A stretch of DNA of 64,000 bases. Source: an uncultured delta proteobacterium. Lineage in GTDB: Bacteria > Desulfobacterota > Syntrophia > Syntrophales > UBA2185. Positions 1 to 64,000 of this stretch are shown piece after piece. The position numbers were made by a program, and so were the translations under genes. The stretch lies in contig CAVOID010000007.1 of NCBI GenBank assembly GCA_963695875.1, positions 110,877-174,876 of the forward strand, in the 5' to 3' direction. Under the pieces are notes generated by a model. That model saw nothing but the letters and a program-made list of their open reading frames with translations. It was not told the DNA's origin and ran no database searches. Each line of letters opens with the position of its first letter. Position 1 is the stretch's first letter.

Positions 1-254
1 GAATAATCGACATACCTGCGCTTGTACGACGCATTATTACAGAGGACTTTTCTGAGTCATGGTTATTCGTCATTATGATCCGGATTTTTAAATTAAAAAA
101 TTTATTCCAATGTATATACTCTAAATTTCATTCTGATCGCAAACTTTTCTTTAATAATAAGTTTAAAAATCTATCTCTTGCTTTGCAAAAAAGTCTTGTA
201 ATTCCATGAAAAAATCCTTACTCTAATAGAAAAGAACGGGAAAGGGGAATTGCC

Positions 255-1561
255 ATGGAAACACAACTTGATCCCAAACTTCCGCTTTTGCAGAATGCCG
301 ACGTGGAGAATAAAATAGTCCTTTTGCGCGTTGACCATAATGTGGTCAAGAAAGGAGCCATCGAAGACCCGTTCAGAATAGATCAAACCATTGGAACTAT
401 CTTCAATATCGTTGAAAGGGGCGGCAGACCGATCATTATGACGCATATCGGAAGGCCGCGAGACAAGACAGGCAAAATTAAAGTAGACAAATCGACCTCG
501 GTTGAACCCATTGCGGAATATCTGGAGCGTAAGCTTCATACAAAGATCTACTGTCCCACATTCAGGCCGGAAGGTGATGAAGGAATAAAAAGCGTCGACA
601 CCTCGATAAATCTTGCCGTAAAGAATCTGAAAGAAAAAAGGATCGGCGCCATATACCTCCCGAATACGAGATGGTTCACGGGAGAAGAATCGAAAACGGA
701 GTACAGCGACTGACTTTGGCACGCCAATTGGCAGGCCTGGCCGATGTCTTCGTTAACGATGCGTTCGGCTCCTGGCAGCCGCATGTCTCCACCTATCACA
801 TCACGAAGTATCTCCCGTCGTTTGCGGGATATCTCATGCAAAAGGAAATACAGAATCTTTCGCAGGTTCTGCAACCCGAAAGGCCGTTCATCTCTGTCGT
901 GGCAGGCGCAAAGTACAATACGAAGATCGGACCTCTCAATGAAATCTATAAGAAAGTGGATAAATTGATCCTCGGCGGGATCATTTACAATACCTACCTG
1001 TGTGCAAAATATGATGTCTCAATCAGCGGTATCGAACAGGAAGATATCGAAGCCGCCGGTAATCTTGTCGAGATGGACAAGGAACAGCACAAGATACTGG
1101 AACTTCCATATGTGTATGAATCGGATACCATGGAAGGGAAGATTGAGGGAAAATACAGGATCAGGTCGATAAAGGAATTCAAAAAAGGCGCGAAACTTCC
1201 TTATATTCTGGATATTGCAAAAGAATCGTTCGAAGATCCGGAGATATCGGAAGCTCTGAACTCGGCAAGAACCATTTTTGTTAATGCCGTCATGGGATAT
1301 ACGCCGTATTTTACCGAAGGCTCTGCGGCCCTGGACAGCAAAATCGATCAGAATGCAGCGGCAAATAAGCTCTATGGAGGCGGGGATACGCTTCAGGAAT
1401 TTAAAAATCTGTGCCCCGGTCTTTATCTATCGACACTTGATAATTCGAAATACTATTTCTTCACGGGCGGCGGTACGGTGTTAAAGGCCATTGAGGAAGG
1501 TACACCATACGGTCTTGAGGCGGTGAAAGCGCTCATCGATAACGGCGGAAAATCTCCGTAA
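255..1561 (+). CDS. pgk: Phosphoglycerate kinase (frameshift near 710)
   Basis: ORF 255..713 has VLLRVDHNV and THIGRP; ORF 671..1561 has [22 protein letters not shown] and FTGGG. The two halves join across one indel. Confidence 0.92.
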
Positions 1562-1688
1562 AATTTACAGGACTAATTCCAATCCCCTCTTGCATGTCTG
1601 TGGTTGTTTCCAATTTCCCACCGATCAAGGCGGGAGAGGATGCGGCGATTCCTGGATAATATTAATTAATGTTAGAAAGGGCCATAAA

Positions 1689-2880
1689 ATGAAATTACAG
1701 ATTAAAAGTAACGTATCGTGGGTCGGCAAGGTTGATTGGGAACTCAGGAAATTTCACGGGAATGAATTGTCAACGCACCGGGGATCAACCTATAATTCAT
1801 ACTTGATAGAAGAAGAAAAGATTGCTTTGATTGACACGGCCTGGGCTCCCTTTGCCAAAGAGTACGTATCAAACCTCGGAAATGTCATAGACTTAAAGAA
1901 GATCGACTATATCATTGCCAACCACGCGGAGATTGATCACAGCGGTGCCCTGCCTGAACTGATGAGCTGCATTCCTGATACAGCCGATATACTGCACGGC
2001 AAATGGCATCAAGTCCCTTAAAGGCCACTACCATCAGGATTGGAATTTCCACGCAATAAGAACAGGGGAGCGTCTGAGCTTGGGGAAAAAGGAATTGATT
2101 TTTATAGAAGCGCCGATGCTGCACTGGCCGGACAGCATGTTCTGTTATTTAACGGGCGATAATATTTTATTCAGCAATGATGCCTTCGGCCAGCATTACG
2201 CATCCGAGTTTCGATTCAATGACCTCGTTGACCAGGAGGAATTAATGGCGGAAGCCATAAAGTATTATGCCAACATCCTGACGCCTTTCAGCCGATTTGT
2301 GGACAAAAAGATCAAGGAGGTTTTATCCTTCAAGCTGCCTGTTGACATTATTTGCACAAGCCACGGCGTTATCTGGCGGGATAATCCGGTGCAGATTATT
2401 GAGCAGTATTTGAAATGGGCAAACAAATACAAGGAAAACCAGATCACCATCGTTTACGATACCATGTGGAACGGCACCCGTATCATGGCTGAAAATATCG
2501 CCTCCGGGATAAAGCAGGCTGATCAGAAGGTAAACGTAAAGCTGTATAATATTGCCAAATCGGACAAGAATGACGTGATTACGGAGATTTTCAAATCCAA
2601 GGCCATCCTTGTCGGCTCGCCGACCATCAACAGGGGCATTCTGACTGCTGTTGCCGGCCTTCTGGAAGAAATAAAAGGCATGAAATTCCAGGACAAAAAG
2701 GCGGCTGCTTTTGGCTGCTACGGCTGGAGCGGCGAGTCCGTAAAGGTCATTTCACAGAACCTTGAATCTGCAGGCTTCCAAGTGGTTGACGGAGGTGTGA
2801 TGAGCCTGTGGAATCCGGATGGCAAGAGCATTGAGGCCTGCATTGAATATGGTAAGAAGGCGGCCGGACTTTTTATGTAA
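1689..2880 (+). CDS. fprA: Flavodiiron protein (FprA/rubredoxin:oxygen or NO reductase family), frameshift near 1985
   Basis: [36 protein letters not shown] metallo-beta-lactamase motifs plus flavodoxin domain ([20 protein letters not shown]). Confidence 0.9.
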
Positions 2881-2931
2881 TTGATCTGATGCCGGCGTTT
2901 AATTGATTGGTCTTGAGAATGGGAAAGAAGT

Positions 2932-2971
2932 GATCATCCGGGAGGCGGGAGGTTCAACCTCCCGGTTGATC
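2932..2971. terminator. Hairpin between convergent fprA and zraP-like genes
   Basis: gatcatccgggagg ... cctcccggttgatc, 14-bp stem with one mismatch. Confidence 0.55.
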
Positions 2972-2987
2972 GTTTGAAAGGGATTGT

Positions 2988-3541
2988 TTACTCGTTGCCG
3001 CCACCCGGGTTCATTCCTGGGCCAGCACCCGGGCCCATTCCCGGGCCACCACCATGATGGCCTGGGCCGTCATGCCATCCACGACCACCACCCATGCCAG
3101 GACCGAAGCCATGCCTCATTTTTAAAGACTTTAACTTTTCCCGCTGTTCCGGCGTCAGGACATTGAGGACGTCCAGTCGATAACTGGTCATTTTATCCTG
3201 CATCTGATCTCGCAGTGTTCCTGATTTCTTTCTGCGCCGCAATGATCTTATCCTTGTCCGGATTCGTCTGTAACCAGAGTAACTTTAAATCGCCCCGTCT
3301 TGCTGAACATCTTATCCTGAAGGGGTTTTATGTCTTTCAGATGGGCCTCACGAAGGGCATTGATTTTAGCCGTCTGTTCGGCAGTCAGGTTAAGTTCGGA
3401 CAGGGCTGTTATCTCACCACCGTAACAGGGTCCGCCGCCGTGCCCTCTTCCCCAACCGGGACCGAAGGCGAATGCGGAAGCCGCAAAAGCTGTCACAGCA
3501 ATCACTGTGACTAATGTCATAATCAATTTCTTCATTTTCAT
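2988..3541 (-). CDS. Periplasmic Spy/CpxP/ZraP-family protein (frameshifts near 3300 and 3245)
   Basis: Signal peptide (MKMKKLIMTLVTVIAVTAFAASAFA), LNLTAEQ and LTPEQ motifs, Gly/His/Met-rich termini, AAGGAGG RBS, divergent from a ZraSR-like pair. Confidence 0.8.
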
Positions 3542-3581
3542 ATCCTCCTTTAAATATTATTTGTTTTTGATATCAGTAGAG

Positions 3582-3597
3582 AGCAAGCAATGTGCCA
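3582..3597 (-). promoter_or_regulatory. Sigma54 -24/-12 promoter of the zraP-like gene
   Basis: Minus strand TGGCAC-ATTGC-TTGCT, an exact match to TGGCAC-N5-TTGCW, about 40 bp upstream of the start codon. Confidence 0.85.
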
Positions 3598-3750
3598 CAT
3601 AATCGGTATGTTATGTAACATATTTATATTGCTAGCTTCTTTGCAAATCATTTGCACTTTTTAGTCGCTCTTAAATCTACCACATGAAAAAATATGGATA
3701 ATAAGTATCCAGTTGTGGTATCCAGTTGACTAAAAAGTATCCAGGTAAGC

Positions 3751-5534
3751 ATGATGAATAACAAGAAATCAGAGGCAGCAGAAAGTTCTGGGCCGGTATC
3801 TCTCCATGGGTAATCATCGGGGCAGTGGTAATCATTGTGCCGATCTTTACTGCGATGACTATCGAAAGTATAAACAAACAGAAGGAATACACCATACAAC
3901 TTTTGGTTGAGAAAGGGAGCGGCACTGATCAGGTCTTTTGAAGCAGGCGCCCGAACGGGCATCGGAATGCGATGGAGCAGTTTTCAGCTCCAGAAACTAT
4001 TGATCGAAACGGCACAACAGCCGGACATCGATCATCTGATTGTCACCGATATCAATGGTACAATCGTGGCTGATAGTGACCCCTCGCTGATAGGGGAAAC
4101 ATACGGAACGGATCTTGATCTTACACGCATAGCCGCGTCGAAAAAAGTGGAATGGCGTCAGGTCCCCAATACTGAAGGCGCCGATACATTTGAAGTATAT
4201 CGCCAGTTTTCCCCTACAGAGAAGCCTTTTCAGGGATTTCGCGGCGGCTCAAAGTCAGATAACCAGCCATCATCATCGGCTAATGATAAATCCGCCGGAG
4301 AATCATCAGGATTTATTATTTTTGTCGGCATGGATATGGGCCCGATCATGGCGGCAAGAGAACAGGATACAGGGCACACAATCTGGATGTCCGTCATCTT
4401 TGTTCTGATCGGCATGCTCAGGTGTCATTTCCCTCTTTCTTGCCCAGGGTTACCGCTCAGCAAAGATCTCTCTCTCGAGGATTAAGGCCTTCTCGGACAG
4501 TTTGGTCGAAAACATGCCCATCGGTCTTGTTGCCATAAATGATCGGGGAGAGATCATCTCATTTAACCAGACTGCTGAATCCGTCCTGGGATATGCCTAT
4601 CAGGATGTTCTCGGGAAAAAGGGCGGATGAGATACTGCCCGCAGCCGTGCAAGGATGATACTGGGAAGCCTTAAAGACGAAAAAAAAATCATCGAAAAGG
4701 AAATAGACTGCCCGGTACACGGCGGCAGAATAGTTCCTCTGGAGGTAATTGCGGCAGACCTTGGAAGAGGATGATGGTGATTTTCTTGGTTATGTAATCC
4801 TTTTCCGGGATATTACTGAGGTTCAACACCTAAAAAAAGAAATGGAGAGGAGCCAGCGCCTTGCATCCCTCGGAGGTCTTGCGGCAGGGATTGCCCACGA
4901 AATCAGGAATCCTCTTGAGTTCCATCAAGGGCTTCGCCACCTTTTTCAAGGAACGCTACCGGGATAATCCGGAGGATCGGAAGACTGCTGAAATCATGGT
5001 GCAGGAGGTGGAGAGACTCAATCGGGTTATCGGCCAGCTTCTTGAATTTGCGAGGCCGATGGAGATGAACAGGCAGCGGACTTCCATCAACGAGGTGATA
5101 CGGCACACCCTGAAGATGATCGAAGGCGAAACGCGGGAGAGAAAAGATCGACATCCGCACGGATCTCTCCCAAGATATCGGGGATGTCCTGATGGATGCG
5201 GATAAGATTAAACAGGTACTCCTGAATCTGTACCTCAATTCCATCGGAGCCATGGAAAGCGGCGGTACACTTTCAATAGCTCGTCTTTCCGCCAGGGCAA
5301 CCGCATGATCAGGATTGATGTCTCCGATACGGGAAAGGGAATTGAAGAAAGAGATCTGGCCCACATCTTTGATCCGTACTTCACGACCAAACCGTCGGGG
5401 ACCGGCCTTGGACTGGCCATCGTCTACCGGATCATTGAAGCCCATGATGGTGAGATCAGGGTAAAGAGTAAGCCTGGAAAGGGACCACAGTATCGGTCTT
5501 CCTGCCGGTGGGCCATACATCTTTTACTTCTTGA
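3751..5534 (+). CDS. ZraS-like PAS sensor histidine kinase (many frameshifts)
   Basis: Fragments give TM helix ([15 protein letters not shown]), [19 protein letters not shown] (NMPIGLVAI), H-box ([12 protein letters not shown]), and HATPase ([20 protein letters not shown]). Confidence 0.82.
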
Positions 5535-5550
5535 ACACCTGTCCATTAAG

Positions 5551-5656
5551 TCTCCCTTTTACAAAGGGAGATTCAGAGGGATTTTTGATGATATAAAACC
5601 ACCCCCTAACCCCCGCCAGCGGGGGACAGCCTCCTTGCCCCCTTTAGAAAAGAGGG
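5551..5656. repeat. Cluster of C/G-rich palindromes between kinase and regulator genes
   Basis: tctccctt-ttaca-aagggaga, cccccgc-ca-gcggggg and ccccctttagaaaagaggg hairpins. Confidence 0.55.
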
Positions 5657-5685
5657 TGAGTAAATCTCATGGAAGGTTACAAAGT

Positions 5686-7055
5686 ATGAAGGCAAAAAGT
5701 ACTATTTTAGTTGTGGATGACGATCTTGCGCATAGGACAATGCTGCGGACGCTGCTCGGCGGATGGGGCTATGATGTTGCTGAGGCCGATGACGGGGAGA
5801 AAGCTATCGAAGCTGTTCATCAGAAGCCTTTTGATCTGATACTGATGGATATCCGCATGGTCAGGGTCTCCGGATTGGAAGCCCTCGCAGAGATAAAGAA
5901 ATTAAATCCCGCCATTCCCGTAGTAATCATGACTGCCTATGCCTCGGTAGAAACGGCTGTAAAGGCCCTGAAAGAAGGGGCCTACGATTACCTTACCAAG
6001 CCACTCGATTTCGACGAACTGAAGTTTACCATCGAGCGGGCCATGGAACACACCCGCTTGAAGGAGGAAAACCGCCACCTCCGGGAGAGTCTTGCTTCCC
6101 AATTTAACAGGCAAAACCTGATCGGGCGCAGTCCCGCTATGGCAAGACTTATGGACACTATCGCCCAGGTTGCGCCTTCCGAGGCAACGGTTCTGATTAC
6201 CGGCGAATCCGGTACCGGAAAAGAAATGATCGCGGGAGCCATCCATTTTAACAGCCTGCGGAAAGACGGACCTTTTGTGAAAATCAACTGCGCAGCGATT
6301 ACCGAAACCCTTCTCGAATCCGAGCTCTTCGGCCATGAGAAAGGCGCCTTTACCGGCGCCGACAGAAGGAAGGAAGGAAAATTCCGGCAGGCCGAAGGCG
6401 GCACCATATTCCTGGATGAGGTCAGCGAAATGTCCCCGGCCATGCAGGTCAAGTTGTTACGCGTTTTACAGGAAAGAGAAATCACCCGTGTCGGAGGTGA
6501 TGAAGTTATCAAGGTCGATGTACGGGTTATCGCGGCCACCAATAAAGACCTGATACGTGAGATGGAAGCCGGTCGTTTCCGCGATGATCTCTATTACCGT
6601 CTGAATGTGGTAACGATTAATGTACCTCCCTTGAGGGAGCGGAGGGAAGACATACCCCTCATTGCACAGCACTTTCTCAATATGTTTGCTGAAGAAAAAT
6701 CATAAAAACATCAAGGGATTCACCCCTCAGGTCATGGATCGGCTTCTGAAATACAACTGGCCGGGCAATGTCCGGGAACTTATGAATGCCGTGGAACGGG
6801 GGGTTGTGCTTTCACGCTCGGATTATTTGGATGAAGGAGAGTTAGTTCTCGCCCTCCGGGACCATATACTGCCGGAAGACAGCCTCTTTACTGAAAATAT
6901 CAACGGAGGAGATGCCCCTGGAAGCGGTTGAGAAGGAGGCGATAATGAAAACACTGGAAATGGCCGGTGGAAACAAAAGCGAAGCAGCCAGGCGGCTCGG
7001 CATCACCAGGCGTACCCTGCATATGAAACTAAAAAAATATGGAATGATGATGTAA
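5686..7055 (+). CDS. ZraR/NtrC-family sigma54-dependent response regulator (frameshifts near 6695 and 6920)
   Basis: Receiver ([15 protein letters not shown]), AAA+ ([27 protein letters not shown]) and Fis HTH ([17 protein letters not shown]). Confidence 0.9.
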
Positions 7056-7072
7056 AAGTTAATGGAGTTAAA

Positions 7073-7191
7073 TGTCATTCCGGTGAACCGAAGCCCTGAA
7101 CGTAGTGAAGGGGAATGTGAGGAATCTTTTAATATACCTTCTTTTGGTCGGGACAAAGATTTCTCAGTCACTCTGTTCCTTCGAAATGACA
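7073..7191. repeat. TGTCATT...AATGACA palindromic element
   Basis: Ends tgtcattccg / cgaaatgaca with inner stem tgaggaatcttt / aaagatttctca; lies between convergent genes. Confidence 0.7.
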
Positions 7192-7210
7192 CCCTTTTTG
7201 CAGTTTGGTA

Positions 7211-8269
7211 CTAAATCAAACCGGCAACAAGGTCGCCTACATCGCTTGTTGAATAACCCATCTGGCCGGCACTGAGGCTTTTAATTTTTCCCCCTACAAC
7301 TATTTTTACAGATTTTTCTACAGCCATTGCAGCCGTTTCTTCTCCCAATGTCTCCAGCATCATCTGACCGGCCATGATCGCGGCCAGCGGATTGACTACA
7401 TTCAAGCCTGTATATTTAGGCGCCGAACCGCCAATGGGCTCGAACATGGAAACACCCTGGGGATTTATATTGCCGCCTGCGGCTATGCCCATACCTCCCT
7501 GGATCATCGCCCCAAGGTCTGTTATGATGTCACCGAACATATTATCCGTCACGATAACGTCGAACCATTCGGGGTTTTTTACCATCCACATGCAGACCGC
7601 ATCCACATGGGCGTAATCGGTCTTGATATCGGGATATTCCTTAGCCACTTCGTAGAATGTCCTTTCCCATAGGTCGAATGCATACGTCAGCACATTCGTC
7701 TTACCGCAAAGCGTCAGCTTCTTAGCCTTGTTGCGCTTGCGGCAGTATTCGAAGGCAAATCTTACACATCGCTCCACTCCCTTGCGCGTGTTTACGGATT
7801 CCTGTATGGCGATCTCATCCGGCGTGCCTTTCTTTAAAAACCCGCCCGCACCCGCGTAGAGGCCTTCGCTGTTTTCCCGGACAACAACAAAATCTATATC
7901 TTCCGGTTTCTTGTCTTTCAAAGGCGTATCCACTCCGGGATACAGTATGACCGGCCTCAGATTTATATACTGGTCCAGGCTGAAACGAAGCTTAAGCAGT
8001 ATGCCTTTTTCCAGGATGCCCGGGTTGACATCGGGGTGGCCGATGGCGCCCAGGTAGATTGCGTCATACTTCCTCAGTTCTTCAAGCGTTTCATCGCTCA
8101 ACACTTCGCCGGTACGCTTATATCGCTCACCACCCAGATCGTAATGGGAGAGATCCAGTTTGAAGCCGAACCTTGCCGATGCAGCCTTCAGGACTTTCAG
8201 TCCTTCTGCAATAACCTCGGGCCCTGTTCCGTCTCCGGGAATAACAGCGATTCTGTATGACTTTCCCAT
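7211..8269 (-). CDS. leuB: 3-isopropylmalate dehydrogenase
   Basis: [51 protein letters not shown]. The family also contains tartrate/homoisocitrate dehydrogenases. Confidence 0.8.
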
Positions 8270-8298
8270 TATTTTATCCTCCTGCGTGAATAGTTTGC

Positions 8299-8859
8299 TT
8301 ATAATCCCAGCCGATCGCTGATTTCTTTCATCGCCTGCAGACATATCTCTGCAAATTCGTCTAGTGAAAGACCTAGTTTTTCACATTCCATAATCGTATC
8401 CCGATTGACGGATGCCGCAAAGGCCTTTTCCTTCATTCTTTTAGTTACTGACTTTGTCTTGACGCTCGCCAGTTTTTTATCAGGATAGACAAGGGCAGTG
8501 GCAACGATCAGGCCGGTGATGGTCTCGCCGGCGGCCAGGGCGTGATGGAATACAGAATTGCGTTTCATTCCCCAGGCCGTTTCATTGTGCATTTTGATCG
8601 CATCGATAATCTCCGGATCGATGCCTCTTTCGCTGAGAATCCTCTCTGTTTCCAGCGTATGGATGGATAGATCATCATTCACAATTTCCAAATCCAGATC
8701 ATGGAGCAATCCTGCAATACCCCACTTTTCATCATCTTCCCCCAACCTGCGAGCCAGTGCCTTCATCACCGCTTCGGATGCATAACAATGAGACAACATT
8801 CTCTCATTCTTGATGCGCTGGTTCAACAACTCAATCGCTTCTTCTCTAGTAATAGTCAT
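8299..8859 (-). CDS. HD-domain (HDIG) hydrolase
   Basis: H...GLLHDLD...H motifs and the KxFAASVNR signature of small HD proteins. Confidence 0.8.
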   Translation of the reverse strand: MTITREEAIELLNQRIKNERMLSHCYASEAVMKALARRLGEDDEKWGIAGLLHDLDLEIVNDDLSIHTLETERILSERGIDPEIIDAIKMHNETAWGMKRNSVFHHALAAGETITGLIVATALVYPDKKLASVKTKSVTKRMKEKAFAASVNRDTIMECEKLGLSLDEFAEICLQAMKEISDRLGL

Positions 8860-8936
8860 GTGTTATCCCCTGCTTTGAGTTTATTATCGGTTCGTTTTAA
8901 AAAATAGTGTCACGCGAGACACGAACCTGCAAAACG

Positions 8937-8958
8937 GTAGGATAGGCATCCCGCCCGT
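8937..8958 (+). repeat. Single GTAG-type REP-like palindrome
   Basis: gtag followed by gataggcatcccgcccgt, an imperfect hairpin. Confidence 0.35.
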
Positions 8959-9120
8959 TTGTAAAATTGAATAGAATAAAATTGGTGTTAGTTACTAACA
9001 CATCCCCGCAACAGTTACAATTTGTTTCCTCTCTTATATAAAGCGAGGGGTAAAAATGTACTTGTCAAGATTATAATTAATTGTTACAAAATAATAAAAA
9101 ATCTATAAGGATGGACAGCC

Positions 9121-10056
9121 ATGGGAGAAGGCATTTCGGACTATACAAAATTTACCGTCGATCTGCGCAGACACATGTGGAAGGCAGGGGTGGAAATTGA
9201 ACTGCGCCGGCTCATATGGCAGATCGCTGTCATGGGGAAATACATCTCCGCTAAAATTCATGAGTCAAATCGGAAACTGGCGGGCCTCAGGAACATTTAC
9301 GGTGAAGAGCAGCTGACTCTGGACAGAAGCGCCGACGAAATTCTCAAGAACCAGCTCGAGTATTCAGGGTTTGTCCGGGAATACGCATCAGAAGAACAGG
9401 ATTCAGTGATTCAGATCGGCAAGGGAGAAGAAAAGTACTTCATCACTGCAGATCCCCTGGACGGCTCTTCCTTGGTCGATACCAATCTGGCCATAGGAAC
9501 GATAATCGGCATTCATAAAGAACCGATATTGGCCGAAGGGAGAAAAACGTTGGCGGCGGCCATGTACATCACATATGGCCCGCTGATTACGATGGTCTAT
9601 TCCGCGGGAAAGGGAACCCACGAATTTGTGTTGAATAGAGAAGGGGAATACGTTCTTTCCGAGGAAAGCATCACTTTGAAGGAAAGGGGAGACATATACG
9701 GCTTGGGTGGTTTGAGAAAGGACTGGACTCCGGGACACCTCAAATATATAGAATTCTTGGAAAACGAAGGATACAAGCTCCGTTACAGCGGAGGGTTTGT
9801 GCCCGATATCAACCAGGTGCTGATCAAGAGAGGGGGTATCTTTACATACCCTGCACTCAAGAAGAGCCCCAATGGGAAGTTACGGCTTCTGTTTGAACTT
9901 CAACCCATGGCATTCATCATTGAACAGGCCGGAGGTATGGCCACGGACGGCAAAAGGGATATCCTATCCATCAACGTGGCGGAACTTAATCAACGTTGTC
10001 CGATTTACATCGGAAGCCGTTTTGAGGTGGAAAAGGCGAAGGAATTTCTTGCCTAA
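9121..10056 (+). CDS. fbp: Class I fructose-1,6-bisphosphatase
   Basis: GEEQLTLD, ASEE, DPLDGSS, RYSG, GKLRLLFE, EQAGG. Confidence 0.95.
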   Translation: MGEGISDYTKFTVDLRRHMWKAGVEIELRRLIWQIAVMGKYISAKIHESNRKLAGLRNIYGEEQLTLDRSADEILKNQLEYSGFVREYASEEQDSVIQIGKGEEKYFITADPLDGSSLVDTNLAIGTIIGIHKEPILAEGRKTLAAAMYITYGPLITMVYSAGKGTHEFVLNREGEYVLSEESITLKERGDIYGLGGLRKDWTPGHLKYIEFLENEGYKLRYSGGFVPDINQVLIKRGGIFTYPALKKSPNGKLRLLFELQPMAFIIEQAGGMATDGKRDILSINVAELNQRCPIYIGSRFEVEKAKEFLA

Positions 10057-10081
10057 AAGCTAATGGTGGAGGGCGAATGCT

Positions 10082-11482
10082 ATGGCTACGACCTATGAAA
10101 GCATCGATCAATTGAAAAAAGGCTTGGAAGGGATTCTAAAGATTTCAGATGGAGATGTACATGTGCTGGATGGCGTAAAGCTGCGGAGTATCCTCATTGA
10201 CGACCTTATCTTTACGGCAGTATTCAGTACTCAGGAAGAGACCAGGAAAGCCGCCCGGTGGTTGATACGCAGGGCAGGAGCTGCCCTGGAAATTCTTTCA
10301 ACGTCTATCCAACCCCTTTATGAGGCCATGGGTCGTAAAGAAGTATCGGGCTTCACGGTACCGGCCATTAATATCAGGGCTCTCACCTATGATGTTGCCC
10401 AGGCCGTGCTCCGTGCCGCCATGAAGGGTAAAGCCGGTCCCGTGATCTTTGAAATTGCCCGTTCGGAAATCGACTATACCCTTCAGCGTCCCGAGGAGTA
10501 TACCTGTGCAGTGACAGCCGCGGCAATCAAGGTTGGGTATGAGGGACCTCTCTTCCTCCAGGGCGATCATTTTCAGCTGAGTGCGAAAAAATTTGTCTCC
10601 GAGCCTGCTAAGGAAGTTCAGAAAGTTAAAGACCTGATCTGGGAAGCCATCGAGGCGGGGTTTTACAATATCGACATCGATTCCTCGACTCTTGTGGATT
10701 TATCAAAACCGACGGTGATGGAGCAGCAGAAAACGAACTACAGCCTTGCCGCGGAGTTGACTACAATGATAAGGGATCTTGAGCCGGCTGGTATGACGAT
10801 TTCTGTGGGCGGTGAAATCGGAGAGGTTGGCGGGAAAAACAGTACGGTGGAAGAATTGCAAGCCTTTATGTCCGGCTATTTGAAGGACTTGGAAAAGGGC
10901 GGCGAAGATATGAAAGGCATCAGCAAGATCAGTGTGCAGTCAGGTACAACCCACGGAGGTGTTCCCCTGCCGGATGGAACTATCGCCAAGGTCAAGCTGG
11001 ACTTTGATACCCTGGAAAAACTGTCCGAAGTTGCAAGGAAAGAGTACGGTCTTGCCGGCGCTGTCCAGCACGGAGCTTCCACTCTGCCCAATGAGGCTTT
11101 TGACAGGTTTCCGAAGACCGGCACAGCGGAAATCCATCTGGCAACGGGATTTCAAAATATGATCTATGACAGCAAACACCTTCCGGGCGCTCTCAGGGAT
11201 CAGATATATCAGTACATAAAAAAGGAGCTGATAGGCGAGAAAAAAGATACGGATACGGAAGAGCAGTTTATCTACAAGACCCGGAAAAAGGGTTTCGGTC
11301 CGTTCAAAAAAGAACTGTGGCATCTCCCCAAAGAGGCGTTACGGGCTATCAGCGATGAGCTGGAAAACCAGTTTACTTTCCTTTTTGAAAAACTGAACGT
11401 CAAAAACAACGCTGCCGTTGTTACGAAATACATTAAGCCCATCGATGTCCCGCTAAAAGTGCCTGAAGCCCTGAAGGCATAG
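10082..11482 (+). CDS. fba: Class II fructose-bisphosphate aldolase (long form)
   Basis: VPAIN, QGDH, IDIDSS, GGEIGEVGG, GTTHGG, VQHGAS; directly downstream of fbp. Confidence 0.88.
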   Translation: MATTYESIDQLKKGLEGILKISDGDVHVLDGVKLRSILIDDLIFTAVFSTQEETRKAARWLIRRAGAALEILSTSIQPLYEAMGRKEVSGFTVPAINIRALTYDVAQAVLRAAMKGKAGPVIFEIARSEIDYTLQRPEEYTCAVTAAAIKVGYEGPLFLQGDHFQLSAKKFVSEPAKEVQKVKDLIWEAIEAGFYNIDIDSSTLVDLSKPTVMEQQKTNYSLAAELTTMIRDLEPAGMTISVGGEIGEVGGKNSTVEELQAFMSGYLKDLEKGGEDMKGISKISVQSGTTHGGVPLPDGTIAKVKLDFDTLEKLSEVARKEYGLAGAVQHGASTLPNEAFDRFPKTGTAEIHLATGFQNMIYDSKHLPGALRDQIYQYIKKELIGEKKDTDTEEQFIYKTRKKGFGPFKKELWHLPKEALRAISDELENQFTFLFEKLNVKNNAAVVTKYIKPIDVPLKVPEALKA

Positions 11483-11579
11483 GCCCTTCACTTTCTTTAC
11501 TAAAGTCAATCTCAGCATCCTTTTCTAACGGGGTTGGGGTATTTTAAAAGATATGGCAATTCTGGTGATATAATATCAA

Positions 11580-12521
11580 CTATTCCCCGTTCGTGACCGA
11601 TTCGTCACGGACTTTCTGTTTCAGCTTCCTGGCCACGCTCAGAACGGTGCTGGCATAGATGTCACTATGATTGTAAGCAAGGATTACCCGGTGCTGTTTC
11701 TTCGCACTGATGCCGCACCTCCAGCCGTGCGCGCTCAGATAGTTGGCCACACTATGAATGGCGTCCTGTTCTGAAAAGAGGTTGATGAGTCCGTCTTTGT
11801 CCGCATCGACACCATACTCAGAAACCTTCGAGGGCATAAACTGGCACAGTCCTATGGCCCCATAAAGTGAACCGGGAATACTTAGCGGGTCGATACCCCT
11901 TTCCGCGGAATACCTGAGCAGGGCTTTAAGCTCTTCATAAGCCCATTCGGCCTTTTGGCGGCAGCGCTGCTTCGCAAAATCCTCATTTTTCTTAGTAATC
12001 AGATCGGGCGCGAGATAGGGCCGGATGGATTCCAGATCGGAACTCGAAGCCATGCTTGCCAGCGTATTGAATGCGCCCCGGTCTCCCAGATTCCGGCCAA
12101 GCTCGGTTTCCACCAGCAGGATTGATACGACAATTTCTTTTGGAACACAGTATTCCTCACTTATTCTCTGCAAAGTCACACTATTTTTCTCTGCATAGGA
12201 GCGTGCCCCGGCAATGACATCGGGTCTTAAGAAGCGGGCATAGGCGATCCTTATCTTGCGGGCATAAGCAGAGTCATGTTTTTTGGAGCGATTTTTTATG
12301 AGTTCCTTCAGTTTACATGACATGACACCCGGATCGAATTGAACACCCGGCTCGGAAAAAAGTTTTCTTACCGTCTGTTCATCGAATTTATCAGCCACAA
12401 GGCGCTCAATAAGCGGTGTCCAGTCCGCACTAGCTGAAGCAGGAAAAATAAACAGAGCCGCAGAAAAAAGTAAAACCAGAATACGTGAGGATAAATGACA
12501 GGCCATCTCAAACCTCTTCAA
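11580..12521 (-). CDS. MltB-like lytic murein transglycosylase
   Basis: Signal peptide, ILLVETELG catalytic Glu, GSLYGAIGLCQFMPS, EF-hand-like DADKDG, SVANYL, YNHS. Confidence 0.88.
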   Translation of the reverse strand: MKRFEMACHLSSRILVLLFSAALFIFPASASADWTPLIERLVADKFDEQTVRKLFSEPGVQFDPGVMSCKLKELIKNRSKKHDSAYARKIRIAYARFLRPDVIAGARSYAEKNSVTLQRISEEYCVPKEIVVSILLVETELGRNLGDRGAFNTLASMASSSDLESIRPYLAPDLITKKNEDFAKQRCRQKAEWAYEELKALLRYSAERGIDPLSIPGSLYGAIGLCQFMPSKVSEYGVDADKDGLINLFSEQDAIHSVANYLSAHGWRCGISAKKQHRVILAYNHSDIYASTVLSVARKLKQKVRDESVTNGE

Positions 12522-12544
12522 ATGATTTATGGAAACCCACTTTC

Positions 12545-13396
12545 TTATATATTCGGTAATCTGGAGAAAATATTTAATGCATTTTTACCCAGGACATTTT
12601 CCAGATGTTTTTCGGGAACAATCCTTTCAATAAAATCAAGGTACGCATCAATAGGGGCGAGCGGCCAATCGCTGCCGAAAAGAATTTTATCCCAGCTTAT
12701 GGCATAAATAAGGGCATGGCGAAATTCATTGAGAACGAGGGGCTCGTTCCCCATCTCCTGAAAGTAAGTGCGGCTTCCCACCAGGAGCCCCGAAATATCT
12801 GTCCATACATTCGGGTTTTTCCGCACGATCTCTGCGGTGTCCTTTACCCACGGGTCTCCCAGGTGCGCAATGACAAAGATATTCCGCCGGTGCGTCACAG
12901 CCAGTTCGTCGATTGCGAGCGGATGGGAATACTTGAGCAGGCCCCGATCAGAGAAGGTATCCCCGCTGTGAATGACAACAGGAAGATTAAATTGAGCTGC
13001 CAGTTCATAGATCGGAGCATAAACCGGATCATTCACGGGGAAATGATAGTAGCCGGGATACATCTTGATTCCGACAGCCTTGGGATGCCGCAGCGCCTTT
13101 TCAATCTTTTCCAGGGACGTATTAGAAAGTTCATGAGGATTGATCCCCGGGCAGAAATAGAGCTCTTCAGGCCATGAGTCGGACATATCAAGCGTCATCG
13201 GATTCGGTGAAGCCGTGTCAGGAAATCCAAGGCGGGATGTTTCCTGAAGCCCCATTGCAACAGCCGCCCGGACATTATTGCGCGCCAACTCTGTCCGAAG
13301 ACCGGTAAATGAATAATCGCAGCCTGATTCTTTCTCAGCCGCTTCCTGGAAGCTTGCTATTTTTGAGAAATGGATATGCGCATCGATGATAAGCAT
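12545..13396 (-). CDS. Amidohydrolase family 2 protein
   Basis: IIDAHIH, GIKMYP, VIHSG, AHLG, ILFGSDWP. Confidence 0.85.
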   Translation of the reverse strand: MLIIDAHIHFSKIASFQEAAEKESGCDYSFTGLRTELARNNVRAAVAMGLQETSRLGFPDTASPNPMTLDMSDSWPEELYFCPGINPHELSNTSLEKIEKALRHPKAVGIKMYPGYYHFPVNDPVYAPIYELAAQFNLPVVIHSGDTFSDRGLLKYSHPLAIDELAVTHRRNIFVIAHLGDPWVKDTAEIVRKNPNVWTDISGLLVGSRTYFQEMGNEPLVLNEFRHALIYAISWDKILFGSDWPLAPIDAYLDFIERIVPEKHLENVLGKNALNIFSRLPNI

Positions 13397-13633
13397 TGTA
13401 TGAAATCGTATAAGAGAAATATGTTTGTATGTCAATCAGAAATGGTCAAAAAAGCTATTGTATATAGATAAGGAATTGGCGGGGGCCTTCCACCTATGGC
13501 GGAAGGTTAAATGTTACACTATAAAAGCCAAGAAGAACTGCAAGAAAGCTGTGGAAGAACCGGAAAAGACGTGTTAAGGAAGAGACCCGAATAAACCTAT
13601 CCTACTTACAGCGGAAATAATACCTGATAACTT

Positions 13634-15298
13634 ATGGACTGGATCAAAAATAAAAAAATTATCTTTTTTGTCATACCATTCATAATTTATGTAGCGCTCC
13701 TGGCAGTTATGCCCTTAATGGAGCCGGATGAGGGACGCTACAGTACCATCCCCAGCGAAATGAATCATACCGGAGATTATGTAACACCCCATTTAAAGGG
13801 AACGGTCTATCTGGAAAAGCCGCCTTTGTGCTACTGGGCGACGGCTCTGGCATTTAAAATCTTCGGAGAGAATGAATTCTCTTCCAGGTTGTTTACCGCA
13901 GTATGTGCCTGGGGATGCATCCTCCTCGTTTATTCCATAGGAACTTTTTTTCATGACTCAAAAACAGGGTTTTACGCGGCCGCTGTTCTGACGACATCCC
14001 TGTACCATTTCGCTATCGGAAGGATTAATATCCTGGATATGCCTTTGGCGTTCTTTGTCTGTCTTGCCATATGGTTTGGATATAGATATTTTTCGGGAGG
14101 CGAATATGCAAAGAAGAGGATTTATCTTTTTTATCTTTCCTGCGCTCTCGCTTTTCTGACAAAAGGACTGATCGGTATAGTCTTTCCTTTTGCCGTTATT
14201 GTGATATGGCTTTTGTTCTCCAAAAAGTGGCGTGATATATTCAGACTTTTCTCGCCTGTAGGAATTTTAATCTTCCTGGCCGTTGCCGGGCCCTGGTTGA
14301 TTCTTGTTCAAAGGGCTAACAAAGACTTCTTCTGGTTTTTCTTTGTCCAGGAGCATTTCCTCAGATATACAACAACCATGCACTCCAGAAACGAGCCATT
14401 TTATTTTTATATCCCGATAATAATTGCGGGTACAATGCCCTGGTGCGCATTTCTGTTGAGAGCCGTAAAAGAAAGTGGAATAAGAATAATCTCTCTTTTT
14501 GATTTCACGGAAAAGGTTTTTTTACTCACATGGGCAGGCTTTATTTTTCTCTTCTTTTCCATTTCCTCATCCAAGCTTATTCCCTACATCGCCCCTGTTT
14601 TCCTGCCGCTGGCGGTCTTCTTGGGTCACATTTTCAGGGTCCATGACGATGACTGGGAGCGGAATCTTAACAAGAGCCGGCCATCAGGAATTCTCTATCA
14701 TCTGCCAGCGGTCGTGCAATCGATATTATTCATTGCGGGGCTTCTCATCCCGTCCTTTCTTAATGAACACAGCATACCTTTTCGGGCGTGGTGGCCATGG
14801 GTGATCGTTCCTATTTTATTGGTGATCGCGATGATGACTTTACCTGATATCGTCAGGAAAAAATGGGGCAGAGGCTGGTTTATGACAATTTATGCAATCT
14901 CGTTCCTTTTTTTGAGTTTGCTGGTATTCCCCATGGCCCAATTCATGACACCTTATAAATCCGCCTATCCGGTTGCCAAAATCGTAAAGGATTACGTTCC
15001 CGCCGGTAAGGAGCTTTATCAGTATGGGATGTCGCTTTACGGTATTGATTTTTATACGGGGACGAGAACACCCGTTGTGGATGACATCGGTGAATTGCGG
15101 CCTGGTGTGGAAAAACTGCCCCCGGAAGAACGGGCTCATTATTTCCTCACTTCTGATGAGTTTTTCAGACGTTATCAGGAAAAGAAAGAAATCTTCTGCG
15201 TGACGGAACGTGAAAATGTGGAAAAGCTGAGAAAAAAGGTAAACTTTTTGAATATTCTGTGGAATAATGATAGTTATTACCTACTACACCTCAAATAG
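13634..15298 (+). CDS. arnT: 4-amino-4-deoxy-L-arabinose transferase (GT83, ArnT)
   Basis: PDEGRY, YLEKPPL, LTKG, SKLIPYI, many TM segments; first gene of the arn cluster. Confidence 0.88.
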   Translation: MDWIKNKKIIFFVIPFIIYVALLAVMPLMEPDEGRYSTIPSEMNHTGDYVTPHLKGTVYLEKPPLCYWATALAFKIFGENEFSSRLFTAVCAWGCILLVYSIGTFFHDSKTGFYAAAVLTTSLYHFAIGRINILDMPLAFFVCLAIWFGYRYFSGGEYAKKRIYLFYLSCALAFLTKGLIGIVFPFAVIVIWLLFSKKWRDIFRLFSPVGILIFLAVAGPWLILVQRANKDFFWFFFVQEHFLRYTTTMHSRNEPFYFYIPIIIAGTMPWCAFLLRAVKESGIRIISLFDFTEKVFLLTWAGFIFLFFSISSSKLIPYIAPVFLPLAVFLGHIFRVHDDDWERNLNKSRPSGILYHLPAVVQSILFIAGLLIPSFLNEHSIPFRAWWPWVIVPILLVIAMMTLPDIVRKKWGRGWFMTIYAISFLFLSLLVFPMAQFMTPYKSAYPVAKIVKDYVPAGKELYQYGMSLYGIDFYTGTRTPVVDDIGELRPGVEKLPPEERAHYFLTSDEFFRRYQEKKEIFCVTERENVEKLRKKVNFLNILWNNDSYYLLHLK

Positions 15299-15312
15299 AT
15301 AAAAAGCATGAT

Positions 15313-16461
15313 ATGAAGATCAGAGAAGAATTCTTACCGCTGTCGAGGCCGTCTATTAGCGATAGAGAGATTGAAGGCGTTGTTGAATGTCTGAAATCCG
15401 GATGGATTACCACCGGCCCCGTCTGTAAGTCATTTGAAAATAAATTCTGTGAATTGACGGGGGCGTTCCATGCGATATCCCTGACTTCCGCCACGGCCGG
15501 GATGCACCTTGTGCTTCTTGCCCTGGGCGTCGGCGAAGGTGATGAGATCATAACACCCTCCATGACATTCGCCTCCACGATTAATATGATTGCCATGCTT
15601 AAAGCGGAACCGGTTTTTGTTGATATCCACTATGACACCTTAAACATAAATGCAGATAAGATAGAGGGAAAAATCAGCCGCAAAACTAAGGCCATTATAC
15701 CGGTTCATTTTGCCGGCGCGCCTGTCGATATGGACGGGATTATTGAAATTGCGAAACGACACCGTCTTGCCATTATTGAGGATGCAGCCCATGCCGTCGG
15801 TACGTATTATAAAGGCATCCATGCGGGGGGATTCGGACAGATCGCCATTTTTTCTTTTCATCCGATAAAGAATATTACCAGCGGTGAGGGTGGTATGATA
15901 ACGCACAGTGATGAAAAACTGGAAAATCAGTTAAGACTTTTAAGATTTCATGGTATTGAAAGAGATGCATGGAAGCGTTACGGGAAAGGGGGAAACCCGG
16001 AGTATGATATTCATCGGCCGGGGTTCAAGTACAATCTGACGGATATACAGGCGGCCCTAGGGCTTGCCCAGTTGTCAAGACTGGATGAGATCAATCATCG
16101 CAGAAGTGAAATCGCCGGATTGTACATGGAAGGGCTGAAAGGTGCAGAAGGTCTTGAATTGCCCGGAGTACCGGATTATCCGCATGTTCATGCGTGGCAC
16201 CTGTTTATCGTTAAGATTCTGTCCATGGATCGGGGCAACTTTATGGAAAAACTCTCTCAGTACAATATCGGCTATGGTCTTCATTTCCCGGCCTGTCACC
16301 TTTTAAGTTATGTCAAAAAACAGTTTGCAACCGGCATGGGGATGCTTCCCGAAACGGAGCGCGCCGCGGATAAGATCATTTCCCTTCCGCTTTTTCCTGA
16401 CATGAAGAATGATGATGTTTTCTATGTTTGCGAGGCGATAAGGGAGATATTAAAAGGTTAG
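15313..16461 (+). CDS. arnB: UDP-4-amino-4-deoxy-L-arabinose aminotransferase
   Basis: SGWITTGP, SATAGMH, EDAAHA, FSFHPIKNIT-GEGG (PLP Lys), PGFKYNLTDI. Confidence 0.9.
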   Translation: MKIREEFLPLSRPSISDREIEGVVECLKSGWITTGPVCKSFENKFCELTGAFHAISLTSATAGMHLVLLALGVGEGDEIITPSMTFASTINMIAMLKAEPVFVDIHYDTLNINADKIEGKISRKTKAIIPVHFAGAPVDMDGIIEIAKRHRLAIIEDAAHAVGTYYKGIHAGGFGQIAIFSFHPIKNITSGEGGMITHSDEKLENQLRLLRFHGIERDAWKRYGKGGNPEYDIHRPGFKYNLTDIQAALGLAQLSRLDEINHRRSEIAGLYMEGLKGAEGLELPGVPDYPHVHAWHLFIVKILSMDRGNFMEKLSQYNIGYGLHFPACHLLSYVKKQFATGMGMLPETERAADKIISLPLFPDMKNDDVFYVCEAIREILKG

Positions 16462-16519
16462 TTGCCGCGGAACTGAGTTTGGCACGGCTGATTCATTCAA
16501 AAAGAATAGAGGTTATTTC

Positions 16520-17479
16520 ATGATTTCACAATCAATGATTTCTCTGGTCATCCCTGTTTATAATGAAGAAGAGAACCTGAACAAATTGATGGAACGTATT
16601 CGGCCGGTCATGCAAAGCATGGACAGGCCTTATGAGATAATTTTAATAGATGACGGCAGCCGGGATAGTTCCCTTTCCATATTAAGAAGTCTCACAAAAT
16701 ACCCCGAGGTCAGAGTTGTAGAACTTGTCAGAAACTATGGGCAACATGCGGCAATCCTTGCCGGCTTTTCTATAGTCAGAGGCGATATTGTTATCACGTT
16801 GGATGCCGATCTGCAAAACCCTCCCGAAGAGATACCGAAGCTTGTGAAAGAGATGGAAGCCGGCAGCTATGACGTGGTGGGTACAATAAGAAAAGGCCGT
16901 AAGGATTCCTTATTAAGGATAATACCGTCAAAGATCATTAATATAATCACGCGAAGAATAACTAAGGTCAGGATGACCGACTGGGGATGCATGCTGCGGG
17001 CTTATCGACGCCCCGTGGTCGAGCGCATGATCGCCTGTCACGAGCACGCAACGTTTATCCCGGCGCTGGCTACTTATTTGGGAAAGCGGGTGACGGAAAT
17101 TGAGGTTGCCCACGAAGAGAGAGCCGGAGGAACATCGAACTATCCCTTACGCAAGCTTATCAATCTTCAGTTCGACCTTGTTTCATCATTTTCCGATCTG
17201 CCCATGAAGCTCATCATGTACGGGGGCATTTGGATGGCGATCGGAGGCGTTTGCTTCGGTATCTTCCTTGTGGTTGCCAGACTCGTCTATGGAGCTCTGT
17301 GGGCTGCCCAGGGTGTTTTTACACTCTTTGCGATTTTGTTTGTCTTTATGGGTCTTCAGTTTTTTGCCTTCGGCATTCTCGGGGAATACATCGGCCGGAT
17401 TTACAGGGAAGTAAGAAAGAGGCCGGCGTATGTTATTGAAAAGGTACATTCATCGGAGAATGCCGGAGACAATCCGTGA
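16520..17479 (+). CDS. arnC: Undecaprenyl-phosphate L-Ara4FN transferase (GT2)
   Basis: VIPVYNEE, DDGS, RNYGQHAA, DADLQNPPEEIP, two C-terminal TM helices, GEYIGRIY. Confidence 0.9.
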   Translation: MISQSMISLVIPVYNEEENLNKLMERIRPVMQSMDRPYEIILIDDGSRDSSLSILRSLTKYPEVRVVELVRNYGQHAAILAGFSIVRGDIVITLDADLQNPPEEIPKLVKEMEAGSYDVVGTIRKGRKDSLLRIIPSKIINIITRRITKVRMTDWGCMLRAYRRPVVERMIACHEHATFIPALATYLGKRVTEIEVAHEERAGGTSNYPLRKLINLQFDLVSSFSDLPMKLIMYGGIWMAIGGVCFGIFLVVARLVYGALWAAQGVFTLFAILFVFMGLQFFAFGILGEYIGRIYREVRKRPAYVIEKVHSSENAGDNP

Positions 17480-18402
17480 AGGCTGTTGTATTTGCCTATC
17501 ACAATATGGGTGTTGCCGGACTTGAGGCCCTAAGACACGCGGGCTTTAACATCACAGCCATTTTTTCCCATGAGGATGATCCCGGAGAAAATGTCTGGTT
17601 TGATTCGGTCACAGAATGGGCGAAGAAAAATGAGATCGAGGTATTCTGCCCCGATGATGTAAACAAACCGGAATGGATTCAGAAAATTTCTCGTCTGTCT
17701 CCCGATATTATTTTTTCCTTCTATTACCGGCATATGATAAGTAAGGAGATCTTAGGTATACCGCCATCAGGGGCATACAATCTCCATGGATCACTTCTGC
17801 CCGCCTACCGGGGAAGGGTCCCGGTAAACTGGGTTCTTGTGAATGGTGAGAAGCAGACAGGAGTCACACTCCATCACATGATCGACAAACCGGACGCAGG
17901 CGATATCGTCGGGCAGAAAGCCGTTGACATAGATTTTAGCGATACAGCACGTACACTTTATGACAAGCTCTGCAAAGCTGCCGGGAAATTGCTTGAGGAA
18001 ATCCTTCCACTCATGAGGGAGGGTAAAGCCCCGCGGATCCCGCAGGATCTGACGAAGGGAAGCTATTTTGGCGGTCGCAGGCCGGAAGATGGACGTATTG
18101 ACTGGAGATGGCCGGCAGTACGCATCTATAATCTCATCCGAGCGGTGACTGAGCCCTATCCGGGTGCTTTTGCTTTCTTGCCCGGAGACGAAAAGATTAT
18201 GATCTGGTGGGCTGTTCCTAGAAGATAGGGGCGGCAGCGAATCATCTTCCAGGACAGATAGAGGTTGAGTCCGGCAGTGTTTTGGTCGGAACGGGTCAGG
18301 GACGACATAAGGCTTCTGGACATCGAAGTGGCCGGAGCAAGAATGAAAAATGACCTGATATTTAATTATTTTAAGAGCAAGAAAGGGTTAGTCTTGATAT
18401 GA
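17476..18402 (+). CDS. UDP-L-Ara4N formyltransferase (stand-alone ArnA N-terminal domain; frameshifts after 18220)
   Basis: MKAVVFAYHNMG, FSFYYR, NLHGSLLPAYRG, DAGDIV, PYPGAF; ends in an ATGA overlap with the next gene. Confidence 0.85.
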
Positions 18403-19416
18403 AGATTTTGATTCTTGGGGTAAATGGATTTATCGGTCATCATCTGACCAATCGGATACTCGCTCAGACGGACTGGACCGTTTATCGGTATGGACCTTTC
18501 CGATGACCGCCTCGGTAATGCAGTGAACAACACCCGTTTCCATTTTCTTGAAGGTGATATATCGATCAATAAGGAATGGATCGAGTATCACGTAAAGAAA
18601 TGCGACGTCGTCTTGCCCCTTGTGGCCATCGCCACACCCAAACTCTATGTCGAAGACCCCATCGGCGTCTATAACCTGGATTTTGAGATGAATCTCGGCG
18701 TCATCAAGCAGTGTGTGAAATATCATAAACGGGTGGTATTCCCATCCACATCGGAGGTCTACGGGGCATGTACCGATCAGGAATTCAAAGAGGATGAGAG
18801 CTTCCTGGTTGTCGGACCGATTCAAAAAGAGCGTTGGATATATTCTTGCTGTAAGCAGCTTTTGGATCGTGTCATCTATGCCTATGGCACGCGGGGACAC
18901 CTCGAATTCACCCTGTTTAGACCCTTCAACTGGGTTGGACCCAGACTGGATTCCTTGTATGCGGCAAAAGAAGGCAGTTCCAGGGTTGTCACACAATTTA
19001 TTGCCGAACTGCTCATGAAACGGTCTATTTCCCTTGTTGACGGCGGTCATCAGAAGCGATGTTTCACGTACGTGGATGACGGCATCTCCGCGTTGATGAA
19101 AATCCTGGAAAACAAAAATGATATATGCAGGAATGAGATTATCAATATCGGCAATCCGTATAATGAGTGTTCCGTGAAGGAACTGGCGCATATTCTAAAA
19201 AAGCTCTTTATGGAACATCCGGATCACAGGCATGATCGCGAATATTCTGAAATTATTGAAACATCTTCTGAATCCTACTATGGCAAAGGCTATCAGGATA
19301 TTTATTCGAGAAATCCAAGTATTGAGAAGGCAAGAGCGCTGCTCAATTGGGAACCGGAGATAGGCCTGGAGGATGCCCTCAGGATGACACTGCATTCTTT
19401 TCTGGAGGAAAACTGA
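18399..19416 (+). CDS. UDP-glucuronate dehydrogenase/decarboxylase (stand-alone ArnA C-terminal domain; frameshift near 18485)
   Basis: MKILILGVNGFIGHHL, PLVAIATP, FPSTSEVYG, RWIYSCCKQ, FRPFNWVGPRLD. Confidence 0.9.
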
Positions 19417-19417
19417 G

Positions 19418-20290
19418 GTGTCGTCTGATGCAAAAAAGGTTTTGGGGATAAAGATTGACGTTGATACTTACATGGGTATGAAAAATGGTGTACCCCGTCT
19501 TCTTGACATCCTTAAAAAATTTGATGTTAAAGGAACTTTTTTCCTGAGTGTTGGTCCCGATGCCTCCGGCAGGGCTATCCTTCAGCTCATCAAAAATCCC
19601 CTCTTTCTGAAAAAGATGATCAGGACGAATGCCGTCGGTCTCTATGGCATGAAGACGGCCCTTTACGGGACTCTCCTTCCTTCGCCAATGATTGCCCTTT
19701 CATTTCCGGAAATCATCCGGCAGATTCGGTCCGAAGGTCATGAGATTCAATTTCATGCCTGGGATCACCGGCGCTGGCAGGATGAATTGCACATCAGATC
19801 GACGCAGTGGATAAAAGATTGGTTCGAAAAAGGTATCCAGGCATTCACAAAACTGACCGGTAACACACCCTCGGCATTTGGAGCACCGGCCTGGCTAATT
19901 GATGATCGGGTTATGGATATTCTAGAAGATTACCGGTTTGATTATCTGAGCTGCACACGGGCCCCAAAACCGTTCACACATGAGAAAATAGGTCTTATGG
20001 AAATACCATCGGACCTCCCGTGTTTCGAGGAAGTTGGAGTTCATGACGGCATATCAACCATAACCTATAATCTCAAAGACGAAGAGATCCATGTGCTGCC
20101 TGTCCATGCCGAGGTCGAAGGAGGCATCTGGAGCATGCACTTCATACAGTTGCTTGAACAAGTCAAAATGATAAATTACCGTATAACAACCCTTTCAGAA
20201 ATAAAAGGACTCATTCCGACAGAGAAGTTGACCGTACGAAAGTATAAAATGGAATTGCTGCCCGGACGTTCTGTCCCATGCGCGGTCTGA
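19418..20290 (+). CDS. arnD: L-Ara4FN deformylase (ArnD, polysaccharide deacetylase fold)
   Basis: IKIDVDT, FFLSVGPD, HAWDH, PVHAEVEG. Confidence 0.85.
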   Translation: MSSDAKKVLGIKIDVDTYMGMKNGVPRLLDILKKFDVKGTFFLSVGPDASGRAILQLIKNPLFLKKMIRTNAVGLYGMKTALYGTLLPSPMIALSFPEIIRQIRSEGHEIQFHAWDHRRWQDELHIRSTQWIKDWFEKGIQAFTKLTGNTPSAFGAPAWLIDDRVMDILEDYRFDYLSCTRAPKPFTHEKIGLMEIPSDLPCFEEVGVHDGISTITYNLKDEEIHVLPVHAEVEGGIWSMHFIQLLEQVKMINYRITTLSEIKGLIPTEKLTVRKYKMELLPGRSVPCAV

Positions 20291-20326
20291 TCGAAAGAAA
20301 TCCTGATTGGAGATTACGGCTCGATT

Positions 20327-22084
20327 CTATTTACCATAATTTGGAATCGGTGCGTTGACGACAGGACGTTTGTTTTGCATTTTGGACCTGTGCTTCATGG
20401 CCTGCGCTTCTTCCAGTGCTTTGGCTGCCTCGTTTTTTTCATAGACAAAACAGGGTTCGTAGGCCCATCCTTTAGCCAGTCTTTCTTCCTCTCTCTTCAG
20501 GGCAAAAAAGGCAAACCTGCCGAAAAGCGGCGCTATGAGCCTTGTTTTCCATCCAAGTGTAGCATAGATATCCTTCAGTAGTTTGTCCGCCTTTTCGGCG
20601 ATAGGCTTATCGTTGCGATACCACTTCCTTGTGGCCCAAACGGCGCCGGCATACGTTGAGTGTAAAGGAAAAACCTCCCAGGCAAAACGCTCCCTCACGC
20701 GCTGGGTATCATCCTTATACATCTGCCATCCGTTCAACAGCACCCGTATCAAGCGAAGCAAACTGGGGCCGTTGAATTTGAAGTCACGCCAAAACGCCTC
20801 CAAAATATATTTTTCTTCCTGCCCGTCCTTAATATGCTGATGACGGTAATTGAAGCGATATTGTCCGTGGGAATCTGCATCGGAGAATTCCGATTCCGGT
20901 AATAGCGTTCCTTCCTGCTTGTGCCTTTCATACAGGGGTGTTCCTGAAATGGGCGTATAAAGCATAAACTGGTGAAAAACAGTTTCATGCCCGACGGCAT
21001 AATCGATGATGGCGTCCATATTTTCAGGTCTGTGGTCTTCGAGACCGATGATTGACGATCCCAGCACACGGATACCGTGAGACTGCAAGAGCCTCACCAG
21101 GGCTTGCGTATTAACGCCATTGAGCTTATTGTAGCTGCTGCTTTCCCCTTCCAGACCCATCCAGACCCAGCCAATGCCGAGTCCCACCAGTTGGTCAATC
21201 GTATAGGATTGCAGAACCCGTGCGGAGCTGAATACGAATATTGCCCAACTCTTGTTGTTGGCCTCCATCAGTTCGAGGAGCCGCAAAGCTCTTTTCTTGT
21301 GGAGGAGAAAATTTTCGTCCAGAGTAAAAAAGGATCGGACTTTGAGCTTCTTTTCAATTTCGCACATGACTGCAAAAAGTTCATCCCCTGTTTCATAGAA
21401 ATTAATGGAATGCCCTTTACCGCCGAATAGCGCCGATGTTGAGCAGAAGTTGCAACCAACTGGGCAACCGACGGAGGGGATCAGGATCGCCGCGGTGCGG
21501 CCGGGTTTGCTGCCAAGACTGACGCCCATGACCCTGGTTCCAAACCCTGATATGGCCATCGGGTGTTTGATGGGCGCCTTGTCATCCTGTCCGAGATATC
21601 GCTGAAACCACCGGACGCCTTCGCCACGGACAATAAGGTCCGCATCAATTATCCGATCAATCCCTTCTTTGTTGGTGACATGTCCGCCGATAACAATCGT
21701 AGCAGTGGGCTGATGCTGCCGAATCAGCTCACACATCTTCTTCACCTTACCGATATTGGGAATGATTGCGCTGATGCCGATGACATCGTAGGCACAATGA
21801 CGAATTTCATCCGTAAAACGTTCAAGGGTAGGGAAATCAAGCACTGTACATGGGGCTTCGAGATTGGCATGAATCATCAGCAGGCCGAAGGTGCGATGAA
21901 ACATACGCAGAGAAAACCCTCCCTGGACACGGGTTACTTGATTCTGATATAGCTCCATAGGATTTATCTTACGGCTCCCGTAGTCGTCATCCTGGGCATA
22001 GGGACCGAAAACACTGGTAAGCAGAATACGGGCGTGGGTGCCGAGAGGGTGAACCGGGTGGGTTTGTTGAGAACGATTGAGCAT
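20327..22084 (-). CDS. B12-binding radical SAM protein
   Basis: B12-binding domain (YDVIGIS ... IVIGGH ... GEG) followed by GCPVGCNFC (CX3CX2C), DENF, MGLE; GAGGAG RBS. Confidence 0.85.
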   Translation of the reverse strand: MLNRSQQTHPVHPLGTHARILLTSVFGPYAQDDDYGSRKINPMELYQNQVTRVQGGFSLRMFHRTFGLLMIHANLEAPCTVLDFPTLERFTDEIRHCAYDVIGISAIIPNIGKVKKMCELIRQHQPTATIVIGGHVTNKEGIDRIIDADLIVRGEGVRWFQRYLGQDDKAPIKHPMAISGFGTRVMGVSLGSKPGRTAAILIPSVGCPVGCNFCSTSALFGGKGHSINFYETGDELFAVMCEIEKKLKVRSFFTLDENFLLHKKRALRLLELMEANNKSWAIFVFSSARVLQSYTIDQLVGLGIGWVWMGLEGESSSYNKLNGVNTQALVRLLQSHGIRVLGSSIIGLEDHRPENMDAIIDYAVGHETVFHQFMLYTPISGTPLYERHKQEGTLLPESEFSDADSHGQYRFNYRHQHIKDGQEEKYILEAFWRDFKFNGPSLLRLIRVLLNGWQMYKDDTQRVRERFAWEVFPLHSTYAGAVWATRKWYRNDKPIAEKADKLLKDIYATLGWKTRLIAPLFGRFAFFALKREEERLAKGWAYEPCFVYEKNEAAKALEEAQAMKHRSKMQNKRPVVNAPIPNYGK

Positions 22085-22143
22085 GTCTTTTACTCCTCTA
22101 TAATGGGATAAAATATTTGAGACCTTTGAAAAATTGCTCTTCG

Positions 22144-22233
22144 TGTCATTGCGATGAGTGAAACGACGTGGCAATCTTATCTCTCGTCATTCGAATGTGA
22201 TGACTCTCTGAGATCCTTACTGTCGAAATGTCA
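22144..22233. repeat. Degenerate TGTCATT...AATGTCA palindromic element
   Basis: tgtcattgcga ... gcaatct ... agatcct ... cgaaatgtca; same layout as 7073..7191. Confidence 0.5.
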
Positions 22234-22316
22234 AAGCGGAAGTTATTCAGAGTTCTCTAATCTAATGGAGGGCAGCTTAGGAAATATTCTTAGAGAAAGA
22301 TAGTTATAAGTAGGTG

Positions 22317-22336
22317 TTTTACAATACTTTTACAAT
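22317..22336. promoter_or_regulatory. Candidate OmpR/PhoB-family binding site
   Basis: Perfect direct repeat ttttacaat-ac-ttttacaat (11-bp period) between divergent radical SAM and kinase genes. Confidence 0.55.
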
Positions 22337-22404
22337 GCGGGAAATTTTGATATAAGGAAGGGCAATTGACGGGAATAAATGCATCATATAAGTTATAGGT
22401 AATT

Positions 22405-23376
22405 ATGAAACAGGCGAAATGGTTTTTCCATCCGATTTTTGTTTTCATCCTCTCAACAGTCGCCCTCGCGTGTTCCCTTTTTTTGTATATTTACTGGTAC
22501 GTCGGGATAACCGCAGGACTCAAATCGCTCGTCTATCGTTACCAACTTGATCCAAACCAATTTTTTGAGGCCAGCCCCTGGGTAGTCATCCTTGTCCTGT
22601 CATTGCTGGTCGGCGTCATCCTGGCGGGCATTCTCATCATCTTCATTTATAACCTGAAAACCCTCCAGCTCTATGGCCTGCAACAAACCTTCATTAGCAA
22701 CTTTACCCATGAGCTTAAGACCCCGGTAACCTCCCTAAAGCTTTATCTTGAGACCTTTACCAAGCACGAAATTCCTCGTGACGAGCAACTCAAATATATA
22801 AGTTTTATGCTCCAGGATGTAGAACGTCTTTCAAACAATATCAACAGTATCCTGAATCTCGCCCGCATTGAGAGCAAGGTTTATGAAGGGGAATTCACGA
22901 GCGTCGACCTTGTAGACTTGGTGCAGGGATTTATTGCAAGCAACCGCCACATTTTCCGGGAGTGTGATATCCATGTGGAGAACCCTTCAGGGAAGAAATT
23001 CTATCAGCCTGTTGTCGTATCACTGGTTGAGATGCTCCTGATGAACATTTTGACCAATGCCAAGAAATACAACAATTCAAGCAGACCTATTATCCACATC
23101 ACATTTGAGGAAAGTGAGAATATCCTGCTGATCCGCTTCCGGGACAACGGGATCGGTATCGAAAAGAAGGAAAGAAAGAAAATATTCAAGAAATTCTATC
23201 AGGGCCGAAACCACGATGAGCATGCTGTAGTCGGAGGAAGCGGCATCGGACTCTATCTTGCTCAGCAGATAGCAAAACTCCATCACGGAAAGCTCAGTGT
23301 GGACAGTGAAGGGGCATGGAAAGGATCTGTCTTCACTTTGACATTGCCCCTTCAAACCAAAAAGGAACAGCCATGA
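22405..23376 (+). CDS. Two-TM sensor histidine kinase
   Basis: Two TM helices with a short loop, NFTHELKTP, NILTNAKKY, DNGIGI, GSGIGL. Confidence 0.92.
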   Translation: MKQAKWFFHPIFVFILSTVALACSLFLYIYWYVGITAGLKSLVYRYQLDPNQFFEASPWVVILVLSLLVGVILAGILIIFIYNLKTLQLYGLQQTFISNFTHELKTPVTSLKLYLETFTKHEIPRDEQLKYISFMLQDVERLSNNINSILNLARIESKVYEGEFTSVDLVDLVQGFIASNRHIFRECDIHVENPSGKKFYQPVVVSLVEMLLMNILTNAKKYNNSSRPIIHITFEESENILLIRFRDNGIGIEKKERKKIFKKFYQGRNHDEHAVVGGSGIGLYLAQQIAKLHHGKLSVDSEGAWKGSVFTLTLPLQTKKEQP

Positions 23377-24104
23377 AAGATTTTCTACAGAAGCGCATTC
23401 TCATCATCGAGGATGATGAGCATATAGCCCAGGGGCTGCAACTGAATCTCTCCCTACAAGGGTACGAGGTATCAATCGCCGGCAACGGAACGTCGGGGCT
23501 CCGTATGTGGAAAGAGTGGAATCCCCACCTCATCGTCCTTGATATTATGCTGCCCGGTTTGGACGGTCTGTCGGTTTTGCGCCATATACGCCTGGAGGAT
23601 GAAAAGCTCCCCATCCTTATCCTTTCGGCCAAAGGGGGGCCTGATGACAGGATCAAGGGATTCTCATACGGAGTCGATGACTACCTCGCCAAACCTTTTA
23701 ACCTGGAGGAGTTTCTCATGCGTATCGAGCGTCTCATGAAGAGGTCATCCTGGAGCCGTAATGGTAAGGTCAGTGAGGGACTGGAAGGAGAAGAGAAAAA
23801 GGATGCATATGTATTTGGGGCAAACACGATTGACTTCGGAACGATGACCGCGCAGGGTGCACATGGGACGATTCATCTGACAGACCAGGAAGCGAGGTTG
23901 CTCAAGATATTTATTGCCAACCGGGGGAAACCCTTGTCACGCAAGGTCCTGCTGGAAGTGGGCTGGGGGTATTCCGGTGAGACGACGACACGCACGGTCG
24001 ATAACTTCATTGTGCGTCTGAGGAGATACTTTGAGGACGACCCGGAAAAGCCGGTCTATTTCAAGAGTATCCGCTCCATCGGGTATGTCTTCGATCACCC
24101 ATAA
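23373..24104 (+). CDS. OmpR-family response regulator
   Basis: ILIIEDD, LDIMLP, DDYLAKPF, winged helix TRTVDNFIVRLR ... GY; 4-bp overlap with the kinase gene. Confidence 0.93.
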   Translation: MKDFLQKRILIIEDDEHIAQGLQLNLSLQGYEVSIAGNGTSGLRMWKEWNPHLIVLDIMLPGLDGLSVLRHIRLEDEKLPILILSAKGGPDDRIKGFSYGVDDYLAKPFNLEEFLMRIERLMKRSSWSRNGKVSEGLEGEEKKDAYVFGANTIDFGTMTAQGAHGTIHLTDQEARLLKIFIANRGKPLSRKVLLEVGWGYSGETTTRTVDNFIVRLRRYFEDDPEKPVYFKSIRSIGYVFDHP

Positions 24105-24139
24105 CCAGACTAATCCGAACCGGAGAATTCAGCGACATT

Positions 24140-26644
24140 TTAACATCCGTTACTTCTTTCCAGCCCGAACTCCATTATCAGGGCGCCCATGGTGGCGAAG
24201 AGACCGAATAAGAATACTCTCCATAAACAAGCGATGCCGAGTTTGAAAACACTCGCGTAATCGTGAAATCCCATCGACGTCGCCAAAATCATATAGAAAA
24301 GACCTGTACAAATGCCGAAGACCGCCGCTGTCACAATCCGTTTTATCATCGGAGCGCCCCCGCATCCGGAGTTAACCATAACACCTCCGAAGAACGGCAG
24401 AGCAGCCATAAGCCACCAGATATGTCTCAGATCCGGAATGATCCCCGCATATTTGAGATACAGCATATCCGCCACAATCAATACTCCGGCCGCGCCAAGC
24501 GCGAGAACCGCCGTATGCCAGTAACGCGGCTTCATCTGCGCTCTTTTCTTCGCCCGCAGTTCCATGTGCCGGCGAATGGTCAAGGGCCAGTTGTAAAAGA
24601 GACAGAAGACACCATGTTCAAGCAAGGCGCCGCTCTCGCCGAACACCGGTACGGCATGCACAGATTCCGTGGCCCAGTGTCCGGCCATAAACCGCGCCAG
24701 CGTTGGGTATCGGTAAGTCATTTGTATGGGGAAGGCAAGATACCCGACGTACTTGAAGAAGGCCAAAAATAAGGCGACGCTGTAATCCTTAAAATTTCTT
24801 TCTCTTATCACCAGAAAAAGTACGTACAACCCGCGGGCGAGTGATCCGGGCGATACCGGTATGACCTGAAACAGGGCGAGAATCCCCAGTCCTATTGCCC
24901 AGGCCTGTGCGCGGGGCATGTCCGGGTGCGTCCATATGAAATAGACTGCGAGTGCTGTAGCAACCACGTGCGTTGTCGGCATCAGGCAGATATGAACAGC
25001 CAGACTCTTGAGGTACTTCTGGATAAACGGCTCTTTGATAGTCTTGATTATTTCATCCGCATCACTTGTGGTTATGATGCGCTTTTTCTTCCCCTGCTCT
25101 ACCATGTCGGCCAGCCATTCCTCCCGCATCTGAGCATTAAAATAAAGCTGAACGGGCCGCACGAATATAAAAGCCAATGCTGCCTTTGCATATTCCCAGC
25201 TTGTCAGGAATTTATAGAGCCCGACCGGGAGGATCGACAAAGGAAGACGCAGAAGGAAACGCCCAAGAGAATGAGCGAGAACTGGCGCTTCCTCATCAGT
25301 TATTCTACCGCCGCGATGCCATGACATCACCCGCTCCAGCCATTTGCCTTTAAGCGCTTTGATAAAATATTCCGTAGAGCTGAAACAATTTTTATAATGC
25401 TCTCGCCATTGGGCGTGACCACAGGCTTTTCGCAAAATAACGCCCAAAAACGGTATCAGGCCAAGGAGGAAGAAAGGCAGGGCAGAGGACTTGTTTTTCT
25501 GGAGCCGCTCCTGTGTCGGAGTGTCTATGGTATTCTTGATTTTCCACCCGGTAATCGCGCTGGAAAAAATGGTGGACCAGAGCTTTCCACTGTAAAGCAG
25601 TTTGATGTGATTGTGGGTGATATCGGGAAGCGAATTACGATAGATTTCTTCCGCAGCTTTCAGCTCCTCCAGCATGCCCATCATGTCTGTAAATTCATCT
25701 TTATGGGCGAGCACAAATGCTTCGAGTGTTTTAAGGTCACCACGGTCGAACTGCACGAGAGAGCCTCGGCAAATGCCTTTGAAGATCAGCGAAAAATCAC
25801 CGGGGCTCATCGGGCCAAAAGGAAGCAATGCCAGACCCGCGCGAAAATCCATGGCGACCAGGCCCGTATAAGGATCATCGTCGGTTGCATCCAACTTCAG
25901 ACAGTTTGGTTGGCTCTTGCAGGTGGACCATTCATACTGGCGCGCGAATTCGTACGCCCCCATATCGTGGAGCAATTTCACAAAATCCGCCATGAATTGT
26001 TTTTTTGTTCTGTATTCCGGAGAGCCGAGCGCTTCGGGGGGAATCTTTTTTCCTTTCTTCCAACTGCTTAAGAGCTCCATGCGGTCGTCAACCTCAAGCT
26101 GCCAGGTACGGCCTTCTACCCAGGACGTGATTTCACCACAGCTTCCTAATGTGGTATCGACAAAGATCGCGTACATATCTTTGACACATGCTTCATTTCC
26201 GAACCTGATCTTTGCGCCGCGGCGGATGAATTTCTGCCATAACGCTCCGGCCTTTGCTGCTGCGGGATTTGACTGCAACTGAAAAGGCCCTTGAAAACCG
26301 ATCCAGTAGAGCATGTTTCTGAAGAAGAGCGCCCCTGACGACGGCGGAATAAGTATCTTCATTGCATAAGATTCAGCCACCTGCAAACCAGGCAGCGTAT
26401 CCGGTTCGATGCTTAGGACTTTAACTTTGTAAACCTGTCCTGCAAAGCCGCCGCCGATAAATTTTTCTATCTGCACGCGAATGCGAGACGTCTTGTCGAA
26501 CACACCAGGCGCAACCGCGCTCGCATCATATTCCACGATATCTCCGGCACAATAGCTCTTTACGGGTAACGGCCTATGCAAGCCAAGCTGCCTGTATTCA
26601 TTTTCCAGAGTCTTACACATCTCTATCGAATAATCTTTTTTCAT
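24140..26644 (-). CDS. 834-aa membrane protein with N-terminal protein-kinase-like domain (uncharacterised)
   Basis: Intact long ORF; IGGGFAGQVY, YAMK, WVEG, LLHDMG, QPNCL, AMDFR in kinase order; several hydrophobic segments in the C-terminal half. Confidence 0.75.
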   Translation of the reverse strand: MKKDYSIEMCKTLENEYRQLGLHRPLPVKSYCAGDIVEYDASAVAPGVFDKTSRIRVQIEKFIGGGFAGQVYKVKVLSIEPDTLPGLQVAESYAMKILIPPSSGALFFRNMLYWIGFQGPFQLQSNPAAAKAGALWQKFIRRGAKIRFGNEACVKDMYAIFVDTTLGSCGEITSWVEGRTWQLEVDDRMELLSSWKKGKKIPPEALGSPEYRTKKQFMADFVKLLHDMGAYEFARQYEWSTCKSQPNCLKLDATDDDPYTGLVAMDFRAGLALLPFGPMSPGDFSLIFKGICRGSLVQFDRGDLKTLEAFVLAHKDEFTDMMGMLEELKAAEEIYRNSLPDITHNHIKLLYSGKLWSTIFSSAITGWKIKNTIDTPTQERLQKNKSSALPFFLLGLIPFLGVILRKACGHAQWREHYKNCFSSTEYFIKALKGKWLERVMSWHRGGRITDEEAPVLAHSLGRFLLRLPLSILPVGLYKFLTSWEYAKAALAFIFVRPVQLYFNAQMREEWLADMVEQGKKKRIITTSDADEIIKTIKEPFIQKYLKSLAVHICLMPTTHVVATALAVYFIWTHPDMPRAQAWAIGLGILALFQVIPVSPGSLARGLYVLFLVIRERNFKDYSVALFLAFFKYVGYLAFPIQMTYRYPTLARFMAGHWATESVHAVPVFGESGALLEHGVFCLFYNWPLTIRRHMELRAKKRAQMKPRYWHTAVLALGAAGVLIVADMLYLKYAGIIPDLRHIWWLMAALPFFGGVMVNSGCGGAPMIKRIVTAAVFGICTGLFYMILATSMGFHDYASVFKLGIACLWRVFLFGLFATMGALIMEFGLERSNGC

Positions 26645-26689
26645 AATGGCCTATGTAATATTAAAGCCGCAACAGAACGTATTAAGAAA

Positions 26690-26721
26690 TGTCATACCGG
26701 ACTTGATCCGGTATCCAGTTC
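26690..26721. repeat. Palindromic repeat copy 1 (GTCATACCGG...CCGGTATCCA)
   Basis: tgtcataccggacttgatccggtatccagttc; near-identical copy at 26846. Confidence 0.8.
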
Positions 26722-26845
26722 TTTATAAATTCCCGCTTGATGTCTTATTTCCGGAGCAATAAAGGATGTTCATTTCTGCGGGAGCAAACGAAATAGCTTT
26801 TCTCACAGATGCTCCTTCAGGTCAAGACTGCATATTCCTCTATCT

Positions 26846-26878
26846 TGTCATACCGGACTCCGATCCGGTATCTAGTTC
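26846..26878. repeat. Palindromic repeat copy 2
   Basis: tgtcataccggactccgatccggtatctagttc. Confidence 0.8.
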
Positions 26879-27181
26879 CTTTAATCCTTTCAAAGGCTTT
26901 CACAAAAAATGACTTTACGCATTTCTTCTTTAGTTATATTTTCGCTTAAATTTCAAATGCATATTGAGGACAATATTGTAACCTCCCTTTAACTCATCAA
27001 CCCAGAGGCACATGATCTAACTACTCGCAACCCCGTTTCTCCAAAGAAGAATGGGGTTCGTGTTTGTAAGGGAAAAATGATGGTAGTAACATTACCTATT
27101 GTACCTTTCTCTCCCCTGTTCTCTCTTTCCAAAAAGAATTCAGATATTGACCGGAATTTTAATTTCGAGTAGAGTTGCCCC

Positions 27182-27445
27182 ATGTTTCGGAAGGTAAATA
27201 TTTCAAAGAAATTTTCCCTGAATGAGCAAATTGTTGTTTACTCGGGAGAATGCCTGGATTTGATGAAAGCCATTCCAGACGGCACCCTTCAACTCGTCGT
27301 AACGTCTCCTCCTTACAATATTGGCAAAGAGTACGAGAAAAAACTCAATCTCCATAATTACCTGGTCCAACAGGCAGCAGTGATAAAAGGGTGCGTGAGG
27401 GCCCTTTCAGATAGGGGCTGCATTTGTTGGCAAGTTAGTAACTAA
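27182..27445 (+). pseudogene. Truncated beta-class N4/N6 DNA methyltransferase
   Basis: GECLDLM ... LVVTSPPYNIGKEY ... CICWQV then stop; only 87 aa, no SAM-binding FxGxG motif downstream in any listed frame. Confidence 0.8.
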
Positions 27446-27469
27446 TTTTTATTTTCGATCTGATGCTTT

Positions 27470-28381
27470 ATGCCAAATCCATTTAAGACATCATTCTTAG
27501 AACAATTGGCAAAACAGTATGGCAAACCAAAAAAATTATCAGGCAGTTTGTCTTTATTTGAGATTGGCGATGGTTTAGCACGTATTTATATAAGATATTC
27601 GAAGATACATAAAAGAAATCAAGCCTTTTACGGTTTGAGACATGACGATTTAAAGCAATTAGAAGGTTTCAATTCTCTTATTTGTTTTTTATGGAATAAT
27701 CAAACAGAACCTGTTTTCATCCCATTTTCTGATTTTGAAGACATATTTAATGCCTTAACACCTGCCTCAGATGGTCAATATAAAGTACAAATTTATCAGG
27801 ACGAAGGCACTGATTTATATATTGCAAATGCTGGTCGTTTCAACATAGAAGGTTTTTTCGGCTGGCATAACTTAGACAATTTGATTGATAAAAACAAACT
27901 TACAGCTCTTCCTGACTTCGGTCATTCTCAAATACAGACTTTTATTGGTTCAATAGGGGTAATAAAAGGATATGATATTTGGATGCCTCAAAATGATAGA
28001 AACAAACTGGATTGGAATTTAACAGAAAGATATGTTTGTAGAAACGATCTTCCATTAAGATACAATAAGATTGATGACATTGTTAGGGAAGTAGATGTAG
28101 TATGGATGAAGAGAGGCTCTAGTGAATTGAAAGCCTTTTTTGAGGTGGAGCATTCTACACCTATTTACTCAGGTCTATTAAGGTTTAATGATTTACACTT
28201 AATTGAACCTAATCTAAATACAAAATTCAGTATTGTATCTAACGATATAAGGCGTTCCCTTTTCCTCAGACAGATTAATCGACCTACTTTTAAGATGAGT
28301 GGACTAAGCGATGTTTGCAATTTTCTGGAATACAAAGATGTTTATAGTTGGTTTAACCGGACAAGAGGAATAGCCAAATGA
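27470..28381 (+). CDS. Putative PD-(D/E)XK-type restriction-like nuclease
   Basis: AT-rich 303-aa ORF; C-terminal VDVVW ... FEVEHST.IYSGLLRFNDL and INRPTF motifs. Confidence 0.6.
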   Translation: MPNPFKTSFLEQLAKQYGKPKKLSGSLSLFEIGDGLARIYIRYSKIHKRNQAFYGLRHDDLKQLEGFNSLICFLWNNQTEPVFIPFSDFEDIFNALTPASDGQYKVQIYQDEGTDLYIANAGRFNIEGFFGWHNLDNLIDKNKLTALPDFGHSQIQTFIGSIGVIKGYDIWMPQNDRNKLDWNLTERYVCRNDLPLRYNKIDDIVREVDVVWMKRGSSELKAFFEVEHSTPIYSGLLRFNDLHLIEPNLNTKFSIVSNDIRRSLFLRQINRPTFKMSGLSDVCNFLEYKDVYSWFNRTRGIAK

Positions 28382-28569
28382 CAAGAATATGGATTCTGAG
28401 TTTAGTAAAAAGAGGATTCCTTCAAGAACCAGAAATTTTTTACGATGAGCAGACAGCTTGTAATCGGAAGAATGTATTAATGGATGATTTGAATCCAGAT
28501 TACGATGAACTCGGTATCTTTGAGAAAACAATTTCTTTTTCGGGTATTTCAAATTTTAAACATTTATAA
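28378..28569 (+). CDS. Small hypothetical protein (63 aa)
   Basis: ATGA overlap with the nuclease stop; GAGG upstream; no recognised domain. Confidence 0.55.
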   Translation: MTRIWILSLVKRGFLQEPEIFYDEQTACNRKNVLMDDLNPDYDELGIFEKTISFSGISNFKHL

Positions 28570-28932
28570 GGGTCTGCAACCTAATGTGTGGCCGCTGTAC
28601 CTGATTTTCCCACAACTAGAACTCTGATGTGGACAAGACTATGCTTACAGTTACCAGAAAAAAGAACAGCCAGATATTTTTTCCCAGTGCAAGCGCAATG
28701 TGGAAGTTTATTGGCGCGGCGATTGAAAACAGTATGGCCGTGGAAATATACAAACAACTACAAAAAGGGAAACTGGATAACGCCGCAAATCTGACCAATG
28801 ACGAGCAACTGACTGCAGTCTGCGCATGGATATTAAATCTGTAGAAGGAAGTAAAGCACCCTGCCATAACAAGGTACTCAACTGTAAATCTGGTGGATCC
28901 CGTAGCAATAAGAATACAAGAACATAACATAG

Positions 28933-28979
28933 TTGCATTGTGCTATTAAATGATATATAATGATACAGAATGTAGCACA
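28933..28979 (+). promoter_or_regulatory. Sigma70 promoter and inverted-repeat operator of the TA pair
   Basis: TTGCAT-N17-TATAAT (28933..28961) overlapped and flanked by tgtgcta / tagcaca. Confidence 0.6.
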
Positions 28980-28999
28980 TTAAGATGGAGGAGCACGAT

Positions 29000-29218
29000 A
29001 TGGCAACAGGGGTAAGGATATCGGAAAAACTTGTAAGTGAGGCAAGAAAATTCAGCCGCATAGACCATAGGTCCCTGGCTGGTCAAATTGAACATTGGGC
29101 TCGCATGGGCAAATGTGCAGAGGAAAATCCGGATTTGACCTATTCACTCATTAAGGAAATTCTGATCGGACTGGAGGAATTGGAGCAGGGCGAGAAAACA
29201 GAATATAAATTTGGATAA
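29000..29218 (+). CDS. ParD-like antitoxin
   Basis: VRISEKL ... HRSLAGQIEHWARMGKCAEENPDL signature; GGAGGAG RBS. Confidence 0.88.
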   Translation: MATGVRISEKLVSEARKFSRIDHRSLAGQIEHWARMGKCAEENPDLTYSLIKEILIGLEELEQGEKTEYKFG

Positions 29219-29504
29219 TCCCGTGAGAATATACCAATCAAGATCCTTTGAGCAAAAAGTAAAGAAGATACCTAAACAGGAAAAACAAATATTGGATAAG
29301 GAGATACGAAGAATTGCAGATGATCCTTTGATTGGAGAGGAGAAGAAAGGAGACCTCAGGGGGGTATTTGTCCATAAGTTCAAACTTAAGACTACCCAAT
29401 ACCTTCTTGCTTATCGAAAGGTTGGAAAGGACTTGGAACTGATTATGATAGGTCCTCACGAAAACTACTATCGAGATTTGAAACAGTATCTGAAGAACCG
29501 ATAA
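29211..29504 (+). CDS. RelE/ParE-like toxin
   Basis: GEEKKGDLRGVFVHKFK ... YLLAY ... GPHENYYRDLK; overlaps the antitoxin. Confidence 0.88.
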   Translation: MDNPVRIYQSRSFEQKVKKIPKQEKQILDKEIRRIADDPLIGEEKKGDLRGVFVHKFKLKTTQYLLAYRKVGKDLELIMIGPHENYYRDLKQYLKNR

Positions 29505-29590
29505 AATGAGGCAGCAAAGGACTGCCCCAGAGGACTTTTCCACAGCAATCCAAAGCCTGCGGTAAGCTCTGACGCCAGTTGTGAAGGAAA

Positions 29591-30004
29591 GTGATCAAGT
29601 TCAGTGACATTCAAGATGCATTCTTCTTTGTAAGTTCAGCCGGATACGGCATGCACACGGCAATTCTCCGTAAAGACACAGGCCAAATCAGCTATCATTC
29701 AGAGATGGGTGATCTTGAGGAAATTGATGACGATGATCTCGATTGGGATATGTGCATAGAGATTCCCCACAAGAATGATCTCGATATGGGTCAAAGTCTC
29801 ATCTTTAAGTTTGTCGAAATGCAGTTGCCCGATGACTATCATCGTGTGCAGCAGATTTTTCGAAAACGTGGGGCGTATCGACGGTTCAAGGATTTTCTGG
29901 AAACAAAGGGACTACTGCAGATGTGGTACGACTTCGAGAGCAAACGCGAGGAACAGGCTCTGAGGCAATGGTGCTTGGAGAATAAGATAGAATTATCAGA
30001 TTAA
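29591..30004 (+). CDS. UPF0158-family protein
   Basis: AFFFVS ... IPHKNDL ... RGAYRRFKDFL ... W ... WCLEN pattern. Confidence 0.75.
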   Translation: MIKFSDIQDAFFFVSSAGYGMHTAILRKDTGQISYHSEMGDLEEIDDDDLDWDMCIEIPHKNDLDMGQSLIFKFVEMQLPDDYHRVQQIFRKRGAYRRFKDFLETKGLLQMWYDFESKREEQALRQWCLENKIELSD

Positions 30005-30026
30005 AAACCTGTTTGATTGGCCGCCG

Positions 30027-30689
30027 TTATTTTGATTGAAAAGATTCAATCCGATCCGAGAGCCAGTTGAACCAGTCTTTAAGACCGGCCGATGTCTTAC
30101 ATGAGACTTCGAATATCTTAAGCTTCAGGTTAAGGGTGAGGGCATCTTTCCTTGCCTTCACCATATCGAAGTCCACGTAGGGAAGAAGATCTATTTTGTT
30201 GATAATCATGGCCTCCGACTGCTGGAACATGAGGGGATACTTCGCCGGCTTGTCGGAACCCTCCGGGGTGCTCAGGACCATCGCCTTTATATTTTCCCCG
30301 ATTTTGAACTCAGCCGGACAGACGAGATTGCCCACATTCTCGACAATGAGAAGATCAATCGAAGTGAGATCAAGGCCCGGCAGGGCTTCACGAACCATAT
30401 TTCCATCTATATGGCACGCGCCTCCCGTATTGATCTGAACTACCGGAGTTCCCAGTCTGGCAATCCTCTCTGCGTCAGACGAGCCCTGGATGTCTCCTTC
30501 AATAACACCGATTTTATATCGGCCCTGAAGGGCCTCGATAGTCTTCTCTACAAGTGATGTTTTTCCCGCACCGGGAGAACTCATCAGATTAAGGACATAA
30601 ATCTTCTCGTTATCGAATAGCTTCCTGTTTTCTTCCGCAATCCTGTCATTGGCATCGAGGATGTTTTTTACTATGGTAATTTTGGACAA
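30027..30689 (-). CDS. hypB: Hydrogenase nickel incorporation GTPase
   Basis: SSPGAGKT, TGGACH, ENVGNLVCPAEF, KPAKYP, NKIDL. Confidence 0.95.
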   Translation of the reverse strand: MSKITIVKNILDANDRIAEENRKLFDNEKIYVLNLMSSPGAGKTSLVEKTIEALQGRYKIGVIEGDIQGSSDAERIARLGTPVVQINTGGACHIDGNMVREALPGLDLTSIDLLIVENVGNLVCPAEFKIGENIKAMVLSTPEGSDKPAKYPLMFQQSEAMIINKIDLLPYVDFDMVKARKDALTLNLKLKIFEVSCKTSAGLKDWFNWLSDRIESFQSK

Positions 30690-30712
30690 GGTAATTTCTC
30701 CTCTTACTATTT

Positions 30713-30943
30713 TCAGTATATCTCATTTTCCATGATCTCTTTTAAGAGATCCAGCTTTTCCAGGGCAAGGGCCTCATCGATCTTATGAATGGCATAGCCC
30801 GCGTGACAGATGACGTAGTCACCGATTGTGACATCCTCATCAACTATATCAAGACAAACTTCCCGCCTGGTACCGCTGATGTCAATAACGGCAAAATTGT
30901 TTTCGTCAATTGATATGATTTTTCCCGGAAATCCAAGGCACAT
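30713..30943 (-). CDS. hypC: Hydrogenase assembly chaperone
   Basis: MCLGFPG start, GDYVICHAGYAI. Confidence 0.93.
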   Translation of the reverse strand: MCLGFPGKIISIDENNFAVIDISGTRREVCLDIVDEDVTIGDYVICHAGYAIHKIDEALALEKLDLLKEIMENEIY

Positions 30944-30957
30944 ATTACTACTAACCC

Positions 30958-31302
30958 TTAATCGACGTCTATTTCAAGAAGCTGAATTGTCTCCGTGCCG
31001 CCGACGAGGAGCACTTCTGAGCCGTTGCATTGCGGACATACTGCGGCATATGTTTCCAGTTCGATATCCTTTTCACACACTAAGCAATGAATGATGATTG
31101 GTTTAATATCAAACTCAAGTAAAGCCCCTTCCGCTTTTGTACCGCTGGATTGTATTTCAAAGGTGAATGCAAGTGCCTGGGGCTCAATGCAGGACAGCCG
31201 CCCAAAAGAGAGCTTCAAGGAATTAACATTATTAAATCGATGTTCCTCTGCGTATTCTTCGATGATATCAAGTATTGAACAAATTATAGATAACTCATGC
31301 AT
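30958..31302 (-). CDS. hypA: Hydrogenase nickel metallochaperone
   Basis: MHELSI start and two CxxC motifs. Confidence 0.95.
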   Translation of the reverse strand: MHELSIICSILDIIEEYAEEHRFNNVNSLKLSFGRLSCIEPQALAFTFEIQSSGTKAEGALLEFDIKPIIIHCLVCEKDIELETYAAVCPQCNGSEVLLVGGTETIQLLEIDVD

Positions 31303-31790
31303 TATTTAACTTCAGCGGGATTGATGCCATGGGAAGAAAGCTCTTGCAAAAGGAGCTTTTCCACTTCGGGAAATTTTTTTCTTATATGAGGTGTCAATTC
31401 AAGCCCCATATCCTTGTATTCGTAGGGAACAATGCAGAGAAAAATGACGTCAGGCAGCTCCTCGATTAGTTCCGCCTTGCAAAGTACATCCTGAAACGAT
31501 ACTTCGTGGGCTGATGTTGGTTGCAGTTCTTGTTCATCAATTTCTTCTTTTGTAAAGCGATAAATGGACCCCGGTTCATTTGACTTTATTACGTCGATAA
31601 CTAGAAGTTTATCGCAACTGCATACCGTATCAAGAAGTTTGTAACCGAGGGTTCCTCCCTCGACAATCCCAACGCCTTCCGGAAGCCGATAATTCTTCTC
31701 GAACCAGCGGACAAAATGGACACCGAATCCTTCATCCTGAAGAAGGATGTTGCCCAGTCCAAGGATCGTAATGTAATTCTTTTCTGACAT
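31302..31790 (-). CDS. Hydrogenase maturation endopeptidase (HyaD/HybD family)
   Basis: LGLGNILLQDEGFGV, EGGT, SAHE. Confidence 0.93.
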   Translation of the reverse strand: MSEKNYITILGLGNILLQDEGFGVHFVRWFEKNYRLPEGVGIVEGGTLGYKLLDTVCSCDKLLVIDVIKSNEPGSIYRFTKEEIDEQELQPTSAHEVSFQDVLCKAELIEELPDVIFLCIVPYEYKDMGLELTPHIRKKFPEVEKLLLQELSSHGINPAEVK

Positions 31791-31800
31791 ATTAGCTACA

Positions 31801-31836
31801 AGAAAAAAAGAATGGGGGAGAAAAATTTTCTCCCCC
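31801..31836 (-). terminator. Rho-independent terminator after the hydrogenase structural genes
   Basis: gggggagaaaa / ttttctccccc stem followed by a T tract on the minus strand. Confidence 0.75.
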
Positions 31837-31870
31837 TTGATATATCATTTCCTGCTCATTATAAAAGTGA

Positions 31871-32536
31871 CTATTTCTTTTCCTTTTCGAAAAGCAGCCC
31901 GCTGATCATGGAAGAGACTGTACCTTCTTTCAGCACTGCGTCATACCAGAAGGCCATGTATACGTGCACTATGATGAAAAGGATGAAAAGCCACGTGAGG
32001 ATGTGGTGCACAAAGCGGACGATGGCCAAGCCTCCCAGCATATTCTCCACCGGTTTTAAAATCTTATAGCAAAAAGCGGTGAATCCTGCATGATAACCCG
32101 CACCCATGAGGATCAAACCGGTGATGACGATGAGGAAGATCATGATAAAAAGGCCGCTGTATGCGATGGATTGCATAGGCCCATAAAGATGGCAGTGTTT
32201 AGGCGGTTCCTTCTTGACGAGCAGGTAAAACTTGATCTGGTCCCAGGTGCATTCGAAGTCGGTCCATGCAAAGAAATCCTTCCAGTCAGCATTGAACTTC
32301 GAGAAAAAGGCAAGATAAGCCCTCCATATGAAAATGAACATGAGGAGAATCCCGGAGATGATGTGCACATAGCGCATGTTCCCCATGAAGAACTTGTTCA
32401 CCGTCTCTCCTGCATAGATTGTAAAAGGGGTAGCGATATAGAAACCCGTTACAATCAGGACAAGTGTAGATATTGCCATGGCCCAGTGATTGATCATAAT
32501 TGCCGCAGACCATTCTTTTACAGGTTTTATTTCCAT
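31871..32536 (-). CDS. [NiFe]-hydrogenase b-type cytochrome subunit
   Basis: INHW, RYVH, RFVHH, IVHVYM heme-ligand histidines on four TM helices. Confidence 0.92.
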   Translation of the reverse strand: MEIKPVKEWSAAIMINHWAMAISTLVLIVTGFYIATPFTIYAGETVNKFFMGNMRYVHIISGILLMFIFIWRAYLAFFSKFNADWKDFFAWTDFECTWDQIKFYLLVKKEPPKHCHLYGPMQSIAYSGLFIMIFLIVITGLILMGAGYHAGFTAFCYKILKPVENMLGGLAIVRFVHHILTWLFILFIIVHVYMAFWYDAVLKEGTVSSMISGLLFEKEKK

Positions 32537-32554
32537 GGTTTTCCTCCCCTTTCT

Positions 32555-34231
32555 CTAAGCCACCCTGAATTTCCTGATTTCGTTGGTCTTTGGGTCGATG
32601 ATATGAACCGCACAGGCCATACAGGGATCGAAGGAATGAATGGTTCTCAAGATTTCCAGAGGCTGGTCCACTTTAGCAAGCCTCGTTCCGATGAGGGATT
32701 CCTCGTACGGTCCGCGTTTCCCCAACTTATCTCTTGGGGAGCAGTTCCAGGTGGAAGGAACTACAGCCTGATAATTCGCAATGACTTTGTTTTCAATTCT
32801 TACCCAGTGGCCTAATGCTCCTCGCGGTGGCTCCGTCATGCCGCGGCCCTGAACAGGTTTCCCCGGTACATCGCAGCGCGTCCATGTCCGGGTGTCCCCT
32901 TTCTTGATATTGGCAATGAGTTCATTGACCCAACCCTCAATATGGTCGGCCACGTACTTGGTCTCTATGCACCGTGATGCAGTTCTGCCCAGAGTGGAGA
33001 AAAGGGCGCTCACCGGAATGCTTGCTGCCTTAAGGGTTGCATCCACAAGTCCCTTGATTTCCTCATTACCTACGGCATATCCGACAAGCATACGGGACAG
33101 AGGACCTACCTCATGGGGCTGCCCGTTATATCTCGGCGCTTTGCACCAGGAGTACTTTCCATCTCCCTTCAAGTTGCCTTTGTCATCATAGCCTGTGTAT
33201 TCCGGATCAGTCGTGCCCTTGTAAGGATGTGCAGGCTCCGTGCCCTTGTACCAGGAGTGTGTTGCCTCTTCCGTAATCTTTTCCTCATCCAGTTTCAAGG
33301 GTTTGGCAATATCCCTGTTCTGGACCACGCCCCTCGGGAATAGGAAGGTATTCATGTCGTCGTCAAGTGGGAAACCGCCATAACTCAGGTAATTTTTCAC
33401 TCCCCCCCCGATGCCGGCTGCGCCTTCACCCTTGTAATAGGTTGCAGCGAGCAGTACATCGGGAATGTAGGCGGTTTCAATAAAGTTTTGCAGCTCTTTC
33501 AGACGGAAAACAAACTGGCCGAGACGATTGGCATCCAGGGCATCCATCACACAGGTAACACCGCCGACAACCAGGGACTGTGGATGGGGGTTCTTTCCGC
33601 CGAAGATGGTCTGCATCTGGGCAGCTACCTTGGATACCTGAAGGGCATCCAGATAGTGGGAAACTATGATCAGGTTTGCCTCGGGAGGAAGCTTGTAGGA
33701 GGGATTTCCCCAGTAGGCGTTTGCAAAAGGTCCGAGACGCCCTGACTTCACAAATTTTGTGAGGCGCTGCTGGACGGCTTTGTAATGCGTTTCCGAGCAA
33801 TTGTAGGGATCGGGACTATAGCCCCTGGCCATATCTACCGCCTTCTTCGGGTCCGCGGAAAGGGCGCTCACAATATCCACCCAGTCAAGTCCGTGGAGAT
33901 GGTAGAATTGCATGATATGATCACCCAGGTACCAGGAGCCCTGAATCAGGTTTCTTATAATACGGGCATTGGGGGGCGGTTTGATACCGAATGCATCTTC
34001 AACAGCCATGGTGCTCGCTTCATAGTGGACATAGGTACATACACCGCAGAATCTCTGGCAAATGAGCCCCGCATCCCGTGGGTCTCGACCTTTCAGGATC
34101 GTCTCTATACCCCGCCACAGGGTGATGCTGCTCCAGGCGTCGCTGATCGTATTTTTATCATCAACTTCACATTCTATTCTTAGATGTCCTTCAATCCTGG
34201 TTATGGGATCTACGATAATTCTTTTAGCCAT
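32555..34231 (-). CDS. Group 1b [NiFe]-hydrogenase large subunit
   Basis: DPITRIEGH, L1 QRFCGVCTYVH, L2 SFDPCMACAVH, cleavable C-terminal tail. Confidence 0.95.
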   Translation of the reverse strand: MAKRIIVDPITRIEGHLRIECEVDDKNTISDAWSSITLWRGIETILKGRDPRDAGLICQRFCGVCTYVHYEASTMAVEDAFGIKPPPNARIIRNLIQGSWYLGDHIMQFYHLHGLDWVDIVSALSADPKKAVDMARGYSPDPYNCSETHYKAVQQRLTKFVKSGRLGPFANAYWGNPSYKLPPEANLIIVSHYLDALQVSKVAAQMQTIFGGKNPHPQSLVVGGVTCVMDALDANRLGQFVFRLKELQNFIETAYIPDVLLAATYYKGEGAAGIGGGVKNYLSYGGFPLDDDMNTFLFPRGVVQNRDIAKPLKLDEEKITEEATHSWYKGTEPAHPYKGTTDPEYTGYDDKGNLKGDGKYSWCKAPRYNGQPHEVGPLSRMLVGYAVGNEEIKGLVDATLKAASIPVSALFSTLGRTASRCIETKYVADHIEGWVNELIANIKKGDTRTWTRCDVPGKPVQGRGMTEPPRGALGHWVRIENKVIANYQAVVPSTWNCSPRDKLGKRGPYEESLIGTRLAKVDQPLEILRTIHSFDPCMACAVHIIDPKTNEIRKFRVA

Positions 34232-35411
34232 GGTTTGCCTCCTCATCTTTTCCCTTGTGACGGATTGCACTGGCGACCGCATGCACTGCAACACCCGCTG
34301 CTGTTATACCTGTCAGGGCGAGCCCAATGTTATCAACTGTGCGCTCCCCACCTCCAATCGAAGCTTCGGCGATTGGCTTTTCCAGCGGAGCCATAGTGTC
34401 CCAGAATCCCGGTTCCGTGCATCCTATACAGCCATGACCAGCCATGACGGGCCAGGAGACGCCATCATTAAATCGCACTTTGCCGCAATTGGCAAAAGTA
34501 TAAGGGCCTTTGCAGCCGACGTTGTATAGGCACCAGCCTTTTTTGGCTCCCTCATCGCCCCACTCTTCTACGAACTCAGCAGCATCGTAGTGGGACCTTC
34601 TCTCGCAAACATCGTGGATCCTCTGTCCGTATGCCCAGATCGGTCTTCCTATCGAATCCAAAGCAGGCATGCCGCCGAACATGAGATAGTGAAGCAGTGT
34701 GCCAACAAAATTGACGGTATTAGGGGGGCAACCGGCGATGTTGACTGTTTCTATGCCCAGTACCTTGCTGATTCCTGCGGCGTCTGTGGGATTGGGCCTT
34801 GCAGCTTGTATATTCCCGTTGCAGGCGCAGGCGCCAATGCAAACGGTGGCGGCAGCCTTATGAGTCACCTCTTTAGCCACCTGGATTGATGTCTTACCTT
34901 TTGGACCGAGGGTTAGATATTTTCCATCTAATCCGCGGGGTATAGCGCCTTCGATGACACAGACAAACTTTTTCTTGAAATCAGCCATGGCCTTTTCCAG
35001 ATTCTGTTCCGCCTGATAGCCTGCGGCAGCCATAACTGTTTCATGGTATTCGAGGGAGATAGTCTCCAGGACGATGTCGGCGACATTCGGATACGAAGAA
35101 CGGAGAAATGCTTCAGTGCATCCTGTACATTCAGCAAAGTGGAGCCATACAATGGGAAGGCGGCTGAAATTTTCTGCGGCCTTCGCCAGGGCAGGCTGGA
35201 AAATTGGGGGCAACATCAATGCGGATGTCATGATGGAAGTCCATTTGATGAAATCCCTTCTGCTAACGCCGCGTTCCCCTAAAAGCTCATTTAAATCTTC
35301 CCTTGGCGGTGGGAGCTCTCTGTCCAAGCGTTCCTGATTGACTTTGCAGTATTCCATCAGTTGTTTATAATGATTGCTTACAGTCTTACTGTACTCATCG
35401 GAACCTTTCAT
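34224..35411 (-). CDS. [NiFe]-hydrogenase small subunit (Tat signal, C-terminal anchor)
   Basis: SRRDFIK, ECTGC, GCPP, IHDVCERR, GCKGP, GHGCIGC, TM anchor with His; GGAGG RBS. Confidence 0.95.
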   Translation of the reverse strand: MKGSDEYSKTVSNHYKQLMEYCKVNQERLDRELPPPREDLNELLGERGVSRRDFIKWTSIMTSALMLPPIFQPALAKAAENFSRLPIVWLHFAECTGCTEAFLRSSYPNVADIVLETISLEYHETVMAAAGYQAEQNLEKAMADFKKKFVCVIEGAIPRGLDGKYLTLGPKGKTSIQVAKEVTHKAAATVCIGACACNGNIQAARPNPTDAAGISKVLGIETVNIAGCPPNTVNFVGTLLHYLMFGGMPALDSIGRPIWAYGQRIHDVCERRSHYDAAEFVEEWGDEGAKKGWCLYNVGCKGPYTFANCGKVRFNDGVSWPVMAGHGCIGCTEPGFWDTMAPLEKPIAEASIGGGERTVDNIGLALTGITAAGVAVHAVASAIRHKGKDEEANHG

Positions 35412-35965
35412 ATTACCTCCTTCCATCATCTTAAATATTTTTCCCAAAAGGTTTTAGTTTCTTTTGAGATTTTGGAGAGTTAGTAAAGATCTGGTGTTTG
35501 CCAACGAACGCAGGGATACATGAGGCATAAACAGTATGCATGCCACATTCGCAGGGGTTGACATATGTCATATTCAACATAATGTCAATAAAAATCTGTC
35601 TGCCAGCTTTATCCTTTTATATGTAAAAATTGTTACATCTCTCAGGATTTTTTATCCATAGGGAAAATACGTGAAGGCGATGGTCAAATATCTCATTTAT
35701 CTGTCAGGAAATGGATGATAGATGCATAAGCACAAAAGATGCAGTACGCATCAGGGATGTTTCCAGTCTGGAAGGATGGCAGTAGGCGAGTCTTGTCCAG
35801 TAAAAAGGAAATTTAAATGCAAACGGCCAAAGGAATGAAGCATAGAGATTCCTGACAGGATGGATCTGTAAAAAATGCTGGTAATTTGTCCATACATAGA
35901 ATACAAATTCCTGGTTTAGAAAAATATCCGGCGTTCCTACGCCACTTTTATAAAAGGAGTTTTTT

Positions 35966-36811
35966 ATGAGTCAAGAAAACCGTTCTTTTCGCGGGGGTTC
36001 CAAATATGTTCTCGATGATGAACTGGCAAAGATTGTGAATGTTTCCATGGCCCTGGAGATGCCCCTTCTGCTCAAGGGTGAACCGGGTACAGGCAAGACG
36101 ATGCTCGCCCATGCCATTTCCGAAAGTCTTGAAGATGCCCCTGATCGTGCTGAACGTGAAGTCCAGCATGAAGCTGGTGGATGCCCTTGTATCAGTACGA
36201 TACCCTGACGCGCCTCAACGACAGCCGCTTCGGGGATTCCAAGCGGGATGTGAGCAACATCGAAGAATACATCCGGATGGGGAAAATCGGGCAGGCCTTC
36301 GTGTCGGAGGTGCGAACGGTGCTCCTGATCGATGAGATCGACAAGGCCGACAGCGATTTTCAGGATGACATGCTCGATGTCCTCGACCAGATGCAGTTCG
36401 ATATCATAGAGATTGACAAGACCATCACAGCCCGTAACCGGCCGGTGATAGTCATTACGTCCAACGCCAAGAAGGACCTCTCCGATCCCTTCCTGGGCCG
36501 CTGCAATTTCCACCACATTGCCTTTCCCGATGTCGGGATGATGCGGCTTATTGTGGATGTTCATTTTCCCAATCTGAGCAAAGAGATGGTCTGATTCCTG
36601 CATCGAGGCCTTCTACCGCTTGCGTGAATTCAAGGGAATTGAAAAGAAACCGGCCACGCGGGAGTTGATCAACTGGATTCGCGCCCTGAAAACGGACCCT
36701 GATTTTCAAGTGAAATCGCTTAACCGGGGGAATTTGCCCTATCTGGGCATCCTCTTCAAGAAAAGCGCCGATCTGACGGCGGCTGCCCAGCAGGTCGCGA
36801 GAATGCGCTGA
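35966..36811 (+). CDS. MoxR-family AAA+ ATPase (several frameshifts)
   Basis: LLKGEPGTGKT, LLIDEIDKAD, VITSN, KKPATRELINW across ORFs 35966, 36039, 36181 and 36620. Confidence 0.85.
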
Positions 36812-36817
36812 GAGGAA

Positions 36818-38019
36818 TTGGAATTGTTTGTCGAATTTTTTTATACGTTGCGTGAACGGGGGATTCCCGTATCTCCCACGTCTTTTTTGCGGCTGCAGAA
36901 AGCGTTGAGCCTTGGCGTGATCAAATCCGTTGATGATTTTTACACGGCCGCCCGGGCGATCCTCGTCAAAAGCGAGCGCTATTTCGATATGTACGATCAG
37001 GTATTTGCTCATTTTTTCAAGGGTGATTGCATTGCAGGCACCCGACGAGATTGAACTGACGGAGATCGTTAGGGCGCTCCTGGAAGAATGGCTGAAGAAT
37101 CCGGTCGGAAATCGCCGAGGCTCTTGGTCTGGATGAGTCAACGCTGAAAAAAATGACACCTGAGGAGCTGGTCCAATATTTTCTGGACCGTCTCAAGGAT
37201 CAGACGGAAGCCCACCATGGAGGAAACCGCTGGATCGGTACGGGCGGCACGTCGCCTGTAGGGCATTCGGGCTATCATCCCGGCGGCATGCGTGTGGGCG
37301 GGCGGTCCCGCAATAAATCGGCCATCAAAGTTGCCATGGAACGGCGATACAAGGATTATTCCCAGGAAGGACCCCTGACGGAGGTTCAGATGAGCGAGGC
37401 CCTGAAGCGCTTGCGCCGGATGGTGCCCTCGGGGCCGAAAGACGTGGTCAATGTGGATAAGACCATTTATGAGACGATGAGGAATGCCGGAGAAATCGAA
37501 ATCATCTTTGACCGACATCTGGCGGACCGTCTCAAGATTATCCTGATGATCGACAACGGCGGCTGGTCCATGGACCCATACATAGAGGTGGTGCAAACCC
37601 TGTTTCATTATGCCCGGAGCCAGTTCAAGGATCTGAAGATATACTTCTTCCATAACACCATTTACAGCCGTGTCTGGCAGGACCCGGAGCGACGATACAA
37701 ACCGGAGTTGATCGAAGATTTTATCCGCAAAGATCCGGAAACGCGGTTGATCATCGTGGGAGACGCAAGCATGGCTCCCTATGAGCTGATCCATAGCAAC
37801 GGCTCGATATATGTCGATGAGATCGAAGTAGGGACCGGCCTGGACCGTTTGAAATTTCTCGCACATACCTTCCGCCATGCCGTCTGGCTCAATCCCCAGT
37901 GCGAGCAGGAGTGGCGCCATACTTATACTATCGGCATCATCCGGCAGGTCTTCCCCATGTTCGAATTGACCCTGGACGGCCTGGAGAAGGCTGTTCAATG
38001 CCTCATGGCCAGACACTGA
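36818..38019 (+). CDS. VWA-domain (CoxE-like) partner protein (frameshifts near 37030-37130)
   Basis: HHGGNRWIGTGGTSPVGHSG, MIDAS-like DNGGWSMDPY, YFFHN, VGDASMAPYE, VWLNP. Confidence 0.82.
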
Positions 38020-38208
38020 TACACTTCACCAGATCGGTTACTGCTTAATGTAGGGCGACAGTTGGGGTAATTGAGAGCCCTGGGATAGTGCCGCAATCAC
38101 GAAGACTGCTTCTTCGTTACTTCTTGGGGGAGAATTATTACCGCGCACATACGCTCGTTCTGGAGATCAATTGGTCCGAAGACAGCAGGCAGCGCCTGCC
38201 ATCCAGGA

Positions 38209-39594
38209 TCAACCTAGGGGGGATGCCTTCGCCGTGCTGTCCAAGGTTGATACCGCCTCTGCGAAGAGGTCGTAGTCACCGGCAGCGGTGATTTTGCAGA
38301 TCATGATATCTCCGATGGTGAGGCTTTTCCCTTTCACATAGGTGATCCCGTCGATTTCCAGGGCCTGTCTCCGGCACCGTCCGGTATAGTGGAAATCGGG
38401 GCCTCCGCTCGTTCCTTCGATCATGACTTCCTGGATCGACCCAATCAGAGACTGGTTGATATCATACGAGATGACCGCCTGCTCTTCCATGAGGAGCTGT
38501 CTCCGGGATTCTTTTTCCCTCTCTGTAATACGGGAAGGATAAGATGCGGCTTTCGTGCCTTCTTCTCGGGAGTAGGTGAAGACACCCAGATGATCAAACC
38601 GTGTTTCTCTTACAAAGGACAGCAGCCGGGTGAATTTTGTCTGTGTTTCTCCCGGAAACCCAACGATAATGGATGTTCTCAGGGCTACACCAGGAATTAT
38701 TTCTCTCGCTTTTTGGGTGGCTTTTCTGATCAGGTCACTCCTGCCGCGTCTCTTCATGGCCGCCAGTATTTCATCGTCTATGTGCTGGATCGGGATATCA
38801 ATGTAGTTGCATATATTTTCTTCATTGGCGATTGTTTTAAGAATCTCATCAGTGAGTCCGGCGGGATGAGTATAAAGAAGTCTTATCCAGTGCAGCCCTT
38901 TTATGTATGCCAGTTTTTTAAGTAGAACGCTGAGGGACGGTTTTCCTTTCAGGTCACGCCCGTAGGCCGTTGTGTCCTGGGCGGTGATGATGATCTCTTT
39001 AACCCCGCCTCTTACAAGGGTTTCAGCTTCCGTCAGTATATCATCAATATCCCTGCTCCTGGCTTTTCCACGTATCGCCGGGATCACACAGTAGGAACAA
39101 CGGTTGGAACAGCCTTCGGCAATCTTGAGGTAGGAGGTGTAAAAAGGTGTCGTTGTGAGGCGGGGATAGCTTGCATCCATCAGGAAGGAAGGTTTGCCGA
39201 CGACGGATCTCCTGTCTGTTGGCTCAGAAAGAGCCAAGTTGTCCAGGTATTGCGCAATCTTCGGAACTTCACCCACCCCCAGGAAGAGGTCTACTTCCGG
39301 CAACTCTTTTTCTAAAATCCTTCCGTATCGCTGAGGAAGGCATCCTGTTACGACCAGGTGGGTGCAGGGTCCCTTTCGTCCTTTTTTCCATTCGGCCATC
39401 CTCAGGATTTCATCGATGGATTCTTCTTTTGCAGGCAGAATGAAAGCGCAGGTATTGACCAGGATGATATCCGCTCTTTCCGCTTTAGGTATGATGCGGT
39501 AGCCGCTCTTTGAGAGGAGTGCGGCCATAACCTCGGAGTCAACCAGATTTTTCGGACAGCCGAGGCTTACGATGTGTACCTTTCTACATTTCAA
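38209..39594 (-). CDS. rimO: Ribosomal protein S12 methylthiotransferase
   Basis: SLGCPKNLVDSE, NTCAFI, GCLPQRY, EGCSNRCSYC, TRAM domain with EIDG. Confidence 0.95.
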   Translation of the reverse strand: MKCRKVHIVSLGCPKNLVDSEVMAALLSKSGYRIIPKAERADIILVNTCAFILPAKEESIDEILRMAEWKKGRKGPCTHLVVTGCLPQRYGRILEKELPEVDLFLGVGEVPKIAQYLDNLALSEPTDRRSVVGKPSFLMDASYPRLTTTPFYTSYLKIAEGCSNRCSYCVIPAIRGKARSRDIDDILTEAETLVRGGVKEIIITAQDTTAYGRDLKGKPSLSVLLKKLAYIKGLHWIRLLYTHPAGLTDEILKTIANEENICNYIDIPIQHIDDEILAAMKRRGRSDLIRKATQKAREIIPGVALRTSIIVGFPGETQTKFTRLLSFVRETRFDHLGVFTYSREEGTKAASYPSRITEREKESRRQLLMEEQAVISYDINQSLIGSIQEVMIEGTSGGPDFHYTGRCRRQALEIDGITYVKGKSLTIGDIMICKITAAGDYDLFAEAVSTLDSTAKASPLG

Positions 39595-41792
39595 CGGTGG
39601 ATCTTTCTGGCCAGCACTTTTCTTGGTTTAACGCCATCGGAGGGACCGACGATTCCTTCTGATTCCATGCGCTCTATCATACGAGCAGCGCGGTTGTAAC
39701 CGACTTTCAGGTATCGCTGCACCAGGGAGATAGATGCCTGCCCCAATTCAGTTACCAGTTCGACAGCTTCGTCGTATTTTTCATCAAAATCTTTATCCTG
39801 TTGTTCGCCTTCCTTTGAATCTGGATGATATTCCGATATAGACTCATCGTATGCCGGCATGGCCTGCTTTTTCACGAAATCTACAATTCTCTCTATCTCT
39901 TTTTCAGATACATATGGCCCATGTATGCGGACCAGTTTCGATGTGCCGGGGGGCATATAGAGCATGTCCCCAAAGCCTAAGAGGTTTTCAGCACCTAACT
40001 GATCGAGAATCGTCCGCGAGTCAACCTTTGATGAGACCTGAAAGGAGATGCGTGTGGGGAAATTGGCTTTTATGACCCCTGTAATGACGTCGACGGATGG
40101 TCTCTGTGTGGCTAATATAAGATGAATCCCGGCTGCCCTCGCCATCTGGGCGAGGCGGGCAAGGGATTCTTCGACGTTTCTCTGTGCGACCATCATCAGG
40201 TCCGCAAGTTCATCGATGATTATGATGATAAAGGGCAGTTTAACTGGCAATTCCTTATCAGCTTCCTGTTTTCCATCGATATCATCAGTCTTAAGTGTTT
40301 TTTCTTTCGGCTTCTTTTCGATGAGCTTGTTATATGCCTCAATGTTTTTAACACCTAATTCGACAATTGTCTTGTATCGCTTTTCCATCTCTTCGACGGC
40401 CCATTTGAGAACCTGAGAGGCTTTTTGGGGGTCAACTACAACCGGATGGAGAAGGTGTGGTATCCCTTCGTATGCAGAAAGTTCGAGCCTTTTAGGATCA
40501 ATCATGAGGAATTTGGCGTCATCAGGTGGAGCCTTGAAAAGAATGCTGCAGATCATGGCGTTTAGGGAGACGCTCTTCCCTGATCCCGTTGTTCCGGCTA
40601 TCAATAGATGCGGCATCCTGGTGAGATCGGTGATCACGGGGGTTCCTACAATATCTTCCCCGAGGGCGATGGGGAGCTTGAACTGTGATTCAAGAAATGC
40701 ATCGTTATCTAAAACATCTTTCAGGTGTACAGGTTCCCTTTCATGATTGGGTATTTCAATACCAATGACCGCTTTTCCGGGAATAGGGGCAATTATCCTG
40801 ATGCTCGGTGCCCGAAGTGCTAAAGCCAGGTCGTCAGAGAGGTTAGTGATTTTAGTGATCTTAACACCGGGCGCAGGTTCCAGTTCATACATGGTAATAA
40901 GGGGACCAGGTTTGACTTCAACTACCTTTCCTTCGACGCCGAAATCGGCAAGCTTTTTTTCAAGGATCCGGGAATTCATAATGAGGCTGTCCCGCTTTAT
41001 CCTCGTGTCTTTCCGTTCAACCTGGTCTAAGAGTGTCAGAGGCGGCAGTTTAAAGACGCCGTTCTTTTGAAGGAATTCAAAGTGGGTCTGTTCCGACTTT
41101 TTCCTTCGCGTTTTTTCCGTCGATAGTAATGTGGCATCAATCACAGGAACAGTTTTCTTTTTTTCATCTTCGATTCTTCCCTTTATTCCGTTCAGCATTT
41201 GCGTGCTTTTGGAAGTGAGTCTTTTTAACCCGTCCCATGACACAATAGTAATGTCTTTACATCTTCTGCAGAGAGACACGAGGGATAAATTGACTATAAC
41301 GATGAGGGATATAATAAGGATAAGCACGAGGAGTATATATGTGCCTGTCCGATTGAGATACTCATTAAGGAATTCTGCAGATACACGTCCCAGGAGACCT
41401 CCTGCACCGAGTTTGACGCCATAGACCTGAACTTCGGCTAAGCCTGCTGAGAGGAAGGTAGAGGTGGAGAATATGAGGCCAATGAATCCAGCTACCCCCG
41501 CAAGACTGATTCTAAAATCTTCATCAAGAAAGTACCTGAAGGAAATTATTAACAGGGCAAGAGGAATGACAAATGCCCCTATCCCAAAAATCCTGATGAG
41601 GGAATCAGCGGTATGTGATCCGACAGAACCTATGAGGTTGTGCGTCTTCATATCGTCGGTTAAAAAATGCGTAAAGGATGGATCCTGAGGATGGTAAGAA
41701 GCTAAGCACAGCAACAGGAATATGGCACATGCCAGGCAAATCGCTCCCGATATTTCTCTTAACTTTCTGTCGTCCAATATCGCTTCTTTCAT
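39591..41792 (-). CDS. ftsK: DNA translocase FtsK
   Basis: N-terminal TMs, HLLIAGTTGSGKS, IDELADLM, ATQRPS, gamma domain GYNRAAR. Confidence 0.96.
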   Translation of the reverse strand: MKEAILDDRKLREISGAICLACAIFLLLCLASYHPQDPSFTHFLTDDMKTHNLIGSVGSHTADSLIRIFGIGAFVIPLALLIISFRYFLDEDFRISLAGVAGFIGLIFSTSTFLSAGLAEVQVYGVKLGAGGLLGRVSAEFLNEYLNRTGTYILLVLILIISLIVIVNLSLVSLCRRCKDITIVSWDGLKRLTSKSTQMLNGIKGRIEDEKKKTVPVIDATLLSTEKTRRKKSEQTHFEFLQKNGVFKLPPLTLLDQVERKDTRIKRDSLIMNSRILEKKLADFGVEGKVVEVKPGPLITMYELEPAPGVKITKITNLSDDLALALRAPSIRIIAPIPGKAVIGIEIPNHEREPVHLKDVLDNDAFLESQFKLPIALGEDIVGTPVITDLTRMPHLLIAGTTGSGKSVSLNAMICSILFKAPPDDAKFLMIDPKRLELSAYEGIPHLLHPVVVDPQKASQVLKWAVEEMEKRYKTIVELGVKNIEAYNKLIEKKPKEKTLKTDDIDGKQEADKELPVKLPFIIIIIDELADLMMVAQRNVEESLARLAQMARAAGIHLILATQRPSVDVITGVIKANFPTRISFQVSSKVDSRTILDQLGAENLLGFGDMLYMPPGTSKLVRIHGPYVSEKEIERIVDFVKKQAMPAYDESISEYHPDSKEGEQQDKDFDEKYDEAVELVTELGQASISLVQRYLKVGYNRAARMIERMESEGIVGPSDGVKPRKVLARKIHR

Positions 41793-41820
41793 CTAAATTG
41801 ATTAAAGATTTTCCAAGAGA

Positions 41821-42543
41821 TTACCCTGCTTTGGCAGTCCTTGTGTCTTCATAATTTCTGGTAATGATATTTTGTATCCTGTCAATGAGGTCCTGTCGGG
41901 TTTCAATGGAATATCCGCTGACATCTACAGGCCTGTCAATGACCATGATTATCTTCCCGGGCTTTATCACTAGAGATCGCTTGGGCATAATTTCTCCAGC
42001 ACCTATAATGGATATAGGGACGATAGGGACTCCTGACTTTATGGCCAGGTAAAACATGCCCTGTTTAAAGGGCTTGATCTTTCCATCTTTGCTTCTTGTT
42101 CCTTCTGGGAAAGACATCACGGACTTCCCTTCCCGGATTTTCCGGGCTGCTTCTTCAAGGCTCATCATCGCTCTTTCACGGCTTTGCCTGTCAATCTCTA
42201 TGTATCCGGCATTCCGCATTGCTTTTCCAAAGAGTGGGATATTGAAGAGTTCCTTTTTAACAATCCAGCGAAATTGGCCGTGCAAATGAGCGAGAACGAT
42301 GAAAATGTCGAAATCACTTTGATGATTGGCCATAAATATCTGCGGCCTTTCCATCAAAACGTTTTCCGCACCTATAATCTCTACCCTGATATTGGTTAAT
42401 GTGAGGAGCATCTTGGCCCAGATGTTGGCCACCCTGTGGATTACGTTTTCATCCGGAGTAATATAAGCAAAAACGACGGCACATCCGGACATGAATGCAG
42501 TAACCGCCACACCGATTATTAATATAAGAACAGATCTGAACAT
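41821..42543 (-). CDS. plsC: 1-acyl-sn-glycerol-3-phosphate acyltransferase
   Basis: NHQSDFD, FPEGTRS, PIVP. Confidence 0.9.
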   Translation of the reverse strand: MFRSVLILIIGVAVTAFMSGCAVVFAYITPDENVIHRVANIWAKMLLTLTNIRVEIIGAENVLMERPQIFMANHQSDFDIFIVLAHLHGQFRWIVKKELFNIPLFGKAMRNAGYIEIDRQSRERAMMSLEEAARKIREGKSVMSFPEGTRSKDGKIKPFKQGMFYLAIKSGVPIVPISIIGAGEIMPKRSLVIKPGKIIMVIDRPVDVSGYSIETRQDLIDRIQNIITRNYEDTRTAKAG

Positions 42544-42668
42544 GGATCAATCCTTAATATGATCGATAACTTTTACGTTTGGTGGATATTTTTTACTTGA
42601 TAATATAGGCGAAGTCAATAAGGATTATTCCACCCGTTCAGTATAGATACTATATCCTGAGAAAAGGA

Positions 42669-42697
42669 TTGACAAAAGATGGTCATGATAATAGCAT
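42669..42697 (+). promoter_or_regulatory. Candidate sigma70 promoter upstream of rfaE1
   Basis: TTGACA-N17-TAGCAT. Confidence 0.5.
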
Positions 42698-42803
42698 TAC
42701 CACCCCAAGAAAATGCAGGATATTTTTTGCTGTGGAAATTTATGCAGTAAGCAGGTGAGGTTTAGTATATTTTTCTTTTTACTCTATTGTGACAATGTTT
42801 TCT

Positions 42804-43793
42804 ATGAAAAAAGTTGTTAATAAAAAAAGGGCCTTAGAAATAATTAGAAACTTTTCCAGATCAAGGGTTTTAGTGATCGGGGATATAATGGTCGATCATT
42901 TTATATGGGGCAGGGTATCACGGATTTCACCGGAGGCTCCCGTTCCCGTCGTGGAGGTCCAATCAGACAATTTTATGCTGGGTGGGTGTGCCAATGTGTT
43001 GAATAATATCTTTTCCTTGGGGGGCAAAGTATATGCAACCAGCGTTATTGGCTCCGATGACATGGGGGAAAAGTTGTTGGGGGAATTTCGCAAGAGACAT
43101 ATAGATACGGAAGGGATTATAGCGGAAGCAAACCGTCCGACCACGCTGAAGACCAGGATAGTGGCCCATAGTCAACAAGTTGTGAGATTTGATCAGGAAA
43201 GCAAAAAGTCTATTGAGCCAAAGAGTGTGGAGAAAATAATAAAATATGTAAAAAAGGTGATGGATGTACTGGATGCCATAGTTATCTCAGATTACAATAA
43301 AGGGGTTATTACAAAGCCTCTTATGGAAGGTATTCGTGAAGCAATATCAGGGAAAGGTATCCCTGTTTGTGTCGATCCCAAGCAGAATGATTTTTCCCTA
43401 TATCAGGGCTTTGACATAGTTACGCCTAATAATTATGAGGCCGGACGCGCCGCCGGTATGGATATTATGGATGGGCAGGATATCGCCAGAGTTGGGAAAA
43501 TGCTTCTTGACCGGTTTAATTTCAGGGCGCTTCTTATTACGCGCGGCGAAGAGGGAATGAGCCTTTTCGAAAAGAATGGCAAAATCATCCATACTGCCTT
43601 TCCGGCTGAAGCCAGGGAAGTTTTTGATGTGACCGGTGCCGGGGATACAGTCATTGGCGTCTTTGCTCTCTGTGTCGCCTCCGGGGCAACCTTTAAAGAG
43701 GCAGCAGCTCTGGCAAATTACGCTGCCGGAATTGTTGTAGGAAAGGTGGGAACGGCCATAATTTCTCAGGATGAATTAAGAGAGGTGCTATGA
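42804..43793 (+). CDS. rfaE1: D-glycero-D-manno-heptose-7-phosphate kinase (HldE domain I only)
   Basis: RISPEAPVPVV, SDYNKG, DVTGAGDTV, GIVVGKVGTA. Confidence 0.92.
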   Translation: MKKVVNKKRALEIIRNFSRSRVLVIGDIMVDHFIWGRVSRISPEAPVPVVEVQSDNFMLGGCANVLNNIFSLGGKVYATSVIGSDDMGEKLLGEFRKRHIDTEGIIAEANRPTTLKTRIVAHSQQVVRFDQESKKSIEPKSVEKIIKYVKKVMDVLDAIVISDYNKGVITKPLMEGIREAISGKGIPVCVDPKQNDFSLYQGFDIVTPNNYEAGRAAGMDIMDGQDIARVGKMLLDRFNFRALLITRGEEGMSLFEKNGKIIHTAFPAEAREVFDVTGAGDTVIGVFALCVASGATFKEAAALANYAAGIVVGKVGTAIISQDELREVL

Positions 43794-44314
43794 GCAAACC
43801 GCGGCCTGCAGAGGCAGTAAAGCTGCTCATGAGCACAATTTATGCGGATGATGATTTAGTAAAAAAGTTTCTTGACATATTATCTGAACACTACGGAGGT
43901 ATTGACTTAATCAGTACCCGGATGCCCTTTCATTATACCGACTATTATACGGGGGAAATGGGATCACGTCTTGTAAGGCGGGTTGTTGTTTTCGATACTT
44001 TGATCCGGCCTGAATCATTACCGGATGTTAAGCTGTTCACAAATGATGTGGAAGACAGATTTTCTGTAACTGGAAAAAGACAGGTTAATATTGATCCTGG
44101 CTATATATCGCAGGCTCATTTGATCCTTGCAACAGGCAAGGGTTATACTCATCGCCCCTACCTAAGGGATGGTATTTATGCCGATCTGACTCTGATTTAC
44201 AGAGGAAAGTCCTTTCATTCCCTGCCGTGGACTTACCCGGATTATGCAGAAAAACCTGCTATAGATATGCTTAACAGGATAAGATCGAGATATCTCATGC
44301 AGTTGAAACACTAA
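43790..44314 (+). CDS. DUF4416-family protein
   Basis: TDYYTGEMG, RQVNIDPGY, LATGK, HRPYLRDGIYADLTL, WTYPDY. Confidence 0.8.
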   Translation: MSKPRPAEAVKLLMSTIYADDDLVKKFLDILSEHYGGIDLISTRMPFHYTDYYTGEMGSRLVRRVVVFDTLIRPESLPDVKLFTNDVEDRFSVTGKRQVNIDPGYISQAHLILATGKGYTHRPYLRDGIYADLTLIYRGKSFHSLPWTYPDYAEKPAIDMLNRIRSRYLMQLKH

Positions 44315-44403
44315 AAAAGACAGGACACAGGAGGCAGGAGTCAAAAGGAAGGGTGATAATTTCTGTTTCCTGAGTTCTGCATTATCATTGGTAGGAGTAT
44401 GTG

Positions 44404-45288
44404 ATGATTCAAAGTATGACCGGCTATGGCAGGACTGAAGCTGTTCTGAATGGTAAAAGATATACTGTGGAAATCAAATCTCTCAATCATCGTTATCTCG
44501 AGATTTCCCTTCGGCTTCCTGCTGTTCTTTCCACTCTCGAGTTGGAGATTAAAAAAAAGATTAGTGGAAAGTTAAGCCGTGGCAGGACAGAAGTGAACAT
44601 CAGGATGGATTCTGAATACGGTTCCGTAAGTGAAGGCAGGTATGAGTTAAATCTTCCACTTATTCGGAATTATTATGAACTGCTTGGGCAATTGAGAGGG
44701 GAGCTTGGACTTAAAGAGGAGATTACTTTAAATATGGTCGCCGGGTTTAGAGATGCGTTTATTCTGAAGGAACCTGGTCTTGATTTATCCGTTATCTGGG
44801 AAGAATTGGAAGTGGTACTTAATAAGGCAATGGATGCTTTATTGGAGATGAGAAAAAAGGAGGGGGAAGTCATCTACCATGATTTGATTCTGAGAATAGA
44901 TCTGATCATGAAGTCCCTCAATTCAATCGAATCACGGGCACCGCAGGTAGTCTTAGAATATCGGAAGCGACTTGGCGAGCGGGTAAAGGAGCTTACCGGG
45001 GGGATAGTGGTTGATGACCTTCGATTGGCCCAGGAAGTTGCCATTATGGCTGAAAAGAGCGACATAACGGAGGAGATTGTCCGCCTAAAAAGCCACATAA
45101 TTCAGTTTGGCGATTTATTAAAAGGTAACGATGCCGTCGGAAGAAACATAGATTTCTTAATACAGGAGATGATCAGAGAGATAAATACCATGGGCTCTAA
45201 AAGCAGTGATGCAGAGATATCAAAGATGGTTATTGATATCAAGAGTGAGCTTGCCAGAATAAGAGAGCAGGCACAGAACATTGAATGA
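44404..45288 (+). CDS. yicC: YicC/YloC-family endoribonuclease
   Basis: SMTGYG, KSLNHRYL, DITEEIVRL, REINTMGSK, REQAQNIE. Confidence 0.93.
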   Translation: MIQSMTGYGRTEAVLNGKRYTVEIKSLNHRYLEISLRLPAVLSTLELEIKKKISGKLSRGRTEVNIRMDSEYGSVSEGRYELNLPLIRNYYELLGQLRGELGLKEEITLNMVAGFRDAFILKEPGLDLSVIWEELEVVLNKAMDALLEMRKKEGEVIYHDLILRIDLIMKSLNSIESRAPQVVLEYRKRLGERVKELTGGIVVDDLRLAQEVAIMAEKSDITEEIVRLKSHIIQFGDLLKGNDAVGRNIDFLIQEMIREINTMGSKSSDAEISKMVIDIKSELARIREQAQNIE

Positions 45289-45904
45289 AAACTTTTTAAA
45301 TAAGTCGGAAGGATTGTATATTGTAGTTTCTGCACCTTCAGGTACTGGAAAGACTTCTATTTTGCGAGAGGTCTTGAAGACATGTCCGAACATGCTTTTT
45401 TCTGTTTCCTATACTACTAGGCCACCGCGTCAAGGTGAGGAAGACGGGAAAGATTATTATTTTGTTTCCGAGGAGTCTTTCAGAGACAGGATATCCCTGG
45501 GAGAATTCGCTGAGTGGGAAGAAAATTATGGATGTCTCTATGGGACATCGGCAAATACGATGAAGACATTTTTAGAGAAAGGGTTTGATCTGATACTGGA
45601 TCTTGAGTCCCGGGGTGCAAAGACGTTAAAAAAGGATTACCCGGGTGGCGTATTTGTATTTATCCTTCCCCCATCAATTGATGAGTTAAAGAAAAGATTG
45701 AAAAGAAGGGGGTTTGAAAGTGAACAAACGGTGAACAAACGCATGGATAAGGCTTTAGATGAAATCAGGGAGATTATATGGTATGATTATGTAATTGTTA
45801 ATGATGAAATAGAAACTGCTGTTGATGTTCTGAGGTCGATATATGTGGCAGAAAAAAGTAGAAGGGAAAGATTAGTGAATAAAATAAAGGATTTTCTAGT
45901 ATGA
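45281..45904 (+). CDS. gmk: Guanylate kinase
   Basis: SAPSGTGKT, SYTTRPPR, DYYF, FILPPS. Confidence 0.95.
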   Translation: MNENFLNKSEGLYIVVSAPSGTGKTSILREVLKTCPNMLFSVSYTTRPPRQGEEDGKDYYFVSEESFRDRISLGEFAEWEENYGCLYGTSANTMKTFLEKGFDLILDLESRGAKTLKKDYPGGVFVFILPPSIDELKKRLKRRGFESEQTVNKRMDKALDEIREIIWYDYVIVNDEIETAVDVLRSIYVAEKSRRERLVNKIKDFLV

Positions 45905-45920
45905 GGAGGTCATTAGAAAG

Positions 45921-46193
45921 ATGGCGAGAATTACCGTTGAAGACTCATTGAAGGTGGCAAAAAACAGATTTGCTTTAGTTGTTTTGACTGCAAAAAGAAC
46001 AAGACAACTACTTAAAGGTTCGAAACCTCTGACGGATATAAAAAATAACAGGGAAATTGTGGCTGCCCTCAGGGAAATCGCCGCCGAAAAAGTAATGTAT
46101 GCCAATCCTGAATATTTACAGGGCATCAAAGTAGATTATAAACCCCTATTAGACGATACGGAATTTATTGATGATGAGGAGTACCTTGAATAG
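45921..46193 (+). CDS. rpoZ: RNA polymerase omega subunit
   Basis: MARITVED, NRFALV, ALREIA. Confidence 0.95.
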   Translation: MARITVEDSLKVAKNRFALVVLTAKRTRQLLKGSKPLTDIKNNREIVAALREIAAEKVMYANPEYLQGIKVDYKPLLDDTEFIDDEEYLE

Positions 46194-46936
46194 AAATCCA
46201 CGGGAGATGCTTATTTTTGCCCTTGATGTTGGGAAGGGTATAGACGAGGCAATCTCATGGGTCGAACGGCTCAAGGATACTGTAGAAATATTTAAGGTAG
46301 GAAAGGAATGCTTTACCCGCTATGGTCCTTGTGTCATTGATATGATAAGGGAAAGAGGTAAAAAAGTCTTTCTCGACCTAAAGTTTCATGATATTCCGCA
46401 TACAGTAGCCGGTGCTGCTGCTGGGGCTGTGGAACACGGGGTTTACATGTTTAACGTTCATGCACTTGGCGGGAGAAAGATGATGGAGGAAACTGTTACC
46501 GCAGTTAATAGGGCAGTCAAGGAAGTTGGCGTGTCGATGCCCATAATCCTAGCGGTAACCGTGTTGACGAGTTTAAATGACAGTGATCTAATGCAACTGG
46601 GATTTAATTGCTCAGCGGATGAACTTGCAACACGTCTGGCAAGAATTGCGCAGGAATCCGGTAGTTTCCGGTGTTGTAGCATCAGCCCATGATATTGATA
46701 ATATTCGCAGGGCATGTGGATATGATTTTATAATTGTGACACCTGGTATTAGAGATGCAGTCGCAGTGGATGATGATCAGAAAAGAACATCTACGGTTAG
46801 AGATGCCATAATGCGAGGTGCTGATTACATAGTAGTTGGTAGACCCATCAGGAAAGCAACAGATCCGGTTCGTAAGGCAGAAGAGATTGTGCGCGAGATT
46901 ACTGAAGGTCTTGCAATGCGACAAGAAGTAGTATAA
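46186..46936 (+). CDS. pyrF: Orotidine-5'-phosphate decarboxylase (frameshift near 46660)
   Basis: ALD, FLDLKFHDIPHT, VTVLTS, TPGIR, DDQKR, VVGRPI. Confidence 0.93.
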
Positions 46937-47019
46937 TATTACGGAGCTTTTTTCCGAAGAGCTCATTGTCATATCAAGTGTACGTTCATAGATGTTGCGG
47001 TTATTGATGGAGCAATGGT

Positions 47020-47766
47020 TTGCAGGTAATCTTTGGGATTAATCCTCTGCTGGAGGCTCTTAAGAGTCAGAAAGAGGGGATCGAAAAAGTCGTTGTTGCC
47101 CAGGGAAGAGGAGGAGCTGCTATCCAGAAAATCCTGAATCTTGCTAAGCAGGGAGTGATTCCCGTTGAGTTCAGGGAAAGGAGCTATTTAGACAGGCAGG
47201 CAGGTCATAAATTCCATCAGGGTGTTATTGGTATTTGTGAAAATTTCGCTTATGTGAGTGTGGATGACGTTATTGCAAACCGTCATGTCGATTTTACAAA
47301 TGATTTGATTCTGGTACTTGATGGTATTACGGATCCTCAAAATTTGGGTTCTCTCATAAGAAGCGCCCATTGTTTCGGTGCCAATGGGGTTATCATACCT
47401 GAGAATCGTTCGGCGGCAGTGACAGCGACAGTGGTAAAAGCATCTGCAGGGGCTGTTCACCATATACCTATTGCCACGGTTGTCAACCTGTCTAATACTA
47501 TTGAGTATTTAAAGGAAAAAGGATTTTGGATATACGGTACAGATCCTGTATTCGGCAAAAATATCAGTACATTTGATTATAAGGGTCACATTGGTCTTGT
47601 CATGGGTAGCGAAGGAAAGGGCATGAGGCCGCTAATCAAAAAAAAATGTGACTTTCTACTTTCGATACCAACGATGGGCAAGATAGACTCACTGAATGTT
47701 TCAGTAGCAGCGGGAATTATCCTCTATGAGGATATTGAGATCATGGGGGAAAGTCTGAGGGTTTGA
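47020..47766 (+). CDS. rlmB: 23S rRNA G2251 2'-O-methyltransferase
   Basis: HQGV, DPQNLG, GSEGKG, SLNVSVA (SPOUT). Confidence 0.92.
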   Translation: MQVIFGINPLLEALKSQKEGIEKVVVAQGRGGAAIQKILNLAKQGVIPVEFRERSYLDRQAGHKFHQGVIGICENFAYVSVDDVIANRHVDFTNDLILVLDGITDPQNLGSLIRSAHCFGANGVIIPENRSAAVTATVVKASAGAVHHIPIATVVNLSNTIEYLKEKGFWIYGTDPVFGKNISTFDYKGHIGLVMGSEGKGMRPLIKKKCDFLLSIPTMGKIDSLNVSVAAGIILYEDIEIMGESLRV

Positions 47767-47778
47767 AGGGGGTCAATT

Positions 47779-48990
47779 ATGGCAGTATTCATTTGGGAAG
47801 CAGCAACAAAAAGGGGTGAGATAAAAAAAGGCGAAATGGATGCCACTGATGAAACTGTGGTCAGGGGACTCCTTCGTAGGCAGGGCTTGAAATCAATCAC
47901 CGTAAAGCAAAAGCCAAAGGATCTCTTGGAATATTTGCCTTTTCTGAAGCAGAAGGTTAAGGAGAAAAACATAGTTGTTTTTGCTCGAATATTTTCCACC
48001 ATGATTAATGCAGGTCTCCCCCTTATCCAGTGTCTCGATTTGCTGGCCCAGCAGGAAGAGAACAAAACATTTGCCAAAATCATAACGTCAGTGAAGGAAG
48101 ATATTGAAGGTGGATCGACTTTGCAGGATGCCTTGAAAAAGTACCCCGCGGTCTTTGATGAACTTTTTGTCAATCTCGTTGCCGCCGGGGAAAGTGGAGG
48201 TATTCTCGACGTTATTCTCATTCGTCTTTCAAACTACATGGAAAAGACAATGAAGTTAAAAAGCAAGGTCAAAGGCTCGTTGGTCTACCCTATCATTGTT
48301 CTTGTTGTCTCCATAGCAGTCATCACCCTTTTACTAGTTTACGTTATACCGGTTTTCAAGAAAATGTTCGAAGGCATGGGCGGTCAGTTGCCGGGTCCCA
48401 CGCAATTTCTTATCAGTGTCAGCGATTATGCGGTTAGCTATTTCCCCTATGTAGTTGGCGGTTTTGTCTTATTCGTATTTCTCTTTCGAAGATATTACCG
48501 CACGGAAAAGGGGAGACTTACAATTGATGCCCTCGTGTTGAAGGCGCCGATATTCGGGCCGTTACTTACAAAAGTTGCTGTAGCGAAATTTACCCGAACC
48601 CTTTCTACCATGATGGCTAGCGGAGTTCCGATTCTCGAGGGACTCAATATTGTTAGTAAGACCGCTGGCAATGTAATTGTCGAGAATGCTATAATGAAGA
48701 CAAGGCAGAGCATCAGTGAGGGGAGAACTATTGCAGAGCCCCTTGCGGAAACAAAAATCTTTCCCCCCATGGTGGTTCAAATGATTGCCGTTGGTGAAGC
48801 TACAGGTGCCCTCGATGCGATGCTGGCCAAAATTGCAGATTTTTATGACGACGAAGTAGACGCTGCGGTAGCAGCAATGACGACAATGCTCGAACCTTTT
48901 ATGATGGTTTTTCTCGGGATTGTTGTGGGAGGAATGATCATTTGCATGTACCTTCCCATCTTCAAGATGGCTTCGGTGGTTGCCGGTTAA
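47779..48990 (+). CDS. pilC: Type IV pilus inner-membrane platform protein (GspF/PilC)
   Basis: AGLPL, AAGESGG, YP, VGEATG, MYLPIF. Confidence 0.9.
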   Translation: MAVFIWEAATKRGEIKKGEMDATDETVVRGLLRRQGLKSITVKQKPKDLLEYLPFLKQKVKEKNIVVFARIFSTMINAGLPLIQCLDLLAQQEENKTFAKIITSVKEDIEGGSTLQDALKKYPAVFDELFVNLVAAGESGGILDVILIRLSNYMEKTMKLKSKVKGSLVYPIIVLVVSIAVITLLLVYVIPVFKKMFEGMGGQLPGPTQFLISVSDYAVSYFPYVVGGFVLFVFLFRRYYRTEKGRLTIDALVLKAPIFGPLLTKVAVAKFTRTLSTMMASGVPILEGLNIVSKTAGNVIVENAIMKTRQSISEGRTIAEPLAETKIFPPMVVQMIAVGEATGALDAMLAKIADFYDDEVDAAVAAMTTMLEPFMMVFLGIVVGGMIICMYLPIFKMASVVAG

Positions 48991-49141
48991 TACTTGATAC
49001 TTCAGGGATAAACTATAAGCACGAAGTCTGAGATACTAAAACTATATCAAAATCTAAATGACCACAACATTTAGAACTTTGATAACAGTGGTATTTAATA
49101 TGTTTAGGAGTTACATGTGGTATTTATGATTTATATTGGAA

Positions 49142-49218
49142 TGGTCGGGATGGCGCGATTTGAACGCGCGACTCCTGCGTCCCGAACGCAGTGCCCTACC
49201 GGACTGGGCCACATCCCG
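49142..49218 (-). tRNA. tRNA-Pro (CGG)
   Basis: Minus strand cgggatg...catcccg-acca cloverleaf; anticodon arm ctgcg-ttCGGga-cgcag. Confidence 0.95.
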
Positions 49219-49277
49219 ACACGATGTGAAAGATATATAATTAGATAGTAAATGTCCATAATTATTTTTACCGTTTT

Positions 49278-49408
49278 GTAAAAAGTCTATATTCTGCGTT
49301 GCGCTTCGTCCTTTGTCACTGTAGCGTATGACACTGTACGACTCATTCCTCCAGTGAGTGTATCCTGAGCCTGACGAAGGACATGCCGTGTAACTTAAGC
49401 TTTCTACT
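49278..49408 (+). repeat. Degenerate ~130-bp intergenic element, copy A
   Basis: gtaaaaagtc...ctgcgttgcgcttcgtcctttgtcactg...ctcattcc...tgccgtgtaact...ttctac; homologous inverted copy at 49964..50135. Confidence 0.6.
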
Positions 49409-49485
49409 CTGCCGTTCTTTGCCACAGGTTTTTTAACTTGATTTGCTGACATTATTTTTTGAGTATTCATGGGAGAACATAGCCA

Positions 49486-49902
49486 GTGATAATATATGAC
49501 CTCAAATGTGAAAAAGGACATAAATTCGAGGGATGGTTTAAAGACAGAAGTGCATTTGAAAATCAGAAATCCAAAAGGCTTATAACCTGTCCCGTTTGTG
49601 GGAATTCTGATGTAGAGATGATACCTTCCACAATGTCTATCATGGCAAGAGACACCAAGGCAATTAACAGGGAAAATGTAGAGGAATTATCTATGCCGAG
49701 GGCCATAAAGTTATTCCATGAATACCTCAATAAGAATTTTGATGATGTAGGCAAAAAGTTTACCGATATAGCCTTGAAGATGCACCATGGGGAGGAAGAG
49801 AAAAGAAATATCAAAGGGACTACTACTGAAAGTGAAGAAGATATTCTCAGGGAAGAAGGCGTTCAATTCTTCAAAATTCCCGTGACCAAATTTGACAGCT
49901 AA
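49486..49902 (+). CDS. DUF1178-family zinc-ribbon protein
   Basis: MIIYDLKCEKGHKFEGWF, CPVCG, DVGKKF, MHHGE, IKG. Confidence 0.85.
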   Translation: MIIYDLKCEKGHKFEGWFKDRSAFENQKSKRLITCPVCGNSDVEMIPSTMSIMARDTKAINRENVEELSMPRAIKLFHEYLNKNFDDVGKKFTDIALKMHHGEEEKRNIKGTTTESEEDILREEGVQFFKIPVTKFDS

Positions 49903-49963
49903 AGTTGAATGATCTGTGTTGATCTCGTAGACGGTTGTATTCCAGATTAATATAGGCGGCTTT

Positions 49964-50135
49964 ATAGAAAGTTACATAGGCAGGATACGTGGCGCTGGCC
50001 AACGACGAGCACTAGACAATCCTGATCAAGTTTTCTTAAGCCCTGGCTGTAAGGATTTATGGATGAGGCATAAAGAGACGTAACCCTCAGTAACGAGGGA
50101 TGAAGTGCAAACTAAGCGTTTGGACTTTTACGAAG
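49964..50135 (-). repeat. Degenerate intergenic element, copy B (inverted)
   Basis: Minus strand gtaaaagtc...gtttgcacttcatccctcgttactg...ctcatcc...tgcctatgtaactttctat. Confidence 0.55.
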
Positions 50136-50195
50136 CCCCAATCTTTTTACTTTGTGAAGTCTGTTGTATCTATCCTTTTTATCAGTAATAACATC

Positions 50196-52509
50196 ATGCA
50201 AAGAACAAATAGGAGCATCATAGATACTATCGGGAATACCCCCCTCGTGGAAATTCATAAGCTGAATCCTAACAATAAGGTTAAAATTTATGCGAAACTT
50301 GAGAGTTTCAATCCCGGGGGATCCGTAAAGGACAGGATAGCTCTTTATATGGTTAATGAAGCGGAAAAGAGGGGTGAACTGTCGAAGGGATAAGATCATT
50401 CTGGAGGCAACGAGTGGAAATACGGGTATCGGTCTTGCACTCATTGCTGCCGCCAAAGGGTTACAGATTGTGTCTGACTATGTCTGAATCCGTCAGTGAG
50501 GAAAGAAAAAAAATTCTTAAGGCGATGGGAGCAGAATTGTACTTAACGCCGGCAAATCTCGGTACAGATGGTGCCATCGAAGTTGCATACAATATGATGC
50601 TGCAGAATCCGGGAAAGTATTTTGGGACGGACCAGTTTAATAACTATGATAATATGATGGCGCATTATCATGGTACCGGTGAAGAGATCTGGCAGCAGAC
50701 GAGAGGAGCTGTGACAATGGTGGTGGCAACCCTCGGCACGACAGGGACAGCCATGGGAATTTCCAAGCGTCTTAAGGAATATAATCCTGAAATCCAGATC
50801 GTCGGAGTCGAGCCTTACCTGAAGCATAAAATCCAGGGGCTGAAGAATATGAAGGAATCTTACCGTCCCGGAATCTTTGACAAGAATAAGCTGGATGAGA
50901 AGATTAATATCCTCGATGAAGATGCGTTTGAAATGGCCAGAAAGCTGGCCCGGCAAGAGGGAATACTTGCAGGTATGAGTTCAGGTGCTGCCATGCATGT
51001 AGCTGTGCAGAAAGCCAGGGAAATGGATCATGGTTTCATCGTTGTGATTTTCCCTGACAGCGGTGAGCGGTATCTCAGCACCGAACTCTTTACCGATAAG
51101 GAACAATCTACGCTCCGTATATATAATACATTGACTAGGGAAAAGGAATTTTTCAAGCCGATTCAAGCCGAAGAGATCCTTATGCATTCGTGCGGTCCGA
51201 CTGTTCATGAAGTACCGCATGTCGGAAACTATCGCCGGTTTGTCGTTTCCGACATGGTGAGGCGCTATCTTGAGTTTAAGGATTATAAAGTCAAACACGT
51301 GATGAATATTATTGATCTGGGACGACAGGTCTATCAAAGAAGCGGAACAGGCCAATATGGAACTGTCCGTATATACGGAAAGATGTACAAATGAGTTTTT
51401 CAACGATATCGTGAAAATTGAATTTAATACAGGAAGAGATCTATCCCCGAGCAAGCAAAAATGTTGAGACCATGGTGAAGCTTGTTGAGAAACTTGTGGA
51501 AAAGGGTTATGCATATGAAAAATTGAGGTCTGTATACTTCGACATATCGAAGATCGATGATTACGGCCGTCTGTCACGTATTGACCTGAAAAAAGTTAAG
51601 GCCGGTAAAACGATTGATCTTGATGATTATGAAAAAGACAGCCCCATGGACTTTACTCTCCTGAAGCGATCTACTTTGAATGAATTAAAGAGGGGCATTT
51701 ATTTCAAGACCCGCTGGGGAAATGTAAGGCCGAGCTGGCATCTCGAATGTGCGGCCATTTCCCTTAGATATTTAGCGGATACCTTTGATATTCATGCCAG
51801 CGGAACGGATGTCGTCTTTCCACACTGTGAAAATATCATGGCCATTGGGAAAGCTGCCACAGGAAAGCGCATGGCGAACTACTGGATCAATACTGAACTG
51901 GTTATGGTGGACGGTAAAAAAATGTCCCGCTCCTTGAACAATGATAACACTATTGAAGATTTGGAAGGAATGGGATATGGCGGCAGGGATATAAGATTTT
52001 TTCTTTTGAATACGCACTATCGCAAGCCGCTCAATTTTTCTTATGGTGCCCTGGATACGGCAAAAAACACGGTCAGAAAATTGGATCGGTTTATTCAGCA
52101 ACTTATCCATTATACACCCGGTGACGGTTATCCTGATACTGATCAACTTATTTATGATGTTAAACAGAGATTTTCCGATGCCATGGATGATGATTTTAAT
52201 ATATCAGGTGCGCTGGCCGCGCTTTTTGAGTTTGTAAGGCAGATCCGCATTCCTCTTTCCCGCTGGCGATTGAGCGGGAAGGAAAGGAATGATGTGCTCG
52301 ATGTCATGAAAAGGATTGACAGTGTCCTTGGTATAATGAATTTTATGGAAGAGCCGTTGAGCGAGGAGGCATTAAAGCTTCTGAAAGAAAGAGAAGTCTT
52401 GAGGGCATCCGGTGACTGGGAAGCTTCAGATGAGATCAGGAAGAAACTCGGTGGGATGGGAATTGAGGTTTCCGATACCGTTTCTGGGATGATCTGGCGG
52501 TTGAAATAG
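50196..52509 (+). CDS. Cysteine synthase (CysM/K) - cysteinyl-tRNA synthetase-like fusion (about four frameshifts)
   Basis: [15 protein letters not shown] (PLP Lys), [17 protein letters not shown] read in frame into [21 protein letters not shown]; then WHLEC, FPH, KMSRS, HYRKPL and anticodon-domain SDEIR. Confidence 0.88.
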
Positions 52510-52541
52510 GACCCAACCGCCAAGTCTGAAAGGGGGATGTT

Positions 52542-53378
52542 GTGGAAAAGGACATTAGAAAGTCAGTTATTGCCGGGACCTGGTATCCGGGCAATCCCCG
52601 TATTCTGCGTGCAGATATAGAAGAATTTTTTCATAACGTACCTGATGAGAAAATCGAAGGAAAGATTATCGGCCTTATTGCTCCCCATGCAGGATATGTC
52701 TATTCAGGTCAGGTCGCTGCCTTTGCCTACAAAATCATCAGGGGAGAAACCTTTGACGCCGTAATACTATTGGGGCCGAGTCACAGAACTTTTTTCCACG
52801 GAGTTTCCGTATATGATAGAGGCGGATATGAAACTCCTTTAGGAGTTGCTTCCGTGGATGTATCATTAGCGAAAGATATTATGGCGCAAAGCAAAATGAT
52901 ATCCTACATACCGGCTGCTCACTCACAGGAGCACTCTTTGGAAATACAGGTTCCTTTTCTTCAGGTAGCCCTGAAAGAATTTCGCTTTGTGCCGCTCGTG
53001 CTGGGAGAGCAGGACCGTCAGACGTGCGATACACTAGCCGAAAGCATCGTCAGGGCTGTGGGTGATCGCCGGGTGTTGATTGTGGGAAGCTCTGATCTTT
53101 CGCATTTCCATTCGTATGAGAAGGCGGTAAAACTTGATTCTGTTGTGTTGAGACGTATAGAAAAGATGGATGCCGGGGGCTTGTTAAAAGATCTGGAAGA
53201 GAATGTTAGCGAAGCCTGCGGAGGGGGACCGGCTGCCGTAACCATGATGGTTTCCAAGATGTTAGGTGCAGACAGGACAAAAATATTGAAGTATGCAAAT
53301 TCGGGAGATGTGACGGGAGACAGAGGAAGCGTCGTCGGGTATGCCTCTGCGGTTTCTTATAAGGCCCGTAATCTTTAA
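52542..53378 (+). CDS. amrB: AmmeMemoRadiSam system protein B (MEMO family)
   Basis: AGTWYP, APHAGYVYSG, GPSH, EHSLE, SSDLSH, CG, VVGY. Confidence 0.92.
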   Translation: MEKDIRKSVIAGTWYPGNPRILRADIEEFFHNVPDEKIEGKIIGLIAPHAGYVYSGQVAAFAYKIIRGETFDAVILLGPSHRTFFHGVSVYDRGGYETPLGVASVDVSLAKDIMAQSKMISYIPAAHSQEHSLEIQVPFLQVALKEFRFVPLVLGEQDRQTCDTLAESIVRAVGDRRVLIVGSSDLSHFHSYEKAVKLDSVVLRRIEKMDAGGLLKDLEENVSEACGGGPAAVTMMVSKMLGADRTKILKYANSGDVTGDRGSVVGYASAVSYKARNL

Positions 53379-53404
53379 GTCATATTGCGGTCAGGGGGAA
53401 TATC

Positions 53405-53944
53405 ATGATGCTGACGGAATTGGAAAAAAAATCACTTATTGATATAGCGAAAACAACGATAGAAGGCAGGCTCACAGGCAAGGGTATCTCTGAACCACAT
53501 GTTGAATCGGAGGTACTGAAGCAAAAGAGTGGAGCCTTTGTAACTCTTAAGAAACATGGGCGTCTGAGAGGCTGTATCGGTTACATCGAGGCGAGAAAGC
53601 CTCTTTACAAAACTGTGGCAGAAATGGCTATGGCGGCGGCCTTCAATGATCCGCGTTTTCCTCCTCTGAAGCCTGAGGAGTTAACGCATATAACTCTTGA
53701 GATATCCGTACTCAGCCCATTGAAAGAAATTAAGGATATCAAGGAAATAGAAGTAGGTATCCATGGCCTTTACATTACCAAAGGATATAATTCTGGCCTT
53801 CTGCTTCCCCAGGTTGCTACAGAATATAAATGGGATAGTTTGACTTTTCTTAAGGAAACCTGTTATAAGGCCGGCCTTCATCCGGATGCGTGGAAAGATA
53901 AAGATACACGGATTTATATATTTTCCGCAGATGTTTTTGACTAA
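53405..53944 (+). CDS. amrA: AmmeMemoRadiSam system protein A (AMMECR1 domain)
   Basis: GAFVTL, LRGCIG, DPRFPP, EISVLS, GLLLPQV. Confidence 0.92.
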   Translation: MMLTELEKKSLIDIAKTTIEGRLTGKGISEPHVESEVLKQKSGAFVTLKKHGRLRGCIGYIEARKPLYKTVAEMAMAAAFNDPRFPPLKPEELTHITLEISVLSPLKEIKDIKEIEVGIHGLYITKGYNSGLLLPQVATEYKWDSLTFLKETCYKAGLHPDAWKDKDTRIYIFSADVFD

Positions 53945-54088
53945 TATAAGTTATATTATAAATTAATGGATATTTGAGAGCTTTACTAAAGGGGTTCATC
54001 TTGTCTCAAAAATCTTCCCCCCAAAATCTTTGATAGTATCAGCTGTGCAAATATATCAATGCAATAAAAAATAAGATAAAAATTTATA

Positions 54089-54117
54089 TTGACAAATTTC
54101 TTTATTGAAATTAAAAT
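54089..54117 (+). promoter_or_regulatory. Sigma70 promoter of the tRNA/ribosomal cluster
   Basis: TTGACA-N17-TAAAAT preceded by an A-rich UP-like tract. Confidence 0.75.
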
Positions 54118-54203
54118 TAAGAGTTCGTTTTATGGGAAAATATTGTACTACTCTTTTTTTAAGTCGAATGCCTGTATGTTGTGAAATTCTGAGTAGTCAG
54201 TCG

Positions 54204-54279
54204 GCTGGCGTAGCTCAACAGGTAGAGCAGCTGATTTGTAATCAGCAGGTTGCGGGTTCGAGTCCCATCGCCAGCTCCA
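54204..54279 (+). tRNA. tRNA-Thr (TGT)
   Basis: gctggcg/cgccagc acceptor stem, ctgat-tTGTa-atcag, CCA end. Confidence 0.95.
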
Positions 54280-54298
54280 GTATTCGGTTATACAATCT

Positions 54299-54383
<85 letters not shown>

Positions 54384-54442
54384 GGTAATTGTATCGAGCA
54401 AGAATTTTTGAAGGATGGCCTTCAGGATTTTTTCCATAACGA

Positions 54443-54518
54443 GCGGGAGTAGCTCAGTGGCTAGAGCGTCAGCCTTCCAAGCTGAGGGTCGCGGGTTCGA
54501 ATCCCGTTTCCCGCTCCA
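54443..54518 (+). tRNA. tRNA-Gly (TCC)
   Basis: tcagc-ctTCCaa-gctga, CCA end. Confidence 0.95.
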
Positions 54519-54630
54519 TTATTGGATTTCTACTAATTGAACTCCTTATGTAATTAGATTTCTAAATTACGAATCACTGAGCAGAGAGTAATGGGTAAGT
54601 AAAGTATTGAGAGGATGTTATTAACAAATT

Positions 54631-54706
54631 GCCCACGTAGCTCAGTCGGTAGAGCACATCCTTGGTAAGGATGAGGTCACCAGTTCAATCCTGGTCGTGG
54701 GCTCCA
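54631..54706 (+). tRNA. tRNA-Thr (GGT)
   Basis: catcc-ttGGTaa-ggatg, CCA end. Confidence 0.95.
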
Positions 54707-54728
54707 TTCTGATAGAAGTAGGTTAATT

Positions 54729-54878
54729 ATGAGAAATATTATTACCTTGGCCTGTACGGAATGTAAGCAAAGAAATTATACAACGACGAAAAATAAACGT
54801 ACAATGCAGAATCGTCTGGAATTAAAAAAATACTGTAAATTTTGTCGGTCTCATAAGATTCACAGGGAAACAAAATAA
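54729..54878 (+). CDS. rpmG: 50S ribosomal protein L33 (zinc-ribbon form; not in ORF track)
   Basis: Hand translation [49 protein letters not shown]. Confidence 0.96.
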
Positions 54879-54914
54879 CTTATTGTTCATAGAGAGTATG
54901 CAGCTGTAATAAAC

Positions 54915-54991
54915 AGGCCAGTAGCTCTAATGGATAGAGCGCCGGACTCCAAATCCGGATGCTGGGGGTTCGAGTCCCTCCTGGCCTGCCA
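54915..54991 (+). tRNA. tRNA-Trp (CCA)
   Basis: ccgga-ctCCAaa-tccgg, CCA end, upstream of secE. Confidence 0.95.
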
Positions 54992-55112
54992 TTTTATTTA
55001 TCTCTCGCTGAATGGCGGGTACTAAGGTATAATTTGAAGAAAGATATCAAAGCAGAGTTGAGGGGAAATCCTTCAAAGAGAGACCTTTTGCAGAGATCTC
55101 GGGATTGTATCG

Positions 55113-55316
55113 ATGGATAAGATAAAATTGATTACGGAAAAAGTAATACGGTTTTTAAAAGAAGCAAAAGGTGAATTGAAAAAAGTAACATGGCCGACTC
55201 CCAAACAAACCCTTGCTTCTACATCTGTGGTGATTATTGTTGTGATAATTGTGTCCATATTTCTCGGTATTGTGGATTTTGGATTGGCCAAAGTGATAAG
55301 GCTGGTTTTGGGTTAG
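55113..55316 (+). CDS. secE: Preprotein translocase SecE
   Basis: ELKKVTWP plus one TM helix. Confidence 0.95.
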   Translation: MDKIKLITEKVIRFLKEAKGELKKVTWPTPKQTLASTSVVIIVVIIVSIFLGIVDFGLAKVIRLVLG

Positions 55317-55319
55317 AAT

Positions 55320-55850
55320 ATGGCTTTTAAATGGTATGTCGTTCATACGTATTCTGGATTTGAGAACAGGGTTAAACTCTCCCTGCTGGAAAGAATAGAA
55401 GCAGCGGGAATGCAGGAATACTTTTCCGATATTCTCATTCCTGAAGAAGATATCGTTGAACTGGTTTCCGGTGAGAAGAAGACATCCAAGAGGAAATTCT
55501 TTCCTGGCTATATCCTAGTTAAAATGGAGATGAATGACGATACATGGCATATCGTCAAGGGTACACCCAAGGTGACAGGATTTATCGGGGGTAAGGATAA
55601 ACCATCACCAATTCCTGATAAGGATGTAGAAAACCTGAAGACCAGGATTAATGAAGGAACCTTAAAACCGAAGCCAAAATTCAGGTTTGAAATCGGTGAT
55701 CACGTGAGGATTATCGATGGTCCATTTACGAACTTTGATGGGGTTGTCGATGAGGTTAAGCCGGAGAAAGGGAAGTTAAGGGTTATTGTCAGTATATTTG
55801 GCAGGTCAACACCGGTTGAACTGGATTTTATCCAGGTTATTCAGAGTTGA
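55320..55850 (+). CDS. nusG: Transcription factor NusG
   Basis: WYVVHTYSG, FPGY, KOW GPF, SIFGR. Confidence 0.97.
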   Translation: MAFKWYVVHTYSGFENRVKLSLLERIEAAGMQEYFSDILIPEEDIVELVSGEKKTSKRKFFPGYILVKMEMNDDTWHIVKGTPKVTGFIGGKDKPSPIPDKDVENLKTRINEGTLKPKPKFRFEIGDHVRIIDGPFTNFDGVVDEVKPEKGKLRVIVSIFGRSTPVELDFIQVIQS

Positions 55851-55897
55851 TAAATAGGATGATTTTAGTATAAAATAATAGAATTAGGGTAATTACA

Positions 55898-56323
55898 ATG
55901 GCAAAAAAGGTTATAGCGAGTATAAAACTTCAGATTAAGGCAGGTAAAGCGACTCCATCACCTCCTATAGGGCCTGCCCTGGGTCAGCACGGGGTTAATA
56001 TAATGGAGTTCTGTAAGGCATACAATGCCATGACGCAAAACCAGGAAGGGATGGTTATTCCTGTCGTTATAACGGTGTATGCTGATCGATCGTTTACCTT
56101 TGTTACCAAGACGCCGCCGGCTTCTGTGCTTCTCAAGCAGGCTGCCAAGATTGCAAAGGGTTCTGGAGATCCGAGGAGAGAAAAAGTTGGCACTGTAACG
56201 GCAAAACAGGTTAGGGAAATCGCTGAATTAAAATATAATGACCTAAATGCTGTTGATATAGATGGAGCAATTAGAATCATTGAAGGTACGGCCAGGTCAA
56301 TGGGTATTGAAATAGCAGGATAA
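55898..56323 (+). CDS. rplK: 50S ribosomal protein L11
   Basis: [18 protein letters not shown]. Confidence 0.97.
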
Positions 56324-56436
56324 ATTCTGGGATGCTTTCCCAAAGTCAACCCTGCGGAGCCGGGTATGAAGTTCGTTTTTCTCTTCGCAGGAAGCCCAGC
56401 CCTGTGAATTAGGTAGAGTCAATTAGAGGTTTAGAT

Positions 56437-57135
56437 ATGTTTAAAAGAGGCAAAAAATTTATTGAAGCAAAGAAGAAGGTTGAACCGGGGAAGCGGTATG
56501 CCCTGAAGGAGGCGGCAGAATTGGTCGTCAGTACGGCAAGAGCAAAGTTTGATGAAACCGTCGATGCAGCCATTCGGCTGGGAGTAAGTCCTCAGCATGC
56601 CGACCAGATGGTCAGAGGGAGTGTTGTCTTGCCAAATGGATTGGGGAAATCAGTCAGAGTGCTGGTTTTTGCAAAAGGAGAAAAAGAAAAGGAGGCCCTT
56701 GATGCAGGGGCCGATATGGTCGGTTCAGATGATATCATTGAAAAGATCAAAGGAGGATGGCTTGAGTTTGACAGGGTAATTGCCACACCGGATATGATGG
56801 GCAGTGTTGGAAAACTGGGTAAGATTTTGGGGCCCCGCGGATTGATGCCCAATCCAAAAGTAGGTACGGTCACCTTTGATGTGGCAAGGGCTGTTAATGA
56901 ACTGAAATCCGGTAAGGTTGAATTTCGTGTGGAAAAAGCGGGTATTGTGCACTGTCCGGTGGGAAAGGTTTCTTTTGGATCTGATAAGTTATCAGAAAAT
57001 ATCAGTGCACTTTTAGAAGCTATTATAAAGCTGAAACCGGCGTCCAGTAAAGGGACATACCTCAAGGGAATATCAATTTCCACCACTATGGGACCAGGAG
57101 TAAAAGTTGATCCCTTGGATGTGAGAAATATTTAA
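56437..57135 (+). CDS. rplA: 50S ribosomal protein L1
   Basis: [24 protein letters not shown]. Confidence 0.97.
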
Positions 57136-57207
57136 AATAGAATAAGTATTTAAAACATGTCCTGATAGTTTTAAGTGGGACAGAGGTTAAGGTTAAACGA
57201 TTTAATA

Positions 57208-57342
57208 AAAGTCTGAGACAGCAGGTACAGGAGTTTAAACGATTTAGTCGGCCTGCCGAGACCACTGAATGATTTCAGAATTACTGTTGTTATGGTCATT
57301 TATGTTTAATATCTCCTGTATTATGCATAGTTCTCTGACTTT
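57208..57342 (+). ncRNA. L10 ribosomal protein leader
   Basis: gtctgagacagcagg...ttaa...cctgccgagac core upstream of rplJ; aaagtctgaga can pair with tctctgacttt. Confidence 0.75.
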
Positions 57343-57377
57343 CAATTTAATGCATATTGAGGAAAGGAGGTTAATGA

Positions 57378-57923
57378 TTGGATCGGAGAACAAAGGAAAA
57401 AGTTGTAGCTGAGCTTCAAGAGCAAATCAAGGATACTAAATTGGCTGTTCTTACCGGTTATACGGGTATGAATGTTGAAAAGATGACTGCCTTGAGGAAT
57501 ACCTTGCGAAAATCAGGTACCGAATTCAGGGTACTAAAAAACACACTCTTCGGAATTGCATCCAAGGATACCGATTTTAGTAAGTTAGAAGAGTATTTCA
57601 AGGGACCTTTGGCAATAGCCTTGAATCGCGGAGATGTGGTTGGACCGGCAAAGTTGCTGGTTGAGTTTGCCAAAAAGAATGCTGAACTGGAAATCAGGGC
57701 AGGCATACTGGATGGTAAGCTTATCAGTAAAGAACAGATTAGTGCTCTGGCGGAATTGCCGGGTAGAGAAGTACTTCTTGGGAAACTTCTTTCCGTTATG
57801 GTAGGAGTTCAGGCTTCGCTTGTTAACGTGTTGAGCGGTGTACCGAGAAGTTTTATTTGTGTTCTTGACGCCTATCGGGCAAAAAAAGAATCAAGGAATT
57901 TAAAATATACAGGAGAGGATTAA
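57378..57923 (+). CDS. rplJ: 50S ribosomal protein L10
   Basis: [16 protein letters not shown]; position between rplA and rplL. Confidence 0.94.
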
Positions 57924-57928
57924 GAAAA

Positions 57929-58315
57929 ATGGCCAGTAAAATTACAAAAGATGATGTTGTAAAATTTATTGAGGAAATGACGGTTCTTGAACTTTCTGAG
58001 TTGGTAAAGGAACTGGAAGAAAAATTTGGCGTATCTGCAGCAGCACCTGTAGCCGTAGCTCAAGTCTCCGCGGGGAAAGAACAGGCTGCCCCGACGGAGG
58101 AGAAAACAGAATTTGATGCTATGCTGACCGGATTTGGCGATCAGAAAATTCAGGTGATTAAAGTTGTCAGGGCTATTACCAGTTTGGGGCTTAAAGAAGC
58201 CAAAGACTTGGTGGATGGTGTGCCAAAGCCTATTAAAGAGGGTGTTTCGAAAGAAGAGGCAGCGGATATAAAGAAAAAAATAGAGGAAGTTGGAGGTACC
58301 GTAGAAATTAAATAG
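57929..58315 (+). CDS. rplL: 50S ribosomal protein L7/L12
   Basis: [26 protein letters not shown]. Confidence 0.97.
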
Positions 58316-58413
58316 ACGTAAGCAAGACATAAGAAGAATGATTGCGATAAGGTGATGATAATAATCGATAATGTGTTTGTAAGGTATAAACTTTCATAAC
58401 ACAAAAGGATAAT

Positions 58414-61400
58414 ATGAGTGAGTTTAGAAAAAATTTTGGCCGTATAAAAAAAATATTAGATATACCAAATCTAATTGATATCCAGAAGAAGTCCTACGAA
58501 AAATTTCTTCAGAAGGATGTAGATCCGTTGAAAAGGGGTAACTTTGGACTTCAGGGTGCATTCAGGAGCGTTTTTCCCGATCTCTGACTTTAGCGGTAAA
58601 TGTTCACTGGAATTTGTAAGTTACAAGATCGGGGACGTCAGATATGATGTGAAGGAATGCGTCCAGAAGGGTATGACCTATGCGGCTCCCCTGAAGATTG
58701 TGGTAAGACTGGTTGTTTTTGATGCCGATCGTGGCACCGGGCAAAAAACAATCCGGGATATCAAGGAACAGGAGATCTACTTCGGAGAAATCCCATTGAT
58801 GACAGATAACGGCACCTTCATTATGAATGGTACGGAAAGGGTCATTGTCAGTCAGCTTCATAGATCACCGGGTATATTCTTTGATCACGATAAAGGGAAA
58901 ACCCTTGCCAGTGGAAAACTTATTTATTCCGCAAGGATCATACCTATCAGGGGTTCGTGGCTGGATTTTGAATTTGATTCCAAAGACCTCCTTTATGTCA
59001 GGATCGACAGGCGGAGAAAGATGCCTGTGACTATTCTTTTTAAGGGTATGGGGAACGCTACGGAGTTCCTCCTTAGGTATTTTTACAACATTGAAAAGGT
59101 CTTCATAGAAGATAATAAACTTTATATGGTTGTGGACGAATCTCTCATAGGAGAGAAAGCCCTGGAGGATGTCAAAGAATCTCGAACCGGTGAAGTCATC
59201 ATTAAAAAGATGAGAAGGCTTACCAAAGCTCACATCAAAAGAATGGCGGAACTGAACATCAGTCGGATACAGATCAAGGACGTCGATATAATCGGGAAGA
59301 TTCTTGCTTCCAATGTGATGGACCCAGAAACAGGCGAAGTATTGTTGAGGTGTAATGAAGAGCTGACACTTGAGGATCTGGAACGAGTGCGTGAAAGAGG
59401 AATTCGGGAGCTTCAGTTTATTTACATTGATGAGGAAAGGTCAAATGCTTCCATTAGGGATACCCTTCTGATTGACAAGATTGAAACTACCGAAGACGCG
59501 ATAATAGAGATATACAGAAGACTTCGACCGAGTAATCCACCTACGCCGGAAACGGCGCATAAGTTTTTCAACGGTCTCTTTTTTGATCCTACTAGTTACG
59601 ACCTTTCGGATGTGGGAAGAGCCAAGATGAATTACAAGCTTCGCCTTGATGTCCCCATAGAGACAACAGTCTTGCGAAATGAGGATATTCTGGCTGCTGT
59701 TAAATATCTGATCGATCTAAAGAACGGCGTTGGTGACTGCAGCGTCGATGATATTGATCACCTGGGCAACCGAAGAGTCAGATCAGTGGGAGAGCTTATC
59801 GAAAATCAATATCGGATAGGTTTGGTAAGAATTGAAAGGGCCATTAAGGAGAGAATGAGCCTCCAGGACATCGAAACCATGATGCCCCATGAGCTCATCA
59901 ATGCCAAGCCGGTTTCTGCTGTCGTAAATGAGTTTCTTGGGAGCAGTCAACTTTCTCAGTTTATGGATCAGACAAATCCACTTTCTGAGATTACCCATAA
60001 AAGAAGGCTTTCCGCTCTAGGTCCTGGCGGTCTCACTCGTGAAAGAGCCGGATTTGAGGTCAGAGATGTGCATCCCACACATTACGGTCGTATCTGCCCG
60101 GTTGAGACACCGGAAGGTCCCAATATTGGTCTGATTGTTTCTCTCAGCACATATGCAAGGGTAAATGCATTTGGTTTTATAGAAACACCTTTCAGGGTTG
60201 TTAAAGAAGGAAAGGTCCTTGATGAAGTTCGTTATCTGACAGCTATCGAGGAGGAAAAGTACATCATAGCACCGGCAGACAGTCCCCTTGATGCGAAAGG
60301 AAGATTTATCGGAGAGCTGGTTTCTGCCAGAAAAGGTAGTGATTTCATCTCGGTCCCACCAACTGAGATAAGCCTGATGGATGTATCGCCCGATCAGCTT
60401 GTCAGTATTGCAGCTGCTTCAATCCCATTTCTGGAGCACGATGACGCCAACCGCGCACTCATGGGTTCCAACATGCAGCGACAGGCAGTTCCCCTCTTAA
60501 GACCCGAGGTGCCCCTGGTGGGAACGGGGATGGAATCTATTGTTGCAAGGGATTCAGGTGCAGTTGTCGTGGCGAGACGCCCCGGAGTTGTTGAGCATGT
60601 AGACGCTTCAAGGATTGTGGTCAAATGCGACGGAGACGGAAAGGACGAACTTGATACAGGAGTTGATATCTATAATCTTGTAAAATATCAACGTTCGAAC
60701 CAGGATACCTGCTTTAACCAGAAGCCCATTGTTAATAAGGGAGATCAGGTCCGTATGGGCGACATAATAGCTGATGGGCCTGCTACCGATGCCGGAGAAC
60801 TTGCATTGGGGCGAAATGTAATGGTCGCGTTCATGTCCTGGGGAGGATACAATTATGAGGATTCCATATTGGTCAGTGAAAGGCTCATAAAAGACGATAT
60901 CTATACATCAATTCACATCGAAGAATTCGAGACCATGGCGAGAGACACGAAACTTGGAAAGGAGGAAATAACAAGGGATATTCCTAATGTAGGAGATGAA
61001 GCCCTCAGAAACCTTGATGAAAGCGGGATCGTCAGGATGGGGGTGTTCGTAAAGTCTGGGGATATTCTTGTGGGGAAGATCACTCCGAAAGGAGAGACTC
61101 AATTATCGCCGGAAGAGAAACTGCTGCGCGCCATATTTGGTGAAAAGGCAAGTGATGTCCGGGATACATCTCTCCGGGTTCCCCCTGGTGTTGAAGGTAC
61201 TGTTATAGACGCTAAAGTATTCACCAGAAAAGGTGCCGAAAGAGACCATAGATCACAATCTATTGAAGATGAAGCTATGAGAGATTTATTGAAAGACCGG
61301 GATGATGAAATCAGGATTATCACTGAAAGTGTGAAAAAAAATATTGCCGGCATGCTTCTGGGAAAAACATCTGCATCAAAGTTGGTAGATCCAAAGAAGA

Positions 61401-62502
61401 AAAAGATTTTATTGAAAAAAGGAGAGAAGGTCGAAAAGGATGTCCTGGAGAAGATACCTTTTAGCTTATGGAAGGAAATGTCGCTTGCTGGTGAGGAGGC
61501 TGCGGAGGAAAAAATAAACTCACTGATTGCAAATTATGAGAGAAAAAAAGAGATTGTTGAGAAATATTTTGAGGAGAAAATCGACAAACTGAAGGCGGGT
61601 GATGAGCTTCCCCCTGGTGTGATAAAAATGGTAAAAGTCTATATTGCAATCAAAAGAGGGCTTTCCGTCGGTGATAAGATGGCTGGACGTCACGGTAACA
61701 AGGGAGTATTATCGAGGATACTTCCGGAAGAAGATATGCCATATTTTAAGGACGGAACACCGGTTGATATCATTTTGAATCCTCTGGGGGTTCCTTCACG
61801 AATGAATGTCGGGCAGATTCTGGAGACACATTTAGGATGGGCAGCGAAGGGTTTAGGCGAGAAGATCAATGCTATGTTAGAAAAACAATACAGTGCCGAT
61901 CGGTTAAAGAGAGAATTAAAAAAGCTTATTCTTCCCCCGAATTTGGCAGCTTTATCGATGGCATGTCTGAGGATAAGCTTAAAGCATTTATAAGAAAATT
62001 GAAAAGGGGTATCTTAGTATCGACACCTGTGTTTAATGGTGCAGATGAAAGTGAAATCAGGGATATGCTAAAAGGGGTAGATCTTCCGGAAAATGGGCAG
62101 ACTATTCTTTTTGACGGGCGAACCGGTGAACCTTTTGATCAGGAGGTCACGGTAGGAATGATTTATATGTTGAAGCTCCACCATCTTGTTGATGATAAGA
62201 TTCACGCAAGGTCTATAGGGCCTTATTCTTTAGTGACGCAACAACCTCTTGGTGGAAAAGCACAATTTGGTGGCCAGAGGCTTGGTGAAATGGAAGTATG
62301 GGCAATGGAGGCTTACGGCGCCGCATACTCGCTACAGGAGTTCCTAACAGTTAAGTCCGATGATGTGGCTGGTAGAACAAGGATATACGAAGCTATAGTA
62401 AAGGGCGAGCATACATTTGAACCAGGGCTACCGGAGTCTTTCAATGTTCTTGTCAAAGAGTTACAGAGTCTTTGTCTTGATGTGGAATTGATTGAAGACT
62501 AG
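58414..62502 (+). CDS. rpoB: RNA polymerase beta subunit (frameshifts near 58575 and 61925)
   Basis: MSEFRKNFG start by hand translation, [36 protein letters not shown]. Confidence 0.97.
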
Positions 62503-62514
62503 TAACAAAATACC

Positions 62515-62546
62515 ACTCAACTTAAACGGCTTGTTAAATTGAGTGG
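62515..62546. other. Hairpin in the rpoB-rpoC spacer
   Basis: ccactcaa ... ttgagtgg inverted repeat. Confidence 0.4.
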
Positions 62547-62670
62547 AAAATCTTAAATCCAATTGATCAAAACGTTTAGCATTTCGATATTTGAATTTGT
62601 TTAGGATTTAGTGCTTATTTTAGAATTTGGGATTATCTATTGTAAACCCATTTAAGAGCAGGAGAAATAA

Positions 62671-64000
<1,330 letters not shown>

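What the first reader, a model, noticed from the sequence alone, without database searches (positions are those of the whole stretch)
51100..52509. The fused CysRS domain has a rewired active site
Seen versus the canonical bacterial CysRS motifs: DIHGGGxDLxFPHHENE becomes [17 protein letters not shown] (second His to Cys; Zn-ligand Glu to Ile); GRPGWHIEC becomes VRPSWHLEC; DFxLWK becomes DFTLLK; TDIDDKII becomes IDLDDRSI; KMSKS becomes KMSRS; HIGH becomes HVGN. Zn ligands Cys, Cys and His remain. Known: CysRS paralogues such as MshC ligate cysteine to non-tRNA acceptors. Inference: altered amino-acid specificity or a non-translational ligase role.
Basis: partly seen in the sequence, partly recalled or inferred. 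Interest (0 to 1): 0.7.

Follow-up and report, generated by a model that had tools for sequence, protein, structure and literature searches.

The report
Cysteine synthase fused to remodelled CysRS
This gene joins a cysteine-making enzyme to a second, active-site-remodelled copy of the enzyme that loads cysteine onto tRNA; it is conserved across Syntrophus-type anaerobes, I found no paper that studies it, and its apparent breaks in this genome are most likely sequencing errors.

Summary
I judge these to be assembly errors. Every relative and all contigs of 97%-identical strains that cover each site lack them. The same assembly also splits gyrB over three frames.

The gene (window 50196-52509) is the orthologue of a 769-aa CysM-CysRS fusion. 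It is present in 35 of 40 Syntrophales relatives, beside a canonical cysS and stand-alone cysK genes.

The pocket changes are family-wide:
- H235C, W184L and K269R each occur in 120 of 120 database representatives.
- E238 to V/I/L occurs in 115 of 120, and T68 to I/V in 113 of 120.

HIGH to HxGN is ordinary among canonical CysRS. Cys28, Trp205, Cys209, His234 and the whole anticodon-binding domain are kept.

I rate this a live, zinc-dependent paralogue that still works on tRNA-Cys and is fed by its own CysM half (confidence about 0.45). A change of substrate or a regulatory role is not excluded. A MshC-like role without tRNA is unlikely.

This scan has met the same family at least 12 times on other genomes, and I found no paper on it. 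It is a new variant of a known kind, of moderate interest.

The parts
50196..52509 (+). Whole CysM-CysRS fusion gene (about 769 codons once the four extra bases are set aside). It is the orthologue of the 769-aa P0001 of same-genus genome G002.
   Evidence: It is 88.7% identical in DNA to G002 (2107 of 2376 columns). dN/dS is 0.057 over 767 codons.
50196..51090 (+). CysM-type PLP domain (PALP). Key motifs: PLP lysine SVKDR 50322-50336, Asn loop TSGNTG 50410-50427, GTTGT 50735-50749, MSSGAA 50975-50992.
   Evidence: Pfam PALP on the window pieces scores 57.1 and 133.9 bits. For P0001, TIGR01136 cysKM scores 372 against a cut-off of 344. P0001 aligns end to end with E. coli CysM 2BHS at 275 bits.
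50385..50385 (+). Extra base 1 (placement within +/-1-2 nt); the frame shifts 0 to 1.
   Evidence: Absent in G002, G009 and G018. It is 'left out' in all covering depth of the contigs of runs X1, X4 and X5 (table 4: 50384/50386).
50461..50461 (+). Extra base 2 (somewhere in 50455-50461); the frame shifts 1 to 2.
   Evidence: In one search table 4, position 50455 is left out in X1 (15.5 of 15.5), X4 (5.83 of 5.83) and X5 (10.2 of 10.2).
51107..52506 (+). CysRS-like half: catalytic domain, DALR_2 and the CysS_C anticodon-binding domain.
   Evidence: Pfam tRNA-synt_1e scores 53 and 194.3 bits, DALR_2 41.8 and CysS_C 29.4 (cut-off 23). The PDB matches are 8qhp at 323.8 bits and 1li5 at 300.4 bits. 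Fold matches have TMt 0.90 and 0.88.
51191..51193 (+). Cys28 equivalent, a zinc ligand, kept. The HVGN motif follows at 51218-51229.
   Evidence: CGP[TS] occurs in 120 of 120 representatives. One of 26 aligned orthologues (L041) has Thr here.
51305..51319 (+). NIIDL: the Thr68 equivalent is replaced by Ile (codon 51311-51313).
   Evidence: I or V occurs in 113 of 120 representatives, and 4 keep NxTD. Of 49 canonical representatives, 47 have T.
51320..51323 (+). Extra base 3; the frame shifts 2 to 0, at the codon for E. coli position 71.
   Evidence: In one search, positions 51322/51323 are left out in X1 (15.5 of 15.5) and in X5 (5.7 + 7.07 of 12.8). X4 has no depth here.
51411..51414 (+). Extra base 4; the frame shifts 0 to 1.
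   Evidence: In one search, position 51414 is left out in X1 (15.5 of 15.5), X4 (12.6 of 12.6) and X5 (9.67 of 9.67).
51649..51669 (+). DFTLLKR (Trp184 to Leu). This is the signature of the wider cysM-linked CysRS family.
   Evidence: Found in 120 of 120 representatives. DF[TA]L[LFM][KR]R occurs in 19 of 150 representatives, none of them canonical. It is also present in fused and cysM-adjacent forms of other phyla.
51724..51750 (+). VRPSWHLEC: Trp205 (51736-51738) and the zinc ligand Cys209 (51748-51750) are kept; G201V and G204S are changed.
   Evidence: RP[SGT]WH..C occurs in 120 of 120 representatives.
51817..51837 (+). FPHCENI: His234 is kept (51823-51825), His235 becomes Cys (51826-51828) and the zinc-ligand Glu238 becomes Ile (51835-51837).
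   Evidence: FPHC occurs in 120 of 120 representatives. Position 238 is V/I/L in 115 and T in 5. FPHC is seen in only 3 of 150 50%-cluster representatives, all of the Syntrophales type, and in 1 of 28 fused loci from other records, which is a Syntrophales MAG.
51919..51933 (+). KMSRS (Lys269 to Arg).
   Evidence: Found in 120 of 120 representatives and in 8 of 150 representatives, all in the paralogue family.
52414..52506 (+). C-terminal anticodon-binding strand-helix unit ([12 protein letters not shown]...IWRLK).
   Evidence: In alignment A1, R731, R735, D744, R747, G754, D759 and G763 are invariant and W740 and W766 are at least 90% conserved. Each is identical to the aligned E. coli residue (R423, R427, W432, D436, R439, G446, D451, G455, W458).
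52542..53944 (+). Memo-like (52542-53378) and AMMECR1 (53405-53944) genes, starting 32 nt downstream. They are conserved neighbours and possibly co-transcribed.
   Evidence: Pfam Memo scores 231 bits and AMMECR1 205 bits. The same pair lies directly downstream in 11 of 11 same-family loci and in 5 of 9 loci from other genomes; a sixth of those nine shows the Memo-like gene alone.

Best explanation
Window 50196-52509 encodes the orthologue of a Syntrophales-wide 769-aa protein. In it a CysM-type cysteine synthase is fused, through a flexible linker, to a full-length paralogue of cysteinyl-tRNA synthetase.

The four frame breaks in this copy are single-base insertion errors of a noisy assembly, so the real gene is intact (shown).

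The CysRS half belongs to a wider lineage of CysRS genes that sit next to, or are fused to, this CysM type in many anaerobes (shown). In Syntrophales it coexists with a canonical cysS (shown). It has undergone a fixed, concerted remodelling of the zinc and cysteine pocket: T68 to I/V, H235 to C, E238 to V/I, Q241 to I, G204 to S, Y26 and Y33 to H, K269 to R. Cys28, Trp205, Cys209, His234, the ATP motifs and the anticodon-binding domain are kept (shown).

Inferred: it is still a zinc- and ATP-dependent enzyme that binds a thiol amino acid, most simply the L-cysteine made by its own CysM half, and transfers it to tRNA-Cys. That would make it a 'make-and-charge' module. The lost carboxylate zinc ligand would be replaced by Cys235 or by one of the new histidines, giving a more sulfur- or nitrogen-rich zinc site with altered selectivity or sulfide tolerance.
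For: The frame breaks are errors:
- All 4 extra bases are absent from same-genus and same-family orthologues.
- They are absent from all covering depth of independent contigs from three runs; run X1's contig spans the stretch with 76 other letters and 5 gaps.
- 31 of the 36 orthologous hits in relatives lie in open frames of 738-814 aa.
- Against G002, the assembly carries 106 single-base extras versus 56, and 17 two-base extras versus 3, over 68,883 columns.
- 16 of 69 compared ORFs hit it in more than one frame. These include gyrB, split over three frames.
- dN/dS is 0.057.

It is a paralogue:
- A canonical cysS is present at 548.9 bits.
- cysK is present at 469.5 bits, together with a second cysK/M.
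- The fusion is in 35 of 40 relatives. The canonical cysS is in 36, plus one more in pieces.
- The Syntrophales-type clade (13 rows, SH-aLRT 99) is separate from the canonical clade (16 rows, 99).

It is live rather than dead:
- C28, W205..C209, HxG[NST] and KMSRS are each in 120 of 120 representatives.
- There are 67 shared conserved positions against 16 class-specific ones.
- P0001 scores 396 bits on TIGR00435 against a cut-off of 340.
- In an E. coli study, K269A CysRS kept its protein-synthesis potential (PMC5660078, passages read).

It is linked to tRNA:
- DALR_2 and CysS_C are present.
- Nine anticodon-domain residues are identical to E. coli.
- The genome has one ordinary tRNA-Cys(GCA) with U73.

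It is coupled to CysM:
- Of 80 related loci, 28 are fused and 10 have a separate cysM-like gene directly upstream. Nine of those 10 have fully canonical FPHHENE + KMSKS motifs, in CPR, DPANN, Asgard and Methanosarcinales MAGs.
- This suggests the ancestral partner was a working CysRS.
Against: - No activity was measured.
- The Glu238 zinc ligand and Thr68 are both gone. From recall of the 1LI7 structure paper, which I could not read here, Thr68 binds the alpha-amino group of the substrate. Lys269 is Arg.
- Whether Cys235 or a new His can reach the zinc could not be checked, because the structure tool returns no coordinates.
- One of 26 orthologues (L041) has Thr at Cys28.
- Sister lineages of the same fusion have lost the HIGH, KMSKS and zinc ligands yet keep the fusion (P0123, P0127, P0129, P0131; 12 of 28 fused loci lack KMSxS). 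So the fusion can persist without aminoacylation.
- 5 of 40 relatives lack the gene, so it is dispensable.
Confidence: 0.45

Rival explanations
1. Changed substrate. The remodelled pocket activates a thiol amino acid other than cysteine that the CysM half can make, such as cysteine persulfide, S-sulfocysteine, selenocysteine or homocysteine. It then loads that amino acid on tRNA-Cys or releases it.
For: - The class-specific changes cluster on the pocket helices: T68, G201-S210, G226, H235, E238, Q241.
- They are fixed across the order.
- The canonical cysS already covers ordinary charging.
- E. coli CysM is known (from recall) to accept thiosulfate, and the N-terminal half is CysM-like (375 bits on cysM; 2BHS at 275 bits).
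- The genome uses selenocysteine: it has a tRNA-Sec.
Against: - Three zinc ligands and Trp205 are unchanged, so thiolate recognition of a cysteine-sized side chain remains the simplest reading.
- No second tRNA-Cys or unusual tRNA was found in the genome.
- Loading a non-cysteine residue on the only tRNA-Cys would corrupt translation.
Confidence: 0.2
2. Regulatory or scaffold role. The CysRS half no longer aminoacylates. Instead it senses cysteine and/or uncharged tRNA-Cys and tunes the attached CysM, in the way the HisRS paralogue HisZ regulates HisG (HisZ is recalled, not read here).
For: - Related fusions with destroyed catalytic motifs keep the fusion and the C-terminal domain (12 of 28 fused loci lack KMSxS).
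- The gene is dispensable in 5 of 40 relatives.
- Both Thr68 and Glu238 are lost.
Against: In the Syntrophales type the HxG, KMSRS, C28, C209, H234 and W205 positions are each held in 120 of 120 representatives. A pure binding module would not obviously need this, and the dead lineages did not keep them.
Confidence: 0.2
3. MshC-like ligase. The domain adenylates cysteine and transfers it to a non-tRNA acceptor, such as a small-molecule amine, for a low-molecular-weight thiol.
For: MshC is a precedent for a CysRS paralogue that works without tRNA (PMC2922099, passages read). The pocket is altered.
Against: - The full anticodon-binding domain is kept and conserved.
- The score on the MshC model is 185 bits against a cut-off of 485.
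- No thiol-pathway genes are next to it; the neighbours are DUF1178, Memo-like and AMMECR1.
Confidence: 0.05
4. The four insertions are real, and this strain carries a freshly inactivated pseudogene or decodes it by +1 frameshifting.
For: There are four shifts, all in the +1 direction, in 2.3 kb.
Against: - The rate equals the genome-wide noise: 106 single-base extras in 68.9 kb is about 1.5 per kb, so about 3.6 would be expected in this gene.
- gyrB is broken the same way.
- There are no premature stops or other lesions, and dN/dS is 0.057.
- The 97%-identical strains lack all four insertions.
Confidence: 0.05

Closest known systems
Canonical bacterial cysteinyl-tRNA synthetase (E. coli CysS; PDB 1LI5, 1LI7, 1U0B; NCBIfam TIGR00435)
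   Same: [quoted passage not shown]
- It aligns over E. coli residues 2-461.
- Cys28, Trp205, Cys209 and His234, an HxGx motif and a KMSxS motif are kept.
- The intact orthologue passes the TIGR00435 cut-off, 396 against 340.
   Different: - It is fused behind a CysM domain.
- It is a second copy beside a canonical cysS.
- 16 class-specific positions differ, including T68I/V, W184L, H235C, E238V/I, Q241I and K269R.
- It is only 36-39% identical to the canonical copies of the same genomes.
The wider cysM-linked CysRS lineage (DFTL[LF]KR signature), fused or adjacent. I found no paper on it, but this scan has noted it repeatedly.
   Same: - The same CysM type is fused upstream.
- The signature is DFTLLKR, with KMSRS in the live fused members.
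   Different: - Outside Syntrophales, the 16 fused members with an intact KMSxS motif keep T68 and have FPHHENE (12) or FPHNENE (3); one has no match at the FPH motif.
- Others have lost the catalytic motifs.
- Only the Syntrophales clade has FPHC-E-N-V/I with NI[IV]D.
MshC (cysteine:GlcN-Ins ligase, a CysRS paralogue; PDB 3C8Z, 8HFM; TIGR03447)
   Same: It is a CysRS paralogue beside a housekeeping CysRS. It is detectably homologous at 123 bits.
   Different: - The PDB match to MshC stops at query residue 370 of 464, so it does not cover the C-terminal domain. From recall, MshC lacks the anticodon-binding domain.
- Here that domain is present and conserved.
- The model score is 185 against a cut-off of 485.
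CysRS* of Desulfobacterales (second cysS next to selB*/selC*; Mukai et al., NAR 2017, PMC5389517, passages read)
   Same: It is an extra CysRS copy in a deltaproteobacterial-type anaerobe that also uses selenocysteine.
   Different: - According to the passages read, CysRS* lacks the anticodon-binding domain, has CP1 changes and sits downstream of selB*.
- This protein keeps the domain, is fused to CysM and lies next to the Memo-like and AMMECR1 genes.
E. coli cysteine synthase B, CysM (PDB 2BHS; TIGR01138)
   Same: - The N-terminal half aligns over residues 4-295 at 275 bits.
- TMt is 0.92 at 47% identity.
- The PLP lysine, the TSGNTG loop and GTTGT are kept.
   Different: - It scores below the cysM equivalog cut-off (375 against 394) but above the cysKM subfamily cut-off (372 against 344).
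- It is covalently tied to a CysRS-like domain.
- It is 44% identical to the genome's stand-alone cysK, and 39-49% over the two pieces of the second cysK/M.

Membership tests
Cysteine--tRNA ligase (TIGR00435 equivalog) | Whole-protein HMM score above the curated cut-off (340 bits). | tested here: met
   The intact orthologue P0001 scores 396.2 bits. The window copy scores only 274.6 + 78.4 bits because it is cut by the frame breaks.
Cysteine--tRNA ligase (TIGR00435 equivalog) | The four protein zinc ligands Cys28, Cys209, His234 and Glu238. The numbering comes; the ligand roles are partly from PMC5660078 (two Cys) and partly recalled. | tested here: not met
   Cys28, Cys209 and His234 are kept. 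Glu238 is V/I/L in 115 of 120 representatives and T in 5 of 120. It is Ile in the window, at 51835-51837.
Cysteine--tRNA ligase (TIGR00435 equivalog) | Thr68 and His235, which are near-invariant in canonical enzymes. | tested here: not met
   T68 is present in 47 of 49 canonical representatives, and H235 is 100% conserved in the 45 canonical sequences. Here the residues are I/V in 113 of 120 and Cys in 120 of 120.
Cysteine--tRNA ligase (TIGR00435 equivalog) | Class I signatures HIGH and KMSKS. | tested here: inconclusive
   HxG[NST] is found in 120 of 120 representatives, but HxGN is also the commonest canonical state (36 of 49). KMSRS replaces KMSKS in 120 of 120.
Cysteine--tRNA ligase (TIGR00435 equivalog) | An anticodon-binding C-terminal domain. 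| tested here: met
   Pfam CysS_C scores 29.4 and 27 bits against a cut-off of 23, and DALR_2 is present. Nine conserved residues are identical to E. coli.
Cysteine--tRNA ligase (TIGR00435 equivalog) | Charges tRNA-Cys with cysteine. | not testable with these tools
   This needs an enzyme assay.
Cysteine--tRNA ligase (TIGR00435 equivalog) | It is the housekeeping (sole) CysRS of the genome. | tested here: not met
   The canonical copy lies at G000:C16:29054-30520. The three relatives without a canonical hit have an assembly gap there.
MshC-type non-tRNA cysteine ligase (TIGR03447) | HMM score above the cut-off (485 bits). | tested here: not met
   The score is 185.3 bits.
MshC-type non-tRNA cysteine ligase (TIGR03447) | No anticodon-binding domain (feature recalled). 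| tested here: not met
   The domain is present and conserved.
Cysteine synthase CysK/CysM (TIGR01136 subfamily) | HMM score above the cut-off (344 bits); PLP lysine and Asn loop present. | tested here: met
   The score is 372 bits. SVKDR and TSGNTG are in the window at 50322-50336 and 50410-50427. K45, S73, G74, N75, T76 and G77 are invariant in A1.
CysRS* of Desulfobacterales (Mukai 2017) | Lacks the anticodon-binding domain and lies downstream of selC*/selB*. | tested here: not met
   The domain is present. The neighbours are DUF1178, Memo-like and AMMECR1. The only tRNAs nearby are Pro, Thr, Tyr, Gly, Thr and Trp.
Catalytically dead aaRS-like regulators (HisZ-like; dead CysM-CysRS fusions) | Loss of the HIGH and KMSKS motifs and of the substrate ligands. 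| tested here: not met
   The motifs and three zinc ligands are kept in 120 of 120 representatives. This contrasts with P0123, P0127, P0129 and P0131.

The most novel reading that the evidence does not exclude
The Syntrophales-type domain would be a new aminoacyl-tRNA synthetase specificity. Its rebuilt Cys/His-rich zinc pocket, with Cys235 as ligand or as a catalytic thiol, would select a sulfur amino acid that its own CysM half makes from an alternative sulfur donor, for example cysteine persulfide or S-sulfocysteine. It would place that amino acid on tRNA-Cys. This would give these anaerobes a dedicated route to persulfidated Cys-tRNA, or a tRNA-borne sulfur carrier, separate from the housekeeping CysRS.
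Probability: 0.12. Interest if true: 0.85.

Novelty: new variant of a known kind. Interest (0 to 1): 0.5.

Why it matters
CysRS is the textbook case of amino-acid selection by a zinc-thiolate bond without editing. Here a natural lineage has replaced the carboxylate zinc ligand and the neighbouring His, lost Thr68 and tied the enzyme covalently to a cysteine synthase. All this is conserved order-wide beside a normal cysS.

If the protein is active, it shows an alternative zinc site for cysteine recognition and a physical 'make-and-charge' coupling of amino-acid synthesis to tRNA loading. If it is not active, it is a new aaRS-derived sensor of cysteine or tRNA-Cys.

A cultured, non-pathogenic organism, Syntrophus aciditrophicus, carries the gene, so the question can be tested directly.

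For genome annotation there are two lessons. These 769-aa proteins are currently named plain 'cysteine--tRNA ligase'. This particular assembly also needs polishing before any frameshift in it is interpreted.

Tried and rejected
- **Real pseudogene or programmed +1 frameshifting.** I considered this first, because all four shifts go the same way. I rejected it after the genome-wide comparison and the laid contigs.
- **Raw reads.** Run X21 gave no reads on the stretch, so it is no test. No RNA holder was listed, so nothing can be said on expression. The best runs hold only 0.24-0.42 of the words, so the source reads of this assembly were not seen.
- **Fusion as the only CysRS in some relatives.** G017, G018 and G020 show no canonical hit. 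In G017 the flanking gene ends at a contig end, and in G018 and G020 the whole 4.5-kb region is missing. These are assembly gaps, not evidence of loss.
- **tRNA-dependent cysteine synthesis with SepRS.** There is no SepRS in the genome: the best hit is 25.9 bits against a cut-off of 380. The free-carboxylate Asn loop of CysM is intact.
- **A dedicated or odd tRNA.** Only one tRNA-Cys(GCA) with U73 and one tRNA-Sec were found among 39 tRNAs in an 82.6%-complete genome. Rfam found nothing but tRNAs in the window.
- **Promoter and terminator scan.** Around the gene it found nothing above the shuffled expectation.
- **Complex prediction of the CysM half against the CysRS half.** The verdict was 'no answer' (score 0.10, mark 0.32). 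This is not evidence either way.
- **Full-length AlphaFold2 model.** Mean pLDDT is 83.9 and pTM 0.62, with the linker 293-301 below 50. It gives no coordinates, so the zinc-site geometry could not be measured.
- **Literature.** The six aimed at the fusion itself found no paper on a CysM/CysK-CysRS fusion or on this pocket variant. Subscription journals and supplements are outside that library. The 2002 E. coli CysRS structure paper was not held, so the roles of Thr68, Trp205 and Glu238 are recalled.
Full report
**What is in the sequence**

Under table 11 the finding's region holds three ORFs in three frames: 50100-50393, 50414-51394 and 51418-52509.

A three-frame translation shows a CysK/CysM-like protein followed by a CysRS-like protein. 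It can only be followed by moving one base forward four times, near 50385, 50461, 51320-51323 and 51411-51414. 'IDLDDRSI', however, straddles the third break.

Pfam finds these domains on the pieces:
- PALP: 57 and 134 bits.
- tRNA-synt_1e: 53 and 194 bits.
- DALR_2: 41.8 bits.
- CysS_C: 29.4 bits.

The intact same-genus orthologue P0001 (769 aa) has the order PALP 8-287, tRNA-synt_1e 319-622, DALR_2 657-713, CysS_C 720-767.

**The frame breaks are assembly errors**

The window copy was aligned with orthologues from G002, G001, G009 and G018. It has exactly four extra single bases and is otherwise 88.7% identical to G002 (2107 of 2376 columns).

Across 40 relatives, 35 have the orthologue. Of the 36 hits, 31 lie in open frames of 738-814 aa. 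The 5 shorter ones lie in open frames of 447-624 aa: G001, G008 and G029 start within about 430 bases of a contig end, G005 has an ambiguous base (X in its translation), and G026 (624 aa) was not examined.

No public run holds the identical sequence; the best share of words is 0.42. I therefore laid the contigs of three runs from different studies. They carry strains about 97% identical: the X1 contig spans all 2601 bases with 76 differences and 5 gaps. At each of the four sites, all covering contig depth lacks the extra base. X4 has no depth at the third site. The raw-read run X21 laid nothing and is no test.

The assembly as a whole is indel-noisy:
- Of 69 ORFs from ten contigs of G002 with an orthologue at 70% identity or more in G000, 16 hit it in more than one frame. 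A few of these are antisense shadows of the same loci.
- Over 68,883 aligned columns, G000 has 106 single-base and 17 two-base extras, against 56 and 3 in G002. That is about 1.5 single-base extras per kb, or about 3.6 expected in this gene.
- One of the broken genes is gyrB, at 97% protein identity over its longest aligned piece and split over three frames.
- dN/dS of the window copy against G002 is 0.057 over 767 codons.

I conclude that the real gene is intact. I leave 5% for a genuine, very recent pseudogene.

**Whose gene is it**

Database relatives at 67% identity or more are named Syntrophus aciditrophicus, S. gentianae and Syntrophales bacterium. They are annotated simply as 'cysteine--tRNA ligase' or 'cysteinyl-tRNA synthetase'.

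The window's genome also has:
- A canonical cysS, at 548.9 bits against a cut-off of 340, with all the classical motifs.
- A third, 405-aa CysRS-like gene.
- A canonical cysK at 469.5 bits.
- A second cysK/M, itself split by a frame error.

The fused CysM half is 44% identical to the cysK, and 39-49% over the two pieces of the second cysK/M.

A canonical cysS is seen in 36 of 40 relatives, plus G011 in two pieces. In the three genomes without it, the region is at a contig end (G017) or wholly missing together with its flanks (G018, G020). No genome is therefore shown to rely on the fusion alone. Five relatives lack the fusion.

**The rewired site**

Numbering comes from the printed alignment to E. 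coli CysRS 1LI5.

In 26 aligned sequences (the window plus 25 relatives from about 20 families) the changes are shared. In the 120 best database cluster representatives the counts are:

| Feature | Count of 120 |
|---|---|
| Cys28 context | 120 |
| HxG[NST] | 120 |
| DF[TA]LLKR (W184L) | 120 |
| RPxWHx-C (W205, C209) | 120 |
| FPHC (H235C) | 120 |
| Position 238 V/I/L | 115 (T in the other 5) |
| KMSRS | 120 |
| T68 to I/V | 113 (4 keep T) |

Some of this is not unusual:
- HxGN is the commonest state in canonical CysRS: 36 of 49 have it, 10 have HxGH and 3 were unmatched.
- W184L and K269R belong to a wider family.
- T68I/V, H235C and E238V/I are specific to the Syntrophales clade. FPHC appears in 3 of 150 50%-identity representatives, all of this type, and in 1 of 28 fused loci elsewhere, a Syntrophales MAG.

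A group-specific-position scan compared 50 Syntrophales-type with 45 canonical sequences. It gives 16 positions conserved in both groups but different, against 67 shared.

His234, Glu238 and Gln241 sit at i, i+4 and i+7 spacing in a segment that the model predicts as a helix (H542-554). That face has changed from H-E-Q to H-V/I-I, while a Cys and two His have appeared nearby. This reads as a swap of the fourth zinc ligand rather than as decay. I could not verify the geometry, because the structure tool gives no coordinates.

**The wider family**

Profile-free searches and a tree place the Syntrophales clade (13 rows, SH-aLRT 99) outside the canonical clade (16 rows, 99). It sits among other non-canonical CysRS, but the branching among those groups is unresolved. 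Those other forms include:
- Fused and live, with an ordinary Zn motif (P0122: NITD, FPHHENE, KMSRS).
- Fused and dead (P0123, P0127, P0129, P0131: HIGH, KMSKS and zinc ligands lost).
- Stand-alone forms.

I took 80 genome loci related to a stand-alone member and classified them:
- 28 are fusions, from Acidobacteriota, Myxococcota and Thermodesulfobacteriota.
- 10 have a separate cysM-like gene ending just upstream. These come from CPR bacteria and from DPANN, Asgard and Methanosarcinales MAGs. Nine of the 10 have FPHHENE + KMSKS.
- 33 have no such neighbour.
- 9 have no room on the contig.

Taxon labels are those of the MAG records.

The pairing of cysM with cysS therefore looks old, and it began with a catalytically ordinary CysRS. 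Fusion, K269R and then either decay or, in Syntrophales, pocket remodelling came later. That order of events is an inference, because the tree is not rooted.

**How it probably works**

Shown:
- The CysM half is intact. The PLP lysine, Asn loop and phosphate loop are invariant in A1, and it aligns end to end with 2BHS.
- The linker is flexible, with pLDDT below 50 at 293-301.
- The CysRS half is full length and under strong purifying selection.
- The anticodon-binding domain is conserved. Its residues R731, R735, W740, D744, R747, G754, D759, G763 and W766 equal E. coli R423, R427, W432, D436, R439, G446, D451, G455 and W458. That these contact the GCA anticodon is recalled from the 1U0B paper, which I did not read here.
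- The genome has one ordinary tRNA-Cys.

Inferred: the protein binds tRNA-Cys and a thiol amino acid at a remodelled zinc site and, most simply, charges the cysteine made next door.

One E. coli study reports that K269A keeps protein-synthesis potential. It also reports that K73 and K269 are PLP-binding lysines needed for a persulfide-synthase side activity (PMC5660078, passages read). Here both are Arg. K269R therefore need not abolish charging, whereas that particular moonlighting chemistry is unlikely in this domain.

I put 0.45 on the make-and-charge reading. I put 0.2 on a changed substrate, 0.2 on a regulatory, non-catalytic role (dead sister fusions show the fusion can outlive catalysis), 0.05 on a MshC-like non-tRNA ligase and 0.05 on a true pseudogene.

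**Context**

The Memo-like and AMMECR1 genes follow 32 nt downstream. The same pair does so in 11 of 11 same-family loci and in 5 of 9 loci from other genomes; a sixth of those nine shows the Memo-like gene alone. The matching radical-SAM genes lie elsewhere in the genome. The meaning of this neighbourhood is unknown.

**Novelty**

The six full-text searches aimed at the fusion found no paper on it or on this pocket. The nearest described cases are MshC (PMC2922099, passages) and CysRS* (PMC5389517, passages), and both fail the membership tests.

This scan's earlier notes describe the same family on at least 12 other genomes. The present window is therefore a rediscovery, on a poorer assembly.
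- The error diagnosis.
- The separation of ordinary, family-wide and clade-specific substitutions.
- The longer list of pocket changes.
- The cysM-adjacent canonical forms in CPR and archaeal MAGs.
- The check that the 'missing' canonical cysS genes are assembly gaps.

Noticed in passing
window 36187-38016 and 46135-46933; G000:C3:140827-143234 (gyrB): Other genes of this assembly are split over two or three frames relative to the same-genus genome G002. This includes gyrB, at 97% protein identity over its longest aligned piece. Single-base extras run at about 1.5 per kb. Any frameshift seen in this genome should be treated as a probable assembly error.
   Followed up: yes
L002:1507-2724 (-) = G000:C9:149730-150947: A third CysRS-like gene of 405 aa. 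It has no anticodon-binding domain. It keeps HIGN and KMSKS, but the zinc pocket is gone (WNIQD for WHIEC, VRHHDYT for FPHHENE). It scores 301 bits on TIGR00435, below the cut-off. It lies next to a 455-aa membrane-protein ORF that I did not name. Similar genes with open frames of about 405 aa are in 14 of 40 relatives.
   Followed up: partly
window 52542-53944: The Memo-like and AMMECR1 genes (the two non-radical-SAM parts of the 'AmmeMemoRadiSam' set) directly follow the fusion gene. The same pair follows it in 16 of 20 related loci, and in one more the Memo-like gene alone was found. The radical-SAM partners lie elsewhere, at G000:C11:93393-94400 and C1:7998-8982.
   Followed up: partly
L080, L081, L085, L087, L090, L091, L096, L097, L100, L103 (MAG records): In CPR bacteria and in DPANN, Asgard and Methanosarcinales MAGs, a cysM-like gene ends a few dozen bases upstream of a CysRS with canonical catalytic motifs and the DF[TV]L[LFM]KR signature. 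This is an unfused form of the same pairing. The script counted 10 adjacent loci. This list is read from the rows.
   Followed up: partly
G000:C13:3231-4128 (-): A second stand-alone cysK/M gene, itself split into two frames (263 + 185 bits on TIGR01136). This is probably another assembly error.
   Followed up: no
G000:C6:27424-27521 (-): A tRNA-Sec (UCA) gene, so the organism probably uses selenocysteine. There is one tRNA-Cys(GCA) at C12:62709-62786, called at 78 bases.
   Followed up: no
window 49142-49218 (-) and 54204-54991 (+): A tRNA-Pro(CGG) lies upstream. Downstream is a cluster of five tRNAs: Thr-UGU, Tyr, Gly-UCC, Thr-GGU and Trp.
   Followed up: no
window 49486-49902 (+): A DUF1178 zinc-ribbon protein lies upstream of the fusion gene. 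It is found in the same place in 4 of the 11 related loci whose flanks I examined; those flanks reach only about 1.5 kb.
   Followed up: no
G020:C128:23752-24840 and G020:C191:1890-2978: One relative carries two copies of the fusion gene (652 and 640 bits). Its contamination estimate is 6%, so this may be strain mixture.
   Followed up: no
L041 (G025:C48): One orthologue has Thr in place of the zinc ligand Cys28 (MTSTGPSVH) while keeping C209, FPHC and KMSRS. This is either a sequencing error or a lineage that is losing the zinc site.
   Followed up: no
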